Below are positions 1 through 64,000 of a DNA stretch of 64,000 nucleotides, one piece after another. The DNA is taken from contig CAVXTH010000005.1 in assembly GCA_963764625.1 (NCBI GenBank), positions 288,001 to 352,000 on the forward strand, in the 5' to 3' direction. How positions within the stretch are numbered: the stretch's first letter is position 1; every line of letters starts with the position of its first letter. The position numbers and the translations under genes were made by a program. This DNA is from Candidatus Krumholzibacteriota bacterium. Lineage in GTDB: Bacteria; Krumholzibacteriota; Krumholzibacteriia; JAJRXK01. Below the pieces are notes generated by a model, which worked only from the letters and a program-made list of their open reading frames with translations, made no database searches and had not been told where the DNA came from.

Positions 1-936
1 CCCGCCAGGTCCCCGGCGGCGGGAAGAGTGACGGGAAAGGAATGAAGCGCAGTGGTTCCCGGAGCCAACTCCAACTCCGTCTCGCCCATGGGCTCGCCTC
101 CCAGGTTCAAGAACACCTGGACCGGCAACGACTTCTCTCCGTCCTGACGAATCCCCACCGAAATCTCCGCGCTTTCACCGGGGCGCAAGAGGGTCGCGGG
201 CCGGCGGATCTGCTCGACTTCCCGGTTCACGAAGGGTTCGGCCGCGACTTTGCGCAAGAAGACATGAGTGTCGGGACGCGCCGCCAGACGTTGCGCCAGC
301 GTGGAGCGCGCCATCGAGTCGCTCGGCGTCTCCTGGAAGTCGCTCACGAGGTAGATCTCCCGGTGAGGATGCGATGCCCGGTCCAGGAAATCGAGGGCCT
401 GATCGAGAGAGGCGGCATAGGAGGTGGCGGAAAAACCGCACTCCCGCGCGCTCAACTGCGCCAGAACCAGACTCGGATCGCGCACGAAGTCTTCGAGCAA
501 CGGATGCAGACCCGTGTCGAAGAAGGCGACGCCGAATTCATCGCTTCCGGAAATTCCGTCGGCGATCTGAGCCGTTTGCTGGCACGCGAGATCGAAAAGT
601 GTGCCGCCGGAAGCCTGTGCGCGCATCGAGGCGCTGTCGTCGACCAACACCAGAACGCTCACTCCACTGCCCGAAGGCGCCAACCAGGACAGCCCGCCCG
701 TGACAGTGGGGCGGGCCATGGCCAAGACGACGCAGATCAGCGCGCCCACTCTGAGCGCCAGGAGAAGCAGGCGGCGAAGTCGCAAGCGATGACTCTGTTG
801 TTCCTGCGAGGGCTTGAGAAACCGCATCGGAGCGAATCGAATCTCGAAAATGCGATCTGCGGCGCAGGAAGTGCAGCAGGATGGGAATCCCCGCCGCGAC
901 CAGACCGAAGAGAAATGCGGGATGGAGAAAGTTCAC
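1..936 (-). CDS. BatA-domain (aerotolerance regulator N-terminal)/VWA protein; frameshifted near 848; runs off window start
   Basis: MNFLHPAFLFGLVAAGIPILLHFLRRR continues after a shift at a T4 run as RFAPMRFL...LLLLALRVGALICVVLAMARP; follows MoxR and DUF58 genes. Confidence 0.85.
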
Positions 937-945
937 CGCCCACTC

Positions 946-1851
946 CTAGCTCAAGCGCGCACGTTTGGCGAGGTACGCCATGAGCGCGACGTCGAATGGA
1001 GTTTGGGTGGTGAGCGGTACGTAATCGATCTGGTGCATGCCACACTCGCGCCCCAAGTGCTTGCGCCAGGCGCTCACTTGCGCGGCGTAACTCTCCTTGA
1101 GATGCCACGGTTGCGCGCTGATCGGAGCGAGCTCTCCCTCGGGATCCACGAATTTCGCCTGTTGGGTGAATTCCAGATCCACCTCCCGCGGATCGAGTAC
1201 GTGAAACACGAGGACTTCGTGTTGACGGTGGCGAAAGTGCTTCAGGCCGCGCAAGACGGTCTCGGGATCGTCGATGAGATCGCTGATGACGATGACGAGC
1301 CCGCGCCTCCACAAACGATCGGCCAACTCACTCAACACATTTCCCACGTGGGTTTGCTTGCCGACTTCCGCGTTTTGCAGGCGAGCCATCAGGTGCATCA
1401 GTTGCTTGCGCGAGCTCCTGGGCGGGATCATCTCCAACGCTTTCGTATCGAAGGTCACCAGCCCCACCGCGTCGTTCTGCTTCAGGAGAAGATAGGACAG
1501 AGCCGCGGCCAGCAACTTGGCGTAGCGCAGCTTCGAAGGCAAACCCTCTGAGGGCGGAGTGTCCATCGAAGCTGATACGTCCAGGAGAAGTCTCGCCATC
1601 AGATTGGTTTCTTCCTGGAAAACCTTCACGTAGTGACGGTCGGTCTTGGCGAAGACCCGCCAATCGATGTTCTGCGTGCTCTCGCCGGGGATGTACTGCC
1701 GGTATTCCGCGAACTCCACCGAGAAGCCGTGATAGGGGCTGCGGTGCAAACCCACCAGAAAACCCTCCACCAAGCCACGCGCAATGAGTTCCAGGCTTCC
1801 CAGGCGTCCCAGGAGCTCGGGATCGAGGAGCATTTCGCGGGGCTTCGCCAC
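946..1851 (-). CDS. DUF58 family VWA-like protein
   Basis: GLHRSPYHGFSVEFAEYRQYIPGE..IDW, LLDVSASM, VISD motifs; between MoxR and BatA. Confidence 0.95.
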   Translation of the reverse strand: MAKPREMLLDPELLGRLGSLELIARGLVEGFLVGLHRSPYHGFSVEFAEYRQYIPGESTQNIDWRVFAKTDRHYVKVFQEETNLMARLLLDVSASMDTPPSEGLPSKLRYAKLLAAALSYLLLKQNDAVGLVTFDTKALEMIPPRSSRKQLMHLMARLQNAEVGKQTHVGNVLSELADRLWRRGLVIVISDLIDDPETVLRGLKHFRHRQHEVLVFHVLDPREVDLEFTQQAKFVDPEGELAPISAQPWHLKESYAAQVSAWRKHLGRECGMHQIDYVPLTTQTPFDVALMAYLAKRARLS

Positions 1852-1860
1852 TCTGGGCTC

Positions 1861-2853
1861 CTAGAGATCGCTGGGGACGGAGTTCAGAAAGCTCTCGATG
1901 AGATCGTCGCGACTGAGTCCCTCGGCCTCAGCGCGAAAATTCGTCACCAAACGGTGGCGCAACACGGGCATGGCAATCGCACGCACGTCGTCCAGACTCG
2001 GAGTTGGCCGGCCCTGAAGTGCGGCCCGCGCCTTGGCGCCCAGGACCAGGAACTGAGCCGCCCGCGGACCCGCCCCCCAGGCAAGAAACTCCTCGGCCTT
2101 TTCGTGAGCCTCCGGCGTGCCCGGGCGGCTGAGTCGCACGAGACGCACCGCGAACTCCACCACGTTCTCGGCCGCCGGCACGCTTCGCACCAGCATCTGA
2201 TACTCCTGGATCTCCTCGGAGCGAACCACGGTGTGCAGCTCCTCCTCCACCGGACCGGTAGTGCGCCTCACGACCTGCATTTCCTCGTTCAGATCGGGGT
2301 AGTCGATCTTGATGTTCAGCATGAACCGGTCGAGCTGAGCCTCGGGCAGGGGATAGGTTCCTTCTTGCTCGATGGGATTCTGCGTGGCGAGCACGAAGAA
2401 CGGCCGCCCCAGGTCGTGAGTCTGTCCGGCCGCGGTCACCTGACGCTCTTGCATCGCCTGCAGCAGGGCCGATTGCGTTTTGGGCGGAGTCCGGTTGATC
2501 TCATCCGCGAGCACGATGTTGGCGAAGACCGGCCCTTTCACGAATCGGAAGACCCGCTGGCCGGTCGATTGGTCCTCTTCCAGAATCTCCGAGCCGGTGA
2601 TGTCGCTGGGCATGAGGTCGGGAGTAAATTGGATGCGACGAAATTCGAGATCCATGGCCTGGGCTACGGTGCTGATGAGGAGGGTCTTCGCCAGCCCGGG
2701 AACGCCTTCGAGCAGCACGTGCCCTCCGGCGAAGAGAGTGATGAGCAGCTCATCGATGACGGCATGCTGTCCCACGATTCGCTTGCCGATCTCGGCACAC
2801 AGGGCTTCCCGCAGGGCGCCCAGCTTTTCCAGTTTTTCCAAGTCGCCGATCAA
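1861..2853 (-). CDS. moxR: MoxR family AAA+ ATPase
   Basis: Walker A GVPGLAKT, Walker B VLADEINR, ATQNPIEQEGTYPLPEAQLDRF; AAGGAG RBS before TTG at 2853. Confidence 0.95.
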   Translation of the reverse strand: MIGDLEKLEKLGALREALCAEIGKRIVGQHAVIDELLITLFAGGHVLLEGVPGLAKTLLISTVAQAMDLEFRRIQFTPDLMPSDITGSEILEEDQSTGQRVFRFVKGPVFANIVLADEINRTPPKTQSALLQAMQERQVTAAGQTHDLGRPFFVLATQNPIEQEGTYPLPEAQLDRFMLNIKIDYPDLNEEMQVVRRTTGPVEEELHTVVRSEEIQEYQMLVRSVPAAENVVEFAVRLVRLSRPGTPEAHEKAEEFLAWGAGPRAAQFLVLGAKARAALQGRPTPSLDDVRAIAMPVLRHRLVTNFRAEAEGLSRDDLIESFLNSVPSDL

Positions 2854-2983
2854 ATCTCTCTCCTTTAGAATAGTGAGACCGCGATCGAAACGAAGCCGCA
2901 GCTCACAAGGAAAGCGCTCGGGCCTCGCTCGCCAAGTCCCCGGCATCAATGAATTTCACCCCGAACTAGGCGATGGGAAAATC

Positions 2984-4303
2984 ATGGGTAGGAAAACCGG
3001 CTTACGATGCATCGTTTTGGGCCTCTGCCTGACCTTCTCTGCGACATTCCTCACGGCCTGTGGCCAGGCCGACCAAGCGTCGACCGATCCCTCTGAAGTC
3101 TTCATTCTCGGCGTCTCCTCTCTCGATTGGAGCCGCCTGGACGCACTCATGGACAAGGGGGAGCTCCCCCACTTCCGCAAGATCGTCAAGGAGGGCGTAC
3201 GGGCCGATCCCCAGGGCGAAGACCCGCTCCTGATGGCCTCGCTCTGGACCAGCATCCAGACCGGCAAGAAGTACGCGGGGCATCGCGTCTTCGGGAACTT
3301 CGAGACCATGCCGGACGGACTCGTCTGCCCCACCCGGACGGTGTCCCGGTTCACCACCAACGTGTGGCAGATGCTCTCGCGAAACGACCACAGCGTCGCC
3401 ATCGTGGGATTGCCGGTCACCTTCCCCGCAGAGACAGTACAGGGACAGGTCATCAGCAATGTTGCGTTTCCCAATCGATGGACCGAGACGAGCGAGGTCA
3501 CCTATCGGCCGAAGCCTGGACTGAGGGAGACCTTCCCCAACGCACTCTATGACGAGGTCAAAGGCCTGTACCATGGCGCCGATACCATCAAGCGGGAGGA
3601 ACTCACGCGCTTCTTCGTGTTGAACGAATCCGAATTTGCCATGGCCTTCGACCAGCCACTGGGATCGATCATCAAACTGCAAAACCCGATGCGGGACTTC
3701 GCCCTCACTCATCAAGTGGATCTCAGCTACCTCGACATGGCCTTGGATCTGAAGAAGAAGTATCAGCCGGACGTCACCGCCTGTTTGCTCGAGCTTCCAG
3801 CCGTGGTCTCGCCCGTGTACTGGTACTTCACCGAACCCGAGGGCACGATCGCCGAGAATCCCAACTACCGCCGCTTTCGCAACACGGTGGACGAAACCTA
3901 CCGGTGGGTCGACGAACAGCTCGGAAGAGTTCTGGATGCCCTTGACGAGAACGGGACTCTGATCGTCATGAGCGAGCGTGGGTTTGGCATCGATCACATC
4001 CAGGAAGGCGGCGATCGCGTCATCCCGGTCGCGCAAGCGCAGCCCAGGGGAGTTCTCATCCTCTACGGCCACGGCGTCGCCAAGGACAAGCGCCTGCAGT
4101 TCACCAAGATCTTCGACTTCGCCCCGACCCTGCTGGCCATGGAACGCACGCCCATCGGGGACGACCTCGATGGAACTCCGCTCATGGGCGCATTCACCGA
4201 CGAGTTCGCGGTGTCTCACAGACCGCTGTACCGCGACAGCTACGACAAAGAGGCAAAGGGAAAGACGCGGTTCGAGGAGATCGGGACGACAATGTCACAG
4301 TGA
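2984..4303 (+). CDS. Alkaline phosphatase superfamily (type I phosphodiesterase/nucleotide pyrophosphatase-like) lipoprotein
   Basis: Lipobox LTAC; WTSIQTGK, YRWVDEQLGRVL, IVMSERG, DFAPTLL; several metal ligands look degenerate. Confidence 0.8.
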   Translation: MGRKTGLRCIVLGLCLTFSATFLTACGQADQASTDPSEVFILGVSSLDWSRLDALMDKGELPHFRKIVKEGVRADPQGEDPLLMASLWTSIQTGKKYAGHRVFGNFETMPDGLVCPTRTVSRFTTNVWQMLSRNDHSVAIVGLPVTFPAETVQGQVISNVAFPNRWTETSEVTYRPKPGLRETFPNALYDEVKGLYHGADTIKREELTRFFVLNESEFAMAFDQPLGSIIKLQNPMRDFALTHQVDLSYLDMALDLKKKYQPDVTACLLELPAVVSPVYWYFTEPEGTIAENPNYRRFRNTVDETYRWVDEQLGRVLDALDENGTLIVMSERGFGIDHIQEGGDRVIPVAQAQPRGVLILYGHGVAKDKRLQFTKIFDFAPTLLAMERTPIGDDLDGTPLMGAFTDEFAVSHRPLYRDSYDKEAKGKTRFEEIGTTMSQ

Positions 4304-4331
4304 CGACGACCACCGTCCGCAGTGACTTCGC

Positions 4332-5969
4332 TCAGAGGAGCTTGCGGTCGCGCAGACCGAAGACCTCTTCGCGGAGGATCGAGACGGGAGGGGCCCCGGC
4401 CGAGAGAGCGCGATCGTGGTAGGACTTCAGCGAGAAGGAGTGTTTCTCGATCTCGCGCAGATCCTCCCGCAGCTTGAGGAAGAGAAGCTTTCCCAGAGTG
4501 TAGCCCAGGTACTGCGGATCGAAGCATCCCCTCTCGGTTTCCCGTTGGGCCAGCACATCGTCCATGTAGCAGTGGCCGGTGAGGAAGCGCTTCGATTCCT
4601 CGAACTTCCACGAACCGGTATGGAGACCGATGCTGCACATCAATCGCGCGCTGCGCTCCAACGCGGCATGACGCTGACAGATTCCGAACTTCAGATCCTC
4701 GTTCCGGAACGACTCCTCGAACAGGAGTTGCTCGCAGTAATGAGCCCACCCCTCCCAGAAGTGGTAGCTCACCGCGAATAGGCGAGTGGCTCGGCTCGGC
4801 GCGCGACGTACGTGCATCGCGTGGAGGAAGTGGCCCGGGATGACTTCGTGACCGGTGATCACGCGCAAGCGTGAGTCGTTGAACATCGAGATCCACCGGC
4901 TCCGGCGTGCGGCAGGCCACTCGTCCTCCGGCGGCGTGAGGTAGTACCAGGCACGCAGGGAGGAGGGCGCGAAGGGTCCGGGATCTTCGAGCGATGCGAT
5001 CGCCCAGCGCATCCAAGGTGGCGTGACTCCGATTTCGGGTCTGGCATCGCTGGGAATCGTCACCAGGTCGCGCGCCCGCACGAATTCGTGGAGCTCAGAG
5101 ACGATTTCTTCGCCGCTAGCCGACAACTCCATCGGCCACGAGACGTCCTTGGCGATGGAGTCGAGCACTTCGCGGGGGGTCGCCTTGGAGTCGTACTGGC
5201 GGCAGAGTTCCTCCAAGGAGGCTCGGTTCCGATTCAGTTCGGCCTCACCCGCTCGCAGGACCTCGTCCAGCTCGAGTTCCAATCCCTCCTGCTCGCGCAA
5301 CATTCCCTCGAAGCTTTCTCTGCCCATGGCGAACTCTTGGTGCGCGCGCGGCAGGGCCTCGCTTTCCAGGTACTCCAGGTGGTCGCTGACCGCTTTCGCC
5401 GCCTCCTTCACCGTGCCCGAGAATCCAGAGGGTAGGGGACCTTCTTCTAGCGCGGCGTGGTGAATTCCCGTCTGCAGGAAGGACTCGAGACCCCTGAACA
5501 CCGAGATCGCGGTCATGACGGCCGGGCTCGAGAGCTCCGGTTCGAGTTCCTCGCGGACCGCGGCGAGGAACGAAGGGACCTGTTTCAAATGAGTGAGAAG
5601 CGAGTGCGCGCGCTCCGCCCATGGGGCATAGTCCCAACGCAGGTAGGGCGAAGGATCGACGAGATCGGCCGCGTGCATCGGGTCGATCTCCTCCTTGCGC
5701 TGGACCGTGAGCCGCCAGACCTCGCTGCGCAGAGCATGGTGGAACAGGCGCGCGTCGAGTCCCACCGAATTGGGTCCCAGGCTCTCCAGGATTTCCTTTA
5801 GAAAGAGAAGGCGGCTGCGGCGCGCGTCTTGGCCAATCTGCGCCAGATACCCGTCGTACTGATGCAAACCCAGAGCTCTGGCCTCGTCTGGCCGGTAGAG
5901 GTGCGTTCGTTCCTCGTACCGGTCGAGGAGCGAATCCAAGCTCGGGCAGGGGTTGGAAGAAATGCGCAA
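4332..5969 (-). CDS. DUF885 family protein (zincin-like)
   Basis: HEVIPGHFLH, EGWAHYCE, GYTLGKL motifs. Confidence 0.9.
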   Translation of the reverse strand: MRISSNPCPSLDSLLDRYEERTHLYRPDEARALGLHQYDGYLAQIGQDARRSRLLFLKEILESLGPNSVGLDARLFHHALRSEVWRLTVQRKEEIDPMHAADLVDPSPYLRWDYAPWAERAHSLLTHLKQVPSFLAAVREELEPELSSPAVMTAISVFRGLESFLQTGIHHAALEEGPLPSGFSGTVKEAAKAVSDHLEYLESEALPRAHQEFAMGRESFEGMLREQEGLELELDEVLRAGEAELNRNRASLEELCRQYDSKATPREVLDSIAKDVSWPMELSASGEEIVSELHEFVRARDLVTIPSDARPEIGVTPPWMRWAIASLEDPGPFAPSSLRAWYYLTPPEDEWPAARRSRWISMFNDSRLRVITGHEVIPGHFLHAMHVRRAPSRATRLFAVSYHFWEGWAHYCEQLLFEESFRNEDLKFGICQRHAALERSARLMCSIGLHTGSWKFEESKRFLTGHCYMDDVLAQRETERGCFDPQYLGYTLGKLLFLKLREDLREIEKHSFSLKSYHDRALSAGAPPVSILREEVFGLRDRKLL

Positions 5970-6115
5970 AGTCGACCGCCTTCAAGGACTGGGACCACCC
6001 CACGAGGGCGTCATGGGGACCAAGGCTTCGTGTTCGCGCGCAAACTCGGGCGCACATCCAGAGCATTGCGCAGCTTCGCGAGCCCGGCTAGGCTCGCATC
6101 TCAAAGAGGATCCCC

Positions 6116-7180
6116 ATGCGAACTTGTGAAATCCTCATCGTGGGCGGAGGCATTGGTGCCTGTGCCGTGGCGTTGTCCATGCAGGAGACGGGCCACAAGG
6201 AGGTCTGGCTTCTGGCCCCCACCTTCCTGGGAGACGATAGTTCCGCGCTCTCCCCCGCCCTGCTCCATAGCTACCACGAGTTGGCCGCTCTGGCGGATGC
6301 GTCCGCCCCCGCGCCGCAAGCCTACCAGATTTGGGCCCAAGAGGCCGACGAGGAACTCGGACTCGCGCGCTGCGGTATGTTGATCGTGGCTGACGAGGCT
6401 CTCGCGCCCCGCGTTTTGGGGCGAGGACTGCGGCTTCGTCCTCACGGAATAACGGCGGAGGAGCTCGACGAGGACGGGTTGGCGCATCGCGAGCCACGTG
6501 GCTCGTTTCCAGCCAAAGGAGCCGGTTTGTGGCTGCCCGAGGCCTCCCTCGTCGATCCGCGGCGGACGGTGGACGTGCTGGGTCGGCTCGCCGCCAGCAG
6601 AGGGGTGCGGGTGATCCAGGGGGAGCAGCCGCTCGCGCTCACGGTCGCGGGGGATAAAACCACCGGAGTCGCGACAAGCCACGGTAGGATTGAAGCCGAA
6701 TGGACCATCGTGGCAAGTGATCCGGCTCTGCGCCAGCTGGCGCCCGCGCTCGCCGAGCGGGGGCTGCAGCGCGAGGTCCGTCCCTTTCAGCTCGTGCAAC
6801 CGCCGGCGGATTTCGGCCCGCCGATCGGTATTCTGTGGCACGAACGCCTCGGCCTGAGCTGGCGTCCCCTCCCCTCGGGGTGGATCCGGCGCAACGGCCT
6901 CGCTCCCGAGAACGCGCGCGCCGGCGATCCCCTCCTTCCGGGGCTCGATCGGGCGACCGTGTGGACCGAGGGATTCTGGACCCACGAGCGAGGGAGGGAC
7001 CAGCGGCCTCTGGTGGGGCCGGCTCCGGACATGCGCCGCCTTCTGCTCGCGGCCGGTTTCGGGGCGCGGGACTTCGATCTTGCCCCCACCGCCGGCCACC
7101 TTCTCGTACAATGGCTTCAGGACAAGGGCCTGCCCGGAGGCATGGCGGCAATACTGGATCCGCGGAGGTTCGTGGTCTGA
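6116..7180 (+). CDS. FAD-dependent oxidoreductase, DAO/sarcosine oxidase beta-like
   Basis: N-terminal IVGGGIGACAVA Rossmann motif; C-terminal DQRPLVGP..LLLAAGFGA. Confidence 0.8.
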   Translation: MRTCEILIVGGGIGACAVALSMQETGHKEVWLLAPTFLGDDSSALSPALLHSYHELAALADASAPAPQAYQIWAQEADEELGLARCGMLIVADEALAPRVLGRGLRLRPHGITAEELDEDGLAHREPRGSFPAKGAGLWLPEASLVDPRRTVDVLGRLAASRGVRVIQGEQPLALTVAGDKTTGVATSHGRIEAEWTIVASDPALRQLAPALAERGLQREVRPFQLVQPPADFGPPIGILWHERLGLSWRPLPSGWIRRNGLAPENARAGDPLLPGLDRATVWTEGFWTHERGRDQRPLVGPAPDMRRLLLAAGFGARDFDLAPTAGHLLVQWLQDKGLPGGMAAILDPRRFVV

Positions 7181-7232
7181 ACTCCTCCTTCGAGCCGGAG
7201 CGCCGCCCCAGCAGACAGAACAGGGGATAAGC

Positions 7233-7571
7233 ATGTTGATCCTCGTGAGCCGTGACGAAGAACTCGTGAGCGAGCTGTTACGAGAGGCAGAGAGCGAACA
7301 CGCACAACTCCTCCACGTACCGCGCCAGGAGACTCTGCAACGCTGCTCACAGGGAGAACCGCTCCGCCGGGTGTTCATCGATTTGAACGTGGGGGACGAG
7401 GCCCTCGACTTCATCGCCGCGCTCAAGGCCGGTCCCTGCGAGCCCATCATCATCGCCTTCCTCGACCACTTCGTCGGCGATCTGCCCATCCGGGCCAAGC
7501 TGGCCGGAGCCGATCGCATCATCCCGCAGACCCAGTTTCGCCGCGAATTCCCCCGCTTGCTCGCAGAATGA
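7233..7571 (+). CDS. Stand-alone receiver-like domain protein (degenerate)
   Basis: VFIDL, IIAFLDH, AKLAGAD pattern; lacks the canonical DD pair and conserved K. Confidence 0.65.
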   Translation: MLILVSRDEELVSELLREAESEHAQLLHVPRQETLQRCSQGEPLRRVFIDLNVGDEALDFIAALKAGPCEPIIIAFLDHFVGDLPIRAKLAGADRIIPQTQFRREFPRLLAE

Positions 7572-7580
7572 GCTCTCCGC

Positions 7581-8231
7581 TCAGGGCTGCTCTTGGTCCA
7601 GCACCCGGCTTTCGAGAACGTATAGGGTCCAGTCCTCCCATTGGCCGTCGAGGGGTGCGGCGGGAAGTCCGTCTTTGGGATGGAGCTGCGCGCGGGAGCG
7701 CCAGCTGACGCGATGAGGCTCGGTTTGCTCGCTGACCAGGGTGGCGATCTCTTCCTTGCTCCGGCCGTCGTGGCGCAAGTCGAGCTCGAAGAACACGCCG
7801 AAATGGACCTGGCTCACTTCTTCGCGTTCGGAGTTGATGTAGCCTAGGGGTCTTAATGCCTGGGCCTCCACCCGCAAGCCGGTTTCCTCTTTCAGCTCGC
7901 GCAGCGCCGCGCCGTGGATGAACCCGCTACCTTTGCTCTCGTCTTTGTCCATCGGTTCCATGTGGCCCCCGAAACCGATCGTCCACAGGCCGCCGAGCCG
8001 AGTCTCGGTGTGCTTGGCACGCCGCTGATAGCACAACACATCGTCACCGAGCGTGATCACCATGTAGGGGATGATCTGTTTGAAGTGGCTGCACTGCTCC
8101 ATGTACCGGCGCTCGGCGAAAAACGCGTATTTCTCCACCGCGGCGAGATCCACCGCATCCAGGGCGAGAAATCCCTGCGGTGAGAGATTGGGAAAGATGT
8201 GTTTGCGATCGACGACCAAGATGAACTGCAT
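7581..8231 (-). CDS. NUDIX phosphoesterase (COG4112-like)
   Basis: KQIIPY, GFGGH, Nudix box AALRELKEETG, VHFG. Confidence 0.9.
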   Translation of the reverse strand: MQFILVVDRKHIFPNLSPQGFLALDAVDLAAVEKYAFFAERRYMEQCSHFKQIIPYMVITLGDDVLCYQRRAKHTETRLGGLWTIGFGGHMEPMDKDESKGSGFIHGAALRELKEETGLRVEAQALRPLGYINSEREEVSQVHFGVFFELDLRHDGRSKEEIATLVSEQTEPHRVSWRSRAQLHPKDGLPAAPLDGQWEDWTLYVLESRVLDQEQP

Positions 8232-8300
8232 GCTGCCTCACTGCCCTTTCGCTCGTGCGCGGATCTTGGATTCGCCGCGCGAGGACTCATTACCCCGGGA

Positions 8301-9299
8301 CTACCAATAGTGCTCTTTGAAACGGCGATAGTACTCGACCGTCGAGCTCAGGCCTTCCTCCAACCCGACTCTGGGCTGCCATCCGGTCGCGGTGCTGAAC
8401 TTGGAGTGGTCCGCCACGAAATCGCCGGTCTCGATCACGCGACGTTCCTCCGGCCAGGGAACTAGCTTCAGACAGCCGCTCCCCGCGGCTCGAATGACCA
8501 TTTCGGTGACTTCCTTGAACGGTCGCGAATCATCTCCGCCCAGATGAAACGCTTCCCCCACCGTTTTCTCGTGATTCTCTCCGCAGCGCAGGAACGCCTC
8601 GGTGACGTCGTCCACGTAGTTGTAATCGCGCTTCTGCCGTCCGTCCCCAAAAATCGAAATCGTCTCATCGTCGAGGGCCAGACGCAGGAACCAGTTCAGG
8701 ATTCCGTATTTCCCGTGTTTCATCTGGTGCCGCGGGCCGTAGGTGTTGTTCACCCGCAGGCTGGTGAACCGCATCCCATAGGCTCTTTCGTATACGAAGC
8801 CGTAGAGTTCGGCCGCGACCTTGTTTACGCCATAGATGTCGGTGGGATGCATCGGATGGTCCTCGGTGACCGGCGTCTGCTTCAGCACTCCGTACTGACC
8901 CCGGGTTCCGGCGTAGATCACGTGGCACTGCGGGGCGTGGTGACGAACCGCTTCGTACATCACGAGGTTGCCCCTGCAGTTGATGTCGACATCCCACAGA
9001 GGTCTGGTCATCGAATCGACGTGGCTGGTCTGCATGCCGATGTGAAACAGCAGGTCCTTCCCCGTCACGACGGCATTCATCGACTCGGCGTCACGGATGT
9101 CCTGAATGCGCACCTCCACCTCGTCCTTCACCGGCTCCAGATTGAAGCGATTGCCACCGAAGAGCGGGATCAGCGCGTCGACGACGGTCACTTCGGCTCC
9201 GGCCTTCACCAGGGCAATCGCCAGCGAGCTGCCGAGAAATCCCAGTCCCCCGGTGACCAGGACTCGCTTTCCCTGGTAGAATTCATGCGCTTGCGTCAA
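8301..9299 (-). CDS. NAD-dependent nucleotide-sugar epimerase/dehydratase
   Basis: VTGGLGFLGS, YGVNK (YxxxK), NTYGP, GDGRQKRDYNYVDD. Confidence 0.95.
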   Translation of the reverse strand: MTQAHEFYQGKRVLVTGGLGFLGSSLAIALVKAGAEVTVVDALIPLFGGNRFNLEPVKDEVEVRIQDIRDAESMNAVVTGKDLLFHIGMQTSHVDSMTRPLWDVDINCRGNLVMYEAVRHHAPQCHVIYAGTRGQYGVLKQTPVTEDHPMHPTDIYGVNKVAAELYGFVYERAYGMRFTSLRVNNTYGPRHQMKHGKYGILNWFLRLALDDETISIFGDGRQKRDYNYVDDVTEAFLRCGENHEKTVGEAFHLGGDDSRPFKEVTEMVIRAAGSGCLKLVPWPEERRVIETGDFVADHSKFSTATGWQPRVGLEEGLSSTVEYYRRFKEHYW

Positions 9300-9428
9300 A
9301 TTGCTCTCCTATGGAATTCCGTCGTGGTTTGGCAGTGTATGCCTACCCGTTCCCCTTCACAACCGGCGGGATTTCGTGGCGAGATGCGCGATCTCGTCAA
9401 GCCATCCAGAATTGGAGAGGAAGAGCTC

Positions 9429-9854
9429 ATGGATTTCAAGAGAGATGGAAATCGCCTTCTCATGCGCCTGCATCGTGGTGAGAAGATCATGCAGACGGTT
9501 CAGCGATTCGCCGAGGAGCAGAAACTCAAGAACGCGGCGGTGATCGGCATCGGAGCCGCAGAGAATCTCGATTTGGGCTACTGGGACCGCGAGCGTAGGG
9601 AGTACGCCCGGCGCCAATTCGCCGATCCGCACGAGATCCTGAGTCTCTCGGGCAACCTCTCGTGGAAGGACGGAAGCCCCTTCCTCCACGCGCACGTGCT
9701 TCTGGCCAATCGCGACTTCGCCGCGGTGGGGGGCCATCTCTTCGCGGCGACGATCACCGCCACCGCCGAACTCCAGATCTGGCCCGGCGAGTTCGAGCTG
9801 CACCGCGAGATGGACTCAGACGTCGGGATGAAGCTCTGGAACCTGGGCGGCTGA
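9429..9854 (+). CDS. PPC/DUF296 domain protein
   Basis: GIGA, EILSLSGNL, FLHAHV, GGHL motifs; purine-rich RBS upstream. Confidence 0.9.
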   Translation: MDFKRDGNRLLMRLHRGEKIMQTVQRFAEEQKLKNAAVIGIGAAENLDLGYWDRERREYARRQFADPHEILSLSGNLSWKDGSPFLHAHVLLANRDFAAVGGHLFAATITATAELQIWPGEFELHREMDSDVGMKLWNLGG

Positions 9855-9871
9855 GGCCTTATCTTGGATCC

Positions 9872-10780
9872 ATGCGCAGATTCCTTCTGCCTCGTCGGCG
9901 CGGCTCCATCCGAGCGAGCGCGACTTTGCGACTCTGCCGCCGCGCCGGCGCCGGCTCGTGGCGGGGAGCGGTGGGGCTTGTTCTGCTCGGGATTTTCCTG
10001 CCTCTGCTCAACGCCTCCTCCTGCAGTCCGAGCTCGAGCGACGCCACCATCATCCCCGCGGGCCTGAAGATCCAGAACGCGCTGCCCGCCTTTCCCACCG
10101 TAGAGCAGCCCGACTACGTGTTGTTCGACGTTCCGTTCCCGACCTCACTGCGGCTCGATCTGAATCAGATCGCGAGCCCGGACGAGATCACCCTGAGCTT
10201 CTGGCCGCCGATCGAGGATGGTTGGAAAAAGCGCGCCAGTACTACCTCGGCCATCTTCTGGATCGACGACTTCACACCGGACCCGAGCACCGAGTTTCAA
10301 CGCATTCTCATCGACGGCCCTCGCTTCACGCATCCCTGGCTGTGGGAGTTCCTGGTGAAAGAACGGAGCACGCCTTCGGCCGAGATCTTCGCCATGTGCT
10401 ACCAGCGCCAGGCAATTGGTCCTTCACCTCAGTGGGCTCTTCTGCTCTTCTACGACTTCGCGACCGCACGCGACATCACGACTCCCGGCGATCTCTTCTC
10501 GCTCCAGGCGGCGACGGTGGATCTCGCGAGCGTCGAACAGTCGGCCGCGGGCGAGCGCCGCTACGTTCAGTCCGTGGACGGTCTCGTGCCGGGAGAGTTC
10601 TACGCCATGGGGGTCATTCTCGACAGCAACAACGACGGTATCTACGACCCGCAAGTCGACTGGTGGGGAATAGCGACCGAGGGATTGACCTCCTTGATTC
10701 CGACCTTCGTGCCAGCCTCTGTCGACCCCACCAACGTCCAGATTCTCGAAGCGGAATTGCGCCGGCCGCCGGCGTATTGA
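9872..10780 (+). CDS. Hypothetical (lipo)protein
   Basis: Hydrophobic segment ending ASSC; C-terminal DSNNDGIYD Ca-binding-like loop; start uncertain. Confidence 0.6.
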   Translation: MRRFLLPRRRGSIRASATLRLCRRAGAGSWRGAVGLVLLGIFLPLLNASSCSPSSSDATIIPAGLKIQNALPAFPTVEQPDYVLFDVPFPTSLRLDLNQIASPDEITLSFWPPIEDGWKKRASTTSAIFWIDDFTPDPSTEFQRILIDGPRFTHPWLWEFLVKERSTPSAEIFAMCYQRQAIGPSPQWALLLFYDFATARDITTPGDLFSLQAATVDLASVEQSAAGERRYVQSVDGLVPGEFYAMGVILDSNNDGIYDPQVDWWGIATEGLTSLIPTFVPASVDPTNVQILEAELRRPPAY

Positions 10781-10797
10781 GAGGTGCTCCTCAGTTC

Positions 10798-11868
10798 TCA
10801 CGGACTGTCCCGCTCTTGCTCGGAGTCATCCTCCGCATCCATCTCGGACAGGCGGCGTCGATTGCGGTAGACGGTGCGCGCATAGCCCGCGAGAAAGAGA
10901 AGCGTCATCAGCCCAAAGAGCGAAGCCACCTGCGAGACGGCGGCGATCCACCCGTAACGGGAGTCGAGGCTCTCGTCGAAGGAGAGCGCGAACGCGTGCA
11001 CGGTGGAACCGGTGAGGCGCAGAAAGGCCTCATCGAAACGCTCGCCCCCCGCAACCGCGTCGACCAGCGCCCGCCAGCCCCCCTGGTCGCGGAGACGATC
11101 CTCCAGAGAGAGAACGGCGGAAAGACTCAACGCATAGGCCTGCCGAGCGGCGAGTCCTCCGCGGGGAAACGCGACTTCGATGCGCTCCAACGCGGGTAAT
11201 TCGTTCGACACCGCCCCGCGCACCAGAGCGTAGGTATCCAGCCAACGCCACTCGCCCGACTGCGCCTGCGCCACGCCCTCGACGAACCAGCGCGGGAGAG
11301 ACACGTTCGCGCCGACCCTCTGTCCGAGATACGCGTGGGAGAGCTCGTGCCGCAGGATTTCGGGGAGGCCCTTGGCTCCGGTGGCTACCGCGTCCGCATC
11401 CAAAACGATGGGACCTGCGGGCCAGTTGGTGAACCCCACTCCCCACTCGGGAATCAGGCCGTTGGCCCAAGGACGGAACGTACCGCCACTCAACACGACG
11501 ATCTCCACCGATCGCGGCGCGCGCAGCCCCAGCTCCGCTGCAATCGGAGGGGCAATTTTGGGCCAGAGTTCGACGATGCCGTCGACCATTTTGCCCAGGC
11601 CCTTCTCGGCCCGAATGTTGACCGGTGGAGGTCCGCTGACCCGGTGCAGTGGGGTGCGATCCCCTTGCCCCCACGCGCTGACCACCGAAGAGAGCGCCAG
11701 GAGAGCTGAAACGAATCCGATTCGCAGAGGACCTCGAACCCTGGCACCAACGCGCGCGGGCGCGGCGACCGATCGCAAGGACGCAATCACGCGCGAGCCA
11801 CCAGTCAGCCTTGACTCGAGGATGCGGCGCCGACCGCGGTCCGTAGGAAGTGCAGGATTTCGCGCCAA
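10798..11868 (-). CDS. Peptidase MA-like metallopeptidase with C-terminal TM helix
   Basis: RHELSH (HExxH) and PRWFVEGVA; true start probably downstream of 11868. Confidence 0.85.
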   Translation of the reverse strand: MARNPALPTDRGRRRILESRLTGGSRVIASLRSVAAPARVGARVRGPLRIGFVSALLALSSVVSAWGQGDRTPLHRVSGPPPVNIRAEKGLGKMVDGIVELWPKIAPPIAAELGLRAPRSVEIVVLSGGTFRPWANGLIPEWGVGFTNWPAGPIVLDADAVATGAKGLPEILRHELSHAYLGQRVGANVSLPRWFVEGVAQAQSGEWRWLDTYALVRGAVSNELPALERIEVAFPRGGLAARQAYALSLSAVLSLEDRLRDQGGWRALVDAVAGGERFDEAFLRLTGSTVHAFALSFDESLDSRYGWIAAVSQVASLFGLMTLLFLAGYARTVYRNRRRLSEMDAEDDSEQERDSP

Positions 11869-12812
11869 GCTTTCTCCGATGCCGCCAGCTCCTCTTGGGA
11901 ATGGAGTGCTGGATCATCCCAGAAGAGGAACCCGTGCGCCCCCTCCGGATACACGCGCAAGAGGTCCTGCGTGCGGCCGGCTTTGTCCAGGGCCGCCTTC
12001 ATGGTCCGCGCCTGGTCCTGGGGAACGATGCGGTCCTTTCCCCCTTGCACCAACATGATGGGCGCGGGACCGAGTTGATCGATCAAACTGAGCGCCTGTC
12101 TTTTCGCGAACGCTTCGGGCTTGTCCTGCGGGCCGGTTCCGTAGACGCGAACGCTGAGGGAGTCACTCGTATCGAAGTCGTTGTCGAGGAGGTACTGATA
12201 CCAGGAGTAGATGTCCATCACGCCGTAGGCCGCCACGACACCGTGCAGGAGTTTCTTGCCCAGAGGACGCGCCGCGACTTTGACCGAGATGAGAGCGCCA
12301 TGGCTGGTTCCCAGCATGACGAACTTTCCCGGATCCACGCCCGGATGAGTTTCCAGCAGCTTCATCGCGGCCAAGACGTCGTCGACCTCCCCTTCGGCGA
12401 CTTCCACCCGCCCCTGGCTGCCATCCTCACCCCGGTAACTGGGAGCGAACACCAGAAAGCCCTGCTTGGCGAGCCAGCGACACTTGGCCTTCACCGCCTC
12501 GGAAACCCCATTCACCCCGCCGTGATTGAAGATGAGACAGGGCTCGACCTCGAGTTGGCTGTAGGGAGCGATGAAGAGATAGCCGGTCACGCGCAGCTCG
12601 TCGCTGGCATAGCCCAGATACGCTTCCTCCACGCTGTCGGTCATGGCGTGAGAGAGAAGCGAGAAGCCTTCCTCGACAGGAGCGCTCGAGCCGGGCCGGT
12701 GTTTCTTGCCCTGCTCCACCTTGCACGCGAAGAGGGACAGGACGAAGAGAAGGAAGATCCAGCGCCTCGCGAGCTGGCGCGTTTTGCGGGCGGGAATCGA
12801 CCGGTCTTCCAT
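11805..12812 (-). CDS. Alpha/beta hydrolase (prolyl oligopeptidase-like) lipoprotein
   Basis: Lipobox LFAC; NHGG, GTSHG nucleophile, GGKDRIV, GAHGF; GAGGAG RBS. Confidence 0.88.
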   Translation of the reverse strand: MEDRSIPARKTRQLARRWIFLLFVLSLFACKVEQGKKHRPGSSAPVEEGFSLLSHAMTDSVEEAYLGYASDELRVTGYLFIAPYSQLEVEPCLIFNHGGVNGVSEAVKAKCRWLAKQGFLVFAPSYRGEDGSQGRVEVAEGEVDDVLAAMKLLETHPGVDPGKFVMLGTSHGALISVKVAARPLGKKLLHGVVAAYGVMDIYSWYQYLLDNDFDTSDSLSVRVYGTGPQDKPEAFAKRQALSLIDQLGPAPIMLVQGGKDRIVPQDQARTMKAALDKAGRTQDLLRVYPEGAHGFLFWDDPALHSQEELAASEKAWREILHFLRTAVGAASSSQG

Positions 12813-13153
12813 TCTGACTCTCTCCTCTTTTGGCCGCGCGGAGCCACGAGCTGCTTCCTCATGGTTCATGAGGTGGAAAATCATACTCCAGATGGCGTTT
12901 CCTCTCCACGGAAGGAACGAAACTCCCGTTGTGGACGGTACCGCACAGAGGCTCGGAATCCGCCCTAAGAGCACGGGTTGAGCGCAGGGTCGAGAAACCG
13001 GCGAGCTACTTGCTTCTTGGGATCAGATCGAGTCGGTCGCACACTCCTTTCGATCGAGCTTCGGAGGAAGCGTGCGTCGCGGCTCCTCTCGTCCATCGTC
13101 GGCTCACGAGCCGCAAGTACGTGTCGAAAGCACAGCCTTGAAAGTGGCTCATC

Positions 13154-14527
13154 ATGCGCCAAAGTCTATTCGTCTTCCTGGCATTTCTCTTCTTGCTCGC
13201 GCCGAGCACGGCGTCCGCGCAGGGTTATGATGCCCGGAGCATGGCCATGGGTGGGGTGAATCTCGATCAGGGCTCTGGACGTCTGGCCCGCATCAATCCA
13301 GCGTACCGTGCCGTTCCACCGCGCGTCTCGAAGAAGACCACCTCGATTCCGGTGCCAATCGGAGTCATCCAGTTCATCAAGTACTTCCCCGAGCTCGATC
13401 CCGATAGCGAGGACTTCAGCGCCATCGGCATCATCAATTTCATCTCGAACATCCCCTGGGCCTGGGAGTTCCAGCAGCCACGCGATCCCAGCGAGGGAAT
13501 CGAGATTTGGCTGGGCCAAGACCAGCTCGCGTTCGACCTGAAGGATGCGCGGGAAATCATTCCACGTGACGGTTACACCATGGGTAGCATGAGCAGTCCG
13601 GTCGATCTCGGCTTCAACTTTGGGCTGGGGGAAAAGGCGGGGCTTTTGCACCTGAGTCTCATGCGGCCGTTTCTGCAAACTCAGATCGATTTCACGATGG
13701 ACGACAAGCTGGTGGGAATCCTCGCCGATGCTCAGCCGGTCACGCCGTCTACCGACTACACCGCGAGTGCGAATGCACTCATGCAGGCCGGATTCAGCAG
13801 TGGTCTCGCCTGGGCGGTACCCTTGCATGAAGAGGGCAACGGTGGCACCGACGGAGAGGGCGGCGGTCTCTGGTTCGGCGCGGGCTACCGGCACTATTTC
13901 GGCGGGGGCTACGTACAGCTCGACGGAGATTTGGGTCTGCGCAGCGGTGACCCCATCTTTTCCACCGCCGGCACCGACACTTTCGACGCCACCTTCAAGG
14001 CCGACTACCAGCGCGCCTGGCCCAACAGCGTGAGCAGCGTGGGCTACGGGAACGCCATCGACCTGGGAGCGGTGTGGCGCTCGGGGAGACTGGAACTCGG
14101 AGCCGGCGTGGCGGACATCTTCGCGAACCTCACCTGGAAGAACACGCAACTCGATCACTCGTATCTCGATCCGGACTTCAATGAGGTCGTCACCGAAAAC
14201 GTCGCGGAACACTTCGTGAGCACCACGGAGATTCCCGTGAGCTGGATGACCAATGCGAGCTGGTTGGGCGATTCCTATCTGCTGGCCGCGAGCGTGGTGC
14301 AGCAACCCGGCGGGCTGAGTCTTCACGGAGGGGCCGAGGTCTGGGTCAACCCCTGGCTGGCGCTTCGAGGAGGACTCTCGCGCGATCAACGCAGCCGTTT
14401 GCAGGCCGGCTGGGGAGCGGGATTCCGCATGGGCCCCTGGGGAATCGACGCCGGATTCCAGACGCACAACCTCGGCCTGACCGATGCCCGCGGCGTCTCG
14501 CTGGGCCTCGCGGTCACGCTTTACTAG
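13154..14527 (+). CDS. Outer-membrane beta-barrel protein (FadL/PorV/TraF-like)
   Basis: Signal peptide, DARSMAMGG, amphipathic strands, terminal Tyr. Confidence 0.75.
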   Translation: MRQSLFVFLAFLFLLAPSTASAQGYDARSMAMGGVNLDQGSGRLARINPAYRAVPPRVSKKTTSIPVPIGVIQFIKYFPELDPDSEDFSAIGIINFISNIPWAWEFQQPRDPSEGIEIWLGQDQLAFDLKDAREIIPRDGYTMGSMSSPVDLGFNFGLGEKAGLLHLSLMRPFLQTQIDFTMDDKLVGILADAQPVTPSTDYTASANALMQAGFSSGLAWAVPLHEEGNGGTDGEGGGLWFGAGYRHYFGGGYVQLDGDLGLRSGDPIFSTAGTDTFDATFKADYQRAWPNSVSSVGYGNAIDLGAVWRSGRLELGAGVADIFANLTWKNTQLDHSYLDPDFNEVVTENVAEHFVSTTEIPVSWMTNASWLGDSYLLAASVVQQPGGLSLHGGAEVWVNPWLALRGGLSRDQRSRLQAGWGAGFRMGPWGIDAGFQTHNLGLTDARGVSLGLAVTLY

Positions 14528-14529
14528 GG

Positions 14530-15138
14530 ATGCGCGCCATGAAAAAACCGATTCATCACCGTCCCAAGCTCTCGCGCGCGCTCCTCGCCTGCGCCGCCAT
14601 CCTGCTTACGGCGTGTGCCGGCGGGACCATCATTCTCAATCTCGACATTCTCAGCTTCATTCCCGAGCAGGATTTGAACACGAGTTACTCGGCAACCGTT
14701 CCGGGAACCGGAACCTGGATCCCGGTAGTGGGCCTGATTCCCCCCACCAAGATCGATCTCCTCGAGGGTTTGGGAACCGCGGCCCTCATGCAGGAAGGGA
14801 CCCTCCATCTCGAGGGTGAGTTCGACAATCAGAGTGGACAGGCCGATGTGCGGCTCGATCTCTTCCTGGGAGCCACCGCGGCTGGCGCCACCGCGAGCAT
14901 GACCCCGGTCATGAGCATCCCGGTCTCGGTGCAGGACCAGACCGTGACTCCCGTGAGCGGAAGCACCCAGCTCGACCAGGCCACCCTCGACCTCTTCAGC
15001 GGCAACGAAATCTGGCTCCGCGTGGATGTCTACGCGCGGGTGCCGGGCGGCCCCAGTCTCGTGAACCTCTCCGGCACCGCAAGTCTCACCGAGCTGAACG
15101 CACGCCTGCTCGCCAAGGAAGATCTGATCCGGCAGTAG
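14530..15138 (+). CDS. Hypothetical lipoprotein
   Basis: Lipobox LTAC; beta-rich; starts 2 nt after the barrel gene. Confidence 0.7.
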   Translation: MRAMKKPIHHRPKLSRALLACAAILLTACAGGTIILNLDILSFIPEQDLNTSYSATVPGTGTWIPVVGLIPPTKIDLLEGLGTAALMQEGTLHLEGEFDNQSGQADVRLDLFLGATAAGATASMTPVMSIPVSVQDQTVTPVSGSTQLDQATLDLFSGNEIWLRVDVYARVPGGPSLVNLSGTASLTELNARLLAKEDLIRQ

Positions 15139-15145
15139 GAAGCAT

Positions 15146-15338
15146 GAGGGGACGTGAGTCGCATCAGGATCCGCCTTCTCGGCCAAGGGGGAGGTCCCAG
15201 TCCCCCATTCGACCAGCGGAACCCCATCGAGTACGACCTAGGGCCTCACCACGCCCAGCGAGCTTCCCCAGGCGAGCTACCGGCGGCGCCCGTGTGCCAG
15301 CCTGCTCGTGACCCGATGCCGCGAACTCACATCCCCTC
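15146..15338 (-). ncRNA. Candidate structured non-coding RNA (~193 nt), family unassigned
   Basis: Ends pair (GAGGGGAUGUGAGU/ACUCACGUCCCCUC; GCAUCGGG/CCUGAUGC), two internal arms, G-U pairs favour the minus strand. Confidence 0.5.
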
Positions 15339-15376
15339 GGGGCTCAAGAGCCTGACATTCAAGGTTTCGTGGCTAT

Positions 15377-15413
15377 CAAGAGAAGGCCGGGACCCTGTCT
15401 TCAGGATCCCGGC
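15377..15413 (-). terminator. Probable intrinsic terminator after the ECF/anti-sigma/DUF4252 operon
   Basis: 12-bp stem GCCGGGATCCTG/CAGGGTCCCGGC followed by CTTCTCTT. Confidence 0.6.
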
Positions 15414-15503
15414 TTCGTTAGTTTAGTACTTTCGAAGTCCTTTTTCCAGAGCTTCGGGGTCCCTCGCGGGAAAAAAGGCCCCCTGCGCTCAAAGGGATCT
15501 CGC

Positions 15504-16169
15504 CTACTTGTCCGTGTCCTTGGCGCCCTTCAGGTCCTTGGCGTCGAGCTGCTCGAGCATGGGAAGGTCGAAGTGCTTGCCCAGCTTGCTGAGCTGCGCG
15601 AAGTCGATACTTCCCACCACGTTCACGAACACCGCTTCCAGTCCGTCGCCGTCTTCATAGTGGATTTCGCTATCCTTGTCGCCCATTCCCAGAAGCGCGA
15701 CGCCATTGAGCAGGGGCGCCCCCTTCGTTCCCCCCTTCTCGTCGAGCTTCACCATGATGTTCCAGGTCTCGCCTTCCTTCCTCACCTTCACCACTGAGTT
15801 CCAACCCTCGGCAGCCAACTTAGTTCCAATCTCTTCGAGGCTCGCCGAGAGGGCCTTCCCCTCGCTGATCGGGTAGGAGAAGACGTTGACCTGTAGGAGC
15901 TTCAGCCCCCCCAGCATCTCCGCCATCTGGGGATCGTCCTCCACCACGGCCCAACGAGCCAGGCTGAGCAAGGGCTGGGTGAGGGAGATCTCCACCACGC
16001 TCTTCCCCTGGTCGAAGGACTTGAAGCGTCCGAGATCGATGTAGCCGGGTTCGCCCGAGAGGTTGTTCTGGTTCGATCCGGCATACGCCACGGGGGCGAG
16101 AAAAACCACGATCGCCAGAGCGAGAAGACATTTACGCATGACATGCTCTCCGATGGTTGTGGCGGCCAT
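15504..16169 (-). CDS. DUF4252 family exported protein
   Basis: Signal peptide; VEISLTQPLL, GWNSVVKVR, VFVNVVGSID; typical ECF/anti-sigma/DUF4252 context. Confidence 0.85.
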   Translation of the reverse strand: MAATTIGEHVMRKCLLALAIVVFLAPVAYAGSNQNNLSGEPGYIDLGRFKSFDQGKSVVEISLTQPLLSLARWAVVEDDPQMAEMLGGLKLLQVNVFSYPISEGKALSASLEEIGTKLAAEGWNSVVKVRKEGETWNIMVKLDEKGGTKGAPLLNGVALLGMGDKDSEIHYEDGDGLEAVFVNVVGSIDFAQLSKLGKHFDLPMLEQLDAKDLKGAKDTDK

Positions 16170-16172
16170 GGA

Positions 16173-16730
16173 TCAGCCGCCGTTGCTGGAATTCGTAACA
16201 CCAGGCGCGGGCGATACGCCTGAAGCTTCGAGTCCCATTCTCATGGTATCGGCAACGCGTTTACGGGTTTCGTTTCGCAGAACGCGCTCCGTCGAATGCA
16301 TGGCCATCCCCATGAGGGTCAAGGCCGTGCGAACATCCTCGGCTGCCGCACAGAGCGTCGTATCGTCGTACGCAATTTGCGCGCGATCCGTGGCTTTGAG
16401 GCGCCGGAAAATCTCTTGCAGATCCAGCTCACAGGGCGTGGACGTAGTATCGGACGGGGCGATGGCCACTCGAGTGGCTTCATCCGTGGGTAGATTGGAA
16501 GGCTCTTGGGGCGCGAGACGAAACAGCACGAAGAGAATCAAGACGAGTGCCGCGGCGGGAAGGATTACGGGCCGCAGACGCAGGAATGCCCACCACTGTC
16601 GAACGCGAGAAATCTCTCCCTGCGGCTCGGCATCGACTCTGGCCATGATGCGGTCGACCAGTTCCTCGGGACACCGAGGCGGCTCGTAGTCGCGCAGGCT
16701 TTCCTTGAAGAACTTCTCGTCGCCGTTCAC
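16173..16730 (-). CDS. Putative membrane anti-sigma factor
   Basis: PRCPEELVDRIMARV, one TM helix; overlaps the sigma stop codon. Confidence 0.75.
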   Translation of the reverse strand: MNGDEKFFKESLRDYEPPRCPEELVDRIMARVDAEPQGEISRVRQWWAFLRLRPVILPAAALVLILFVLFRLAPQEPSNLPTDEATRVAIAPSDTTSTPCELDLQEIFRRLKATDRAQIAYDDTTLCAAAEDVRTALTLMGMAMHSTERVLRNETRKRVADTMRMGLEASGVSPAPGVTNSSNGG

Positions 16731-17302
16731 GCCTGCGCCTCCTTGGGCTCTTCGAACATTTGCCGTACTCTCTTGCGTGCGCGATGGAGACTTACTTTCA
16801 CCGCGGAAAGCGAGAGCTCCGTCACCGAGGCGATCTCCTCGTAGCTGAACCCCTGTAGCTCTCGCAAGATGATGATCGAGCGTTGGGGTTCGTTCAATTT
16901 TTGCATCGCGCGCACGATACGACGCACCTCGCTTTGGTCCTCGATCTCGCGGGCGCCGGCCCCCTCATCGCTGAGGTCGAACGAAAGCTCTCGCCCTGAA
17001 CCCCCATCGAACTCCCGAGGCGAGCCGACGCCCAGGCTGATCTGGCTGGGGTCAGCCTGGTGACGCCGGCGAACCTTGCGCCTCCGTAGGCGGTCCAGGC
17101 AGGCATTCCGGCAGACCCTCAGCAACCACGCCGGCCGTGACTCCGCCTCGACCTCATCCCCTCTCCGCCAGAGCTTCAGAAAGACGTCCTGCACCACATC
17201 CTGCGCGTCTTCGTTCGAGTTGAGCAGATGCACCGCCAGTCCAAAGACGGCGTCCTTCTGCTCTCGCAGGAGACGGTTGAATACGGGGCGATCCATCTTC
17301 AT
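16727..17302 (-). CDS. ECF RNA polymerase sigma factor
   Basis: DAQDVVQDVFLKLW, WLLRVCRNACLD, GFSYEEIA..VKVSLHRAR; start placed downstream of the ECF-type promoter. Confidence 0.95.
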   Translation of the reverse strand: MKMDRPVFNRLLREQKDAVFGLAVHLLNSNEDAQDVVQDVFLKLWRRGDEVEAESRPAWLLRVCRNACLDRLRRRKVRRRHQADPSQISLGVGSPREFDGGSGRELSFDLSDEGAGAREIEDQSEVRRIVRAMQKLNEPQRSIIILRELQGFSYEEIASVTELSLSAVKVSLHRARKRVRQMFEEPKEAQA

Positions 17303-17317
17303 CTGCCATTCATTAAC

Positions 17318-17345
17318 TAGACGCGCCAGCCCGCAGGGGGTTACA
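17318..17345 (-). promoter_or_regulatory. ECF-type autoregulatory promoter TGTAAC-N16-CGTCTA
   Basis: Matches the AAC/CGT ECF consensus with a 16-nt spacer just upstream of the sigma gene. Confidence 0.7.
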
Positions 17346-17506
17346 GCCCTGCACCCGGGGTCCGGGCTCCTCAACCATCACTTTTCCCCGGAGACTGCCT
17401 CTGGTACTATCCCTGTCCCGGACGAGAAACGATCGCAGCCACTGCGTCCGATGGGTTCTTTGCTCGGGCCCGTTCCTGCAATCCGATCTCAGGCTTACGG
17501 AAAATC

Positions 17507-18488
17507 ATGGAACCGAGTTCTCAAGAAGCGTTCGAATTTCTCGACTTGGAGCCTCAATCGTCCGATTTACTCGACGATGCGCTCAACGGGCTCTCCTCCA
17601 CCCCAAAGTACCTGCCGTGCAAGTACTTCTATGATGAGCGGGGGAGCCAGCTCTTCGAACAGATCAGTGAGCTGCCCCAATATTACCTCACCCGGAGCGA
17701 ACTCGAAGTCATGAGGAATTCCTCGGCCACCATCGCCGAGCACCTGGGGCCTGGTTGCATGGTCATCGAGCTCGGCAGTGGCAACAGCCTGAAGACCCGC
17801 TGTCTTCTCAACGAGCTGCGAGCTCCGGCGGCCTACGTACCGGTGGAGATCAGCCGCAACGCCCTGCGCCAATCGTGCGCCCGCCTGCATCAGGAGTATC
17901 CCAAGCTGGAGCTTCTTCCGGTGTGCGTGGATTTCACTAAGCCCTTTCCTTTGCCCACCCCCAGGGTCGAACCGCGTCGAAAGGTGATCTACTTTCCGGG
18001 GTCAACGATCGGAAATTTCACCCCCAAGCAGGTCATCCCACTGTTGGAAATCATGGTGAGCGCTCTGGGAAGGGGCGGAGCCCTGGTCCTGGGGATCGAC
18101 CTCAAGAAAGACCCGCGAGTTCTCCATCGGGCCTACAACGATGCCCGTGGCATCACCGCCGCGTTCAACTTGAACTTGCTGGTTCGTCTCAACCGCGAGC
18201 TCGGAGCCGACTTTGAGCTCGATTGTTTTCGACACTATGCCTTTTACAATCCGCCCAAGAGCCGCATCGAAATGCACCTCGTTTCTACCCGCGACCAGAG
18301 TGTGATGAGTACAAGGGGAACAATTCGATTTCGGACGCGGTGAGAGCATTCGTACCGAGTACTCATACAAGTACGATCCGGTTTCGTTTGCTGAGTTGGC
18401 GCGCGACACCGGCTTTCGAATGGTCGACCACTGGACCGATCGCCACCGGCACTTCGGAGTACTCCAACTCGAGGTGGCCGACGACTGA
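17507..18488 (+). CDS. egtD: L-histidine N-alpha-methyltransferase; frameshifted near 18305-18340
   Basis: KYFYDERGSQLFEQISELPQYYLTR, ELGSG, FPGSTIGNF, AYND..G.TAAFN.N; C-terminus GESIRTEYSYKY..WTD in another frame. Confidence 0.92.
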
Positions 18489-18509
18489 CCCCTGGAAGGA
18501 TCCACAAAC

Positions 18510-20357
18510 ATGATGATCACTCCGCGCGACACCAAGAACGGGGGCGGTACGCTCAAGCGAGAAGACATCGATCCGCGCTATCAGTGGCGGCTCGAAGACA
18601 TTTACGAGAACTTCGACTCCTGGCGGGTGGACTTCAAGAAGCTCGAGGGCATGATTGACAAGATGATCGCTCTCAAGGGAAGTCTGAACCAAGGGTCGGG
18701 GTCCCTGCTCCAGGCGCTCCAACTCAATGACGAAATCGATCAGCTGGCCTATCGGGTCTACTACTTCGCGGCGCTGAAAGCGGACGAGGACGTCCGGCGC
18801 AACGATATCGACGCGATGCGGCAGGAGGTGAGCCTTTTATTCGCGCGCAGCGCCACCGCCACCGCCTGGTTCAATCCCGAGTTGATCTCGCTCGGCCAGG
18901 ACACCGTAAACTCGTGGATGGATGAGAACGAAGATCTCGCGCTCTATCGCTACGCGATGCGCCAGCTCTTTCGCCAGCAGGAGCACGTGCTGGACGAGGC
19001 GAGTGAGACTCTGCTCAGCTATGGCTCTTCGTTCAATTCTTCGCCGTCGGAGATCTATTCCATGCTCTCCACCGCTGACATTCGGTATCCAGTGCTGAAG
19101 CTGTCCACCGGAGAGGAAGTACAGCTCACCTATGGCCGGTACTACGCCATCTTATCCAAGCAGCGAAACCAGGAGGATCGAGCCAAGGCGTTTCACGGGC
19201 TCTACGAGACCTTTGCCGCCAACAGCAACACCTACGCCGCCCTTTACAACGCCATTTGTCAACGCGACTGGGCTCGCGCGCAGGCGCGCCGGTACGACTC
19301 CTGTCTGGAAGCGGTACTCCACGGCGACGCGATTCCCTCTTCGGTGGTGACGAACCTCATCGAGAGCACCAGAAAAGGCACAGCTCCCCTGCACCGGTAC
19401 TACGAATTGCGTAAGCGGGTATTGAATCTGAAGGAAATCCATCTCTATGACGGGACTCTGCCCCTGCTCGAGATCGACAAGCACTACGAATACGAAGCCG
19501 CGGTACAAGAGGTCTTGGCTTCGGTGGAACCTCTGGGAGAGAGTTACCATCGCCGCATGGAGGAGGCGTTTTCAAAACGCTGGATCGACGTGTTCGAAAA
19601 CGAGGGCAAGCGAACAGGAGCTTACTCGGCCGGCGTATACGGGGTGCACCCCTACGTGCTGTTGAACTTCAACCAGACCCTGGACAACATCTTCACCATT
19701 GCGCACGAGATGGGCCACACCATGCACACCGTGCTCGCCAACGAGAGCCAACCCTTCTGTTACTCCGATTACACCATCTTCGTGGCGGAAGTGGCGTCGA
19801 CTCTCAACGAACGGCTTCTCCTCGATCACATGCTCGCGCACACCGATGATTCCCGCGAGAGGATTCTCCTGCTGCAGCACGCGATCGATTCGATCGTGGG
19901 CACTTTCTACAGCCAGGTCCTCTTCGCCGCGTTCGAACTCGAGGCGCATCGCATCGTGGAGCGCGGCGAACCGGTGACAGCGGAAGTCCTGAACGAACTC
20001 TATTCCTCACTACAATCGGAATGGTACGGAAAGGGCGTTACGCTGGACGAACTGTACGCAACTACCTGGGCCCGCATTCCCCATCTCTATCGCAGTCCGT
20101 ACTACGTGTATCAATACGCCACCTGCTTCGCCTCTTCGGCGCAGATCTTCACCAGCATCAAGAGCGAAGCGGCGGACAAGCGCGAGGAAATCACCGCGCG
20201 CTATCTCGACTTGCTTCGCGCCGGTGGCAGTGATGATCCGATGGAGCTGTTGAAACGGGCGGGCGTCGATCTGAGTCGCGCCGAGCCGGTGCAGGCCGTG
20301 GTCGATCAGTTGGACGAATTGGTCCGTGGTCTGGAAGGCGAATTCGCCCAGCTCTGA
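18510..20357 (+). CDS. pepF: Oligoendopeptidase F (M3B)
   Basis: WRLEDIY, GKRTGAYS, HPYVLLN, HEMGH, FVAEVAST, WARIPH. Confidence 0.95.
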   Translation: MMITPRDTKNGGGTLKREDIDPRYQWRLEDIYENFDSWRVDFKKLEGMIDKMIALKGSLNQGSGSLLQALQLNDEIDQLAYRVYYFAALKADEDVRRNDIDAMRQEVSLLFARSATATAWFNPELISLGQDTVNSWMDENEDLALYRYAMRQLFRQQEHVLDEASETLLSYGSSFNSSPSEIYSMLSTADIRYPVLKLSTGEEVQLTYGRYYAILSKQRNQEDRAKAFHGLYETFAANSNTYAALYNAICQRDWARAQARRYDSCLEAVLHGDAIPSSVVTNLIESTRKGTAPLHRYYELRKRVLNLKEIHLYDGTLPLLEIDKHYEYEAAVQEVLASVEPLGESYHRRMEEAFSKRWIDVFENEGKRTGAYSAGVYGVHPYVLLNFNQTLDNIFTIAHEMGHTMHTVLANESQPFCYSDYTIFVAEVASTLNERLLLDHMLAHTDDSRERILLLQHAIDSIVGTFYSQVLFAAFELEAHRIVERGEPVTAEVLNELYSSLQSEWYGKGVTLDELYATTWARIPHLYRSPYYVYQYATCFASSAQIFTSIKSEAADKREEITARYLDLLRAGGSDDPMELLKRAGVDLSRAEPVQAVVDQLDELVRGLEGEFAQL

Positions 20358-20369
20358 GCTCAGCCGCCG

Positions 20370-22080
20370 CTAGTGCCAGACGAGGGCTCCCCCCGCGCCG
20401 TCATCGAGACCCAGATGCAGCGGGAACTGGGTCGAATCCGCAGCGCTCACCAAACCCGCCCCCCCTACATCGGTCACGATCGACTGGCTGGGGTCCTCGA
20501 TGACCTGGAAGTAGTATTCAAAAGTCTGGAAAACCTTCGTATTGCGTGCCCGCGCGAGCAGGGTGATTTCTCCCATTTGACGGCGCAGATAGTCGCCGAC
20601 CCCGCAAAAATCCAATCCGGTCACGCCCTCGCAGGTCCCTGGCTCGAAGAAATCCGGGTTCGCCCAGAGCAGATTGGGCACGAAGATCTCGATCGCGGTA
20701 TCTCCCGACAGCAGCAGCTCGCCTTTCGAAGTGACATCACGGAAGTTCGAGAGATCGTCGAACCTTCCCCCGTTCTGCAAGAGGTTGTCCGGGTCGTTCT
20801 CGCCACGCCACTCGTAGGAGAAAGATTGAGCGGCACCGAATCCACCGGTGTCCGGTTCGCGCGGGCTCCCCACCCCGTTGAGTTTCACCGGAATGCGAAA
20901 GAGGGTTCCCTGCCACACTTCGGCCCCGCTCAATGCGATGTCCAGGAAACGATCCCCCGTCCAGTAACGGGTCACGTTGGCAAGGGCCTGGTAGCTGACG
21001 GTGTTCTGCGGCCAGGTGCCATCGTTCGGATCACGCAGCAGCAACTGGTCGCTCGAAGTGGGTGCGATGGCCGAGACCTGGGGGGCGAATCCGGTGTGGA
21101 ACGAGAACTCGACCGGAGTCGGATCGACGGCCCGCAAGCGGTCGACGGCCCGGCCGAAGAAGGTGTAGTCGAAGGCTCCCGTCTTGAACGCGAGGGTATC
21201 TGACTCCACCGGCAGGCTGTAGTTGGTTTGCAGCTGTCGCGGCGGCCCACTCCGTGATTCCATTTCGTAGCGGCCCTGGAAGCGCACGCGGGGGAGAGAC
21301 GCCGTCTTCAAGACCACCGGATCGGGATCCTGACCGGTCAATTTGAACACGACCTCCGCTCCCGCCGGAATGGTATCGCCAGCCGCGATGGTGGCTCTGA
21401 GCTCCCCTCCCGTGCCGTCCTCCATGTGGTAGTAGGGATAGGTCGCGTCGACAACGAGTTGGGTGGTGGGAGCTTCGTTCACGATTTCGAATTGGAGACG
21501 CGCCTGGTCCAACGGAGTCTCCTCTCCGCTCCTCGGTCGAGGCGAACACCCAGAACGAGTGGATCTGGTCGGAGGAGAAGAGCAAAACCTCGGGACAATC
21601 TCCTCCGGTTGGACAACGGGAGGTGATCTGCTCGATGGGCGTCGAATTCTCACAGAAGAAGGACTGTTGATCACTCCAGTAGGGCATGTCGGCTGCGTCG
21701 CGCGGCATCCGGCGGTCGCCCTCTTGGGGAAGCTGCGTAGCGCGATACTGGAACCCACGAATGGCGGTGGAGGGATCTACCAGTTCCCATTCGATGCGGA
21801 AAGACTCGGCCCCAGGGATTCGTGCCGTCGCCGTGCGCTGTGGTGAATCCGCGTCGGGTCCCTGTGAGGTACCCTTCCAGAGCAACAGAGAGCCGGGTGC
21901 GAGCTTGGGGCTCGTCGTGACCTGATAGACCGAGAAGTGAATGTTTAGGTTCGACCCGCCGGGTTGAACCAAGCCACCACCGCCCGGGTTGTCCGACGAA
22001 CACGAGGAAAGACCCGTGGCAAGGGCAAGGCCCAGGAGCAGGCCCAGAGCGAAGTGGCCGCGGGACCGGCGGTTTCTCAT
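20370..22080 (-). CDS. Large hypothetical lipoprotein; frameshifted near 21520
   Basis: Lipobox LSSC; two overlapping frames join; Ig-like RAVDRLRAVDPTP segment. Confidence 0.65.
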
Positions 22081-22218
22081 GAACACACTCTCCCAATGAA
22101 AAGAGAACGACCCGGGTAAGCCCAGAATCTGGTGGGGCGACGCGCGCGCCTCTCGTAGAATGTCCAAAGTCCAATCCGCCGCGTCAAGTCATCACGGCTG
22201 GGTAGAGGGAGGTCTCTC

Positions 22219-22884
22219 ATGCGAGTACTCGGGTTCGGTTGGGTTCTTCTGGCTGTATTTCTGCTCTCCCCGCCAGCTTCGGCCGGCCCACTCAAAGCCA
22301 TCGCGCTGAAGGGCGGAGTTTATAAAGGCAATCAAGACTACGACTTCGGCGGACAGAAGCTCTTCGAGCCCAACGGGCGCTGGACCGGCACCGGCGGTAT
22401 CTCGCTCGAATGGAAATTCGGGCGGCGCACTAATCTCCGTCTCCTCACCGAGGCGATCTACACGCCGAAGCAGATCCAGCAGGACGTGCTCGTGTTGGAC
22501 GACTCGGGCCAGCCCACCGGGGAGACGCAAACGTTGCATGGGGGACTGAACTATCTGAGCATTCCCGTGCTGGCCAAACTCCAAACCGCGGACCAAGCCT
22601 CGAATCTCTACTTTCTGGTGGGCTTCAGCGCCGATCTGGTGCTCAGCCGGGATGACTTCCTCCTCGTTTTTCAGGACTTCCACAATACGGTGATTTCCGC
22701 CCAGGTGGGAATGGGGCTGGACAACGCGTTCACCGACCATTTGGGTGGCGTGCTCGAATTTCGGTACATTCAAAACGTGATGAATGCGTACGGCGGAGAA
22801 GACCTCGGGCCGTACGTGAGGCTGAACTCGATCCGTCAGCGCGGATTCTGCATCATGCTTGGCTTGCGGTACCTGCGCGGATAA
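22219..22884 (+). CDS. Outer-membrane beta-barrel (porin family) protein
   Basis: Signal peptide, LNYLSIPVLAK, LEFRY, LGLRY; GGAGG RBS. Confidence 0.8.
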   Translation: MRVLGFGWVLLAVFLLSPPASAGPLKAIALKGGVYKGNQDYDFGGQKLFEPNGRWTGTGGISLEWKFGRRTNLRLLTEAIYTPKQIQQDVLVLDDSGQPTGETQTLHGGLNYLSIPVLAKLQTADQASNLYFLVGFSADLVLSRDDFLLVFQDFHNTVISAQVGMGLDNAFTDHLGGVLEFRYIQNVMNAYGGEDLGPYVRLNSIRQRGFCIMLGLRYLRG

Positions 22885-22890
22885 TTCTCC

Positions 22891-23550
22891 ATGCGAACTC
22901 TGTCTTCATTTCTTTGGCGTCTTGCGATCCCGCGCGCGCTTCTGGGCGGGACGCTACTGCTCTTAGTGCTCCTGTATGCCGAAACTCCCGCGCGCGCGCA
23001 GAGTCGGCCTATGCCACTGCGCCGCCCTCCGGTCGAGGAAGGCATCAAGCACATCTGGGCCCTTCATATCATGTTTTCCGCCCCCGAGCCCATGATCGGA
23101 GGCGCCGTGCACTACGTGCCCGCGCACGGATGGGGAGGGTACGGGTCTCTGTGGATCGCGACCAGCAACACCGCGGATGAAACTTACTACTACGAGAGTC
23201 TCGATCGGGAGACGGTGGAAGGACTTCTGGGAGGCACGCCAGAGAAGATCGTGCGCGATTGGGGAGGCGGACGGGCCGGGCTCACGCGGCGCCTGAGCCG
23301 CGAACTCTACGCCTACGGCGGCATCGGGTTCATGCGCTCCCACAATTTCCAGCAGTATCAGAACGTCCTGCGGCCCACCGCCGGTCCCGACGGCCGGCTG
23401 TGGATCGACGCTTCGGATCCGGATACCGTGAAATTCGTGGCGGAGATCGGCGGGGTTCTCTACACCGAAAGCGGATTCGCGTTCTCCGTGGGCCTGGGAA
23501 CCTTCCCGGTCGGCGTGACCGTCGGACTCGGCTTCGGAACCAAGCTGTAG
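22891..23550 (+). CDS. Putative small outer-membrane beta-barrel protein
   Basis: Signal peptide, YAYGGIG, VTVGLGF strands. Confidence 0.6.
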   Translation: MRTLSSFLWRLAIPRALLGGTLLLLVLLYAETPARAQSRPMPLRRPPVEEGIKHIWALHIMFSAPEPMIGGAVHYVPAHGWGGYGSLWIATSNTADETYYYESLDRETVEGLLGGTPEKIVRDWGGGRAGLTRRLSRELYAYGGIGFMRSHNFQQYQNVLRPTAGPDGRLWIDASDPDTVKFVAEIGGVLYTESGFAFSVGLGTFPVGVTVGLGFGTKL

Positions 23551-23584
23551 AGTTGGCTCCGCTCGAGGTAGAAAGTCGCCCGAC

Positions 23585-23848
23585 TCAATCGCAGTCGACG
23601 CTGTCCGGCTGGAGGTTCTCGCATTTGATGCTCTCGGTCATTCCCGAGGCCAGCTCCGCGCAGCACGCGCGTTGCGCCGATTTCACCGCGTCCTGTTTGC
23701 TCTTGCCGGAACCGTTGCGGCACACGGTCTGTTGCTCGTAGGTTACGCAGACTTTGCAGTTGACTCTTCTCACTCCGCGCACCGCGAAGATCGCGAGCAG
23801 AACGACCGCGAGAGTGAACCCTAGACCCAGGACACCACCCTTGGACAT
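23585..23848 (-). CDS. Small membrane-anchored Cys-rich protein
   Basis: N-terminal TM helix followed by 7 Cys (CKVC..C..CC..C..C). Confidence 0.65.
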   Translation of the reverse strand: MSKGGVLGLGFTLAVVLLAIFAVRGVRRVNCKVCVTYEQQTVCRNGSGKSKQDAVKSAQRACCAELASGMTESIKCENLQPDSVDCD

Positions 23849-23959
23849 GATACGAACCTCCACTGGGTCACGGGGGTGAGAACCAGACAACTTCGCGGCT
23901 CAGAATACCGAATTGCGATGGCGAGTGCCACACTTCAGAGGACGAAGACGGGAGCGAGA

Positions 23960-25420
23960 ATGAATCAGCCATCCCCACCCACGAGAGCTCCGGCGTTCCC
24001 GGCCGGGGCGACCTGGCTCAATGCCGCGTGCCCACCGCGGCTGGACGAGGAGCTGAAGGGACATATCGTAGTGCTCGACTTCTGGACCTATTGCTGCGTC
24101 AACTGCATGCACGTTCTCTGTGTTCTCGATGCCATCGAGCGAAGATTTGCGGATGAACCCGTCGTCGTGGTGGGCGTGCATTCCGCCAAGTTCACAGCCG
24201 AACGTGAACTCTCCCATCTGAAAGCCGCCATCGCCCGCCATCACATCCGGCACCCCGTCGTGGTCGACAACGAACACGAGCTGTGGCAGCACTATGCGAT
24301 CAAGGCCTGGCCCACTCTGGCACTCATCGACGCCAAAGGGCGCTTGCGCGAGATTCTGGCGGGGGAAATCCGCGAGAATGAGCTGGCCGAGAAGATCGAG
24401 GCGCTGCTGGCCGTGGCAAGAGTGGAGGGCTCGCTGGCGGAAGAGCCCTGGAGAGCTTCGACGAAGCAAGAGGACGGCCGTCCACCATCCCTTTCGAAGC
24501 CTTCGCTCCTCCGTCATCCCGGCAGAGTCCTGGTTCATGGAGAGAGAATCTACATCGCCGACACCGGGCACCACCGCGTTCTGGAGAGCGATCGGTCTGG
24601 GCGCGTCTTGCGCTCCTTCGGCGAATCGGGAGCCCTGCACTTCAAGGATCCCCAGGGACTGGCCCGGCTCGGGGACCAACTCGTGGTGGCGGACACGGGA
24701 AACCACATGCTCAAAAGCGTGGATCTGGCCTCGGGGAGCATCACGGCGCTGGCGGGTACGGGTGAATTGTGGCGAGGAGAACCGCTGGGGGTCTCACCCC
24801 TACCCACCGAGATGTCGCTGCGTTCGCCGTGGGATCTATGCGCGAGTAACGGGATCGTGCTGGTAGCGATGGCCGGAAGTCATCAGATCTGGCTCTACGA
24901 CCCCGAGCGAGAGATTTTCGGTCCCTTCGCCGGAAACGGCGCGGAAGATCACCGCGACGGCCCTCTGCGCGAAGCCTCGTTCGCCCAGCCCAGCGGTCTC
25001 GCTCTTCTGGGCAACTACCTCTTTGTCGCCGACAGCGAGGTATCCAGCGTGCGCGCCGTAAATCTCCAGACCCAGCGGGTGGAAACTCTCACCGGACTCG
25101 GGCTCTTCGATTTCGGTGATCGCGACGGCCCCGCGCAAGAGGCGCGTCTCCAGCACCCGCTGGACGTTTGCGTGGGGTTCGCAAAGGACCGCCCTCTGGT
25201 CTACGTGGCGGATACCTTCAACAACAAGATCAAGTCCATCGAGCTGGAGAGCCTGGAGGTGAGAACGGTGTTGGGAGACGGCAGCGCGAGCGAGCTTCAC
25301 GAGCCCCAGGGAATGGACTCTCTCGGCCAGGAGATCCTCATCTGCGACACCAACAACCATCGCCTGCGCCTGGGCGACCCCGTTGGCGGGAGCCTCCGCG
25401 ATTTTCCTCTGCGCGACTGA
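23960..25420 (+). CDS. Thioredoxin-like plus NHL-repeat protein (NHLRC2-like)
   Basis: DFWTYCCVNC, GVHSAKF, repeated IADTGHHR/VADTGNH. Confidence 0.92.
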   Translation: MNQPSPPTRAPAFPAGATWLNAACPPRLDEELKGHIVVLDFWTYCCVNCMHVLCVLDAIERRFADEPVVVVGVHSAKFTAERELSHLKAAIARHHIRHPVVVDNEHELWQHYAIKAWPTLALIDAKGRLREILAGEIRENELAEKIEALLAVARVEGSLAEEPWRASTKQEDGRPPSLSKPSLLRHPGRVLVHGERIYIADTGHHRVLESDRSGRVLRSFGESGALHFKDPQGLARLGDQLVVADTGNHMLKSVDLASGSITALAGTGELWRGEPLGVSPLPTEMSLRSPWDLCASNGIVLVAMAGSHQIWLYDPEREIFGPFAGNGAEDHRDGPLREASFAQPSGLALLGNYLFVADSEVSSVRAVNLQTQRVETLTGLGLFDFGDRDGPAQEARLQHPLDVCVGFAKDRPLVYVADTFNNKIKSIELESLEVRTVLGDGSASELHEPQGMDSLGQEILICDTNNHRLRLGDPVGGSLRDFPLRD

Positions 25421-25483
25421 GCTCCCAGGTCGAGAAGACAACAGCCTAAGAAGCTGGGCCCAAGATGCTGCCTGGGGAGGGAC

Positions 25484-25831
25484 TCAAGCCGGGTCGGCGA
25501 TGTCCCAGCCCTTCGCCTGCTCCTCTTCGTGGATCTGATCGAGGGTCTTGGCCCCGTCCAGGGGTCCAGTGACCTCGGTGATGTTCGTCCCGGCCTCGAA
25601 GAGATCCCGGTTCTTGTCCGTCCAGTCCGTGTACTCCTCGGGCAGGTCGTCCTCGGGCCAGATCGCCTTGATCGGGCACTCCTCGATGCACAGGGTGCAA
25701 TCGATACACGTATCGGGGTCGATCACCAACATGTGAGGATCTTGAATCTCCCAAAAACAATCGACCGGACAGGCTTCGACACAGTCGGTGTAGCGGCAGT
25801 TTACGCAACGAGCGGTGACGACGTGGGCCAT
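25484..25831 (-). CDS. fdxA: 7Fe-type ferredoxin (FdxA family)
   Basis: CVNCRYTDCVEACPVDCF and CIDCTLCIEECP; AAGGAGG RBS. Confidence 0.9.
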   Translation of the reverse strand: MAHVVTARCVNCRYTDCVEACPVDCFWEIQDPHMLVIDPDTCIDCTLCIEECPIKAIWPEDDLPEEYTDWTDKNRDLFEAGTNITEVTGPLDGAKTLDQIHEEEQAKGWDIADPA

Positions 25832-26013
25832 GGGATGGTCCTCCTTGACGCAGCTGGACATCTCCCGGGACAGAGCCGGGCGGTTCAGGGGCGAAGCCTA
25901 CGCCCACCGGTGGCGAGCGTCAATCGTCGGCTTGCCGGACCGAGGCGATTCCGCGTACCATGGGCCCTGCTTCAAGAAATCTCATTCGTCCTTTCGAGCC
26001 TGCGAGATCCTCA

Positions 26014-26808
26014 GTGCGCGTCTACCTCGATCTCTTGCAAAAGATCCTCGACGAAGGCTGTGACAAGCCTGATCGCACCGGCACCGGAACCCGCAGCATC
26101 TTCGGGTACCAGATGCGCTTCGATCTGGCCGAGGGCTTCCCGCTCTTGACCACCAAGAAGCTGCACCTGCGCAGCATCATCCACGAGCTCCTGTGGTTTC
26201 TTCGGGGAGAGACCAATTTGGCCTATCTCCACGATCATAAAGTGACGATCTGGGATGAATGGGCCGACGCCCACGGCGAACTCGGCCCTATCTACGGCTA
26301 CCAGTGGCGCAGTTGGCCCGCTCCCGACGGTCGCCACGTCGACCAGATCGCCCGCCTGCTCGAAGGACTGCGCGAGAATCCCGACAGTCGACGCCACCTC
26401 GTCTGCGCGTGGAACGTGGGGCAGATCGAGGAGATGGCGCTCCCCCCCTGCCACTGCCTCTTCCAGTTCTATGTGGCGAAAGGAAGGCTCTCCTGCCAAC
26501 TCTACCAGCGCAGCGCCGACGTCTTCCTCGGAGTGCCCTTCAACATCGCCAGCTACGCTCTTCTCACCATGATGATGGCACAGGTCACCGGGCTTGTGCC
26601 CGGTGAGTTCGTTCACACCTTCGGAGACGTGCATCTTTACGCGAATCACTTCGATCAGGCCAAGGCGCAGCTTACGCGCGAGCCGCGTGCCCTGCCGCGC
26701 ATGGTCCTCGACCCGGCCAGGGGGGAGCTCGGTGATTTCGTCTACGAGGATTTTCGGCTCCAAGGGTACGAGCCGCATCCGCACATCTCGGCCCCGGTTG
26801 CGATATGA
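26014..26808 (+). CDS. thyA: Thymidylate synthase
   Basis: [28 protein letters not shown]. Confidence 0.98.
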
Positions 26809-27320
26809 AAATCTCAATCCTCGTCGCGGCCTCCGAGAACGGAACCATCGGCCGTGGCGGGGATCTTCCTTGGCATCTCCCCACCGACCTCAAGCGCTTC
26901 AAACGCCTGACGATGGGGCACTGTCTCCTCATGGGCCGCAAGACCTTCGATACCATCGGGCAAGCCCTGCCCGGAAGGCAGACCGTGGTGCTCAGCCGGG
27001 ACCCTCAACTTCGGATCGAGGGAGTGCGCGTTCAGCACAGCTTCAACGATGCTCTCAAGACCTGCGAACAGCTCGAGCAAGACGAGCTCTTCGTGGTGGG
27101 GGGAGCCCAGATCTACCGCCTGGCGTTGCCCCATGCGCAGAAAGTGTATCTTACGCGCGTTCATTTCGTAGTCGAGGGAGACGCGAGTTTCCCCGAGCTT
27201 GCCGCCTCGAAGTGGCAGCTCTGCTGGGAGGAAGCTCACGAGCCCGAAAGCGAGGGCAGTCCCGCCTTCACCTTCCAAGTCTGGGAACGTGTGTCGACTG
27301 GCCTTGGCTCGGGGCAGTAG
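26805..27320 (+). CDS. folA: Dihydrofolate reductase
   Basis: [26 protein letters not shown]; overlaps the thyA stop. Confidence 0.97.
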
Positions 27321-27366
27321 CGCGGACTATTGTTCTGGAGAGGCTTCGTTTCAGGGAGGGTATCCG

Positions 27367-27705
27367 ATGGATATGCGACAACGCGACGAAGGCGAGGTCG
27401 TCATCTTCGACCTTCAAGGCGAGTTGAGAGGTGGCCCCGCCGACGATGCGATCTTCAAGACTGGCGTCCAGAATACCATCGACGCCGGCGCTCTACACAT
27501 TCTTCTGAATCTCTCGGATCTAAGGTGGATCAACTCGACGGGCCTGGGGTTCATCGTGGCCGTCTATCACTCCATGCGCGATAAAGGGGGCACCCTCAAG
27601 ATGTGCCAACCCAACGAACGCATCGCGCACATCTTCGCCACCACTCGCTTCGACAAGGTCATCGGGATCTACCCGAGCGAGAAAGAGGCGCTCGCCTCGT
27701 TCTAG
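27367..27705 (+). CDS. STAS-domain anti-anti-sigma factor
   Basis: LNLSDLRWINSTGLG; GGAGG RBS. Confidence 0.9.
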   Translation: MDMRQRDEGEVVIFDLQGELRGGPADDAIFKTGVQNTIDAGALHILLNLSDLRWINSTGLGFIVAVYHSMRDKGGTLKMCQPNERIAHIFATTRFDKVIGIYPSEKEALASF

Positions 27706-28115
27706 ATGTCGAGCACGCTTGCGGCGCGTTCGTAATCCTCGGGTCTCACGTACAGCAGATAACCGAAACGTCCGGCGCCGGCTTTGACCCCGCTCGAAGC
27801 GAAGACGTTGATTTTGGCGTCGTAGAGCTTGCGGTGAATCTCGCCCAAGGCTCCGAGTTCGTCCTCCCCTTCCACGAGAATCGCGCGTTGAGGTTGCGAG
27901 AGACTCAGGCCCAGACGTGGCGCCGCCCGAAGCAGGCTGCCGCTCTCAGCCGGAAAGAGAGTGAGTTGCGCTCGACTCGGCCCCACCGGCATGGCGCTGA
28001 ACGCGAGCATGTCCACTCCAGACTCCGCCAATGCATGCAAAATCTGATAGGTCGCACCCGGCCGGTCCTCGGTGCTGGCATAGTAATAGTCCACGCGCGA
28101 AATCTGAACTGCCAT
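27702..28115 (-). CDS. Double ACT-domain protein
   Basis: EDRPGA..GVDMLAF and EDELGALGEI..INV. Confidence 0.8.
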   Translation of the reverse strand: MAVQISRVDYYYASTEDRPGATYQILHALAESGVDMLAFSAMPVGPSRAQLTLFPAESGSLLRAAPRLGLSLSQPQRAILVEGEDELGALGEIHRKLYDAKINVFASSGVKAGAGRFGYLLYVRPEDYERAASVLDI

Positions 28116-28162
28116 GGCAGAACTCCTCCTGAGAATCGAAGACTTGCGCTCGACTCTTTACC

Positions 28163-29634
28163 TCAAGGCTTCTGATTGTCGATCTTCGAACCCTCCTCCG
28201 GATTCAGCGGAACCTCGTGGCGCAGGACCTCCCGGTTCAAGACCTTGAACTCCACGCGGCGGTTCTGGGCGCGACCGGCCGCAGTCGCGTTGTCCGCGAT
28301 GGGCTCGCTTTCTCCGTAGCCGCGAATGGCAAACTGCTCCGCGCGCAGCTGCGGGAAGTTCTCCTGCAACCAGCCGAAGACCGCGCGCGCGCGCGCTTCG
28401 CTCAGCTTCTGATTGAACTCTGCCGCTCCCTGCGAGTCGGTATGTCCACCGATTTCGATGCGCAGGCTGGGCCATTTCACCAGGATCTTGGCCACGTCGG
28501 TAAGAGCGGGATACGAATCCGGTTTGATCTGGGCCTTCGCGCTCTCGAAGTGCACGTTGTTCAACCGCAGCAAGCCGGTGTCGAGCAGCTGGATCTCCCG
28601 TGCGCTCTGGGGAATCGGGCAACCGCGTTCGTCCACCGCGATGTTCTTCGGAGTCCCCGGGCAGCGGTCGATGCGATCGGGTACACCGTCGCCGTCGTTG
28701 TCCACCTCGCAACCCCACTGGTCGACCTGTTCTCCTTCAGCCGTATCGGGGCAACGGTCGATCCCGTCGGGAACCCCGTCGTGATCCGCGTCGAGCGCGC
28801 AGCCCATTTCGTCCACCGGCACGCCGGGTGCAGTGTCGGGGCAGCGATCGAGGAGGTCATACACTCCGTCGCCATCGCCATCGAGAGGACAGCCTTCGTC
28901 GTCCACCTTCGCGCCTTGCGGCGTGTCCGGGCAGCGGTCGAGTCCGTCGAAGACGCCGTCGTTGTCGCTGTCGGTGGGACACCCACTCGCATCGACCTAG
29001 GCCATGCGCGGAGTGTCCGGACAGCGATCAATGCGGTCGGGTACGCCATCGGCGTCACCGTCGGCTCCATTGGCGACCGAAGGCAAAGTGCAGACCGGCA
29101 GTAATAATCCAATTGGTCGGGAAGTTGTCTTCATTGGGTCCCGCGCTCTTGCGCTCGGTCACCACGCGCCGCAGATCCAAGCGCAGGTCGACGCGCCGGC
29201 CTTCGGCCGTGGCGAGAGCCACGAGCAAACCACCGCCCGCTTCCCATCCATTCCAGTTTTCCTCGCCCGCTCCGAGCTCGTTGATGTGCAGGCGAGTCAC
29301 TCCCGCGGTGAGATAGGGGTTGACCCGGTGAAACGGAAGAATCTCGAAGATGCCGTTCGCGCTGAGGTGGGTCATGCGGAAATCAGTACCGCCCAAGTCT
29401 TGCGTGGGGTTCAACTCGAGAGTCCCCTCGACTCCGAAGCGCGACCAGGGCATGAAGGCGAGTCGTCCACCATAGATGATGTCGTTTTCGAGGGGCCTGC
29501 CTCCCGTCCAGATATTGCTCTCCAGCCTGGGCCGAAAACCCGAGATGCGGACCTTCTACTTCCGCGGAGGCCGGAGCGGCCAGGAGAAGCACACCCAAGA
29601 GAATCGAAAACCGGAAACAATGAGAGCGATCCAT
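28163..29634 (-). CDS. OmpA family protein (N-terminal barrel, TSP3 repeats, peptidoglycan-binding domain); several frameshifts
   Basis: Signal peptide at 29634, barrel strands, DxDGDGVxDxxDRCPDT repeats, GHTDS..NQKLSEARA..NRRVE. Confidence 0.9.
28610..29070 (-). repeat. Thrombospondin type-3-like Ca-binding repeats (about five 33-aa units) in OmpA
   Basis: Recurring DGVPD/DGVYD..DRCPDT..VD..GC units. Confidence 0.85.
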
Positions 29635-29822
29635 TCTATCCTACCCTCTTCGACTGGGATATCCGTCCATGAGGACTCGTGACGGTGGCGTACGCAGACG
29701 CTTCCGCGCCGCGTGGGCACCGCGCCCCTAGAGTGCCTCGAAGCGATGAGAACGAAAAGGAAAAGATTCAGGATCCACTATAAAATCATTGGTGGTGCCT
29801 TGATTGAGTTCTAGTACTCCCC

Positions 29823-29852
29823 TTGACAGAGAATTCGAACGAGTGATCTAAT
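29823..29852 (+). promoter_or_regulatory. Putative sigma70 promoter TTGACA-N18-TCTAAT with TG extension
   Basis: Perfect -35 upstream of the GGAGGAGG RBS of the protease gene. Confidence 0.55.
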
Positions 29853-29908
29853 CGAAGTCTCGTATTCCTTCAGACCATTTACTCTCGTCACTGGAGGAGG
29901 ATGTCTCC

Positions 29909-31063
29909 ATGCAGATGAATCGTCGCAGGATGAGCGGAATTCTCGCTGTTCTGCTCATCGTTTCCCTGGCCTGGGTCGGTTGCTCGAACGACTCGAGCAA
30001 TATCACCGGACCGCAAAACCAAAACCAAGCCGAACTCGCACAGTTGTACGGTCGGGCCAATCCCGCCATGCAATCGGCGATGGACATTCAGCTCAAGAAC
30101 ACAGCCGTTCTCATGGCGACCGATCGGGTCGTCGGGAACGGCGACGGGCGTGGATGACAACGGCGCTCCCGTACTCCTCGTTCTCACCGAGAACGCAATC
30201 GACACCTCCATTTTCCCGAGCCGCATCGAGGGCTTGAAAGTGAAGCAGATGGTGGTCGGACATCTCGTCGCCATGAAAGGCCCTCCGGGCGGCGGGGCGG
30301 CGGCGGACACGGTGGTGGCGGCGGCGGCGGTGTGAGCCATACGGCCATCCAGACTCCGCCCATCGAACTCGGCACCTCAGGTGGCTGGTCGTATGACCTG
30401 GCCAATGGCTACTGCTGCGGCGGCACGCTCGGCTCCCTGATTCAGATCGGTGGCAACCAGTACGTACTCTCCAACTACCACGTCTTCGAGGCCGATATCG
30501 TCAACGGTGGCAACAACCTTACGGCCAGCAACGGCGATCCCATCATTCAGCCCGGCCTGATCGACGTGAACTGCAGCGCCGGAAGCGCACAGGCCGTGGC
30601 CACCCTGTCGCTCAAGCACTCGTTGCCGAACAACAACGTCGACTGTGCGGTGGCCCAGGTCATTCCGGGCATGGTCAAAAGCGACGGATCGATCCTTGAG
30701 ATCGGGACCCTGAGCAGCCAGACCGTGGCCGCCTTCGTGGGCCAGGCCGTGAAGAAGAGCGGCCGCACGACCGGTCTCTCGCGTTCCACCGTGAGCGGTC
30801 TCAACGCCAGCGTGAGCATCAGCTACGAGAACGAGTGCGCCGGCGGCACGGCCTTCACCAAGACCTTCACCGGTCAGATCGTCGTTGGCCAGAAGCACTC
30901 GAGCTTCCTCGACAGCGGGGATAGCGGTTCTCTCATGGTCGAGGACGTAAGCACCAACCCGCGCGCGGTGGGTCTGCTGTTTGCGGGCAGCCGTAGCGCC
31001 GCCATTGCCAATCCCATCGACGATGTGCTAGGCTTCTTGAACGCCTCGATGGTCGGCAACTAG
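29909..31063 (+). CDS. Trypsin-like (Nal1-like) serine protease lipoprotein with prodomain; frameshifts near 30138 and 30297
   Basis: Lipobox WVGC; GTLG, SNYHV (His), VDCA (Asp), KSGRTTG, GDSGS (Ser), GLLFAG; Gly-rich linker. Confidence 0.88.
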
Positions 31064-31229
31064 AACCAGTTCGAAGATTGATCGCCACGCCCAGCGTGGC
31101 TCCCAAAGGCATGAACGCTCTGCTCCCCTTGGAGCGGGCGTTCTGCTATGCTCCCGGGGTGGAGGCTCCCAGTTCTGGAGGGCGATCATGGGGTTTTCAG
31201 GTCGTTACCCGCGCCTGCGGGCATCGAAT

Positions 31230-31554
31230 ATGCGATTCCTGGTCTTGTTCGTTCTCACGCTCGCCGCCAGTGCCTGCGGAAGGGAGGACTGGGAGCCACG
31301 GCTCCCCTCCAGCGCAGGAGACCAAAATGACATTTCGACGCCCCATCGACGACGTCCTCGCGGACCACGATCAGGAGATCCTGGCCATTCCCGGGATCAC
31401 GATGATCTACGTGGGGGCCACTCGAGAGGGAGATCCGTGTATCAAGGTGGGCGTGGTCACCGCGACTCCCGAGGTGGAGGAGCGCATCCCCAAGGAACTC
31501 GAGGGCTGGCCGGTCGAGGTTGAGGAGACCGGAGAAATCGAGCCCATGCACTGA
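31230..31554 (+). CDS. Stand-alone protease-prodomain-like protein (lipoprotein if the A4 run at 31324-31327 has an extra base; otherwise starts at 31327)
   Basis: MRFLVLFVLTLAASAC lipobox; ILAIPGITMIYVG..GDPCIKV..IPKELEGWPVEVEETGEI. Confidence 0.7.
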
Positions 31555-31609
31555 GCGCAGAGTCCGCCCACGAAGCCAGTGGTCCTGCGAATCGCGGAGC
31601 GGTCAGGGT

Positions 31610-33171
31610 TCAGCGCAAGAGCGGCGAGTCTCCGAAGAACTCCCTCAGTTCCGCCCGCGCCTTCCGATTCACCGCGTCCGACCAGAGATCCACCCGATTG
31701 CGATCGTCACTCAAGATCTGAGCCCCAGGCAACTGCGTTGGATCGAAGCGGTTGGCCCACGCGTGGTTCATCTGCACCACACGCCAGTGTTCGTAGTCGT
31801 CATTGATGAAGTCGAGTGGACGGGGGAGTCTCTCGTCCGGGAGTTGAAACTCGGGATCCATCGCCCCCAGAAGCACGACGTTGCCCAGGGTATTGGGCGG
31901 CTCCTGGGTGGGAAGCGCCCACACCACGGGAAACTGCTGCTTCAAGGTCAGACCGACGGACGCGACCAAAGGATCGTGCCACTCCCGGCATTCCACGTTC
32001 ATGGCCAAAATGCCGTGGGGCTTTAGATGGGCTTTAGCCAGCGCGAAGAACTCCTCGCTCACCAGATGGAAGGGAATCGAGGAGGAGCCGAAGGCATCCA
32101 CCACAATGAGGTCCCACCTCTGCTCGCTCTCGCGCAGAAAGTGGCGGGCATCCTCGATCGCGACCTTCGCGTCCTGCGGACGCAGACCGAAATACTCGCG
32201 CGCGGCGTGCACCACGCTGGGATCGATCTCCACTGCGTCGACTTTCCATCCGGCCTGATGATACGCTTGCACCACCACTCCCCCTCCGAGTCCCAAGACA
32301 AGCATCGCGACCGGGCTCGGGGTGGATGAGCTCGCAGGATTCCAGGACCGGAACGTAGCGATGGTGGCTCTCTCCCATGCCCAGGCCCGCGATGGTGTGC
32401 ACGCCGCCGTCGAGCAGGAGATAGGTGCCGTCCTTGCGATCCAGAACCCGGATCTCCGAGTACGGCGAATCGTGCAGCCACACCAGACCTTCCGGGAGGG
32501 TACGTGCGTGGGTCAAACCGACTCCTCCCCCCAGCGCCGCAAGTAGACAGAGCACGGCGGCGAAGACCCCATCGGCACGAGCGCCGAATTTCCGGGAATG
32601 CCAGAAGGCGAGAGCTGCGGTAAGCAAGAGAACCACCGCGACGAGAATGGTGAGATGAAGTACGCCCAGGTAGGGGATGAGCCAGAAGCCGGTGGCCAGA
32701 GCGGAGAACACGCTGGCGATGGTGGAAACGGCGTACAGATTACCGGCGTCGCGGCCCACGCGTTCGACCGTGCGCGCCTTGAGGCGCAGGGCGTAGGGCG
32801 TGATCATCCCCAGGAGCACCAGGGGGGGCGCGAAGAGCACCAGAGCCGCGCCCCAGGACGGCCGCGCGCAGATCCAATGGGCCCGTGGCTTGCAGCAGAG
32901 GGTGCTTGACCCAGGGAACGACCAGGATCCACAGCCCCGCCAGCGCCAGTAGTCCGGCCACGCGCGCGAGCTTGGGTCCGCGGTCAGCGTAGCGCCCGCC
33001 CAGGGCATAGCCCAGACTGAGCGCGGCCAGGGTGACCGTGATCAGAGCGGACCAGAGGTACAGGGAAACCCCAAAGAACGGCCCCAGAATGCGGGTGCCC
33101 AGGATCTCCAGACAGAGCACGCAGGCACCGGACACCGAGACGAGAAAGTAGAGAAAAGGGATGGAAACCAT
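31610..33171 (-). CDS. Fused membrane/spermidine-synthase-like methyltransferase; frameshifted
   Basis: SGACVLCLEILGTRILGPFFGVSLYLWS; GNLYAVSTIAS; VLGLGGG, VEIDP, IVVDAF. Confidence 0.9.
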
Positions 33172-33245
33172 GCGCCAAGAGCCTCGTTTCTTGGGAAAAA
33201 ATGGCGAATCTCAGACACTCGCGAAACACCAGAGAGTGACTCAGA

Positions 33246-34037
33246 GTGACACGAATGCCCGGTAGCTGGCAATCGCCACTTGAACCCCAGCTGCCGGGAT
33301 GCTCAGATCGCTCCCACTTTCGTCATCTCAACCTTCAGGTCATCGTGGATCTCAGGCGACAACCGCTCTCCCTCATTCTGCTGCTCTTCCTCTTGGGAGG
33401 AGAAACGAGCGCGGCCGCGCACACGCTGGTCACCGGAGTGGAGCTGCGTGACACCACTCCCCCACCCACCTGCTCACCCGCCCTGGCCGCCGCCTTGAGC
33501 CCACGGTGCCTGGTCATTCGCAGCTACGGCGAGGATGTCCTGCGCATTTGGTCTGTGCGTGAACTATCCCTGACGAAGGCACCGTGGAGCGTCGACAAGG
33601 TGGCGTTCGGCGCGATCGCGGCCGGAGCGCTCGTCGGGGTGGTGGAGGTCAGCGCATCCTTTTACGACTACCGCGATCAGCCGGTGAAATTGGGCCTCTA
33701 CACCCTGCGCTACGGCCTGACCTCCGTCGAATCGGTCGGGATCGGGCATGCGCGCTGGCGCGACGCGCTCTTGATGCTCCCTCTGCAAAATGACCAGGAT
33801 CCAACGCACGTCTGGCCGCCGGAGGTTCTGCGGGCCCTCGCGACCGCCGAGGGTGAGAACGCCCTTCCCCGCCGCATGGCCCTGTTTCCCACCCCGGAGG
33901 GTCGAGGACCGGGCAAGGGCGAGCCCCCGAAACTCATCGCCAACGAGCTTCATCAACCCATGCTGAGTTTCTGGATCGGGGATGTGCACTTGAACCTCGT
34001 CGTGGCCGGATCTGTGTTCCTGAGCAACCAGGAATGA
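33246..34037 (+). CDS. Exported hypothetical protein
   Basis: Signal-like segment; DYRDQPVKLGLYTLRYG..RDALL; start possibly GTG 33345. Confidence 0.7.
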   Translation: MTRMPGSWQSPLEPQLPGCSDRSHFRHLNLQVIVDLRRQPLSLILLLFLLGGETSAAAHTLVTGVELRDTTPPPTCSPALAAALSPRCLVIRSYGEDVLRIWSVRELSLTKAPWSVDKVAFGAIAAGALVGVVEVSASFYDYRDQPVKLGLYTLRYGLTSVESVGIGHARWRDALLMLPLQNDQDPTHVWPPEVLRALATAEGENALPRRMALFPTPEGRGPGKGEPPKLIANELHQPMLSFWIGDVHLNLVVAGSVFLSNQE

Positions 34038-34054
34038 GCCCGAATTCGGGCTCA
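34035..34054. repeat. Perfect 20-bp palindrome TGAGCCCGAATTCGGGCTCA
   Basis: Seen directly; overlaps the stop of 33246-34037 and lies upstream of the HTH-TM gene. Confidence 0.8.
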
Positions 34055-34214
34055 AAGGACCGAATTCTCGCGGTTAATCCCCATCTTTCCCTTGTAGTCC
34101 GCCCCTCGACCTTCCACTATACAGCAGACGCTCCCAGCGAAGTTCACAATCGAAGCTCTCCCATATTCATCTGCCGTCGCGGAGGGACCAGCGCGGCGAG
34201 GAAGGTGTGAGCGC

Positions 34215-35841
34215 ATGTCCGGCCCCGCTGGTAGCACAGGGGACAGAGGACCGACTTTTCCCCTCGCCGCAATGAGCCATCTCTGCGAGCTCGTGCGCCG
34301 GTACAACCGGCGCAGCTACGAGCTAGTCCTCGAGTTCGACTGGAGCACCTACCCCCGGCTCCGGCGCCTCGGACTGGACCAACTCGATCCTTCGCAGCCC
34401 GAGATCGTTCGGCGAGAGTGCCGAGCCGCTCTCGAGATTGCAGTCGAGGAGCTCGAAACGCGCCACCCCGCCGCGATCGATGACGTCTCGCCCATTTCTC
34501 TCCTGCGACGCCACGTACTCGACGGCGACACCTGGGACGTGATCCGCGCCCAACGCAAGGAGATGGGCCTGGTTCGCCTTTCCGAGCGCACACTCAAGAA
34601 CCGTCAGCACGAAGCCTATCGACTCATCCTGCGGTGGGCGGAGAGCGAGTCACTCAGTGAGGTTCCCCAGCTAGATCTTCCCTTTCATCGGCGCAAACAA
34701 CAGCTCCGGCGCGCCGCCTACGCCGGCGGAATCATCATCCTGGTCGCCCTTGTTGGGCTGGGGGATGATGCAGGTTCCCCCGCTGCGCGGCACTTCCAAG
34801 ACACCTCTGGTTGGCACATCTCTCAAAGAGCAACTGCAGAGAGTCGACGCGCGGTACATCGGAGTTCCCCTGCGTCTCACGCAATCCGAGCGGGCGGGGA
34901 TTCCTCCCCTCCAGCAACTACTCCCTTCGGCTCGTTTCCCGGCGCTGGGAACACAGTTGGGAATCTTGATGCTGCTCCCGGGGCCGCCGGGTGGCGATCC
35001 CAGAGTTCTGTTGAGCACGAAGAAAGGCGGCTACGGGGGTGGCCGTGTCTGGCTCTGGGATGCAGTGGCCGATTCGTTCGTGTGGAAACTCGAGTGGAAG
35101 CCTCCACGGGATGAGATCTTCACGCACAGTACGCTTGACTCGACGGTGTACGACCAAGCGTGGGGAGTCAGCTCCGTGACTTGGCGCTCGGGGGCGCTCA
35201 ATTTGGGAACGCGCCTGGCCATTTGTTACCAACAGTTCTATAGCCCGTGTTTCTTCCTGATCGTCGATCGAAACAGCGGAGCGCCCTTGGCGCATTACAC
35301 GCATCCCGGGTTCATCTACGGTCCCTACCTCGCCGACCTTTCCGGTGACGGAAAGCCCGAGATCCTCTGCGCGGGCACCGACAACGCGCTCAACCGTCCC
35401 GACCTCACCGTTCTGGAACCCGACATGAAAAACGGCGCGGCCTCGACCTGCATGTGGAACAAAAAAGGGGAAGGCGCGCTGTTCCGGGTCCTCTTGCCCG
35501 CGGTGCGCCCCTTGGAAGAGTCCTTCGAGGATCCACGCCTCGCGGTACGTCCCATCGAGGATCGAAACTGGTCTCCAGGCAGTGGGCTCCTGAATCTGCT
35601 CGTCTGGGGCGGGGATCGGGATCTTGAGCGTGCCTACTTCGCCCATCTCTACCACGGCTGCGAAATCCACCCCGGCCACGGTTTTTCGGTCGGGGACCAC
35701 GCCGAGTACGCCTGGCGGAAGATCGGACTCGACTTCGCGAGTATGGAAGGCGAACTCGAGCAGCAAGTCGAGGTGGTTCGGGGTCCCCACTTCGATGAAA
35801 TCATGGGATCCGTCGTTCCACAGCTCGTGAGCCGGCACTGA
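34215..35841 (+). CDS. HTH (sigma region-4-like)-TM-FG-GAP extracytoplasmic protein; frameshifted near 34760
   Basis: LLRRHVLDGDTWDVI..LSERTLKNRQHEAY; TM GGIIILVALVGL; ADLSGDGKPEILCAG. Confidence 0.65.
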
Positions 35842-35877
35842 TCGACGGCAACTTCAGAGGACATTCTCAGCTGGCAG

Positions 35878-35922
35878 AAAAAACGCCCCTCGGCAGAAGT
35901 CGCAGAACTCCCGCCGAGGGGC
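35878..35922 (-). terminator. Intrinsic terminator
   Basis: 10-bp stem GCCCCTCGGC/GCCGAGGGGC followed by GTTTTTT on the minus strand. Confidence 0.75.
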
Positions 35923-36237
35923 CCCAATTGCACGATATCCCGTTGACGATGCGCTCGACGGCTCCCGAGTCGAGATGCATCGGGGGGAAGTTGCACGTGC
36001 AGGGTAATAATGCAACTTCGCAAGGAATTAAATCCACTAATTCGGCGGGCAAGAACAGGCAGGACGTCCGTTCGCGGAGGAGATTCTTCGAATTGATCGG
36101 TTATTCGGGTGATTTTGATGCACTGGCATGCAGTCCAAAGTGCTTCGCTCGATGCAAATCCTCATTCTGGATTTACTTGTTCGATCCGCGACGCGTCAGG
36201 CACGGTGGAAGACGAATCTCTCCCCGGGAATCACCTC

Positions 36238-37380
36238 CTAGCCGTCGGCCGGCCGCCGGAGCATGTACGGGGTTGGAGTGAACGAGTTTTGGGGCGCTGT
36301 CAGACCCACCGCATAGATGTCCCCGTTCTCCGCTTCGGCCAGGCTCTGAAGCCTTACATCGCTGCTCTGCCACTCGATGGTGGTCTCTCCCGTCGAGTAA
36401 TGGTGGACCAATGCGCTGCCGGATTCTCCGCAGGCCAGATAGACGTCTCCGTTCGCGGCCACCAGGATGTCGTTGACCCGGTCGAGAGTTCCCGCCTCCG
36501 GGAGAACAAATTCCAGCCACTCGTCATGCACCGCGTCGTACTGCATCAGGAACGCCACGTAGTCATCTACGGCACCGGCGGAAAAGTCGGTAATGGCTCC
36601 TCCGAGCAGAAGGGCGCCCTGCTGGTTAAAGGCCACCGCCCGGAACTCGCGATTGCCACAGCCTCCGCATCCGAGCCCTTTCCTCAAGATCCACCCCGCG
36701 CCCTCGTCGGTGAGCAGTACGGAGAAGGGAGAATCCTCGTCTCCGTTCGCCCCGTCGTCGAATCCGCACCCGGCCCAGGTGCCGGAGTGCCACGCGAGAT
36801 CGACCAAGCTCTTCTCCTGCGGATCGCCGGGAAGGGGAATCGAAACCGTGGTCCAGCTTCCATCGGCCGTTCCCGAGAGTGCGAAGATGCTCGCCCCTCC
36901 CGGACCCGCTGCGAGGAAAGTGCCGGACTCATCGACGGTGACGGCCTGCAAGCCGCCATTCGTGGCCGGCAGGGCTACGCGCGTCCAGCCGGGACGCTCG
37001 GCCAAGACGAGCGGAGAGCCGGCGCTACTGATGTTTACGCCCACGATGACCCCCTTCCCTGCGCCATCGATGGCGACGGCGAGAAGGAAGTCGTCGGTAT
37101 TGACCGGAAGCGACTGCACGGACCAGTCCGCGCCATTGGACTCGAGCACGTAGTCAGGCTTGGCGCCGCTCGCTCCGGTCGAGCCCAAAGCGAGACCACG
37201 GGAGCCCTTGAAGGCGATGCTCGTCAGACCGCTCGAGGGGAGGGTATCGGGAAGCGAGACCTCGACCCACGGGCTCGATGCGGGCGGAGGACCGGTCGGC
37301 CCGTCGGAGCAGGCCACGGGTAGCATCGAGGCGAACAGGACGGCGAGCAGAAGCAGAGGGCGGGCGGAATCTAGGCGCAT
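36238..37380 (-). CDS. Beta-propeller-like lipoprotein
   Basis: Lipobox PVAC; repeated L..VA.D..G....G..W blades; GGAGG RBS. Confidence 0.75.
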   Translation of the reverse strand: MRLDSARPLLLLAVLFASMLPVACSDGPTGPPPASSPWVEVSLPDTLPSSGLTSIAFKGSRGLALGSTGASGAKPDYVLESNGADWSVQSLPVNTDDFLLAVAIDGAGKGVIVGVNISSAGSPLVLAERPGWTRVALPATNGGLQAVTVDESGTFLAAGPGGASIFALSGTADGSWTTVSIPLPGDPQEKSLVDLAWHSGTWAGCGFDDGANGDEDSPFSVLLTDEGAGWILRKGLGCGGCGNREFRAVAFNQQGALLLGGAITDFSAGAVDDYVAFLMQYDAVHDEWLEFVLPEAGTLDRVNDILVAANGDVYLACGESGSALVHHYSTGETTIEWQSSDVRLQSLAEAENGDIYAVGLTAPQNSFTPTPYMLRRPADG

Positions 37381-37505
37381 GGGTGACCTCCAGGAGAGAG
37401 GCTACGCGTGAAATCAGATGATTTCGACGCCAACAGGATACCGAGCCGTGCGCACCGCGCACAAGGGAAAGCCCTTTGCGGGGTCTTTGCCGGAAGTCTC
37501 GCGGC

Positions 37506-37535
37506 TTGAAGCCGAGCGTCCTTCTCCGCTATCAT
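37506..37535 (+). promoter_or_regulatory. Putative sigma70 promoter TTGAAG-N18-TATCAT
   Basis: About 40 nt upstream of 37577; a divergent TTGTGC-N18-TATCCT lies at 37435-37464. Confidence 0.45.
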
Positions 37536-37576
37536 GAAGTCCCTGGTCGACGCTTCCTCAACCAGAAGGATGCGCC

Positions 37577-38707
37577 ATGTCATTTGCCCGCCGCGTTTTC
37601 AAACCGTCCCCTCTGCCACTGATATTCGTTTTCACTTTGCTGCAGTTCGGCTGCGGTGATGATTCCACCGGACCGGTGGACGTCACTTCGCCGCAGCCCA
37701 TATCCGAATTCTGGCAAGGCACCTACGAGAGTGCCGACCACAGTCAGGACGGCGCGTTTCTGCTTGACCTCGTGCGCACGGGCAGCGCGGTGAAAGGTCA
37801 GATCATGCTGCGCGATCGTGGGACGTCCGATACCCAGCGTCACCTCTTTCTGAGCGGCACGAGTGAAGGCGACAGTCTGCTACTGGGTTTGGACTACGAT
37901 TCCCATAGCTATCAGTTCACGTTCAACTTCGTGGGTGAGGTAGCAGGTGATTCGACGTCCTTTACGGGAAACCTCAGCCTACCCATTGCCGGACTCGCAG
38001 CTTCGGTTCAAGCGGAGAAGCAAGTTCTCGGTGAGCTCGCGGTCGATTCGAGCGAAGAGATCGACCACGACATCCACGGGCTCGCGGTCGCGGGAGACCA
38101 TCTGTGGATGAGTACGTTGGGTAGCTCGTACCTGGGAATGACATTTGCGGGTGTAGTCGATGACACGATCTCGGTACTTCTAGAAAATTACGCGCTGTGG
38201 ACGAGCGTTGGTCTCGCCACCAACGGCACCTCGTTCTGGGGAACCTGCCCGGTCACGGTGAGCGATGGGACGGATGTACACAACGTGGCCGACCTCATCG
38301 AGTTCGGATACGACGGCATGATCAACCAAAGGGTTCGGGTTCCCATGCGCGTGCCGGGACTGGCGTACGAGGGCAGCGCACTGTGGACGCTCGGACCGGA
38401 CAGCGAGGCTCTGTATCGTCTCGATGGATCGGGCAGCGTGGTCGAGACGGTTCCGATTTCCGTTCCCGACCTCATCTATCTCGAGTACGACGGAGAGTAC
38501 TTCTGGAGCGTGGGTTGGTTCCTGACGAATCTCTACCAGATCGATCGCACGGGAAAGACGGTGGCCGTGTATCACCTGCCAGACGAAGTGCTCGGGCCGT
38601 TCCCCGGCGGACTCGCGTTCGACGGAAGTAAGTTCTGGTACAGCGCGTCGCTGTCGTATCTGCGCGTGCCGGGGAGTTTGCTGTCGAGTTTTCATGTGGT
38701 GGAGTGA
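37577..38707 (+). CDS. Lipoprotein with C-terminal beta-propeller
   Basis: Lipobox QFGC; repeats GLAVAGDHLW, GLATNGTSFW, GLAYEGSALW, GLAFDGSKFW. Confidence 0.8.
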   Translation: MSFARRVFKPSPLPLIFVFTLLQFGCGDDSTGPVDVTSPQPISEFWQGTYESADHSQDGAFLLDLVRTGSAVKGQIMLRDRGTSDTQRHLFLSGTSEGDSLLLGLDYDSHSYQFTFNFVGEVAGDSTSFTGNLSLPIAGLAASVQAEKQVLGELAVDSSEEIDHDIHGLAVAGDHLWMSTLGSSYLGMTFAGVVDDTISVLLENYALWTSVGLATNGTSFWGTCPVTVSDGTDVHNVADLIEFGYDGMINQRVRVPMRVPGLAYEGSALWTLGPDSEALYRLDGSGSVVETVPISVPDLIYLEYDGEYFWSVGWFLTNLYQIDRTGKTVAVYHLPDEVLGPFPGGLAFDGSKFWYSASLSYLRVPGSLLSSFHVVE

Positions 38708-38846
38708 AGTCACTCGGTGATGATCTAGCTTTGATTCGGCGTGAAGGACCTCTCACGCGAGATGTGAAACCACAAAAACGGACCTTCAGCTCCGCAGATT
38801 GGTTCGTCTACTAGAGTAACTGCATTGCTGCGATTGGCTGCCTTCC

Positions 38847-38876
38847 TTGACATGAGCGTGCCAGATAGTGTGTAAT
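38847..38876 (+). promoter_or_regulatory. Putative sigma70 promoter TTGACA-N18-TGTAAT
   Basis: Perfect -35, about 150 nt upstream of small ORF 39023. Confidence 0.5.
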
Positions 38877-39022
38877 CGTCGTTGACACAACTCGGCCCCG
38901 GCTCGCTCCCGACCGAGACCCCTCCCGAAAGGCCATTCACTGGCCATATGGACCAGCTGGCACGCGACGGACGTCGGTTGCGGTGTTTGGCATTCTATCA
39001 GTATGAGGTCTAGGAGGCACCG

Positions 39023-39199
39023 ATGAGTACTTCCCGCTTACCGGTGAAGATGACTTTTCGCAGCTACTGGTTCCGCACCCTCGTGAGTTCTCTTCTCCTT
39101 AGCAGCGCGTTTCTATGCACGATTCCGTCCGTAACCCAGGCGAAGATTATCTATAGCAACGATCGTCTCCAAGGAGACGTGGAGGCTAAGCTCGGGTAG
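39023..39199 (+). CDS. Small secreted peptide/protein (58 aa as read; ~130 aa to 39418/39422 if frameshift-corrected), absent from the ORF track
   Basis: AGGAGG RBS at 39012-39017; MSTSRLPVKMTFRSYWFRTLVSSLLLSSAFLCTIPSVTQA|KIIYSNDRLQGDVEAKLG*. Confidence 0.75.
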   Translation: MSTSRLPVKMTFRSYWFRTLVSSLLLSSAFLCTIPSVTQAKIIYSNDRLQGDVEAKLG

Positions 39200-39418
39200 T
39201 TCGAGCGGCGACCCGGGTGGCGGCGAGCTACTGGTTGGAAGCACAGATACATCTTCTCCGCCTATTGTGGTTCAGACTGCGTATCCAGACGCCACGTGTT
39301 TAATCAACGACAAGCAAATCCTCGCCAGCACGATACAGCGAGCCCAGACTCGCGTTGGTTTCTCCATTTCTTACGCGAGCTGTCTCGTCTGGTCCACATT
39401 CATGGATGGGGGCGCTAG

Positions 39419-41857
39419 ATGAATTCTGATCTTGAGCGCGCCGTCATGCAGCTGGATGAGACTTCACGTGCGCTCCGTTCCAGACTCGAAGACTCTGCGC
39501 GCGGAACCTCGTTGAACGAGGTCGCTTCTCTCGTCGTACCGCTCACTACGGCCGGCCGCTTCAGCGATGCCATCGACTATGCAGAGCGGGCGTTTCGTGA
39601 GTGGGATAGACTTGAGCCGGGCCTTCGTAACGACATGGCGGTGCACTACGCCCTTGCACTGCATGTCACCGGGAATCGGAGAAAGCTGACCCGGTTCATG
39701 GCCGGTCCAGCAAGGAGCTTGAGCGTAGAAGCTCAAGCACGTATTCAGATCAAGTCGGCCTGGTCGGAACTTATGGGAGGTGATGATCGCAAGTCAGGTG
39801 TCACCGCGAGTTCCGCTCGACAGATCTGTGACCCGGAGGACTCTCAGCTCGTTCTGGCAGAGCTCATGTACCTGGAGGGCTATAGGTCGTTTTCGCGCGC
39901 TGGGGACCTTCATGCAGGCCGAGGAGAAGATCGATCTGGCCTGTGGTCTGTTCCGCCTCCACTCAGAGCAACTGCTACTCGCCCACGCACTTCAAGCTCG
40001 GGCAGAGATCCACTGGGGACTTGGGAATGCCGGATACGCGGAGTCACTCGCGACCAGCTCCTTGCGGCTTGCGGGATTGTTGGGCAACTATCGGACCGCG
40101 ACGGCGGCCCTCCGTCAGCACAGCATCTTCTGCTATCATCAGGCTAAGTTTGCTAAGAGCGCGAGCTCTCTTGACGCAGGCTCTCGGGTTCCACGCCCGA
40201 TTCGAGTGCAACGTAACCCCGTTCAGGTTGAAGACAGAAATAGCCCTCGCTAGACTCGAGTTACTGCTCGGAAATTCTACATCCGCGTCCGAGACCCTCG
40301 AGGAGGTCCGAGAACACGTTCCGAAGATGGATGCCATAGCCGCCGCCATGTGGCACGAATACCAGGGTATTGCCAAGGCGCAGCAGCTCGACTACATCGC
40401 CGCACTCGCGTCCTTCGAGGAATCCAAGAAGTGCCTCGCAGCTTCCGGAACCACGACTTACGAACTCGCCGAGGTGTACTGGCAAGAGGCCGAGGTTCAC
40501 CTCGCCATGCACAATCCACGGATTGCGCTGGACCTCGCCAACGATGCGCTCGAAGTCGTCGCACGAATGCGGAAACCGCCGTGAGTACGGGCAGATACTC
40601 CGCGTCAAGGCTACTGCCCTTGCCCAGCTCGCGCGCCCACAGGAAGCAATTCCTCTCTTGGAGGAAGCCGCCGTGGAATTGCGTGGTCGCAACAATCCGC
40701 TTGAGCTGGGCCGTACCCTGACGCAACTAGCGGGAGTTCTCGATCCTGAGTCCGCGGTCGAGAAGGCCAACGAGGCCCTCGCTATTTTCACTCGCCTACA
40801 ACTCTCCACTTTCGCAAACGAAGCCCGCCAAGCTCGCGATCTGGCCAGACTCCGCTTACAGGCCTTCCAAAGCGCGGAGGAGAAAAAGCACACAGTGTGC
40901 AAGGAAGGACAACTCGTTGCAGTGTCGCCCCGCATGAAAGAGGTACTCGCTGATTGCAACTTCATTGCCAGCTCTATCTCTCCCGCCGTCATCATGGGAG
41001 CTACTGGCGTGGGCAAAGAAGTGGTTGCTCGCTACATCCATGAACATAGCGAGTTTTCCAAAGGTCCTCTCGTGGCTGTGAACTGTGCCGCACTTCCGGA
41101 ATCTCTCTTCGAGCGCGAACTCTTCGGACATAAGAAGGGGGCCTTTACAGGGGCCGATCGCGATACCGCTGGTGTGGTCGCCGCCGCCTCAGGGGGAACC
41201 CTCTTCCTCGATGAAATCGGGGAACTCCCCATGGCGATGCAGGCCAAGCTGCTGCGTCTCTTACAGGAGAGCACGTACCGGCGGGTCGGGGATGTTACGG
41301 AGTACCACGCGGACATTCGGGTTTTGGCCGCTACGAATTGCGACCTCAGGAAACAAGTCGACGATAAGATCTTCCGCGAAGATCTCTGGTACCGGATCAA
41401 TGCCTTCGAGGTGCGAATTCCGCTGCTTCGCGAACGCCCCGAGGACATCGCGCCGTTGACCGATCTCTTTCTCGAGGAACAATCGAAGAAATTCGGGATC
41501 GAGTTCTGGATGGATCAACAGGTGCGTCGCCTCTTCGAACGCTACCCATGGCCAGGCAACGTGCGCGAGCTTCAATCGGCTGTGCGTGCCGGTGCCGCCC
41601 GCGCTCGAGGCGATGGTCGAATTCGGGTGCGGCACCTTCCCCACTCCCTGCGCGAGTCAAGGACCAAGAAGCCGACTCCGATCCTCTCGCTTCAACAGCA
41701 TCTCGAGGTCGAGGAACGCCGCATCATTCTGCACGCCCTGCGTCAGTGCAAAAACTCGCGCTCGCAAGCCGCTCGGTACTTGGGGATCGGGCGCAACACG
41801 CTCTACGAGAAGATGCAACGTCTGGGAATCGCGCTCGACAAGGAAGCCAAGGGCTAG
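39419..41857 (+). CDS. TPR-repeat sigma54-dependent enhancer-binding protein; frameshifts near 39892, 40151 and 40561
   Basis: ~480 aa helical TPR-like region; GATGVGKE, ELFGHKKGAFTGA, LFLDEIGE, WPGNVREL; Fis-type HTH AARYLGIGRNTLYEKM. Confidence 0.92.
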
Positions 41858-41917
41858 GTCGCGCGGATATACTCGACCGTATCGGAGACTTTTATCGCCG
41901 GCTATAATCGACCATAC

Positions 41918-42542
41918 CTACTTCGTCTCCACCATCGCCTTTGCTTCCGCTAAGCTCATCTGCTTGTTGTAGAGTCTATCGTCGGTCTCGCTCAGGCCGC
42001 GCGCCTTGGCAAGATTCCCCAGGAACAACGGCCCGAATCCCAGTTCCTCGATGAGCTGCCGGGCAACCGATTCCGCCTTCTTGTCGGTAGCGACGAACGG
42101 AAGTACCCGCCGTTCTTCGAGCGGCTTGCTCGTGATCACCCTCATCGCGAAGGTGTTCCCAGAAGATTGTGTTGAAGACCTTGGCGAGATGCGTCGCGGG
42201 AAGCAGGCGGTGCAGGTACTCACTTTGGGTGAGTCCTTTGAGGTCGATGGCGCCGTCGCGCGAGGGATAATAATTAGACGCGGTCAGCAGCACTTTGCCC
42301 TCGAGCTCTTCGCGGGGCAGCTCGCTGAGCTTGCCGAAGGGAACCGCCTCGATGACGATCTCTCCCTTTCGCGCAGCTTGCTGCGCCGTGGCGGCCGAAA
42401 CTTTGGGTCCCAGTTTCGCGACCAGTTCACGGAGAGTCTCCGGACCCCGCGAGTTGGCGATGACCACCTCGTGGCCACTCTTGACCAAGAGACTCGCAAG
42501 CGTTCCCCCGATATGGCCCGCTCCGATGATTCCGATCTTCAT
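41918..42542 (-). CDS. NADPH-dependent F420 reductase-like oxidoreductase; frameshifted near 42135
   Basis: MKIGIIGAGHIG, NSRGPETL, SNYYP.RDG, KVFNTI, LIEELGF. Confidence 0.88.
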
Positions 42543-42864
42543 GGCCCACTCTCCCTTTGAGGCTCTTTTGTTCATCTCCTTCAGGGTAAAGCGGAAACTG
42601 GGGTTCCTCCACTCTATCGCATCCGCAGCGCCATCTGATCGCCATTACCTCCCACCGCGAGCACGTCCGGGGGGGCAGAGCCCCAGATTCCCGTAGTCTG
42701 AGCGGTCACTCCGGTCGACATTTGCGTCCACTCCGTCCCGTCATACTTCATGCACTTCGGAGCCAACCCACCAGGAGCGGGCGATCCACCTCGCGACGGT
42801 CTCTATCCGCAGGGAGGCCCAGGCCCCGATTCCCGGGAGCGCGGGCTGTTCGGCAGGCAGCGCT

Positions 42865-42921
42865 CAATTTTAATTATATTAAGTTTAACTTGATTTTATG
42901 TATTTTCATAGCTATTATACT
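42865..42921 (+). promoter_or_regulatory. AT-rich promoter/operator with TTGATT-N17-TATTAT
   Basis: ~55 nt nearly pure A/T tract in GC-rich DNA, with repeated TTAA; -35 at 42890-42895, -10 at 42913-42918. Confidence 0.7.
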
Positions 42922-42940
42922 CTGCAAAGGGAAGGTGCTC

Positions 42941-43294
42941 ATGGATATCTCAAAGGCCCGCTGCGCGGAATGCGACCGCCCCATGGAAGTCTCGCGGATG
43001 GTCTGTCCCCGGTGTGAGGTGCGCCTGGAGGGGGATTTCGAGATCCCGGCCCTGGCCCGCCTGTCGATCGAGGATCAGGCATTCGTCGTGGCGTTCCTGC
43101 GGCACCACGGCTCCATCAAAAAGATGGAGAGCCTGTTCGGGATCAGTTATCCCACGGTGAAGAACCGCCTCAACGCGATCGCCCGCCAACTCGACGAGAG
43201 CTTCAACGTCCCCACCCCCAACGAGCTCGTTCTCGACCAACTGGCCCGGGGAGAGATCACCGTCGAGGAAGCACTCGAGAGACTGAACCCCTGA
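42941..43294 (+). CDS. DUF2089 family Zn-ribbon/HTH protein
   Basis: CAEC..CPRC, GSIKKME..GISYPTVKNRL, C-terminal GEITVEEAL. Confidence 0.92.
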   Translation: MDISKARCAECDRPMEVSRMVCPRCEVRLEGDFEIPALARLSIEDQAFVVAFLRHHGSIKKMESLFGISYPTVKNRLNAIARQLDESFNVPTPNELVLDQLARGEITVEEALERLNP

Positions 43295-43334
43295 TCCTGT
43301 GCCCAAGATCCGATCCCAAGGAGGAGAGAAGACC

Positions 43335-43742
43335 ATGTCCCGTGAACGAGCGAAGATTCTCCAGATGGTCGCCGACGGCACCATCACTCCCGAGGAAGCG
43401 GAGAAGCTCCTGAGTCGGCTGGAGGCTCCCGGATCCAGGGTGGCCCTCGAAGCAAGCGAAACGACGTCACGCAAGAGCAAGGCCGGAGCCCTGAAGTGGC
43501 TACGCGTGGTGGTCGATGGCAAGGACAAGGTCAATGTCCGCGTCCCCATCGGGCTCATCCGGACCGGCATCAAGCTGACGACCTTGATGCCGCCAAGTGC
43601 GAGCGAGCACCTCACCGAGCATGGGATCGATCTGTCGCAGTTGAAGAATCTCGACGGCGAGGAACTGATGGACGCATTGCGTGAGCTCACCGTCGACGTC
43701 GACTCCAAGAACGGTGACACGGTTCACGTGTTCTGCGAGTAA
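43335..43742 (+). CDS. SHOCT-like domain protein (DUF2089 partner)
   Basis: ERAKILQMVADGTITPEEAEKLL; KWLRVVV..VNVRVP. Confidence 0.85.
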   Translation: MSRERAKILQMVADGTITPEEAEKLLSRLEAPGSRVALEASETTSRKSKAGALKWLRVVVDGKDKVNVRVPIGLIRTGIKLTTLMPPSASEHLTEHGIDLSQLKNLDGEELMDALRELTVDVDSKNGDTVHVFCE

Positions 43743-43797
43743 CGCACGTCAGCATGAACATTTGGAATGGACTTCTTGTGAAAAGCTGGAGACACGT

Positions 43798-45652
43798 GTG
43801 ACCTCATCACCCCAACGCATTCCTTTGGAGGATTTCTTCCGTAAACCCGAACGTGCCGGCCTCGAGCTCTCCCCTTCGGGACGCTACCTCGCGTTTCTCG
43901 CACCCTACGAGCGGCGCCTGAACGTCTGGGTACGCGATCTCGAAACGGGCAAGGAACTCCGCGTGACCGACGCCACCGAGCGCGACATCGCCGGCTACCT
44001 GTGGGCGAACGATGATCGTCTGATCTACGTGCAAGATCGCGGAGGCGACGAAAACTACCGACTCTACGGCGTTGGACGCGACGGCTCCGATCCTCTCGAC
44101 CTCACCCCGTATGAGGGCGTCCAGTGCTCGATCGTCGACGAGCTAGAGGAGATCGACGACGAGATCCTCTTCATGATGAATCGAAGGACCCCGGAGGTCT
44201 TCGACGTCTATCGGCTGAACGTCACGACCGGGGAGACGACCATCGTCGCCGAGAATCCGGGTAACGTGCAGGGCTGGCTCACCGACCACGCCGGCCGGCT
44301 GCGCCTCGCCACGACGACCGACGGCGTGAACACCAGCATTCTGTACCGCGAAACCGAAGTCTCCCCGTGGCATTCGATTGCAACCTACGATTTCAAGGAG
44401 TTGGCTATCCCGCTGTGCTTCACCTTCGATGACCGAGCACTCTACGTTGCGTCGAACGTCGGCCGGGATCGCATCGCAATCTTCGAGTACGACCTCGAGA
44501 GCGGCCGCGAAGGCCGATTGATCTTCGAGCATCCGGAGGTCGACGTGTCGTCCCTGCTGTACTCCAAGCACCGGCGCATGATTACCGGCGTGCTCTACCA
44601 CACCTCCAAGCCTGCGCATCAGTTTTTCGAAGTGCGTGATGCCGAGATTCAGCGCTTCCTCGACGAGCGGCTTTCCGGACGTTTCAATCGCATCGTGTCA
44701 CACTCCAAAGACGAGTCTCGCTACGTAGTGCACTCCAGCAGCGACCGCTCGCTCGGCGATTATCATCTGCTCGAGTCACCCGAGGGCGGGGCCCTCGCGA
44801 TGCGCAAGTTGTTCGACGCTTCGCCCTGGCTGAACGAAAGCGAAATGGCTGCGCTCGAGCCGATCGAGTATCAATCGCGCGACGGCCTGAAGATCTACGG
44901 CTACCTCACCCGCCCGCTGGGGACAGCCGGCTCTGCGGTTCCGATGGTCGTCCTCCCCCACGGAGGCCCCTGGCACCGTGATTCCTGGCGTTTCGAACCT
45001 GAGGTCCAGTTCCTCGCGAACCGCGGCCACGCCGTACTGCAGGTCAATTTTCGCAGCTCGACGGGCTACGGCCGGAAGTTCAAGGAGGCCGGGTACGGGC
45101 AGTGGGGTCTGACGATGCAGGACGATCTGACGGACGGGGTGGCATCTGGGCGGTGAAGCAGCGGCATCGCCGATCCGCGACCGGGTTGCGATCTTCGGTG
45201 GAAGCTATGGCGGATACGCCGCTCTCTCCGGGTTGACCAAGACCCCCGAGCTGTACGCCTGCGGAGTGAGCTACTGTGGCGTCTCGAACCTCTTCACCTG
45301 GATCGCCGCAATCCCGGCTTACTGGAAGCCACTTCTGGGGATGATCTACGAAATGATCGGACACCCCGAGCGCGATGCGGAGCGGCTACGGGAGACTTCT
45401 CCTTTGTTCCACGTCGATCGAATCCGCGCGCCTCTTCTCGTGGCCCAAGGGGCCAACGATCCGCGCGTTCGCAAGGAGGAATCGGACCAGATGGTTACAG
45501 CGGTGCGTGGCCGAGGCGTCGAGGTGGAGTACATCGTCAAGGACGATGAAGGACACGGTTTCCACAATGAGGAGAACGTGTTCGACTTCTATCGTGTGCT
45601 GGAGCGCTTTCTCGAACGTCATCTCGGACCAGTGTCCGAAGGCGGTGCCTAA
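43798..45652 (+). CDS. S9 family peptidase (dipeptidyl/acylaminoacyl peptidase); frameshifted near 45145
   Basis: [33 protein letters not shown]. Confidence 0.93.
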
Positions 45653-45688
45653 CCCTACTCGCCATATCCGGTAGCACGAGGATGATCC

Positions 45689-45716
45689 GGAACCGACCCC
45701 CAGGCCGGGGCGTATA
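45689..45716 (+). promoter_or_regulatory. Possible ECF-type promoter GGAACC-N16-CGTATA
   Basis: Consensus match upstream of the PAP2 gene. Confidence 0.4.
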
Positions 45717-45875
45717 GACGAAACCTCGCATCGCTCGAAACTGCGGGGCTTCTCCCGCTTCCGGAGGCTCTTCGCCCTGACCAGAATCCTTGTCACACTT
45801 TGCGTTGCTCTGAACCTCAGTGCCTACTTCTGCGCTGTTCCGGCGTCGGCCACGACATTCTCGGGAGCGAGGGCC

Positions 45876-46499
45876 ATGGCGTACAGTGATGTTACAGGCC
45901 TCCTCAGCCAACAAAGCCTAGAAATCTTCGCCCTCGGCGGCGCGCTCACGGTGATGGGGCACCAGGTGGAGAATGCCAACGACGAGGAGCGCTTCCTCGA
46001 CTCGCCTAGCCTCGATGGTGTGTCCGACACGGGCAACGTCTACGGAAACGGCCTCACCATCGCGGGAGGCGCTTTGGGCCTGGTGGCAGCCGGCGCCTTC
46101 GCGCATTCGCCTCGGCTGGTGTCGGCCGGTGTCGACGTGGCGCATTCCTTCCTGCTGAGCGGCGCCCTCATCGTCGCGATCAAGATGGCGGCACAGCGTA
46201 CCCGGCCGAACGGCGGCAGCTACTCCTTTCCCTCCGGCCATACTGGCGTGGCCATGTCCGCGGCTCCGGTTCTGGCCTATCACTTCGGACCCGTCGTGGG
46301 AGCTTGTGCGTACGCTCTGGCGGGGGCCACTGCCATGGGAAGGATGGAGGACCGCTACCACTACTTGTCAGACGTCTTGTTCGGGGCCACGATCGGCGTG
46401 GTCGTGGGACGCACTGTAGTGCATGAGCGCAGCGGATCTGCGATTCTCGATCACCTGCGCCTCGCCCCCGGCGGCGCGGCCTTCACCTGCCCATTTTGA
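45876..46499 (+). CDS. PAP2 family membrane phosphatase
   Basis: K....RTRP, SFPSGH, GRMEDRYHYLSDV; frame is open further upstream with a signal-like segment. Confidence 0.9.
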   Translation: MAYSDVTGLLSQQSLEIFALGGALTVMGHQVENANDEERFLDSPSLDGVSDTGNVYGNGLTIAGGALGLVAAGAFAHSPRLVSAGVDVAHSFLLSGALIVAIKMAAQRTRPNGGSYSFPSGHTGVAMSAAPVLAYHFGPVVGACAYALAGATAMGRMEDRYHYLSDVLFGATIGVVVGRTVVHERSGSAILDHLRLAPGGAAFTCPF

Positions 46500-46530
46500 T
46501 TTGAGCTGAGCAGTGACGCATCGGGCCGCA

Positions 46531-48294
46531 CTAACGCAGTAGTGCAAGGCGCTGCACGAGCTGCTTCCCCTCCGCAATCATCTGCACGAAGTAGATGCCG
46601 CTTGCCACTGGGCGTCCGGAATCGTCTCGACCGTTCCAGCTGACCGCGCCCGCGCCGACCGGATACCGCTTCGCGGGGAAGCTATGTACCCGTCGCCCCG
46701 CCGCGTCGTAGATGCGAATCGTGGGAACCTGCGCGTGATCGAGCAAGAAGCGAATCTCGGTGCGCGGATTGAAGGGATTCGGGAAGGCGCCCAGGAGCAC
46801 AGTGCGCGTAGGCACTTCGTTAGCGGCCACCCTCAAAGTCTCCAACGGAAAGATCTCCTCCCCGTCCTGCATGATCCCCAGACCGTAACGCAGTTCACCC
46901 GCAGGAGCCGCTGTGTCGAGATACACCCCGCTCGCGCCTTGCCCGCGATAGAGCTCGGCGGAAGCGCTCTCGTCGAGCCGCCGCAGGAAGACCTCCTGGG
47001 TCCCGCTCAGCGACCACTGCAGCTTTACGCCTTGCTCCACTCGCGTCCCCGTGAAGCCCTGCACCAACACTGGGGTGATCTCGCACGCCGAATCGTAGGC
47101 GCCCATGCGGCCGCAGGCGCTGTTTTCGGCCGAGGCCGGAGAATGCGTACTCAAGGTGTAGTCCCCCGCCCATCGCGCACAGAAGATCGGAGGCGCGCTG
47201 ATGTTGTCGTTACTCTTGGTAACGTCGCCGATTCCACCACGCGTGTTTGGACCATCGATTTCCCAGAAGTCGTTGCAGCCCACGGATACGCTGGCAGGCG
47301 CTTCAACTGCAGCTGCCGGCAGGCCGATGAAGAGGTTGTTTTCGATGACTCCGGAACTGGGAGCAGTGGCCTCGATCATTGCGGGCAGCTGCTCAGGCGG
47401 GAACACATGATCCCAACAAGGGGTCATGACAGGCGCGTCGGGTACGGTGGTGTCCACAAAGGTGTTGCCTTGAAGTACCACACCACCCGTGGCCCAGATA
47501 CAATCCGTGACTCCCAAGCATTCATAGTCAAGATAGTCCGCGCTCTTGAATACACCGAAATGAGCCACGAGACAGCCAAACATCTCCAGCGATTCCGCAG
47601 AATCGATCAAGAAGGGACCACAATCGAGGAACCGGGTACCTTCGATTGTAACGGGAACGATGGCGACAATGGGAGATGACTGGTTTTGAAACTCGCAATC
47701 ACGGATCGTGATGCTTCCATCCGTGGTCCCTGAATAGGCATTGTAGTCTGGCGCGATACAGTTACCACCTACTGCAGCCCCTTCCGTAATACGCTCCCAG
47801 TAGTTCTCATGGAATGCACACCGCTCGAATAGGAGTTCAAAGTTGCCGCCGTAGGCAATAGGAGGACCTTGCCCGGTCCAGATATTCTCGAACGTACAGT
47901 CGGCGAAGCTCACCTTTGACGAACTCACGGTAATACGTCCCTCGCCAAAGCCACCGGTAAAGCCTATCTCACCGAGAATGAACCCCTTGACTTGGGCTTG
48001 CCCCAGATTGCTCGCGCCCATGCCTCCGAGCCGATTGGCGCCGAGTTCGCGGGAGAGGAGCGTGATGCCATGGCTCAGCTCCACGACGCCGCCGTCGAGA
48101 GTATTTGGCGCCACGCTAACACTGTCACCATCAACGGCAGCGGCCAGCGCAGCCTCGAGAGTGTAGTTCTCGGGAACCAGAAGCGTGGTGGCGTGCGTCA
48201 CACCGGGGACTGCCGCGAGGACCAGCGGAAGGAGGATCAGTGCGTAAAAAAAAGCGCAAACGCGGCCAATGAAACCAAATATCAATTTCACCAT
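46531..48294 (-). CDS. Secreted beta-helix protein with C-terminal FlgD-Ig sorting domain
   Basis: Signal peptide, DCTFEN/RCAFHEN/DCEFQN repeats, AFPNPFNP..IYDAAGRRV..WNGRDDSGRPVASGIYF; GGAGG RBS. Confidence 0.88.
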   Translation of the reverse strand: MVKLIFGFIGRVCAFFYALILLPLVLAAVPGVTHATTLLVPENYTLEAALAAAVDGDSVSVAPNTLDGGVVELSHGITLLSRELGANRLGGMGASNLGQAQVKGFILGEIGFTGGFGEGRITVSSSKVSFADCTFENIWTGQGPPIAYGGNFELLFERCAFHENYWERITEGAAVGGNCIAPDYNAYSGTTDGSITIRDCEFQNQSSPIVAIVPVTIEGTRFLDCGPFLIDSAESLEMFGCLVAHFGVFKSADYLDYECLGVTDCIWATGGVVLQGNTFVDTTVPDAPVMTPCWDHVFPPEQLPAMIEATAPSSGVIENNLFIGLPAAAVEAPASVSVGCNDFWEIDGPNTRGGIGDVTKSNDNISAPPIFCARWAGDYTLSTHSPASAENSACGRMGAYDSACEITPVLVQGFTGTRVEQGVKLQWSLSGTQEVFLRRLDESASAELYRGQGASGVYLDTAAPAGELRYGLGIMQDGEEIFPLETLRVAANEVPTRTVLLGAFPNPFNPRTEIRFLLDHAQVPTIRIYDAAGRRVHSFPAKRYPVGAGAVSWNGRDDSGRPVASGIYFVQMIAEGKQLVQRLALLR

Positions 48295-48338
48295 CTCCGC
48301 ACCTCCCAAGACGAGATGAGGCGCGGGAGCCACGCACC

Positions 48339-48347
48339 AGTATAGCA
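48339..48347 (-). promoter_or_regulatory. Extended -10 element TGcTATACT
   Basis: About 45 nt upstream of the FlgD-Ig gene start. Confidence 0.45.
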
Positions 48348-48348
48348 C

Positions 48349-49767
48349 TTATGAGCCGGCGCCGGAAGCGGGCTGGGCAGCGCTCAGATCTTCCAGACTC
48401 ACTTCGGCCACGCTCTTCTGCAATTCGGCATACAGTTCATTGACGACTTCCCATGGCCGTGTCGAACCTTCCGCGCCTTCCAAGGGCATCGCGGTGCGAC
48501 TCAGCTCGAGAACCTCGCAAGCGGTAATCTGATCCGCGGGACGGGAGAGGGCATAGCCGCTGCGCGCGCCTTCGTGTACCTCGTGCACCAGGCTCGCCTT
48601 CATCAAAGGCCGAAGCAGCCGCAGCACCGCCGAAGGCGGCAACCGCAACGAGCGTGAGAGAACCCCAACCGTAGCTAACTGGCCTTGATGAAAGCACTCG
48701 GCGATGCGCGTCGCCAATGGCAACACCAGGGTGCGGTCGATCACGATGAGATCGCCCTCGAAGAAGCTGCGCCAGGCGAAGCGTCCCTCGCGCATCGCCT
48801 GCAGAGCGTAGGCCAATTCCAACCCAAAGAGAACGATGAGCCAGGTGATCCACAGCCACAGCAAAAAGAGCGGCAGAAGACCGAGAGCGCCGTAAAGAGT
48901 AGAGATAGCCGTGCGTCGCACGTAGAGCGAGAACAGCTGCTCGCCCAACCACCACAACACCGATGCCACCGAGGCGCCGATCATGGCCGCGTTCCACTGC
49001 ACCCGGGTGTTGGGCAAAGACACGTAGAGGAAGAAGAAGACAATCCAAATCGTGAGTAGAGGAACCACGATGGCCAAAATGGCCATGAGGCTCGATCCAA
49101 CCCCCAAGGCGTCTATGTTGCTGAGCATGCGCCGCTGTGCCACCTGGCCGATGAAGATCACCAGGGGACTCAGGGTGATCACACTGTAGTAGATCGGTAG
49201 TCGCAGATACGGGGGCCGGCCCGGGCCGGCTTTGTATATATGGTTGAAGGAGCTCTCCACCGTGGCCAAGAGTCCAGTGGCGGCCCAGATGAAAATGAGG
49301 ATGCCGACCAAACCCACTCCGCGAAAATCGACCGTTTCCAATTCACTGAGCACTCTCTCCACCTGATCGCCCAGGGTCTTGCGAACTTCAATGAAGCTCT
49401 CTTCCCGGCGCAGACTCTCCCCTTCGAGGTTGCGATGCGGGGTGGGAATGCCGGGAATAATGTCGTCTTGCTGCACGGGCTGGAGGATCCAGTTGACGAT
49501 CCCCTCCCTGAATTCCGACATCTCCTTGGGCCCGACGAAGGAGTGCATCACCACCAGACTCAGAACCAGGGTGGGCATGAGCGAAAAGATGGTGTGATAG
49601 GTGAGCGCGGCCGCCATGGTCGAGGCCCGGTCGCGCCGCAGTTCGATGGTGCAGTGCCGCGCCAGATCGATCCACCAACGCAAGGAGCGCTCTCGATCGG
49701 AGAGATCTCGCTCCGGCTTGCGCATGAGGCGCCGGAGAGATGGAATGAGGCGTTTCAACTTCCACAT
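48349..49767 (-). CDS. YihY/BrkB membrane protein fused to an Rrf2-type HTH
   Basis: AAALTYHTIFSLMP, LYGALGLLPLFLLWL; C-terminal GYALSRPADQIT. Confidence 0.9.
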   Translation of the reverse strand: MWKLKRLIPSLRRLMRKPERDLSDRERSLRWWIDLARHCTIELRRDRASTMAAALTYHTIFSLMPTLVLSLVVMHSFVGPKEMSEFREGIVNWILQPVQQDDIIPGIPTPHRNLEGESLRREESFIEVRKTLGDQVERVLSELETVDFRGVGLVGILIFIWAATGLLATVESSFNHIYKAGPGRPPYLRLPIYYSVITLSPLVIFIGQVAQRRMLSNIDALGVGSSLMAILAIVVPLLTIWIVFFFLYVSLPNTRVQWNAAMIGASVASVLWWLGEQLFSLYVRRTAISTLYGALGLLPLFLLWLWITWLIVLFGLELAYALQAMREGRFAWRSFFEGDLIVIDRTLVLPLATRIAECFHQGQLATVGVLSRSLRLPPSAVLRLLRPLMKASLVHEVHEGARSGYALSRPADQITACEVLELSRTAMPLEGAEGSTRPWEVVNELYAELQKSVAEVSLEDLSAAQPASGAGS

Positions 49768-49979
49768 GGTTCGGGCGGCCGTCTCGTATGAACAGCCGAC
49801 CTCAGATTAGCCCATGGGGCCGCTCTGTCCACCAAAGAAGCTCGTTCCGGCGAGTCAGCTGCCGCTCTGGCTCTCGAATCCGCTTTTTCGGTGGCGGACT
49901 CGTCAGGAGGTCTACATAGTGTTGACTGCCCATGGTTCCGAGATCCTACTTCCCCGTGGATTCTTCAGAGGAGTATCTC

Positions 49980-50423
49980 ATGATGAAATATCTGACTACG
50001 TTTACCGCACTCGCTCTCCTTCTGATCGCTGGTTGTTCAGGTGGAGGGTCATCCGACAAGGCCGCGGACAATGCCCAGACCAACGCCGCGGCAGGAGAAC
50101 ACACGAGCGTCGCCGACATGCCGAAGCAAGCCATCGATTCTGCGAAAGAGGCAGCCGCCAAGACCGAGATCGCCTCGTTGCCCGAGGGCCAGGAAGTGAC
50201 GGTCAGCGGAAAGCTGGGGTGTGGCCACTGCAACTATCACGTGGGCACCACCTGCAGCGCCGCGCTTCAGACCGCCGACGGCGGAATCTACGTCCTCGAC
50301 GTGGCGGAAGATTCGGAATGGTTCCAGGACCGCTACGATGGCCTCGATCTGAAGGTGACCGGCAAAGTGCACCACGAGGGCACCCTGGTGAAACTGGAAG
50401 ATCCCAACATCACCAAACTCTAG
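49980..50423 (+). CDS. Lipoprotein with CxxC..C OB-fold-like domain
   Basis: Lipobox IAGC; GKLGCGHCNYHVGTTC; GAGGAG RBS. Confidence 0.75.
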   Translation: MMKYLTTFTALALLLIAGCSGGGSSDKAADNAQTNAAAGEHTSVADMPKQAIDSAKEAAAKTEIASLPEGQEVTVSGKLGCGHCNYHVGTTCSAALQTADGGIYVLDVAEDSEWFQDRYDGLDLKVTGKVHHEGTLVKLEDPNITKL

Positions 50424-50475
50424 CCTGAAATCCTGGGAATGCGGCTCGGAATCTCTCCCTAGGAGCGATGAGTTC

Positions 50476-51441
50476 GTGCGAATTTGCGCTGCGATCGACG
50501 TTGGCACCAACTCCATGAAGCTCTTCGTGGGAGACACACAAGCGCCAGCCTCTTCCAGCGCGGGAACAAAAGCGATTCGACCCGTGCTGGAAGATCTGGC
50601 GATCACCCGCCTCGGCGAGGGTCTTGCCCAGGCGGGATCCCTCACCCAAGCCGCCATCACCCGCAACGTCGAACAGCTCGCCCACTTCGTGCGGCAGGCC
50701 CGTAAGGCCGGGGCCGAGGAGATCGTGGCCGTGGGCACCATGGCCCTACGGGAAGCGAACAACGCCGACGCCTTCGTCGAAGCGGCCCGGCGGCGCTGCG
50801 GACTTACGGTCGAGATCATTCCCGGGGAAGAAGAAGCCCGCCTCTCCTTCCTGGGCGTTCTAGAGGGCCTGGGCTCTCTGGAGCTTCCGGCCTACGTCTT
50901 CGACATCGGCGGCGGAAGCACCGAGTTCATTCTGGGTCACGGGCGCGAGTTCACCGCGCGCACGAGTATCAACCTCGGGGTGCGCCGCCTCAGCGAAGAA
51001 CACCTGCGCGACGATCCACCCGCCTCCACACAAGTCGCCGCGCTACGAGCCAGCATCCGCAAGGCCTTGCAGCGCGTGCCCGCCCTGCTCGGGTCGCCCG
51101 ATCCCGTCCGCCGGCTGGTCGGCATCGGCGGCACCATTACCACCCTGGCCGCCGTCCAACTGATCATGAAAAGCTTTGACCCCCAAAGGATTCGAAATAC
51201 TCTTGTGACAAAGGTGGAGGTCGAGCGCCAAATTGAACTCTATGCGCGGCTTCCCCTGAGGGAGCGCCAGGACATCGATGGGCTCGCCCCCGACCGGGCC
51301 GACGTGATCGTGGCCGGGGCGTGCATCGTGGCCGGGGTTTTCGAGGTCTTCGGACTTGAATCCCTCACCGTCAGCGACCGCGGACTACGCCACGGGCTCT
51401 TTTGCGACCGATTCATGCCACCGCTCGAATTGGGAAACTGA
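50476..51441 (+). CDS. ppx: Ppx/GppA family exopolyphosphatase
   Basis: IDVGTNS, GEEEA, DIGGGSTE, RADVI, GLRHG. Confidence 0.92.
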   Translation: MRICAAIDVGTNSMKLFVGDTQAPASSSAGTKAIRPVLEDLAITRLGEGLAQAGSLTQAAITRNVEQLAHFVRQARKAGAEEIVAVGTMALREANNADAFVEAARRRCGLTVEIIPGEEEARLSFLGVLEGLGSLELPAYVFDIGGGSTEFILGHGREFTARTSINLGVRRLSEEHLRDDPPASTQVAALRASIRKALQRVPALLGSPDPVRRLVGIGGTITTLAAVQLIMKSFDPQRIRNTLVTKVEVERQIELYARLPLRERQDIDGLAPDRADVIVAGACIVAGVFEVFGLESLTVSDRGLRHGLFCDRFMPPLELGN

Positions 51442-51473
51442 GCCGCGAACTGATCTCAATCCCGGAGAACCCC

Positions 51474-52118
51474 ATGGACATTCTCTTCCACCGCACCCGC
51501 AGGTTGGAGCGGCAGATCGACGAGTATCTCGACCTGGTCGTGCAGGGCGGGCTGATCTTTCGCGCGGCGGTCGCCCATTACATGGAGAATCGCCACGACG
51601 ACTTCGACGATCGCCTCAGCGATTTGCAGAAACTCGAGTCGAAGGCTGATGAGTTGCGTCGGGAAATCGAAACGCGCCTGTATACCGAAACTCTCTTGCC
51701 CGAGTCCCGGGGTGACATCTTGGGGCTGCTCGAGACCATCGACAAGGTCATCAATCGCTGCGAGGAGAGCCTCCAGGACTTCTCGGTGGAGAAGCCCGAG
51801 ATCATTCCCGAACTCCTGGATGATTTCCGCCAGCTCATTGCTTCCACGGTGGATTGCGTCGACAACATGGTCATGGCCGCGCGTTCGTACTTCCGCGACC
51901 CCAAGGCGGTAAGGGACCACATTGCGCGGGCGCGATTCCACGAACAGGCGAGCGATCGCAGTGGGGTGAAGATTCGACGTCAACTCTTCGCCGCAAAGAT
52001 CGACCTGGCGTCTAAGCTGCATCAACGCGATTTCTCGGTGCGAATCGATCGAATTGCCGATGGGGCCGAAGACGTCTGCGACCGCTTGGCGATCGCGAAT
52101 ATCAAACGCTCTCTCTGA
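51474..52118 (+). CDS. DUF47 PhoU-like phosphate transport regulator
   Basis: ESKADELRREIE, IADGAEDVCDRL; upstream of PiT. Confidence 0.92.
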   Translation: MDILFHRTRRLERQIDEYLDLVVQGGLIFRAAVAHYMENRHDDFDDRLSDLQKLESKADELRREIETRLYTETLLPESRGDILGLLETIDKVINRCEESLQDFSVEKPEIIPELLDDFRQLIASTVDCVDNMVMAARSYFRDPKAVRDHIARARFHEQASDRSGVKIRRQLFAAKIDLASKLHQRDFSVRIDRIADGAEDVCDRLAIANIKRSL

Positions 52119-52174
52119 CAGCCAAGACCAACGGCTCGTCGATGACAAAGTCGCGAGCGAGTGAGGACTAGCCC

Positions 52175-53683
52175 GTGCTGTGGTTCTTTCTTCTGAGTGG
52201 CCTCTTCATGGGTTGGTCGCTGGGCGCCAACGATGCCGCGAACGTCTTCGGCACCGCGGTGAGCACCCGCATGGTGCGCTTCCGCACCGCCGCTCTGGTG
52301 GCCAGCCTCTTCGTGGTCTTGGGTTCGGTGATCGGCGGCGCCGGCACCACGCATACCCTGGGAAAGCTCGGATCGGTGAACGCCCTGGCGGGTTCGTTCA
52401 CGGTGGCCCTGGCGGCCGGCCTCACCGTGACCTGGATGACGCGTCTTCACCTGCCGGTGTCGACCTCCCAGGCGATCGTCGGCGCCATCGTGGGGTGGAA
52501 CATCTTCACCGGAGTGCCAACGGACCTCTCCTCGCTGGCGAGCATCGTCGGCACTTGGGTCATCTGTCCTGTTCTGGCCGCGATCTTTTCGATGGCGCTC
52601 TTCACGCTGGCCCGCCGTTGGTCGTCGAGCACACGAACCCACCTGCTGGCCATCCATGCGCGCACCCGCTGGGGACTCCTGGTGGTCGGGGCCATGGGAG
52701 CTTGGGCGTTGGGAGCCAACAACATCGCAAACGTGATGGGCGTGTTCGTGCCGGCGTTCCACCTCAGGAACGCGACCCTCCTACCAGGGATTCAACTGAA
52801 CAGCGCGCAACAGCTCTTCCTGCTGGGCTCTCTGGCCATCGGAATTGGGATCTTCACCTACTCGCGCGAGACCATGCGAACTGTCGGCCGTGATCTCTTC
52901 CGGCTCACCCCGGTGGCGGCGCTCGTCGTGGTCATCTCGGAGACCTTGGTGCTGTACCTCTTCGCCTCGGAGTCGCTGGAACATCTGCTGGCGTCCCATG
53001 GCTTGCCCACTCTGCCCTTGGTGCCGGTTTCGGCCTCGCAGGCGGTGGTGGGAGGCGTGCTGGGTATTGGTCTTTCCAAGGGGGCGCGCGGCGTCAATCT
53101 CAAGGTGTTGCGCGGAATCGCGGGAGGTTGGGTCACTACGCCCATCGCGGCCGCGGTGCTATGCTACGTCTCGCTGTTCTTCGTACAGAACGTGTTCGAG
53201 CAGAAAGTCGTGCGACCAGTGCACTACGAAATCTCCCCCGCGGTGCTCGAACATCTCGAGGGGATGGGCGTGAACACCTCACGATTGCCCGAACTCGATG
53301 GATCGAGAGTTCGATAATGCCCGCAACTTCCGAGCTTCGCTCTTCATCATCAAAGGGAATTCGCGCCGAACCCAGCATGCACGCCGTCTTCACCGCCGCT
53401 AGAATCCACGAAACCTACGTCGACTCCACCGTGGTCTCGGACGGAGCTGGTGAAGGAGGGATTCAGCGAGGAGGAACTTCGCGGTATTGCCGCGTTGCAC
53501 GGAAACCGATATCACCACGACTGGCAGCTCGACGTCGATCTCGCCCGGGTTTCCCCGGCCTGGCGTCCCCGTACGGGTCGAGGCGCCGCAGTGCTCAACA
53601 AAGGGCTCAAGCGGAAAGAAGCGCGCATCCATCGCGTGTTCCGCGTGCCCAGCGGCGAGAGCGAAGATTTCCAGGAAGACTGA
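52175..53683 (+). CDS. PiT inorganic phosphate transporter with C-terminal extension; frameshifts near 53310 and 53445
   Basis: GANDAAN and GANNIAN signatures, PVSTSQ. Confidence 0.9.
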
Positions 53684-53718
53684 GTTTTTAGCGCGGCGTT
53701 TACGATCAGGCGGCGGGT

Positions 53719-54755
53719 TCATCCGCCCAGACGGATCATCTCGATCTTCTTGTGGTCGGCCGGATCGTAGCCACTCTCGCTCAGGATCGCCTCGAGCCGC
53801 TCCTCGCTGTAACGGTCGCCGCGCTTGACCCACACACCCTCGATCATCGCGCTCAACTGTGCGTCGGTTCGCTCCCTCGCGCATCGGACCACGAAGATCG
53901 AACCCATCCTGCGCGAAGAGACAGGTGACGAGCTTGCCGTCGGCCGTGAGACGAGCGCGGGTGCAGGTGCCGCAGAAGGGATCGCTCACTGATGCGATGA
54001 CCCCGAGAGTGGCGTCTCCCTTTTCACTGACGAACTCCATCGCGGGCGCGCGATCCTCTCTGCGCCCGTGCCTGCGCAGCTTCAACTGGGCCGAGAGAAC
54101 CCGCAGAATCTCCGCTTGCGTCATGGTGCGGCTGAGGTCCCAACCATTCGCCTGCCCCACGTCCATGTATTCGATGAAGCGCAGCTGCAGCGATTCCTGC
54201 CGGGCGAATTCGAAAAGGTCGACGATTTCGTCATCGTTCATCCCGCGCAAAATGACCGCGTTGATCTTCACCGGACCGAGCCCCGCCTCTTTGGCCGCGC
54301 TGATTCCGGCCAGGACCTGAGCGAGCTTTCCCCGGCGATTGATTTGCGCGAAGCGCTCCGGGCGCAGACTGTCGAGACTGACGTTTACCCGATTCAACCC
54401 CGACTCTTTGAGGCGACGCGCGCGGCTCAGGGGTGAGGAGGGATCCGTTCGTGGTGAGACTGATGTCCTTCAGACCGGGAACCTCGCGCAGCATGGCGAC
54501 CAGGTTCTCCAGGTCTTGCCGTACCAGCGGCTCGCCTCCCGTCAGACGCACCCTCTCCACTCCGTGCTGGCAGAACAAAGTGCTCAGGCGCGTCACTTCT
54601 TCATAGCTCAGAATTTCCCGTTTGGGCGTCCAATCGTACTCGTCATTGGGCATGCAATAGGTACAACGGAAATTGCACCGGTCCGTCACGGAGATGCGGA
54701 GATCTCTGAGAGGACGGCCCAGAGTATCGGTGGTCTCGGGTTGGTGGTTCGTCAT
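53719..54755 (-). CDS. moaA: GTP 3',8-cyclase; frameshifted twice
   Basis: LRISVTDRCNFRCTYCMP, LTGGEP, NVSLDS, FCGTCTRARLTADG, C-terminal MIRLGG. Confidence 0.95.
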
Positions 54756-54798
54756 GGAGCCATTCTAACTCATCGGGAGAGAGGCGGAGGGCGGCAAA

Positions 54799-55551
54799 TC
54801 AGCTCACACCGCTCAACTTCGACTTCGAGAGCTCCCGATTCAGCATGGCGATGAAGTCGATGCTGATGCCCTTGGGGCAGACGGCCTCGCACTCGGTGTG
54901 GTTGCTGCAGGCCCCGAAGCCCTCGGCATCCATCTGGGCCACCATCTTCGACACCCTCTCCTTCCCCTCGAGCTTGCCCTGTGGCAGAAGCCCCAGATGG
55001 CTTACTTTGGCGGCCACGAACAGCATCGCGCTCGCATTGGGGCACGAGGCCACGCAGGCGCCGCAGCCGATGCAGGCTGCAGCATCCATCGCGCGGTCGC
55101 TCTCGGTCTTGTGGATCGGGGTGGCGTTGGCGTCCTGGGGGCTGCCGGTGCTGACGGAGACGTAGCCCCCCGCCTGGAGAATGCGATCGAATGAAGACCG
55201 ATCGATGACGAGGTCCTTGATGATGGGAAAGCCTCGCGCGCGGAAGGGCTCGATGGTGATCGTATCGCCGTCACGATAGGTGCGCATGTGCACCTGGCAG
55301 GTGGTCGTCTCCTTCATGGGGCCATGGGGCCTTCCGTTGAGGACCAGACTGCACATGCCGCAGATTCCCTCTCGGCAATCGTGATCAAATGCCACGGGAT
55401 CGTCACCCTCGTGAGTGAGTTTCACGTTCAGGTCGTCGAGCATTTCGAGGAACGACTGGTCGGGAGAGACGTCCTTCATCTCGTAGGTGACGAAGCCGCC
55501 CTTCACATTCGGTCCCTTCTGTCGCCAGATCTTCAGCTTGACGTCCATCAC
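54799..55551 (-). CDS. sdhB: Succinate dehydrogenase/fumarate reductase Fe-S subunit
   Basis: [25 protein letters not shown]. Confidence 0.97.
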
Positions 55552-57458
55552 TTGTAACTCCGTGTTGCGAGTTTCACGTTCTCGAACTCGAGAAGTTCCT
55601 TGTGAAGCTCAGGCCTTTCCCCTACTCCCTTGTATTCCCACGCGGCGACGTAAGCGTACTCTTCGTCGTTCCGCACCGCCTCTCCCTCGTCGCTCTGATG
55701 CTCCACCCTCAGGTGCGCCCCGCACGACTCGTCGCGCTGGAGAGCGTCGTAGCAGAGCAGCTCGGCGAACTCGAGGAAGTCGGCCACGCGATTCGCCTTC
55801 TCCAACGACTGGTTGAATTCGTCGATTCCGCCCGGCACACGCACGTCTTCCCAGAATTCCCCGCGCAACTCAGGGATGAGCTGCAGAGCTTTCTTGAGTC
55901 CCTCTTCGCTGCGCGCGAGACCGCAGTACTCCCAGAGGATGCGACCGAGTTTCTTGTGGAATTCATCGCTGCTGCGCTTGCCGCCGATGGCGAGCAGTTT
56001 GAGCATACGATCGCGCGCCGCCCCCTCGGCCTCGGCGAAGGCCGGGTGCGAGGTGTTCACCTCTTCGAGAGAAGTCGACACCAAGTAGTGTCCCAGGGTG
56101 TAGGGAATGACGAAGTAGCCGTCGGCCAGACCCTGCATGAGCGCGCTGGCTCCCAGGCGATTCGCGCCATGATCTGAAAAGTTCGCCTCGCCGAGCACGT
56201 GCAGGCCCGGGATGGTACTCATCAGATGATAGTCGACCCACAGCCCGCCCATTGTGTAGTGAGGCGCGGGGAAGATGCGCATGGGCACTTCATAAGGATT
56301 CTCATCGGTAATGCGCTGATACATCTCGAAGAGATTGCCGTAGCGGGCCTCGATGACATCCTTGCCCAACCGGCTGATCGCGTCCTTGAAGTCGAGATAG
56401 ACCGCGTTGCCTCCGCCAATGCCCCTGCCCTCGTCACAAACCTCCTTGGCCGAACGCGAGGAGACGTCGCGAGGGGCTAGATTGCCGAAACTGGGGTACT
56501 TGCGCTCCAGGTAGTAGTCGCGCTCGTCTTCGGGAATCTCGCCCGGTTTGCGGTTGTCGTTCACCTTCTTGCTCACCCACACGCGGCCATCGTTGCGCAG
56601 TGACTCGCTCATGAGCGTCAATTTACTCTGCCGCTCCCCGTGTAGGGGAATACAGGTGGGATGAATCTGCGTGTAACACGGATTCGCGAAGGCCGCGCCC
56701 TTCTTGTGCGCGCGGAACGCCGCGTTCACGTTGCAGTTCATCGCATTCGTGCTCAGGTAGAACACCGGAGAGAAGCCGCCGGTGGCGAGCAGAACCGCGT
56801 GCGCGGCGTGGCTCTCGATCTTCCCCGTCACCAGGTTGCGCACCACGATGCCACGCGCCTTGCCGTTCACGACCACCAGGTCGAGCATTTCGGTGCGGGG
56901 ATACATTTTTACTTTCCCCGTGTTGATCTGGCGGTTCAACGCGCCGTAGGCGCCGAGCAGAAGCTGCTGCCCCGTCTGGCCGCGCGCGTAGAAGGTGCGG
57001 GAAACCTGAGCCCCCCCAAACGAGCGCGTGGCCAACATTCCGCCGTATTCACGCGCGAAGGGCACACCCTGGGCGACACATTGATCGATGATGCTGTTGC
57101 TTACCTGGGCCAGACGGTACACGTTCGCCTCGCGGCTGCGGAAGTCTCCCCCCTTCACCGTGTCGTAGAAGAGGCGGAAGATGCTGTCCCCGTCGTTCGG
57201 GTAGTTCTTCGCCGCGTTGATTCCGCCCTGGGCCGCAATGCTGTGCGCGCGGCGAGGACTGTCCTGGAAGCAAAAGCTCTTCACTTCGTAACCGAGCTCA
57301 GCCAAGCTCGCCGCGGCCGAGGCGCCGGCCAGTCCGGTGCCGACGACGATCACCGTAAACTTCCGCTTGTTGGCTGGGTTGACCAGTTTCATGTCGAAAC
57401 GATGTTGGTCCCACTTTTCCTCGATCGACCCACCTGGAACATTACTTTGGAGTTTCAT
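55548..57458 (-). CDS. sdhA: Succinate dehydrogenase/fumarate reductase flavoprotein subunit
   Basis: [34 protein letters not shown]. Confidence 0.97.
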
Positions 57459-57469
57459 GGCATCCCTTT

Positions 57470-58165
57470 CTAGTGAACTCTGCCGATGAGGATCGCCAGA
57501 GGGATGAGAATATTCCCGGCGCTCACGAGGACAGCGATTGCCACGGCTAGGGTGCGCCGCCACTGCTTGTGATTCGGATTCGCCACTCCCAGGGTCTGAA
57601 AAGCACTCCAGATGCCGTGATAGAGGTGCAGCCCAAGGAAGATCATGGCCACGATGTAAAAGGCGGAGACCCACCAGACGGAAAAGGTGAGCACCATGTT
57701 GTGGTGCACCTGACCGTGCGCAAACCCTCCGCCCGGGAAGAGACCTCCCGTGGTGAGATTGAGCAGATGGAAGATGATGAACGCGGCGAGAATGATCCCG
57801 CCCACGCGCATGGTGCGCGAGGCCAGAGTCGAGGAGACCGATTCGCGTTTCTGGTAATCCTGCGGCCGTGCCAGAGCGCTCATACGCCACACCGCGATGG
57901 CCGACCAGATGTGCAGAATTGCGGTAACGAGGAGTCCGATGCGGAAGATCCAGAGCACGTTGCCCCGGCTGAACACCGGGTACCCCACGGTCCTCAGAAA
58001 CTCTCCGTAGGCGTCGATCTTGTAAACGCCGTCGTGCGCGGGGACGAAGACCTTGAGATTGCCGAGCATGTGGATGACGACAAAGGCCACGAGTATGAAC
58101 CCGGTGACCGCCATCACGATCTTCTTCCCGATGGAAGACCGGTAAAGATTCACCACCCGCTGCAT
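57470..58165 (-). CDS. sdhC: Succinate dehydrogenase cytochrome b558 subunit
   Basis: [30 protein letters not shown]; five TM helices. Confidence 0.95.
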
Positions 58166-58352
58166 TTCTACTCCATACGATAAGGCAAGGCGCCGTAACC
58201 CAAGGGGCCATTACCCAAAGGGCTAGGTGCGGAAATTCGCCGGCGAATGAAGAGCGGAAACGACACTCGGCCCTGCATCACCGGGGCGGGTAAACAACTG
58301 GAAATATTGATCCTCGGAGCGACTTTAGGCAAGGATCCATTCGAAAAGGTCG

Positions 58353-59083
58353 TCAGTCTCCCCGTCGAATGCGGGGAATCAGCCGCGGCACGCGTTCACG
58401 ATACCTGAGATAGGATTCCCCGTGCACCACCACCAGGTCCCTCTCCTCCAACGGAAGCGCGAGAAGGATGTACAGAGTCCCGCAGATCGCCATGAACAGT
58501 CGATCGGCACTCATGTGGGCGGTGCCCCACAAGAGCAGAATCACCCCGGCCTGGATGGGATGACGAACCACTCGATAGAAAAGTGGGGTCACCAGCGGGG
58601 GCGCCGTGTAACCGCGTCCCGTCAGCGCCAGCAGCGGACGGCGCAGACCCATGAGATCGAGGCCATCGATGAGGGTGCTGGAGAGCAGGGCCACGAGAAA
58701 CCCCAGGGCCCCAACTCCGTCAGCGAGAAGAGAGAGCGGAAGATGCAGGCTCCAGATGGTTCCAGCAAGAGGCTGCCACAGGAACACTAGGGTGAGAGTC
58801 ACCGCAGCGGAGAAGAAGACGTACAGCGTTCGTTCGGGAAGAAATGGCGCGGCGCGACCGAGCCAGTTCTTGAAGGGGGTCCGCGCCATGACGCTGTGCT
58901 GCACGCCGAAGAACACCCAGAGGGCAAGATTCATCGCTAAACGGGCCCCCAACGGCTGAATCGGTCCAAGGAAGGGCGCTGCGGGGATCGGGACTCCCAC
59001 GAGCAAGAGTCCGAAGAGGGCCAAGGAGAGAGCGCGAGAGCGGCGCTGAAGAGTGCGCTTGAAAGCGACAACAGAACGGCCAT
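58353..59083 (-). CDS. Methanethiol S-methyltransferase (MddA)/ICMT-like membrane protein; frameshift near the 5' end
   Basis: QHSVMAR..FK.W, ERTLYV, LWQP, YRVVRHP, EERDL..GESY..YR.RVP. Confidence 0.8.
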
Positions 59084-59109
59084 GAGAGTCTTCCCGTGCA
59101 TTCGCGGGG

Positions 59110-59670
59110 TCAGCGCATCGACTCGTCCGTGGTGGTGGAGTCGCCCTCGAGTGGCCGCGGGGAATCGCCCAGCAAGGCCTCGATCTCAGCCGCGAGGCGC
59201 TCGCGGCTGTCGGGCCGATAGCCGAGGTGAACCGCAACCGCGTGTCGGCGCTGATCGATGAGGACGGCGGTGGGCAGACTGCTCACTCCGTACTCCCGCG
59301 CCACTCTCTTGTCCTTGTCGATCGCGACGTAGAAAGGGAGTTCCTGGGCCTGGCGATAGGCCTCCACCTTTTCGGCCATCTGTGGCAGATCCTGGCTGAC
59401 GGCGAGTATCCGAAATCCGCGTCCCGAGTAGCGCTGGTAGAGCTCGACGTATTCGGGCATGGCCTTACGGCAGGGACTGCACCAGGTGGCCCAAAAGTCC
59501 ACGAGCACGGGACCGTCCTTCACCAGCTCCGAGAGCTTGACCGATCCCTTCTCCCCCACGAGCGACAACTTGATCTCCGGGGCCCGGCCCAAGTCCTGGA
59601 ACTCCACTTTCGGAGTAGCGGTCTCGCTCGCGGGCAAAACGAACAGTAAGATCGCCAGTAGCAGATTCAC
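59110..59670 (-). CDS. TlpA family exported disulfide reductase
   Basis: Signal peptide, DFWATWCSPC, cis-Pro loop LPT. Confidence 0.92.
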   Translation of the reverse strand: MNLLLAILLFVLPASETATPKVEFQDLGRAPEIKLSLVGEKGSVKLSELVKDGPVLVDFWATWCSPCRKAMPEYVELYQRYSGRGFRILAVSQDLPQMAEKVEAYRQAQELPFYVAIDKDKRVAREYGVSSLPTAVLIDQRRHAVAVHLGYRPDSRERLAAEIEALLGDSPRPLEGDSTTTDESMR

Positions 59671-60470
59671 TTGCCCATCTCTTTCTCGGCCATGGCCCGA
59701 AGACCCACGAGGTCGGTATGGCTCGATTCGAGGATGTCCCCCAGATCGGACTTCGATCCGTCGGAGAACATGGTCTTGCGATGACCACCCGAGACCATGT
59801 CGGTGTTGCCTTTGCGGCGCTCGGCCCGCACTTCACCTTCGAGTACGCAGAGGCAGGTTCCCTCAGGGGTACACATGAGTTTGAAGCAGGTTCCGGTGAC
59901 CTCGATGATGCTCTCGGATGTGTTGAGGACCAAATGCGAGCCCGGAAAGCGCGGACCGGTGATCCATCCCACCGAGCCGGTTTCGATCGTACCCTCCATG
60001 CGGCGGTTGAACCAACGACCAGGCGCGTTGGGAAGCGACACGGTCGCTCCACCATAAAGCTCGGCCATCACGATTCCACCTTGCTTGAAATAGGCGCGGG
60101 AATCCTCCGCGATCTCGACTTTGGAGCCACCGTGCAGCAGGGCCCGAACCGCATCCGGATCGCTCAGGGCAACACTGACACCATCGATGGTGGCGTTGCC
60201 CTCGCCCTCGACCAGCGTCCAGGCGGGGCCGCGGTTGAGAAGCCCGACCATGAGCACCAGCACCGCGGCGGCGGCCAGAGGCACCGCGACACGAAAATAC
60301 CAAGGACGGAGTGGCGCAGCCGGGAGACGCGATTGCAGCTCTCCACTGACGAAGTCCTGCTTGAGCCGGGCTCGAAACGCTGGATCGGCCTTAGGCGCAT
60401 CGAGCCCCGCGAGCGCATCCTTCGCCCGCTGTTGCGAGGGACTCAAGTGCTTGTTCTCTTCCGTATTCAT
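59667..60470 (-). CDS. FecR-domain membrane anti-sigma factor
   Basis: DPAFRARLK, TM VPLAAAAVLVL, EVTGTCF..CVLEGEV; overlaps the sigma stop. Confidence 0.8.
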   Translation of the reverse strand: MNTEENKHLSPSQQRAKDALAGLDAPKADPAFRARLKQDFVSGELQSRLPAAPLRPWYFRVAVPLAAAAVLVLMVGLLNRGPAWTLVEGEGNATIDGVSVALSDPDAVRALLHGGSKVEIAEDSRAYFKQGGIVMAELYGGATVSLPNAPGRWFNRRMEGTIETGSVGWITGPRFPGSHLVLNTSESIIEVTGTCFKLMCTPEGTCLCVLEGEVRAERRKGNTDMVSGGHRKTMFSDGSKSDLGDILESSHTDLVGLRAMAEKEMGK

Positions 60471-61099
60471 TCCCAAGTGTCCTCGAGGAGTTCCCCCAGC
60501 GCGCTGAGAGCGCGCGAATACCGCTTGCGGATCGCGCTGTAACTGGCTCCGACGATCTCCGCGATTTCCTGATGCCCCAGTCCTTGATAGTCGTGGAGAA
60601 CGACGACTTCGCGCAGGGCTTCGGGCAGACGGCGGATGGCCTCCTGAACCATCTTCTGGCCTTCCTTGCGCAGAAGCTCCCCCTCCGGAGTGGTGGTCTC
60701 TCGGAGCAGCGAAGCCCCCCATTCGGGTTCTTCATCGATAGAAACGGCGGCTTTGCTCATCTTGTGACCGCTGGAGCGAAAAAGATCGCGGCATACGTTC
60801 GTGGTGATGGTCAGGACCCACGGGGTGGGATTCCGATCGGGATCGATGCGATGCGCCGCCCGGTGAAGCTTCAGGAAGACCTCCTGGGTGGCGTCCTCCG
60901 CCGCCGGATGGTCCGACAGAAGGCGAAAGGCGAGACCGTAGATCTGGTCGAAGATCCGCTCGAAGAAGCGCTCCAGCGCCTTCGGATCGCGCCGACGAAC
61001 CCCCTCCAGCTCCTCCCGGGACCAGCGCGCCTCGTCCGGGGGCGCGGAGACCGGGGCAGACTTGGAATGGGCGTCTTGCGCTTCTGGGGTCATCGACAC
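60467..61099 (-). CDS. ECF RNA polymerase sigma factor
   Basis: AEDATQEVFLK, WVLTITTNVCRD, GLGHQEIAE..RYSRA. Confidence 0.95.
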   Translation of the reverse strand: MSMTPEAQDAHSKSAPVSAPPDEARWSREELEGVRRRDPKALERFFERIFDQIYGLAFRLLSDHPAAEDATQEVFLKLHRAAHRIDPDRNPTPWVLTITTNVCRDLFRSSGHKMSKAAVSIDEEPEWGASLLRETTTPEGELLRKEGQKMVQEAIRRLPEALREVVVLHDYQGLGHQEIAEIVGASYSAIRKRYSRALSALGELLEDTWE

Positions 61100-61105
61100 G
61101 AATCT

Positions 61106-61570
61106 TTACTTTTTGTTCGCCTTCAGTCCGTTCACCCAGGCTTCGAACGCGGCCTTGTCGGCCGCGCTGAGGCGCGCTTTCGGGTGCAGGGGAAGATAAT
61201 ACCAGAGCGGCATTTCCCCCTCGTGAATCTGTTCCTGGGCCTCCTGGAGCTTGTGGAGTGCCGCATCTCCGGTGTAGTCGGCCCAGCGCGAGAAGTTCAG
61301 GTGGTGGCGAGCCTCCTTGGCGTCGTAAGTCACCAGCCAAGAGGTCGGGGCGACGTGCGCGTACCAGGGCCAGCGTGTGTGGTAACTATGGCAATCATAG
61401 CACGAGCGCTGGAGCATGCTCGCGACCTCCGGCGGAGGAGAGAGCATGGCGAGCATGTCCGTGGACTCGGGTGCGGGGGGATTGCTCAGATCGGGCCGAA
61501 TCAACTGGGCCAGAGCCAGCAAGACCACCAACCCGAGCAGGCCGTTGCGAGCCAACCGGCGCTTTGTCAT
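61106..61570 (-). CDS. Monoheme c-type haem-binding domain protein
   Basis: SCYDCHS, WPWY, LNFS.W, EMP..Y. Confidence 0.9.
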   Translation of the reverse strand: MTKRRLARNGLLGLVVLLALAQLIRPDLSNPPAPESTDMLAMLSPPPEVASMLQRSCYDCHSYHTRWPWYAHVAPTSWLVTYDAKEARHHLNFSRWADYTGDAALHKLQEAQEQIHEGEMPLWYYLPLHPKARLSAADKAAFEAWVNGLKANKK

Positions 61571-61582
61571 CTCTTTATCCTC

Positions 61583-62773
61583 CTAGTAGCGAGCCATCGA
61601 GGGATCGACTCGTTTTGCCCAGGCTTCGATCCCTCCCACGAGATTCCGCGCATTCTTGAAACCGGCCCGGCGCAGAAAGGCCACCGCGTGCGCGCTGCGG
61701 ATTCCGTGGTGGCACATCACCACGGTCTCCCGGTTCGGGTCGAGCTCCGCGAGGCGCGCCGGTAGCTGACCCAGAGGAATGTGCCTGGCGTCGTCCAGAC
61801 GGCAGATCTCAAGTTCCTGCGCTTCGCGAACGTCCACCACCAGCGGCGAACCGGAACCTTGGCGCCGCTTGAACAACTCGTCCACGTAAATGTCGGCATG
61901 GGGCTTTGCGCTCGGCGTCGCTTCCACCTCGACTTCTTTCGGGCTTTCTGGCATTCCGCAGATCGCATCGTAATCGAGCAACTCCGTGATGCTCGGGTTC
62001 TCACCGCACACGGGACACTGTGGATCGCGCCGCAATGTGAGCGTCCGAAGATTCATTTGCAGTCCATCGAAGAGCAACATCCGGCCGATCAAAGGGGTTC
62101 CGATGGAGAGGATCACCTTGATCACTTCCATGCCCTGGATCGCCCCCATGATTCCCGGCAGGACGCCGAGAACCCCCCCTTCGGCGCACGATTCGACCAT
62201 ACCGGGAGGCGGAGGATCGGGGAAAAGGCAGCGATAGCAGGGACCCTTGCCGGCCCAGAACACCGAGGCCTGGCCCTCGAAACGCAAAATGCTGGCGTGG
62301 ACGTTGGGCCTCTTCAGAAACACGCAGGCATCATTCACCAGATACCGGGTTGCGAAGTTGTCCGAACCGTCGGCGATGACATCGTACTGGGAGAGAATGG
62401 ACCGCGCGTTCTCTCGCGAAAACCGTACCGCGTGTTTGATCAGTTGCACGTGGGGATTGATGCCCTGGAGGTGTTCGACCGCGGCATCGAGTTTCGCGCG
62501 GCCGATATCCTCGTCGGTGTAGAGAATCTGCCGCTGCAGATTGGAGATCTCTACCGTGTCGAAATCAACTAGTCCGATTCTTCCAACACCCGCCGCCGCG
62601 AGATAGATGGCGAGCGGCGATCCAAGTCCCCCCGCTCCCACGACCAGAACACTGCTCGCTTTGAGTTTGCTCTGCCCGGAAAGACCCACCTCGGGCAAGA
62701 CGAGATGGCGTCCGTAGCGGCGGATCTCCTGGTGGGAAAGCCCGTTCTTGGGGGCCTTCGGGGAGCGCATCAT
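61583..62773 (-). CDS. moeB: Molybdopterin-synthase adenylyltransferase with rhodanese domain (MoeB/MoeZ)
   Basis: VGAGGLG, SNLQRQ, CYRC, CPVC, rhodanese CHHGIRS. Confidence 0.95.
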   Translation of the reverse strand: MMRSPKAPKNGLSHQEIRRYGRHLVLPEVGLSGQSKLKASSVLVVGAGGLGSPLAIYLAAAGVGRIGLVDFDTVEISNLQRQILYTDEDIGRAKLDAAVEHLQGINPHVQLIKHAVRFSRENARSILSQYDVIADGSDNFATRYLVNDACVFLKRPNVHASILRFEGQASVFWAGKGPCYRCLFPDPPPPGMVESCAEGGVLGVLPGIMGAIQGMEVIKVILSIGTPLIGRMLLFDGLQMNLRTLTLRRDPQCPVCGENPSITELLDYDAICGMPESPKEVEVEATPSAKPHADIYVDELFKRRQGSGSPLVVDVREAQELEICRLDDARHIPLGQLPARLAELDPNRETVVMCHHGIRSAHAVAFLRRAGFKNARNLVGGIEAWAKRVDPSMARY

Positions 62774-62776
62774 CGA

Positions 62777-63196
62777 CTACTCTCCCAGAAGGTGAGCGCT
62801 CACGCGACGGGTGTGCCCGTGCGAGCGATGTTCGCAGAGGTAGATCCCCTGCCATGTTCCCAGGGTGGGAGAGCCGTCATCGACTGGCAGACTGAGGCTC
62901 GTATTCGTGAGGGCGCTGCGGACGTGCGCCGGCATGTCGTCGGGACCCTCGATGGTGTGGCGAAAGATCGGATCTCCGTCGGGTACCAGGCGCGCGAGGA
63001 AACGCTCGAGATCGGATTGCACGGTGGGATCGTAGTTCTCCTGCACGAGAAGAGACGCCGAGGTGTGACGAATTTGCAGGGTGAGCAGGCCCTGTCGAAC
63101 TCTCGTCGACTTGACCCAGGCCCGCACCACCTCGGTGAAGTCGAGCATCTTCTTGCCCTGCGTGGTGAGCACAAATTCCGTGAGCTCCTGCCGCAT
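62777..63196 (-). CDS. yjbQ: YjbQ/UPF0047 family protein
   Basis: HTSASL..EN.DP, EGPDDMPAH, LGTWQGIYL.EH. Confidence 0.93.
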   Translation of the reverse strand: MRQELTEFVLTTQGKKMLDFTEVVRAWVKSTRVRQGLLTLQIRHTSASLLVQENYDPTVQSDLERFLARLVPDGDPIFRHTIEGPDDMPAHVRSALTNTSLSLPVDDGSPTLGTWQGIYLCEHRSHGHTRRVSAHLLGE

Positions 63197-63260
63197 GCCG
63201 ACTCCCGGTTCGAGGTCTCCGCAAGAGTATAGGGTAGTTCGACCGCTCATCAAGCGACGG

Positions 63261-63444
63261 GGATGGCCGCCCCCTCACGAGCGTAGAGGCGCTTCTGTGC
63301 CCTTAGAGCAGCAAAGGCCCATCATCGGAGCTCGAGGCTTAGCCGCGCCAAAGCTCGCGGAAGCGCCTCTCCGCTCCGATGATGGGCCTTTTCCTACTCT
63401 TTCCGCACAGCCAAGCCTCTACGCTCGTGAGGGGGCGGCCCTCC
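63261..63444. repeat. Nested long inverted repeat (~184 bp hairpin)
   Basis: Perfect 26-bp IR 63265-63290/63415-63440 and perfect 19-bp IR 63313-63331/63373-63391. Confidence 0.9.
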
Positions 63445-63448
63445 TGTT

Positions 63449-64000
63449 CTACTTGGTCCAGCGGTCGATCCACCCGATCACTTCTTCGTGCCACTGGATG
63501 CTGTTCTGCGGCTTCTGCACCCAGTGGTTCTCGTCGGGGAAGTAGATGAACTTGCTGGGAATTCCCAGACGCTGGCAGGCGTTGAATCCGCCAAGGCCGC
63601 CGCTGAGTTCCACGCGATAATCGCGTCCGCCGTGAATGATGAGCATCGGGGTCTTCCAGTTCTGCACGAAGTTCACCGGGTTCTGCTTCTCGTAGTGCTC
63701 CGGATCGGTCCACGGCTTTCCCATGTGATCCCATTCAGGGAACCAGAGTTCTTCGGTCTGGTAGTACGCCGCACGCTCATCCAGATTGCCGTCGTGACTC
63801 ACCAGGCAAGTGAATCGATCCGGCCAGTTGCCGGCAATCCAGTTGATCATGTACCCACCGTAGCTGGCTCCCAGCGCCGCCACCTTGTCGCCGTTCATCC
63901 ATGGATAGCGCGCGAGCGTGGCGGCAAGGCCTTCCTTCAAGTCGGTCAGAGGCTTTCCGCCCCAGTCGCCACGAATGGCATCACAGAAGGCCTGCCCGTA
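63449..64000 (-). CDS. S9 family peptidase, C-terminal part (runs off window end)
   Basis: GASYGG, HGGRDYRV, FPDENHW. Confidence 0.93.
   Translation of the reverse strand, partial: YGQAFCDAIRGDWGGKPLTDLKEGLAATLARYPWMNGDKVAALGASYGGYMINWIAGNWPDRFTCLVSHDGNLDERAAYYQTEELWFPEWDHMGKPWTDPEHYEKQNPVNFVQNWKTPMLIIHGGRDYRVELSGGLGGFNACQRLGIPSKFIYFPDENHWVQKPQNSIQWHEEVIGWIDRWTK

What the first reader, a model, noticed from the sequence alone, without database searches (positions are those of the whole stretch)
38847..41857. Candidate peptide-signalling system: small secreted peptide gene coupled to a TPR-sigma54 activator
Seen: an ORF missed by the track starts at 39023 behind a perfect AGGAGG RBS and a TTGACA promoter candidate. 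It encodes a basic n-region, a hydrophobic h-region and a TQA|K cleavage-like site, which would release KIIYSNDRLQGDVEAKLG. Next, on the same strand, is an ~810-aa protein with ~480 aa of TPR-like helices in place of a receiver/GAF/PAS input, an intact GAFTGA AAA+ domain and a Fis-type HTH. No kinase is nearby. Established: in RRNPP systems (Rap/Phr, PlcR/PapR, NprR/NprX, AimR/AimP) a TPR receptor binds a processed peptide encoded by an adjacent small secreted ORF; these are Firmicutes/phage systems with HTH or phosphatase outputs. Inference: an analogous peptide-sensing circuit in a diderm bacterium that drives sigma54 transcription. I do not know this pairing as characterised.
Basis: partly seen in the sequence, partly recalled or inferred. 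Interest (0 to 1): 0.88.

Follow-up and report, generated by a model that had tools for sequence, protein, structure and literature searches.

The report
Exported small protein paired with TPR sigma-54 activator
The supposed 58-residue peptide gene is the front third of a roughly 130-residue exported-protein gene cut short by a sequencing error, but that gene does sit beside TPR-type sigma-54 activators throughout this little-known bacterial lineage, forming an undescribed two-gene regulatory module.

Summary
The ORF at 39023-39199, its AGGAGG site and its signal-peptide-like start are real. Its stop codon is not.

**The 58-aa ORF is an artefact.**
- The window carries six 1-bp insertions relative to two congeners: three in the small gene and three in the activator.
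- Near-identical short-read contigs from four public runs lack them.
- About 21 similar frameshifts are scattered over the 64 kb.
- The true genes are about 130 aa (39023-39418) and 811 aa (39419-41857), with stop TAG abutting start ATG. The 18-aa "mature peptide" does not exist.

**The gene pairing holds up.** These genomes are labelled Candidatus Krumholzibacteriota.
- 24 of 26 TPR-type sigma-54 activator loci have a same-strand upstream ORF of 98-153 aa with a signal peptide, against 0 of 15 ordinary activators.
- The reverse search finds the small gene only beside such activators, at 9 of 9 strong hits.
- The small proteins share an acidic G-D-P-x-G-G-type motif and an aromatic amphipathic C-terminal tail. 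The tail is under purifying selection.
- No Pfam or NCBIfam family covers them, and I found no paper on the pairing.

**Mechanism.** An RRNPP-like or secretion-monitor mechanism remains inference.

The parts
38847..38876 (+). Candidate sigma-70-type promoter: TTGACA (38847-38852), an 18-nt spacer, then TGTAAT (38871-38876)
   Evidence: Read directly from the sequence. TTGACA is conserved in 4 of 4 genus genomes. The second hexamer is TGTAAT or TCTAAT in 3 of 4. The tool's consensus scan did not list it.
38931..38977 (+). Conserved leader with inverted repeats: GGCCA-N5-TGGCC (38931-38945) and CGAC-GGAC-GTCG (38966-38977). Role unknown: an operator or an RNA hairpin.
   Evidence: Alignment of the upstream regions of G000, G002 and G003. 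No Rfam match.
39012..39017 (+). Shine-Dalgarno AGGAGG, 5 nt before the ATG
   Evidence: Conserved in G002 and G003.
39023..39418 (+). True small gene, about 130 codons. In the window it is read in shifting frames because of three inserted bases. The stop is TAG at 39416-39418.
   Evidence: Frame translations. Orthologues of 131 aa in G002, G003 and G004. A profile hit in the window's own genome is split across two frames.
39023..39142 (+). Signal peptide of 40 residues, ending ...VTQA before K
   Evidence: Orthologues show the same layout. SignalP was not available.
39197..39199 (+). Artefactual stop codon of the 58-aa ORF
   Evidence: A 1-bp insertion at about 39187-39190 relative to G002 and G003 and to contigs of runs X1, X2 and X3.
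39207..39224 (+). G-D-P-G-G-G motif, read in the second frame. It is the only invariant block of the family.
   Evidence: Alignment A2 has G63, P65, G67 and G68 invariant.
39262..39369 (+). Hypervariable middle of the small gene. It holds the second and third inserted bases, whose exact places are unresolved.
   Evidence: MAFFT places them at about 39296 and 39338. The X2 contig leaves out one base at 39343. The X1 contig replaces 106 letters with 104. Only 22% identity between G002 and G003 in this stretch.
39341..39415 (+). C-terminal amphipathic tail, ...SRWFLHFLRELSRLVHIHGWGR
   Evidence: It matches the tails of G002 and G003. dN/dS is 0.15 in the G002/G003 comparison.
39419..41857 (+). 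TPR / AAA+ / HTH sigma-54 activator (811 aa in orthologues). In the window it is broken into four frame pieces by inserted bases near 39909, 40154 and 40561.
39419..40870 (+). N-terminal input domain of about 480 residues, TPR-like
   Evidence: TPR_12 hit in the window. In the G003 orthologue, TPR_12 scores E 3.1e-10, and TPR_MalT scores E 7.7e-5 but falls below its cut-off. The boundary is approximate.
40916..41674 (+). Sigma54_activat AAA+ domain with GAFTGA, plus the AAA lid
   Evidence: Pfam: residues 183-348 and 354-435 of the ORF that starts at 40370.
41702..41821 (+). Fis-type HTH_8 DNA-binding domain
   Evidence: Pfam: residues 445-484 of the ORF that starts at 40370, E 8.4e-14.

Best explanation
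**Shown**
- The locus is a two-gene cassette.
- The first gene encodes a protein of about 130 residues with four parts:
  - a signal peptide with a signal-peptidase-type A-x-A site;
  - an acidic, probably disordered stretch carrying an invariant G-D-P-x-G-G motif;
  - a hypervariable stretch;
  - a conserved amphipathic, aromatic C-terminal tail.
- Its stop codon abuts the start codon of an 811-residue sigma-54 activator. In that activator a TPR-like domain of about 480 residues replaces the usual receiver, GAF or PAS input.
- The 58-aa ORF and the split activator come from single-base insertions in this assembly.

**Inferred**
- The small protein is the cognate regulatory partner of the TPR input domain. 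The most likely contact is its C-terminal tail.
- Whether the TPR domain is occupied would decide whether the AAA+ domain assembles and activates sigma-54 promoters.
- The route is open. One option is export, processing and re-import of a fragment (RRNPP/ComRS logic). The other is binding of the not-yet-exported precursor, so that the activator reports export activity.
For: **The stop is an artefact**
- Six 1-bp insertions relative to G002 and G003.
- Contigs from four independent runs leave out a base at 39187/39190, 39343, 39909/39912, 40158 and 40563. One contig shows a net loss of 2 bases over 39262-39369.
- 21 places in the window show frameshifts supported by ORFs of both relatives. 44 of 49 rows (G003 ORFs) and 27 of 36 rows (G002 ORFs) run in the insertion direction.

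**The cassette recurs**
- Orthologues are 131 aa plus 811 aa, with a gap of 0-1 nt.
- An upstream signal-peptide ORF is present at 22 of 24 scored TPR-activator loci. L026 and L027, seen, bring this to 24 of 26.
- The figure for short-N-terminus activators is 0 of 15.
- Strong profile hits to the small protein lie beside a TPR activator at 9 of 9 loci in 201 genomes.
- Two different pairs occur within one genome, in both G022 and G007.

**The small gene is under selection**
- dN/dS is 0.15 for the tail and 0.25 for the motif region, against 0.14 for the TPR domain. The stretch between them is saturated.
- Across 24 small proteins: acidic middle in 23, at least two aromatic residues in the tail in 20, the motif in 22.

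**Co-diversification**
- Partial r(TPR, small | AAA+) is 0.345, reached by 0 of 999 permutations. Partial r(AAA+, small | TPR) is 0.07.

**Prerequisites are present**
- rpoN is in the genome.
- So are three loci for family-5 peptide-binding proteins.
Against: - No binding evidence of any kind. The co-fold and structure tools never accepted a job.
- A Sec-exported protein and a cytoplasmic TPR domain sit in different compartments. Any contact therefore needs an extra, unshown step.
- The TPR profile's hits to Rap proteins (best E 5.4e-6) are no stronger than its hits to designed consensus TPRs and kinesin light chain. They are generic.
- The Mantel result could simply reflect two fast-evolving sequences compared with a slow one, and related genomes are not independent.
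- Tails are not uniform. Only 13 of 24 are net basic, and a few lack aromatic residues.
- No sigma-54 promoter or regulon was found nearby: 24 pattern matches against 23 expected by chance.
- The signal peptide was judged only by my own crude rule.
Confidence: 0.5

Rival explanations
1. The small ORF is a secretion-monitoring leader, like SecM, VemP or ApdA. Its N-terminal signal engages the Sec machinery. Its C-terminal tail stalls the ribosome at or near the stop codon. The stall, or its release by the pull of translocation, sets how much activator is translated from the abutting start codon. The TPR domain would sense something else.
For: - The small proteins meet four of the five search criteria for monitoring substrates quoted in PMC7897499 (passages):
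  - 80-200 aa (here 98-153);
  - an N-terminal topogenic signal;
  - a hydrophilic stretch of at least 40 residues;
  - subgroup-specific conservation at the C-terminus (tail dN/dS 0.15).
- The gene lies immediately upstream, with TAG abutting ATG.
- The arrest motifs quoted in that paper contain W and I residues. Many tails here are W-rich.
Against: - The downstream gene is a transcription factor, not sec or yidC, so the defining criterion fails.
- The junction RNA shows only a weak consensus fold, -8.9 kcal/mol.
- The only invariant block of the family is the G-D-P-x-G-G motif in the exported part, not the tail. A mere spacer would not need such a motif.
- G006 carries two small genes in tandem.
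- The model leaves the TPR domain's co-variation with the small protein unexplained.
Confidence: 0.2
2. The small protein is an ordinary periplasmic or surface protein that is merely co-transcribed with the activator, or autoregulated by it. There is no direct contact. The TPR-like domain binds another ligand or protein.
For: - All predicted features (signal peptide, acidic disordered body, amphipathic tail) suit an envelope protein.
- The roughly 1020-aa activator subfamily sits among envelope genes: a type-IX-secretion cargo peptidase with Por_Secre_tail, a UPF0164 outer-membrane protein and Omp85.
- TPR_MalT-like similarity, E 7.7e-5 but below the cut-off, allows a non-peptide ligand.
Against: - Adjacency is strict in both directions across subfamilies whose TPR domains share under 30% identity, while the other neighbours change.
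- The two genes are translationally coupled.
- Each paralogous activator keeps its own type of small protein.
Confidence: 0.2
3. The six frameshifts are real, and both genes are pseudogenes in this strain.
For: - Six shifts within 1.4 kb is denser than the window's average of about one per 3 kb.
- rpoB is intact.
- The contigs laid on the region are 93-99% alike. They are not proven to come from the same strain.
Against: - All six are single-base insertions, the same kind as most of the roughly 21 events across the window. Another cluster of them lies at 32300-34755.
- Between the shifts every piece is free of stop codons and 70-74% identical to the orthologue's TPR domain.
- Contigs about 99% alike lack the extra base: X3 record 16 and X2 record 11.
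Confidence: 0.08
4. One reading: a 58-aa precursor is cleaved after TQA to release an 18-residue signalling peptide.
For: The ORF as printed, with its RBS. The 58-aa product exists in a public protein collection as P0009.
Against: It is the only truncated member among the 16 relatives found in 1.84 billion representatives. The near-full-length relatives run 108-136 aa and continue into the motif and tail. The stop arises from an inserted base.
Confidence: 0.02

Closest known systems
RRNPP quorum-sensing cassettes (Rap/Phr, PlcR/PapR, NprR/NprX, AimR/AimP; the related ComR/ComS)
   Same: - A TPR-containing cytoplasmic regulator is encoded directly beside a small gene with a Sec signal peptide.
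- Several distinct cassettes can occur in one genome.
- The conserved business end of the small protein is at its C-terminus.
- From memory, some ComS/XIP pheromones carry a double-tryptophan motif. Several tails here do too (WW).
   Different: - The small protein is 98-153 aa rather than 10-100 aa.
- The receptor is 800-1050 aa rather than 250-500 aa.
- The output is a sigma-54 AAA+ activator rather than an HTH repressor/activator or a phosphatase.
- The small gene lies upstream and is translationally coupled.
- The host is a diderm lineage with type-IX-secretion cargo, not Firmicutes or their phages.
- Binding and re-import are untested.
Monitoring substrates / arrest peptides (SecM, VemP, MifM, ApcA, ApdA, ApdP)
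   Same: - An upstream ORF of 80-200 aa.
- An N-terminal export signal.
- A hydrophilic spacer.
- A subgroup-specific conserved C-terminal segment.
- Placement in the same operon, directly before the regulated gene.

The criteria come from PMC7897499 passages.
   Different: - The downstream gene is a transcription activator, not a Sec or YidC component.
- No RAPP-like motif is visible in the tails listed.
- A conserved motif lies in the exported body.
- No stall has been shown.
Sigma-54 activators controlled by a partner protein (PspA-PspF, HrpV-HrpS, NifL-NifA). Recalled, not looked up.
   Same: An enhancer-binding protein with no receiver domain, and no kinase nearby, would be controlled by a separately encoded protein.
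   Different: From memory, those partners are cytoplasmic or peripheral proteins that act on the AAA+ domain. Here the candidate partner has a signal peptide, and the activator has a large TPR input domain.
Secretion-coupled regulators (FlgM/sigma-28; IpgC-MxiE, which uses a TPR chaperone). Recalled, not looked up.
   Same: The logic by which exporting a small protein frees or occupies a cytoplasmic regulator. In IpgC a TPR module holds the secreted substrate.
   Different: Those systems use flagellar or type III export, not Sec, and not sigma-54.

Membership tests
RRNPP-type peptide signalling (signature of PMC10075063, passages) | Small propeptide, 10-100 aa | tested here: not met
   The true product is about 130 aa in the window and 131 aa in three congeners. 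Across 24 loci it runs 98-149 aa, and only L051 (98 aa) is under 100. The 58-aa form is an artefact.
RRNPP-type peptide signalling | Propeptide carries a Sec signal sequence | tested here: met
   Met by a crude rule of my own: a basic n-region, 12 uncharged hydrophobic residues, then a small-x-small site. 22 of 24 loci pass, against 0 of 15 controls. SignalP was not available, so the result is provisional.
RRNPP-type peptide signalling | Receptor 250-500 aa | tested here: not met
   811 aa in the orthologues. About 790-1040 aa across subfamilies.
RRNPP-type peptide signalling | Receptor contains TPRs | tested here: met
   TPR_12 at E 3.1e-10 with four stretches in the G003 orthologue. TPR_12 at E 8.7e-33 in the 1018-aa subfamily.
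RRNPP-type peptide signalling | Receptor and propeptide genes are direct neighbours | tested here: met
   Gap of 0 nt in the window. 24 of 26 loci. 9 of 9 in the reverse search.
RRNPP-type peptide signalling | A processed peptide is re-imported and binds the TPR domain | not testable with these tools
Family-5 peptide-binding proteins exist in the genome. That permits re-import but does not show it.
Bacterial enhancer-binding proteins (sigma-54 activators) | Sigma54_activat AAA+ domain with a GAFTGA loop | tested here: met
   PF00158 at E 1.7e-62. GAFTGA is readable in the ORF translation.
Bacterial enhancer-binding proteins (sigma-54 activators) | C-terminal Fis-type HTH, and sigma-54 present in the genome | tested here: met
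   HTH_8 at E 8.4e-14. One rpoN with Sigma54_DBD at E 1.3e-64.
Monitoring substrates (criteria of PMC7897499, passages) | Encoded immediately upstream of a sec or yidC gene | tested here: not met
   The downstream gene is the TPR sigma-54 activator.
Monitoring substrates | 80-200 aa, an N-terminal topogenic signal, a hydrophilic stretch of at least 40 aa, and subgroup-specific C-terminal conservation | tested here: met
   Lengths of 98-153 aa and signal peptides. Acidic middle in 23 of 24. Tail dN/dS of 0.15.
Monitoring substrates | Force-sensitive translation arrest at the C-terminal motif | not testable with these tools
   This needs in vitro translation or toeprinting. The junction RNA fold is weak, which neither supports nor excludes it.

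The most novel reading that the evidence does not exclude
Krumholzibacteriota, and MAGs labelled Latescibacterota, carry a lineage-wide and repeatedly duplicated family of cassettes. In each, a Sec-exported pro-protein supplies its conserved aromatic C-terminal tail as the specific ligand of a TPR sensor fused to a sigma-54 AAA+ activator. This would be RRNPP/ComRS-style peptide sensing in a diderm, reporting cell density or periplasmic proteolysis and wired to enhancer-dependent transcription of envelope genes.
Probability: 0.2. Interest if true: 0.85.

Novelty: new variant of a known kind. Interest (0 to 1): 0.6.

Why it matters
**If the pair works together.** It would be a new input type for sigma-54 activators, a TPR sensor with a dedicated exported partner. 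It would also be the first sign of RRNPP-like or secretion-monitor-like logic in an uncultured diderm phylum. Each subfamily offers matched cognate and non-cognate pairs for testing.

**Practical lesson.** In this assembly, short "missed" ORFs and split genes are often products of single-base insertions. They should be checked against relatives before anyone interprets them.

Tried and rejected
**Searches that found nothing useful**
- Sigma-54 promoter pattern (consensus recalled from memory) with up to 2 mismatches: 24 matches against 23 expected by chance, and none placed sensibly near the cassette.
- Rfam on 38600-39500: no match.
- Consensus promoter and terminator scan: it did not list the TTGACA site, and terminator-like sites were at chance level.
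- Junction RNA fold: weak.
- Intergenic regions of the roughly 1020-aa subfamily: inspected by eye only, and no conserved structure established.
- Pfam and NCBIfam on six and five small proteins respectively: no family.
- Word-based homologue search with the small protein: 2 hits, one named "hypothetical protein", the other unnamed.
- Atlas look-up of P0001: low-confidence model (pLDDT 0.56) and no usable hit.
- P0012, a 1139-aa repetitive protein that hit the motif: uninformative.
- Profile of the TPR domain against PDB sequences: only generic TPR similarity.

I repeated it with a single protein.
- Complex prediction (TPR alignment A1 with small-protein alignment A2, residues 41-131) was never accepted: queue full or no usable answer. 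Nothing can be said about binding.

**Literature**
- Three searches listed no paper on a TPR sigma-54 activator with a small secreted partner.
- A search on Krumholzibacteriota gave metabolic and ecological titles only. I saw listings only.
- Supplementary files were not consulted.

**Not pursued**
- The habitat of the holding runs (labelled salt marsh).
Full report
**What is in the window**

- An ATG at 39023 follows AGGAGG (39012-17) by 5 nt and opens a 58-codon frame ending at 39199.
- Its product starts with a basic stretch, then a hydrophobic stretch, then ...VTQA before K.
- Downstream lies a sigma-54 activator, but not as one frame. ORFs 39419-40147, 39780-40253, 39943-40584 and 40370-41857 overlap in three frames.
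- Pfam finds TPR_12 in the third ORF. In the last it finds Sigma54_activat (E 1.7e-62), AAA_lid_14 and HTH_8.

**The stop codon of the small ORF is an artefact**

- Three genomes of the same genus hold an intact activator of 811 aa, 83, 83 and 65% identical over the last 423 residues.
- Directly upstream of each is a 131-aa ORF. Its first 55 or so residues match the window's small ORF.
- The rest continues ...SSGSSS(S)GDPGGGELL... and ends in a tail such as ...SWWLHLLRELSVLIHLHGMER.
- In the window the motif is readable in a second frame. The tail (...SRWFLHFLRELSRLVHIHGWGR, stop at 39416-18) is back in the first frame.
- A three-way DNA alignment shows six single-base insertions in the window relative to both G002 and G003. 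They lie near 39187, 39296, 39338, 39909, 40154 and 40561.
- The two inner ones fall in a hypervariable stretch, so their exact places are unresolved.

**Are the insertions real?**

- Contigs of four public metagenome runs, 93-99% alike, were laid on 38850-41900.
- They leave out one base at these places:
  - 39187 (X2) and 39190 (X1, X3);
  - 39343 (X2);
  - 39909 and 39912 (two X1 contigs);
  - 40158 (X1);
  - 40563 (X1, X2, X5).
- An X1 contig replaces 106 letters at 39262-39369 with 104.
- Translated ORFs of G002 and G003, laid on the whole window, change frame at 21 places supported by both relatives.
- 44 of 49 rows (G003) and 27 of 36 rows (G002) run in the direction that an inserted base gives.
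- Affected genes include the neighbouring F420-type oxidoreductase (near 42132) and an S9 peptidase (near 45167).
- rpoB is intact, so the errors are patchy.
- I read the six shifts as consensus errors of the assembly (about 0.9) and not as decay of the genes.

**The pairing is conserved**

- Record titles for two congeners read "Candidatus Krumholzibacteriota".
- The TPR domain of G003 was searched in 201 genomes of the class and matched 39 of them.
- In the fetched loci a script looked for a same-strand ORF of 60-260 aa ending -90 to +150 nt from the activator start and passing a crude signal-peptide rule.
- 22 of 24 long-N-terminus activator loci had one. Adding L026 and L027, which my Walker-A pattern missed but one search shows, gives 24 of 26.
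- L041 and L043 had none.
- L044 (contig edge), L047 and L054 (no AAA+ domain in the locus) were dropped, though L047 and L054 also show such an ORF.
- Among 20 control loci of ordinary activators, 16 could be scored. One was positive, and that one (L070) proved to be another long-N-terminus activator. The control figure is therefore 0 of 15.
- In reverse, a profile of the small protein found strong hits (E at most 1e-25) at 9 loci in 8 genomes of the family. Every one lies beside a TPR activator.
- G022 and G007 each hold two different pairs. G006 has two small genes in tandem.

**What the small proteins share**

- Lengths are 98-153 aa.
- Every sequence printed shows an A-x-A-type site after the hydrophobic stretch.
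- The middle is net acidic in 23 of 24.
- A short acidic motif is present in 22 of 24. It was defined after seeing the data. It reads GDPxGG in the window's family, GEPGEDP in a second group and GDADD in the roughly 1020-aa group.
- The last 18 residues hold at least two aromatic residues in 20 of 24, often WW.
- In the family alignment only M1, G63, P65, G67 and G68 are invariant.
- The table gives dN/dS between G002 and G003.

| Region | dN/dS |
|---|---|
| Tail | 0.15 |
| Motif region | 0.25 |
| Stretch between them | saturated (22% identity) |
| TPR domain | 0.14 |
| AAA+/HTH | 0.04 |

- The small gene is therefore a real coding gene with a constrained tail.
- No Pfam or NCBIfam family covers it.
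- A profile search of 1.84 billion representatives found 16 proteins. The near-full-length relatives are 108-136 aa. The exceptions are the window's own 58-aa product, an N-terminally extended ORF of 178 aa, an 82-aa hit of doubtful membership, and a 1139-aa repetitive protein that matches only the motif stretch.
- The stored model of one member is poorly ordered, with pLDDT 0.56.

**Mechanism**

Shown: co-location, translational coupling (TAG then ATG), co-retention through duplication, and a small-protein divergence that tracks the TPR domain (partial r 0.345, reached by 0 of 999 permutations) and not the AAA+ domain (0.07). That statistic has caveats: related genomes are not independent, and the sequences compared evolve at different rates.

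Inferred: the small protein is the TPR domain's cognate partner. Three routes are possible.

- **Export, processing and re-import of the tail.** This is RRNPP/ComRS logic. The genome has family-5 peptide-binding proteins.
- **Capture of the precursor before export.** The activator would then report Sec activity.
- **No contact at all.** The ORF would act as a SecM-like monitor of export. The small proteins meet four of the five criteria quoted in PMC7897499, but not the one that defines the class.

I could not separate these routes, because no co-fold or structure job was accepted.

**Comparison with known systems**

- Against the five-point RRNPP signature (PMC10075063, passages), three points are met: the signal, the TPRs and adjacency. 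Two are not: propeptide size and receptor size.
- The output domain and the host lineage also differ from RRNPP systems.
- The activator itself is a standard enhancer-binding protein apart from its input domain, and rpoN is present.
- The roughly 1020-aa subfamily sits among envelope genes, including a cargo of type IX secretion. That fits a diderm and an envelope-related regulon.
- Its relatives are named only "sigma 54-interacting transcriptional regulator", in MAGs labelled Krumholzibacteria or Latescibacterota.
- Three literature searches listed nothing on such a pair.

**Verdict**

- The literal finding, a 58-aa precursor releasing an 18-aa peptide, is an assembly artefact.
- Behind it is a robust, undescribed two-gene module whose mode of action is open.
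- Interest is 0.6. The most novel reading has a probability of about 0.2.

Noticed in passing
whole window; for example 850, 15145, 16170, 18306, 21528, 25990, 29075, 29521, 32300, 32836, 34755, 42132, 45167, 48322, 53870, 54429: The assembly carries about one single-base insertion per 3 kb, which splits genes. 21 places are supported by ORFs of both congeners. Short "missed" ORFs and split genes in this genome need checking against relatives.
   Followed up: partly
41918-42575 (-): The gene for an F420-dependent NADP oxidoreductase-like protein (PF03807, E 1.3e-21) is split into two frames near 42132.
   Followed up: partly
43681-45652 (+): The gene for an S9 prolyl-oligopeptidase-family protein is split near 45167.
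   Followed up: no
36238-37380 (-) and 37577-38707 (+): Two divergently transcribed genes of about 380 aa encode lipoprotein-like proteins (a Cys after the hydrophobic start) with no Pfam family. G002 has three such paralogues at the same place. They may or may not belong to the activator's regulon.
   Followed up: no
38931-38977: The 5' leader of the cassette keeps two inverted repeats across three congeners, GGCCA-N5-TGGCC and CGAC-GGAC-GTCG. The loop of the first one varies. There is no Rfam match.
   Followed up: partly
42722-43742 (+): A DUF2089 zinc-ribbon/HTH gene is followed by a gene for a SHOCT-like-domain protein.
   Followed up: no
L016 6167-6481 and 6596-6952: G006 has two small signal-peptide genes of this family in tandem before its TPR activator.
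   Followed up: partly
L081 764-7317 and relatives L080-L093: The roughly 1020-aa TPR-activator subfamily keeps a conserved neighbourhood. Downstream lie a DUF4384-like protein, an M6-like peptidase of about 1100 aa with FG-GAP and a type-IX sorting domain, and a UPF0164 outer-membrane protein. Upstream lie a response-regulator-type sigma-54 activator and an Omp85 protein.
   Followed up: partly
small gene, codons 1-40 (G002 vs G003): The synonymous rate in the signal-peptide codons is unusually low: dS 0.21 against about 0.8-1.5 in the other parts of the small gene where it could be estimated, and about 1.0 in the activator. This hints at a constraint at the nucleotide level at the 5' end.
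   Followed up: no
window 38850-41900: Sequences 93-99% alike occur in contigs of several public runs labelled salt marsh metagenome. X1 and X2 hold 0.61 and 0.54 of the sampled words, and four runs were laid.
   Followed up: partly
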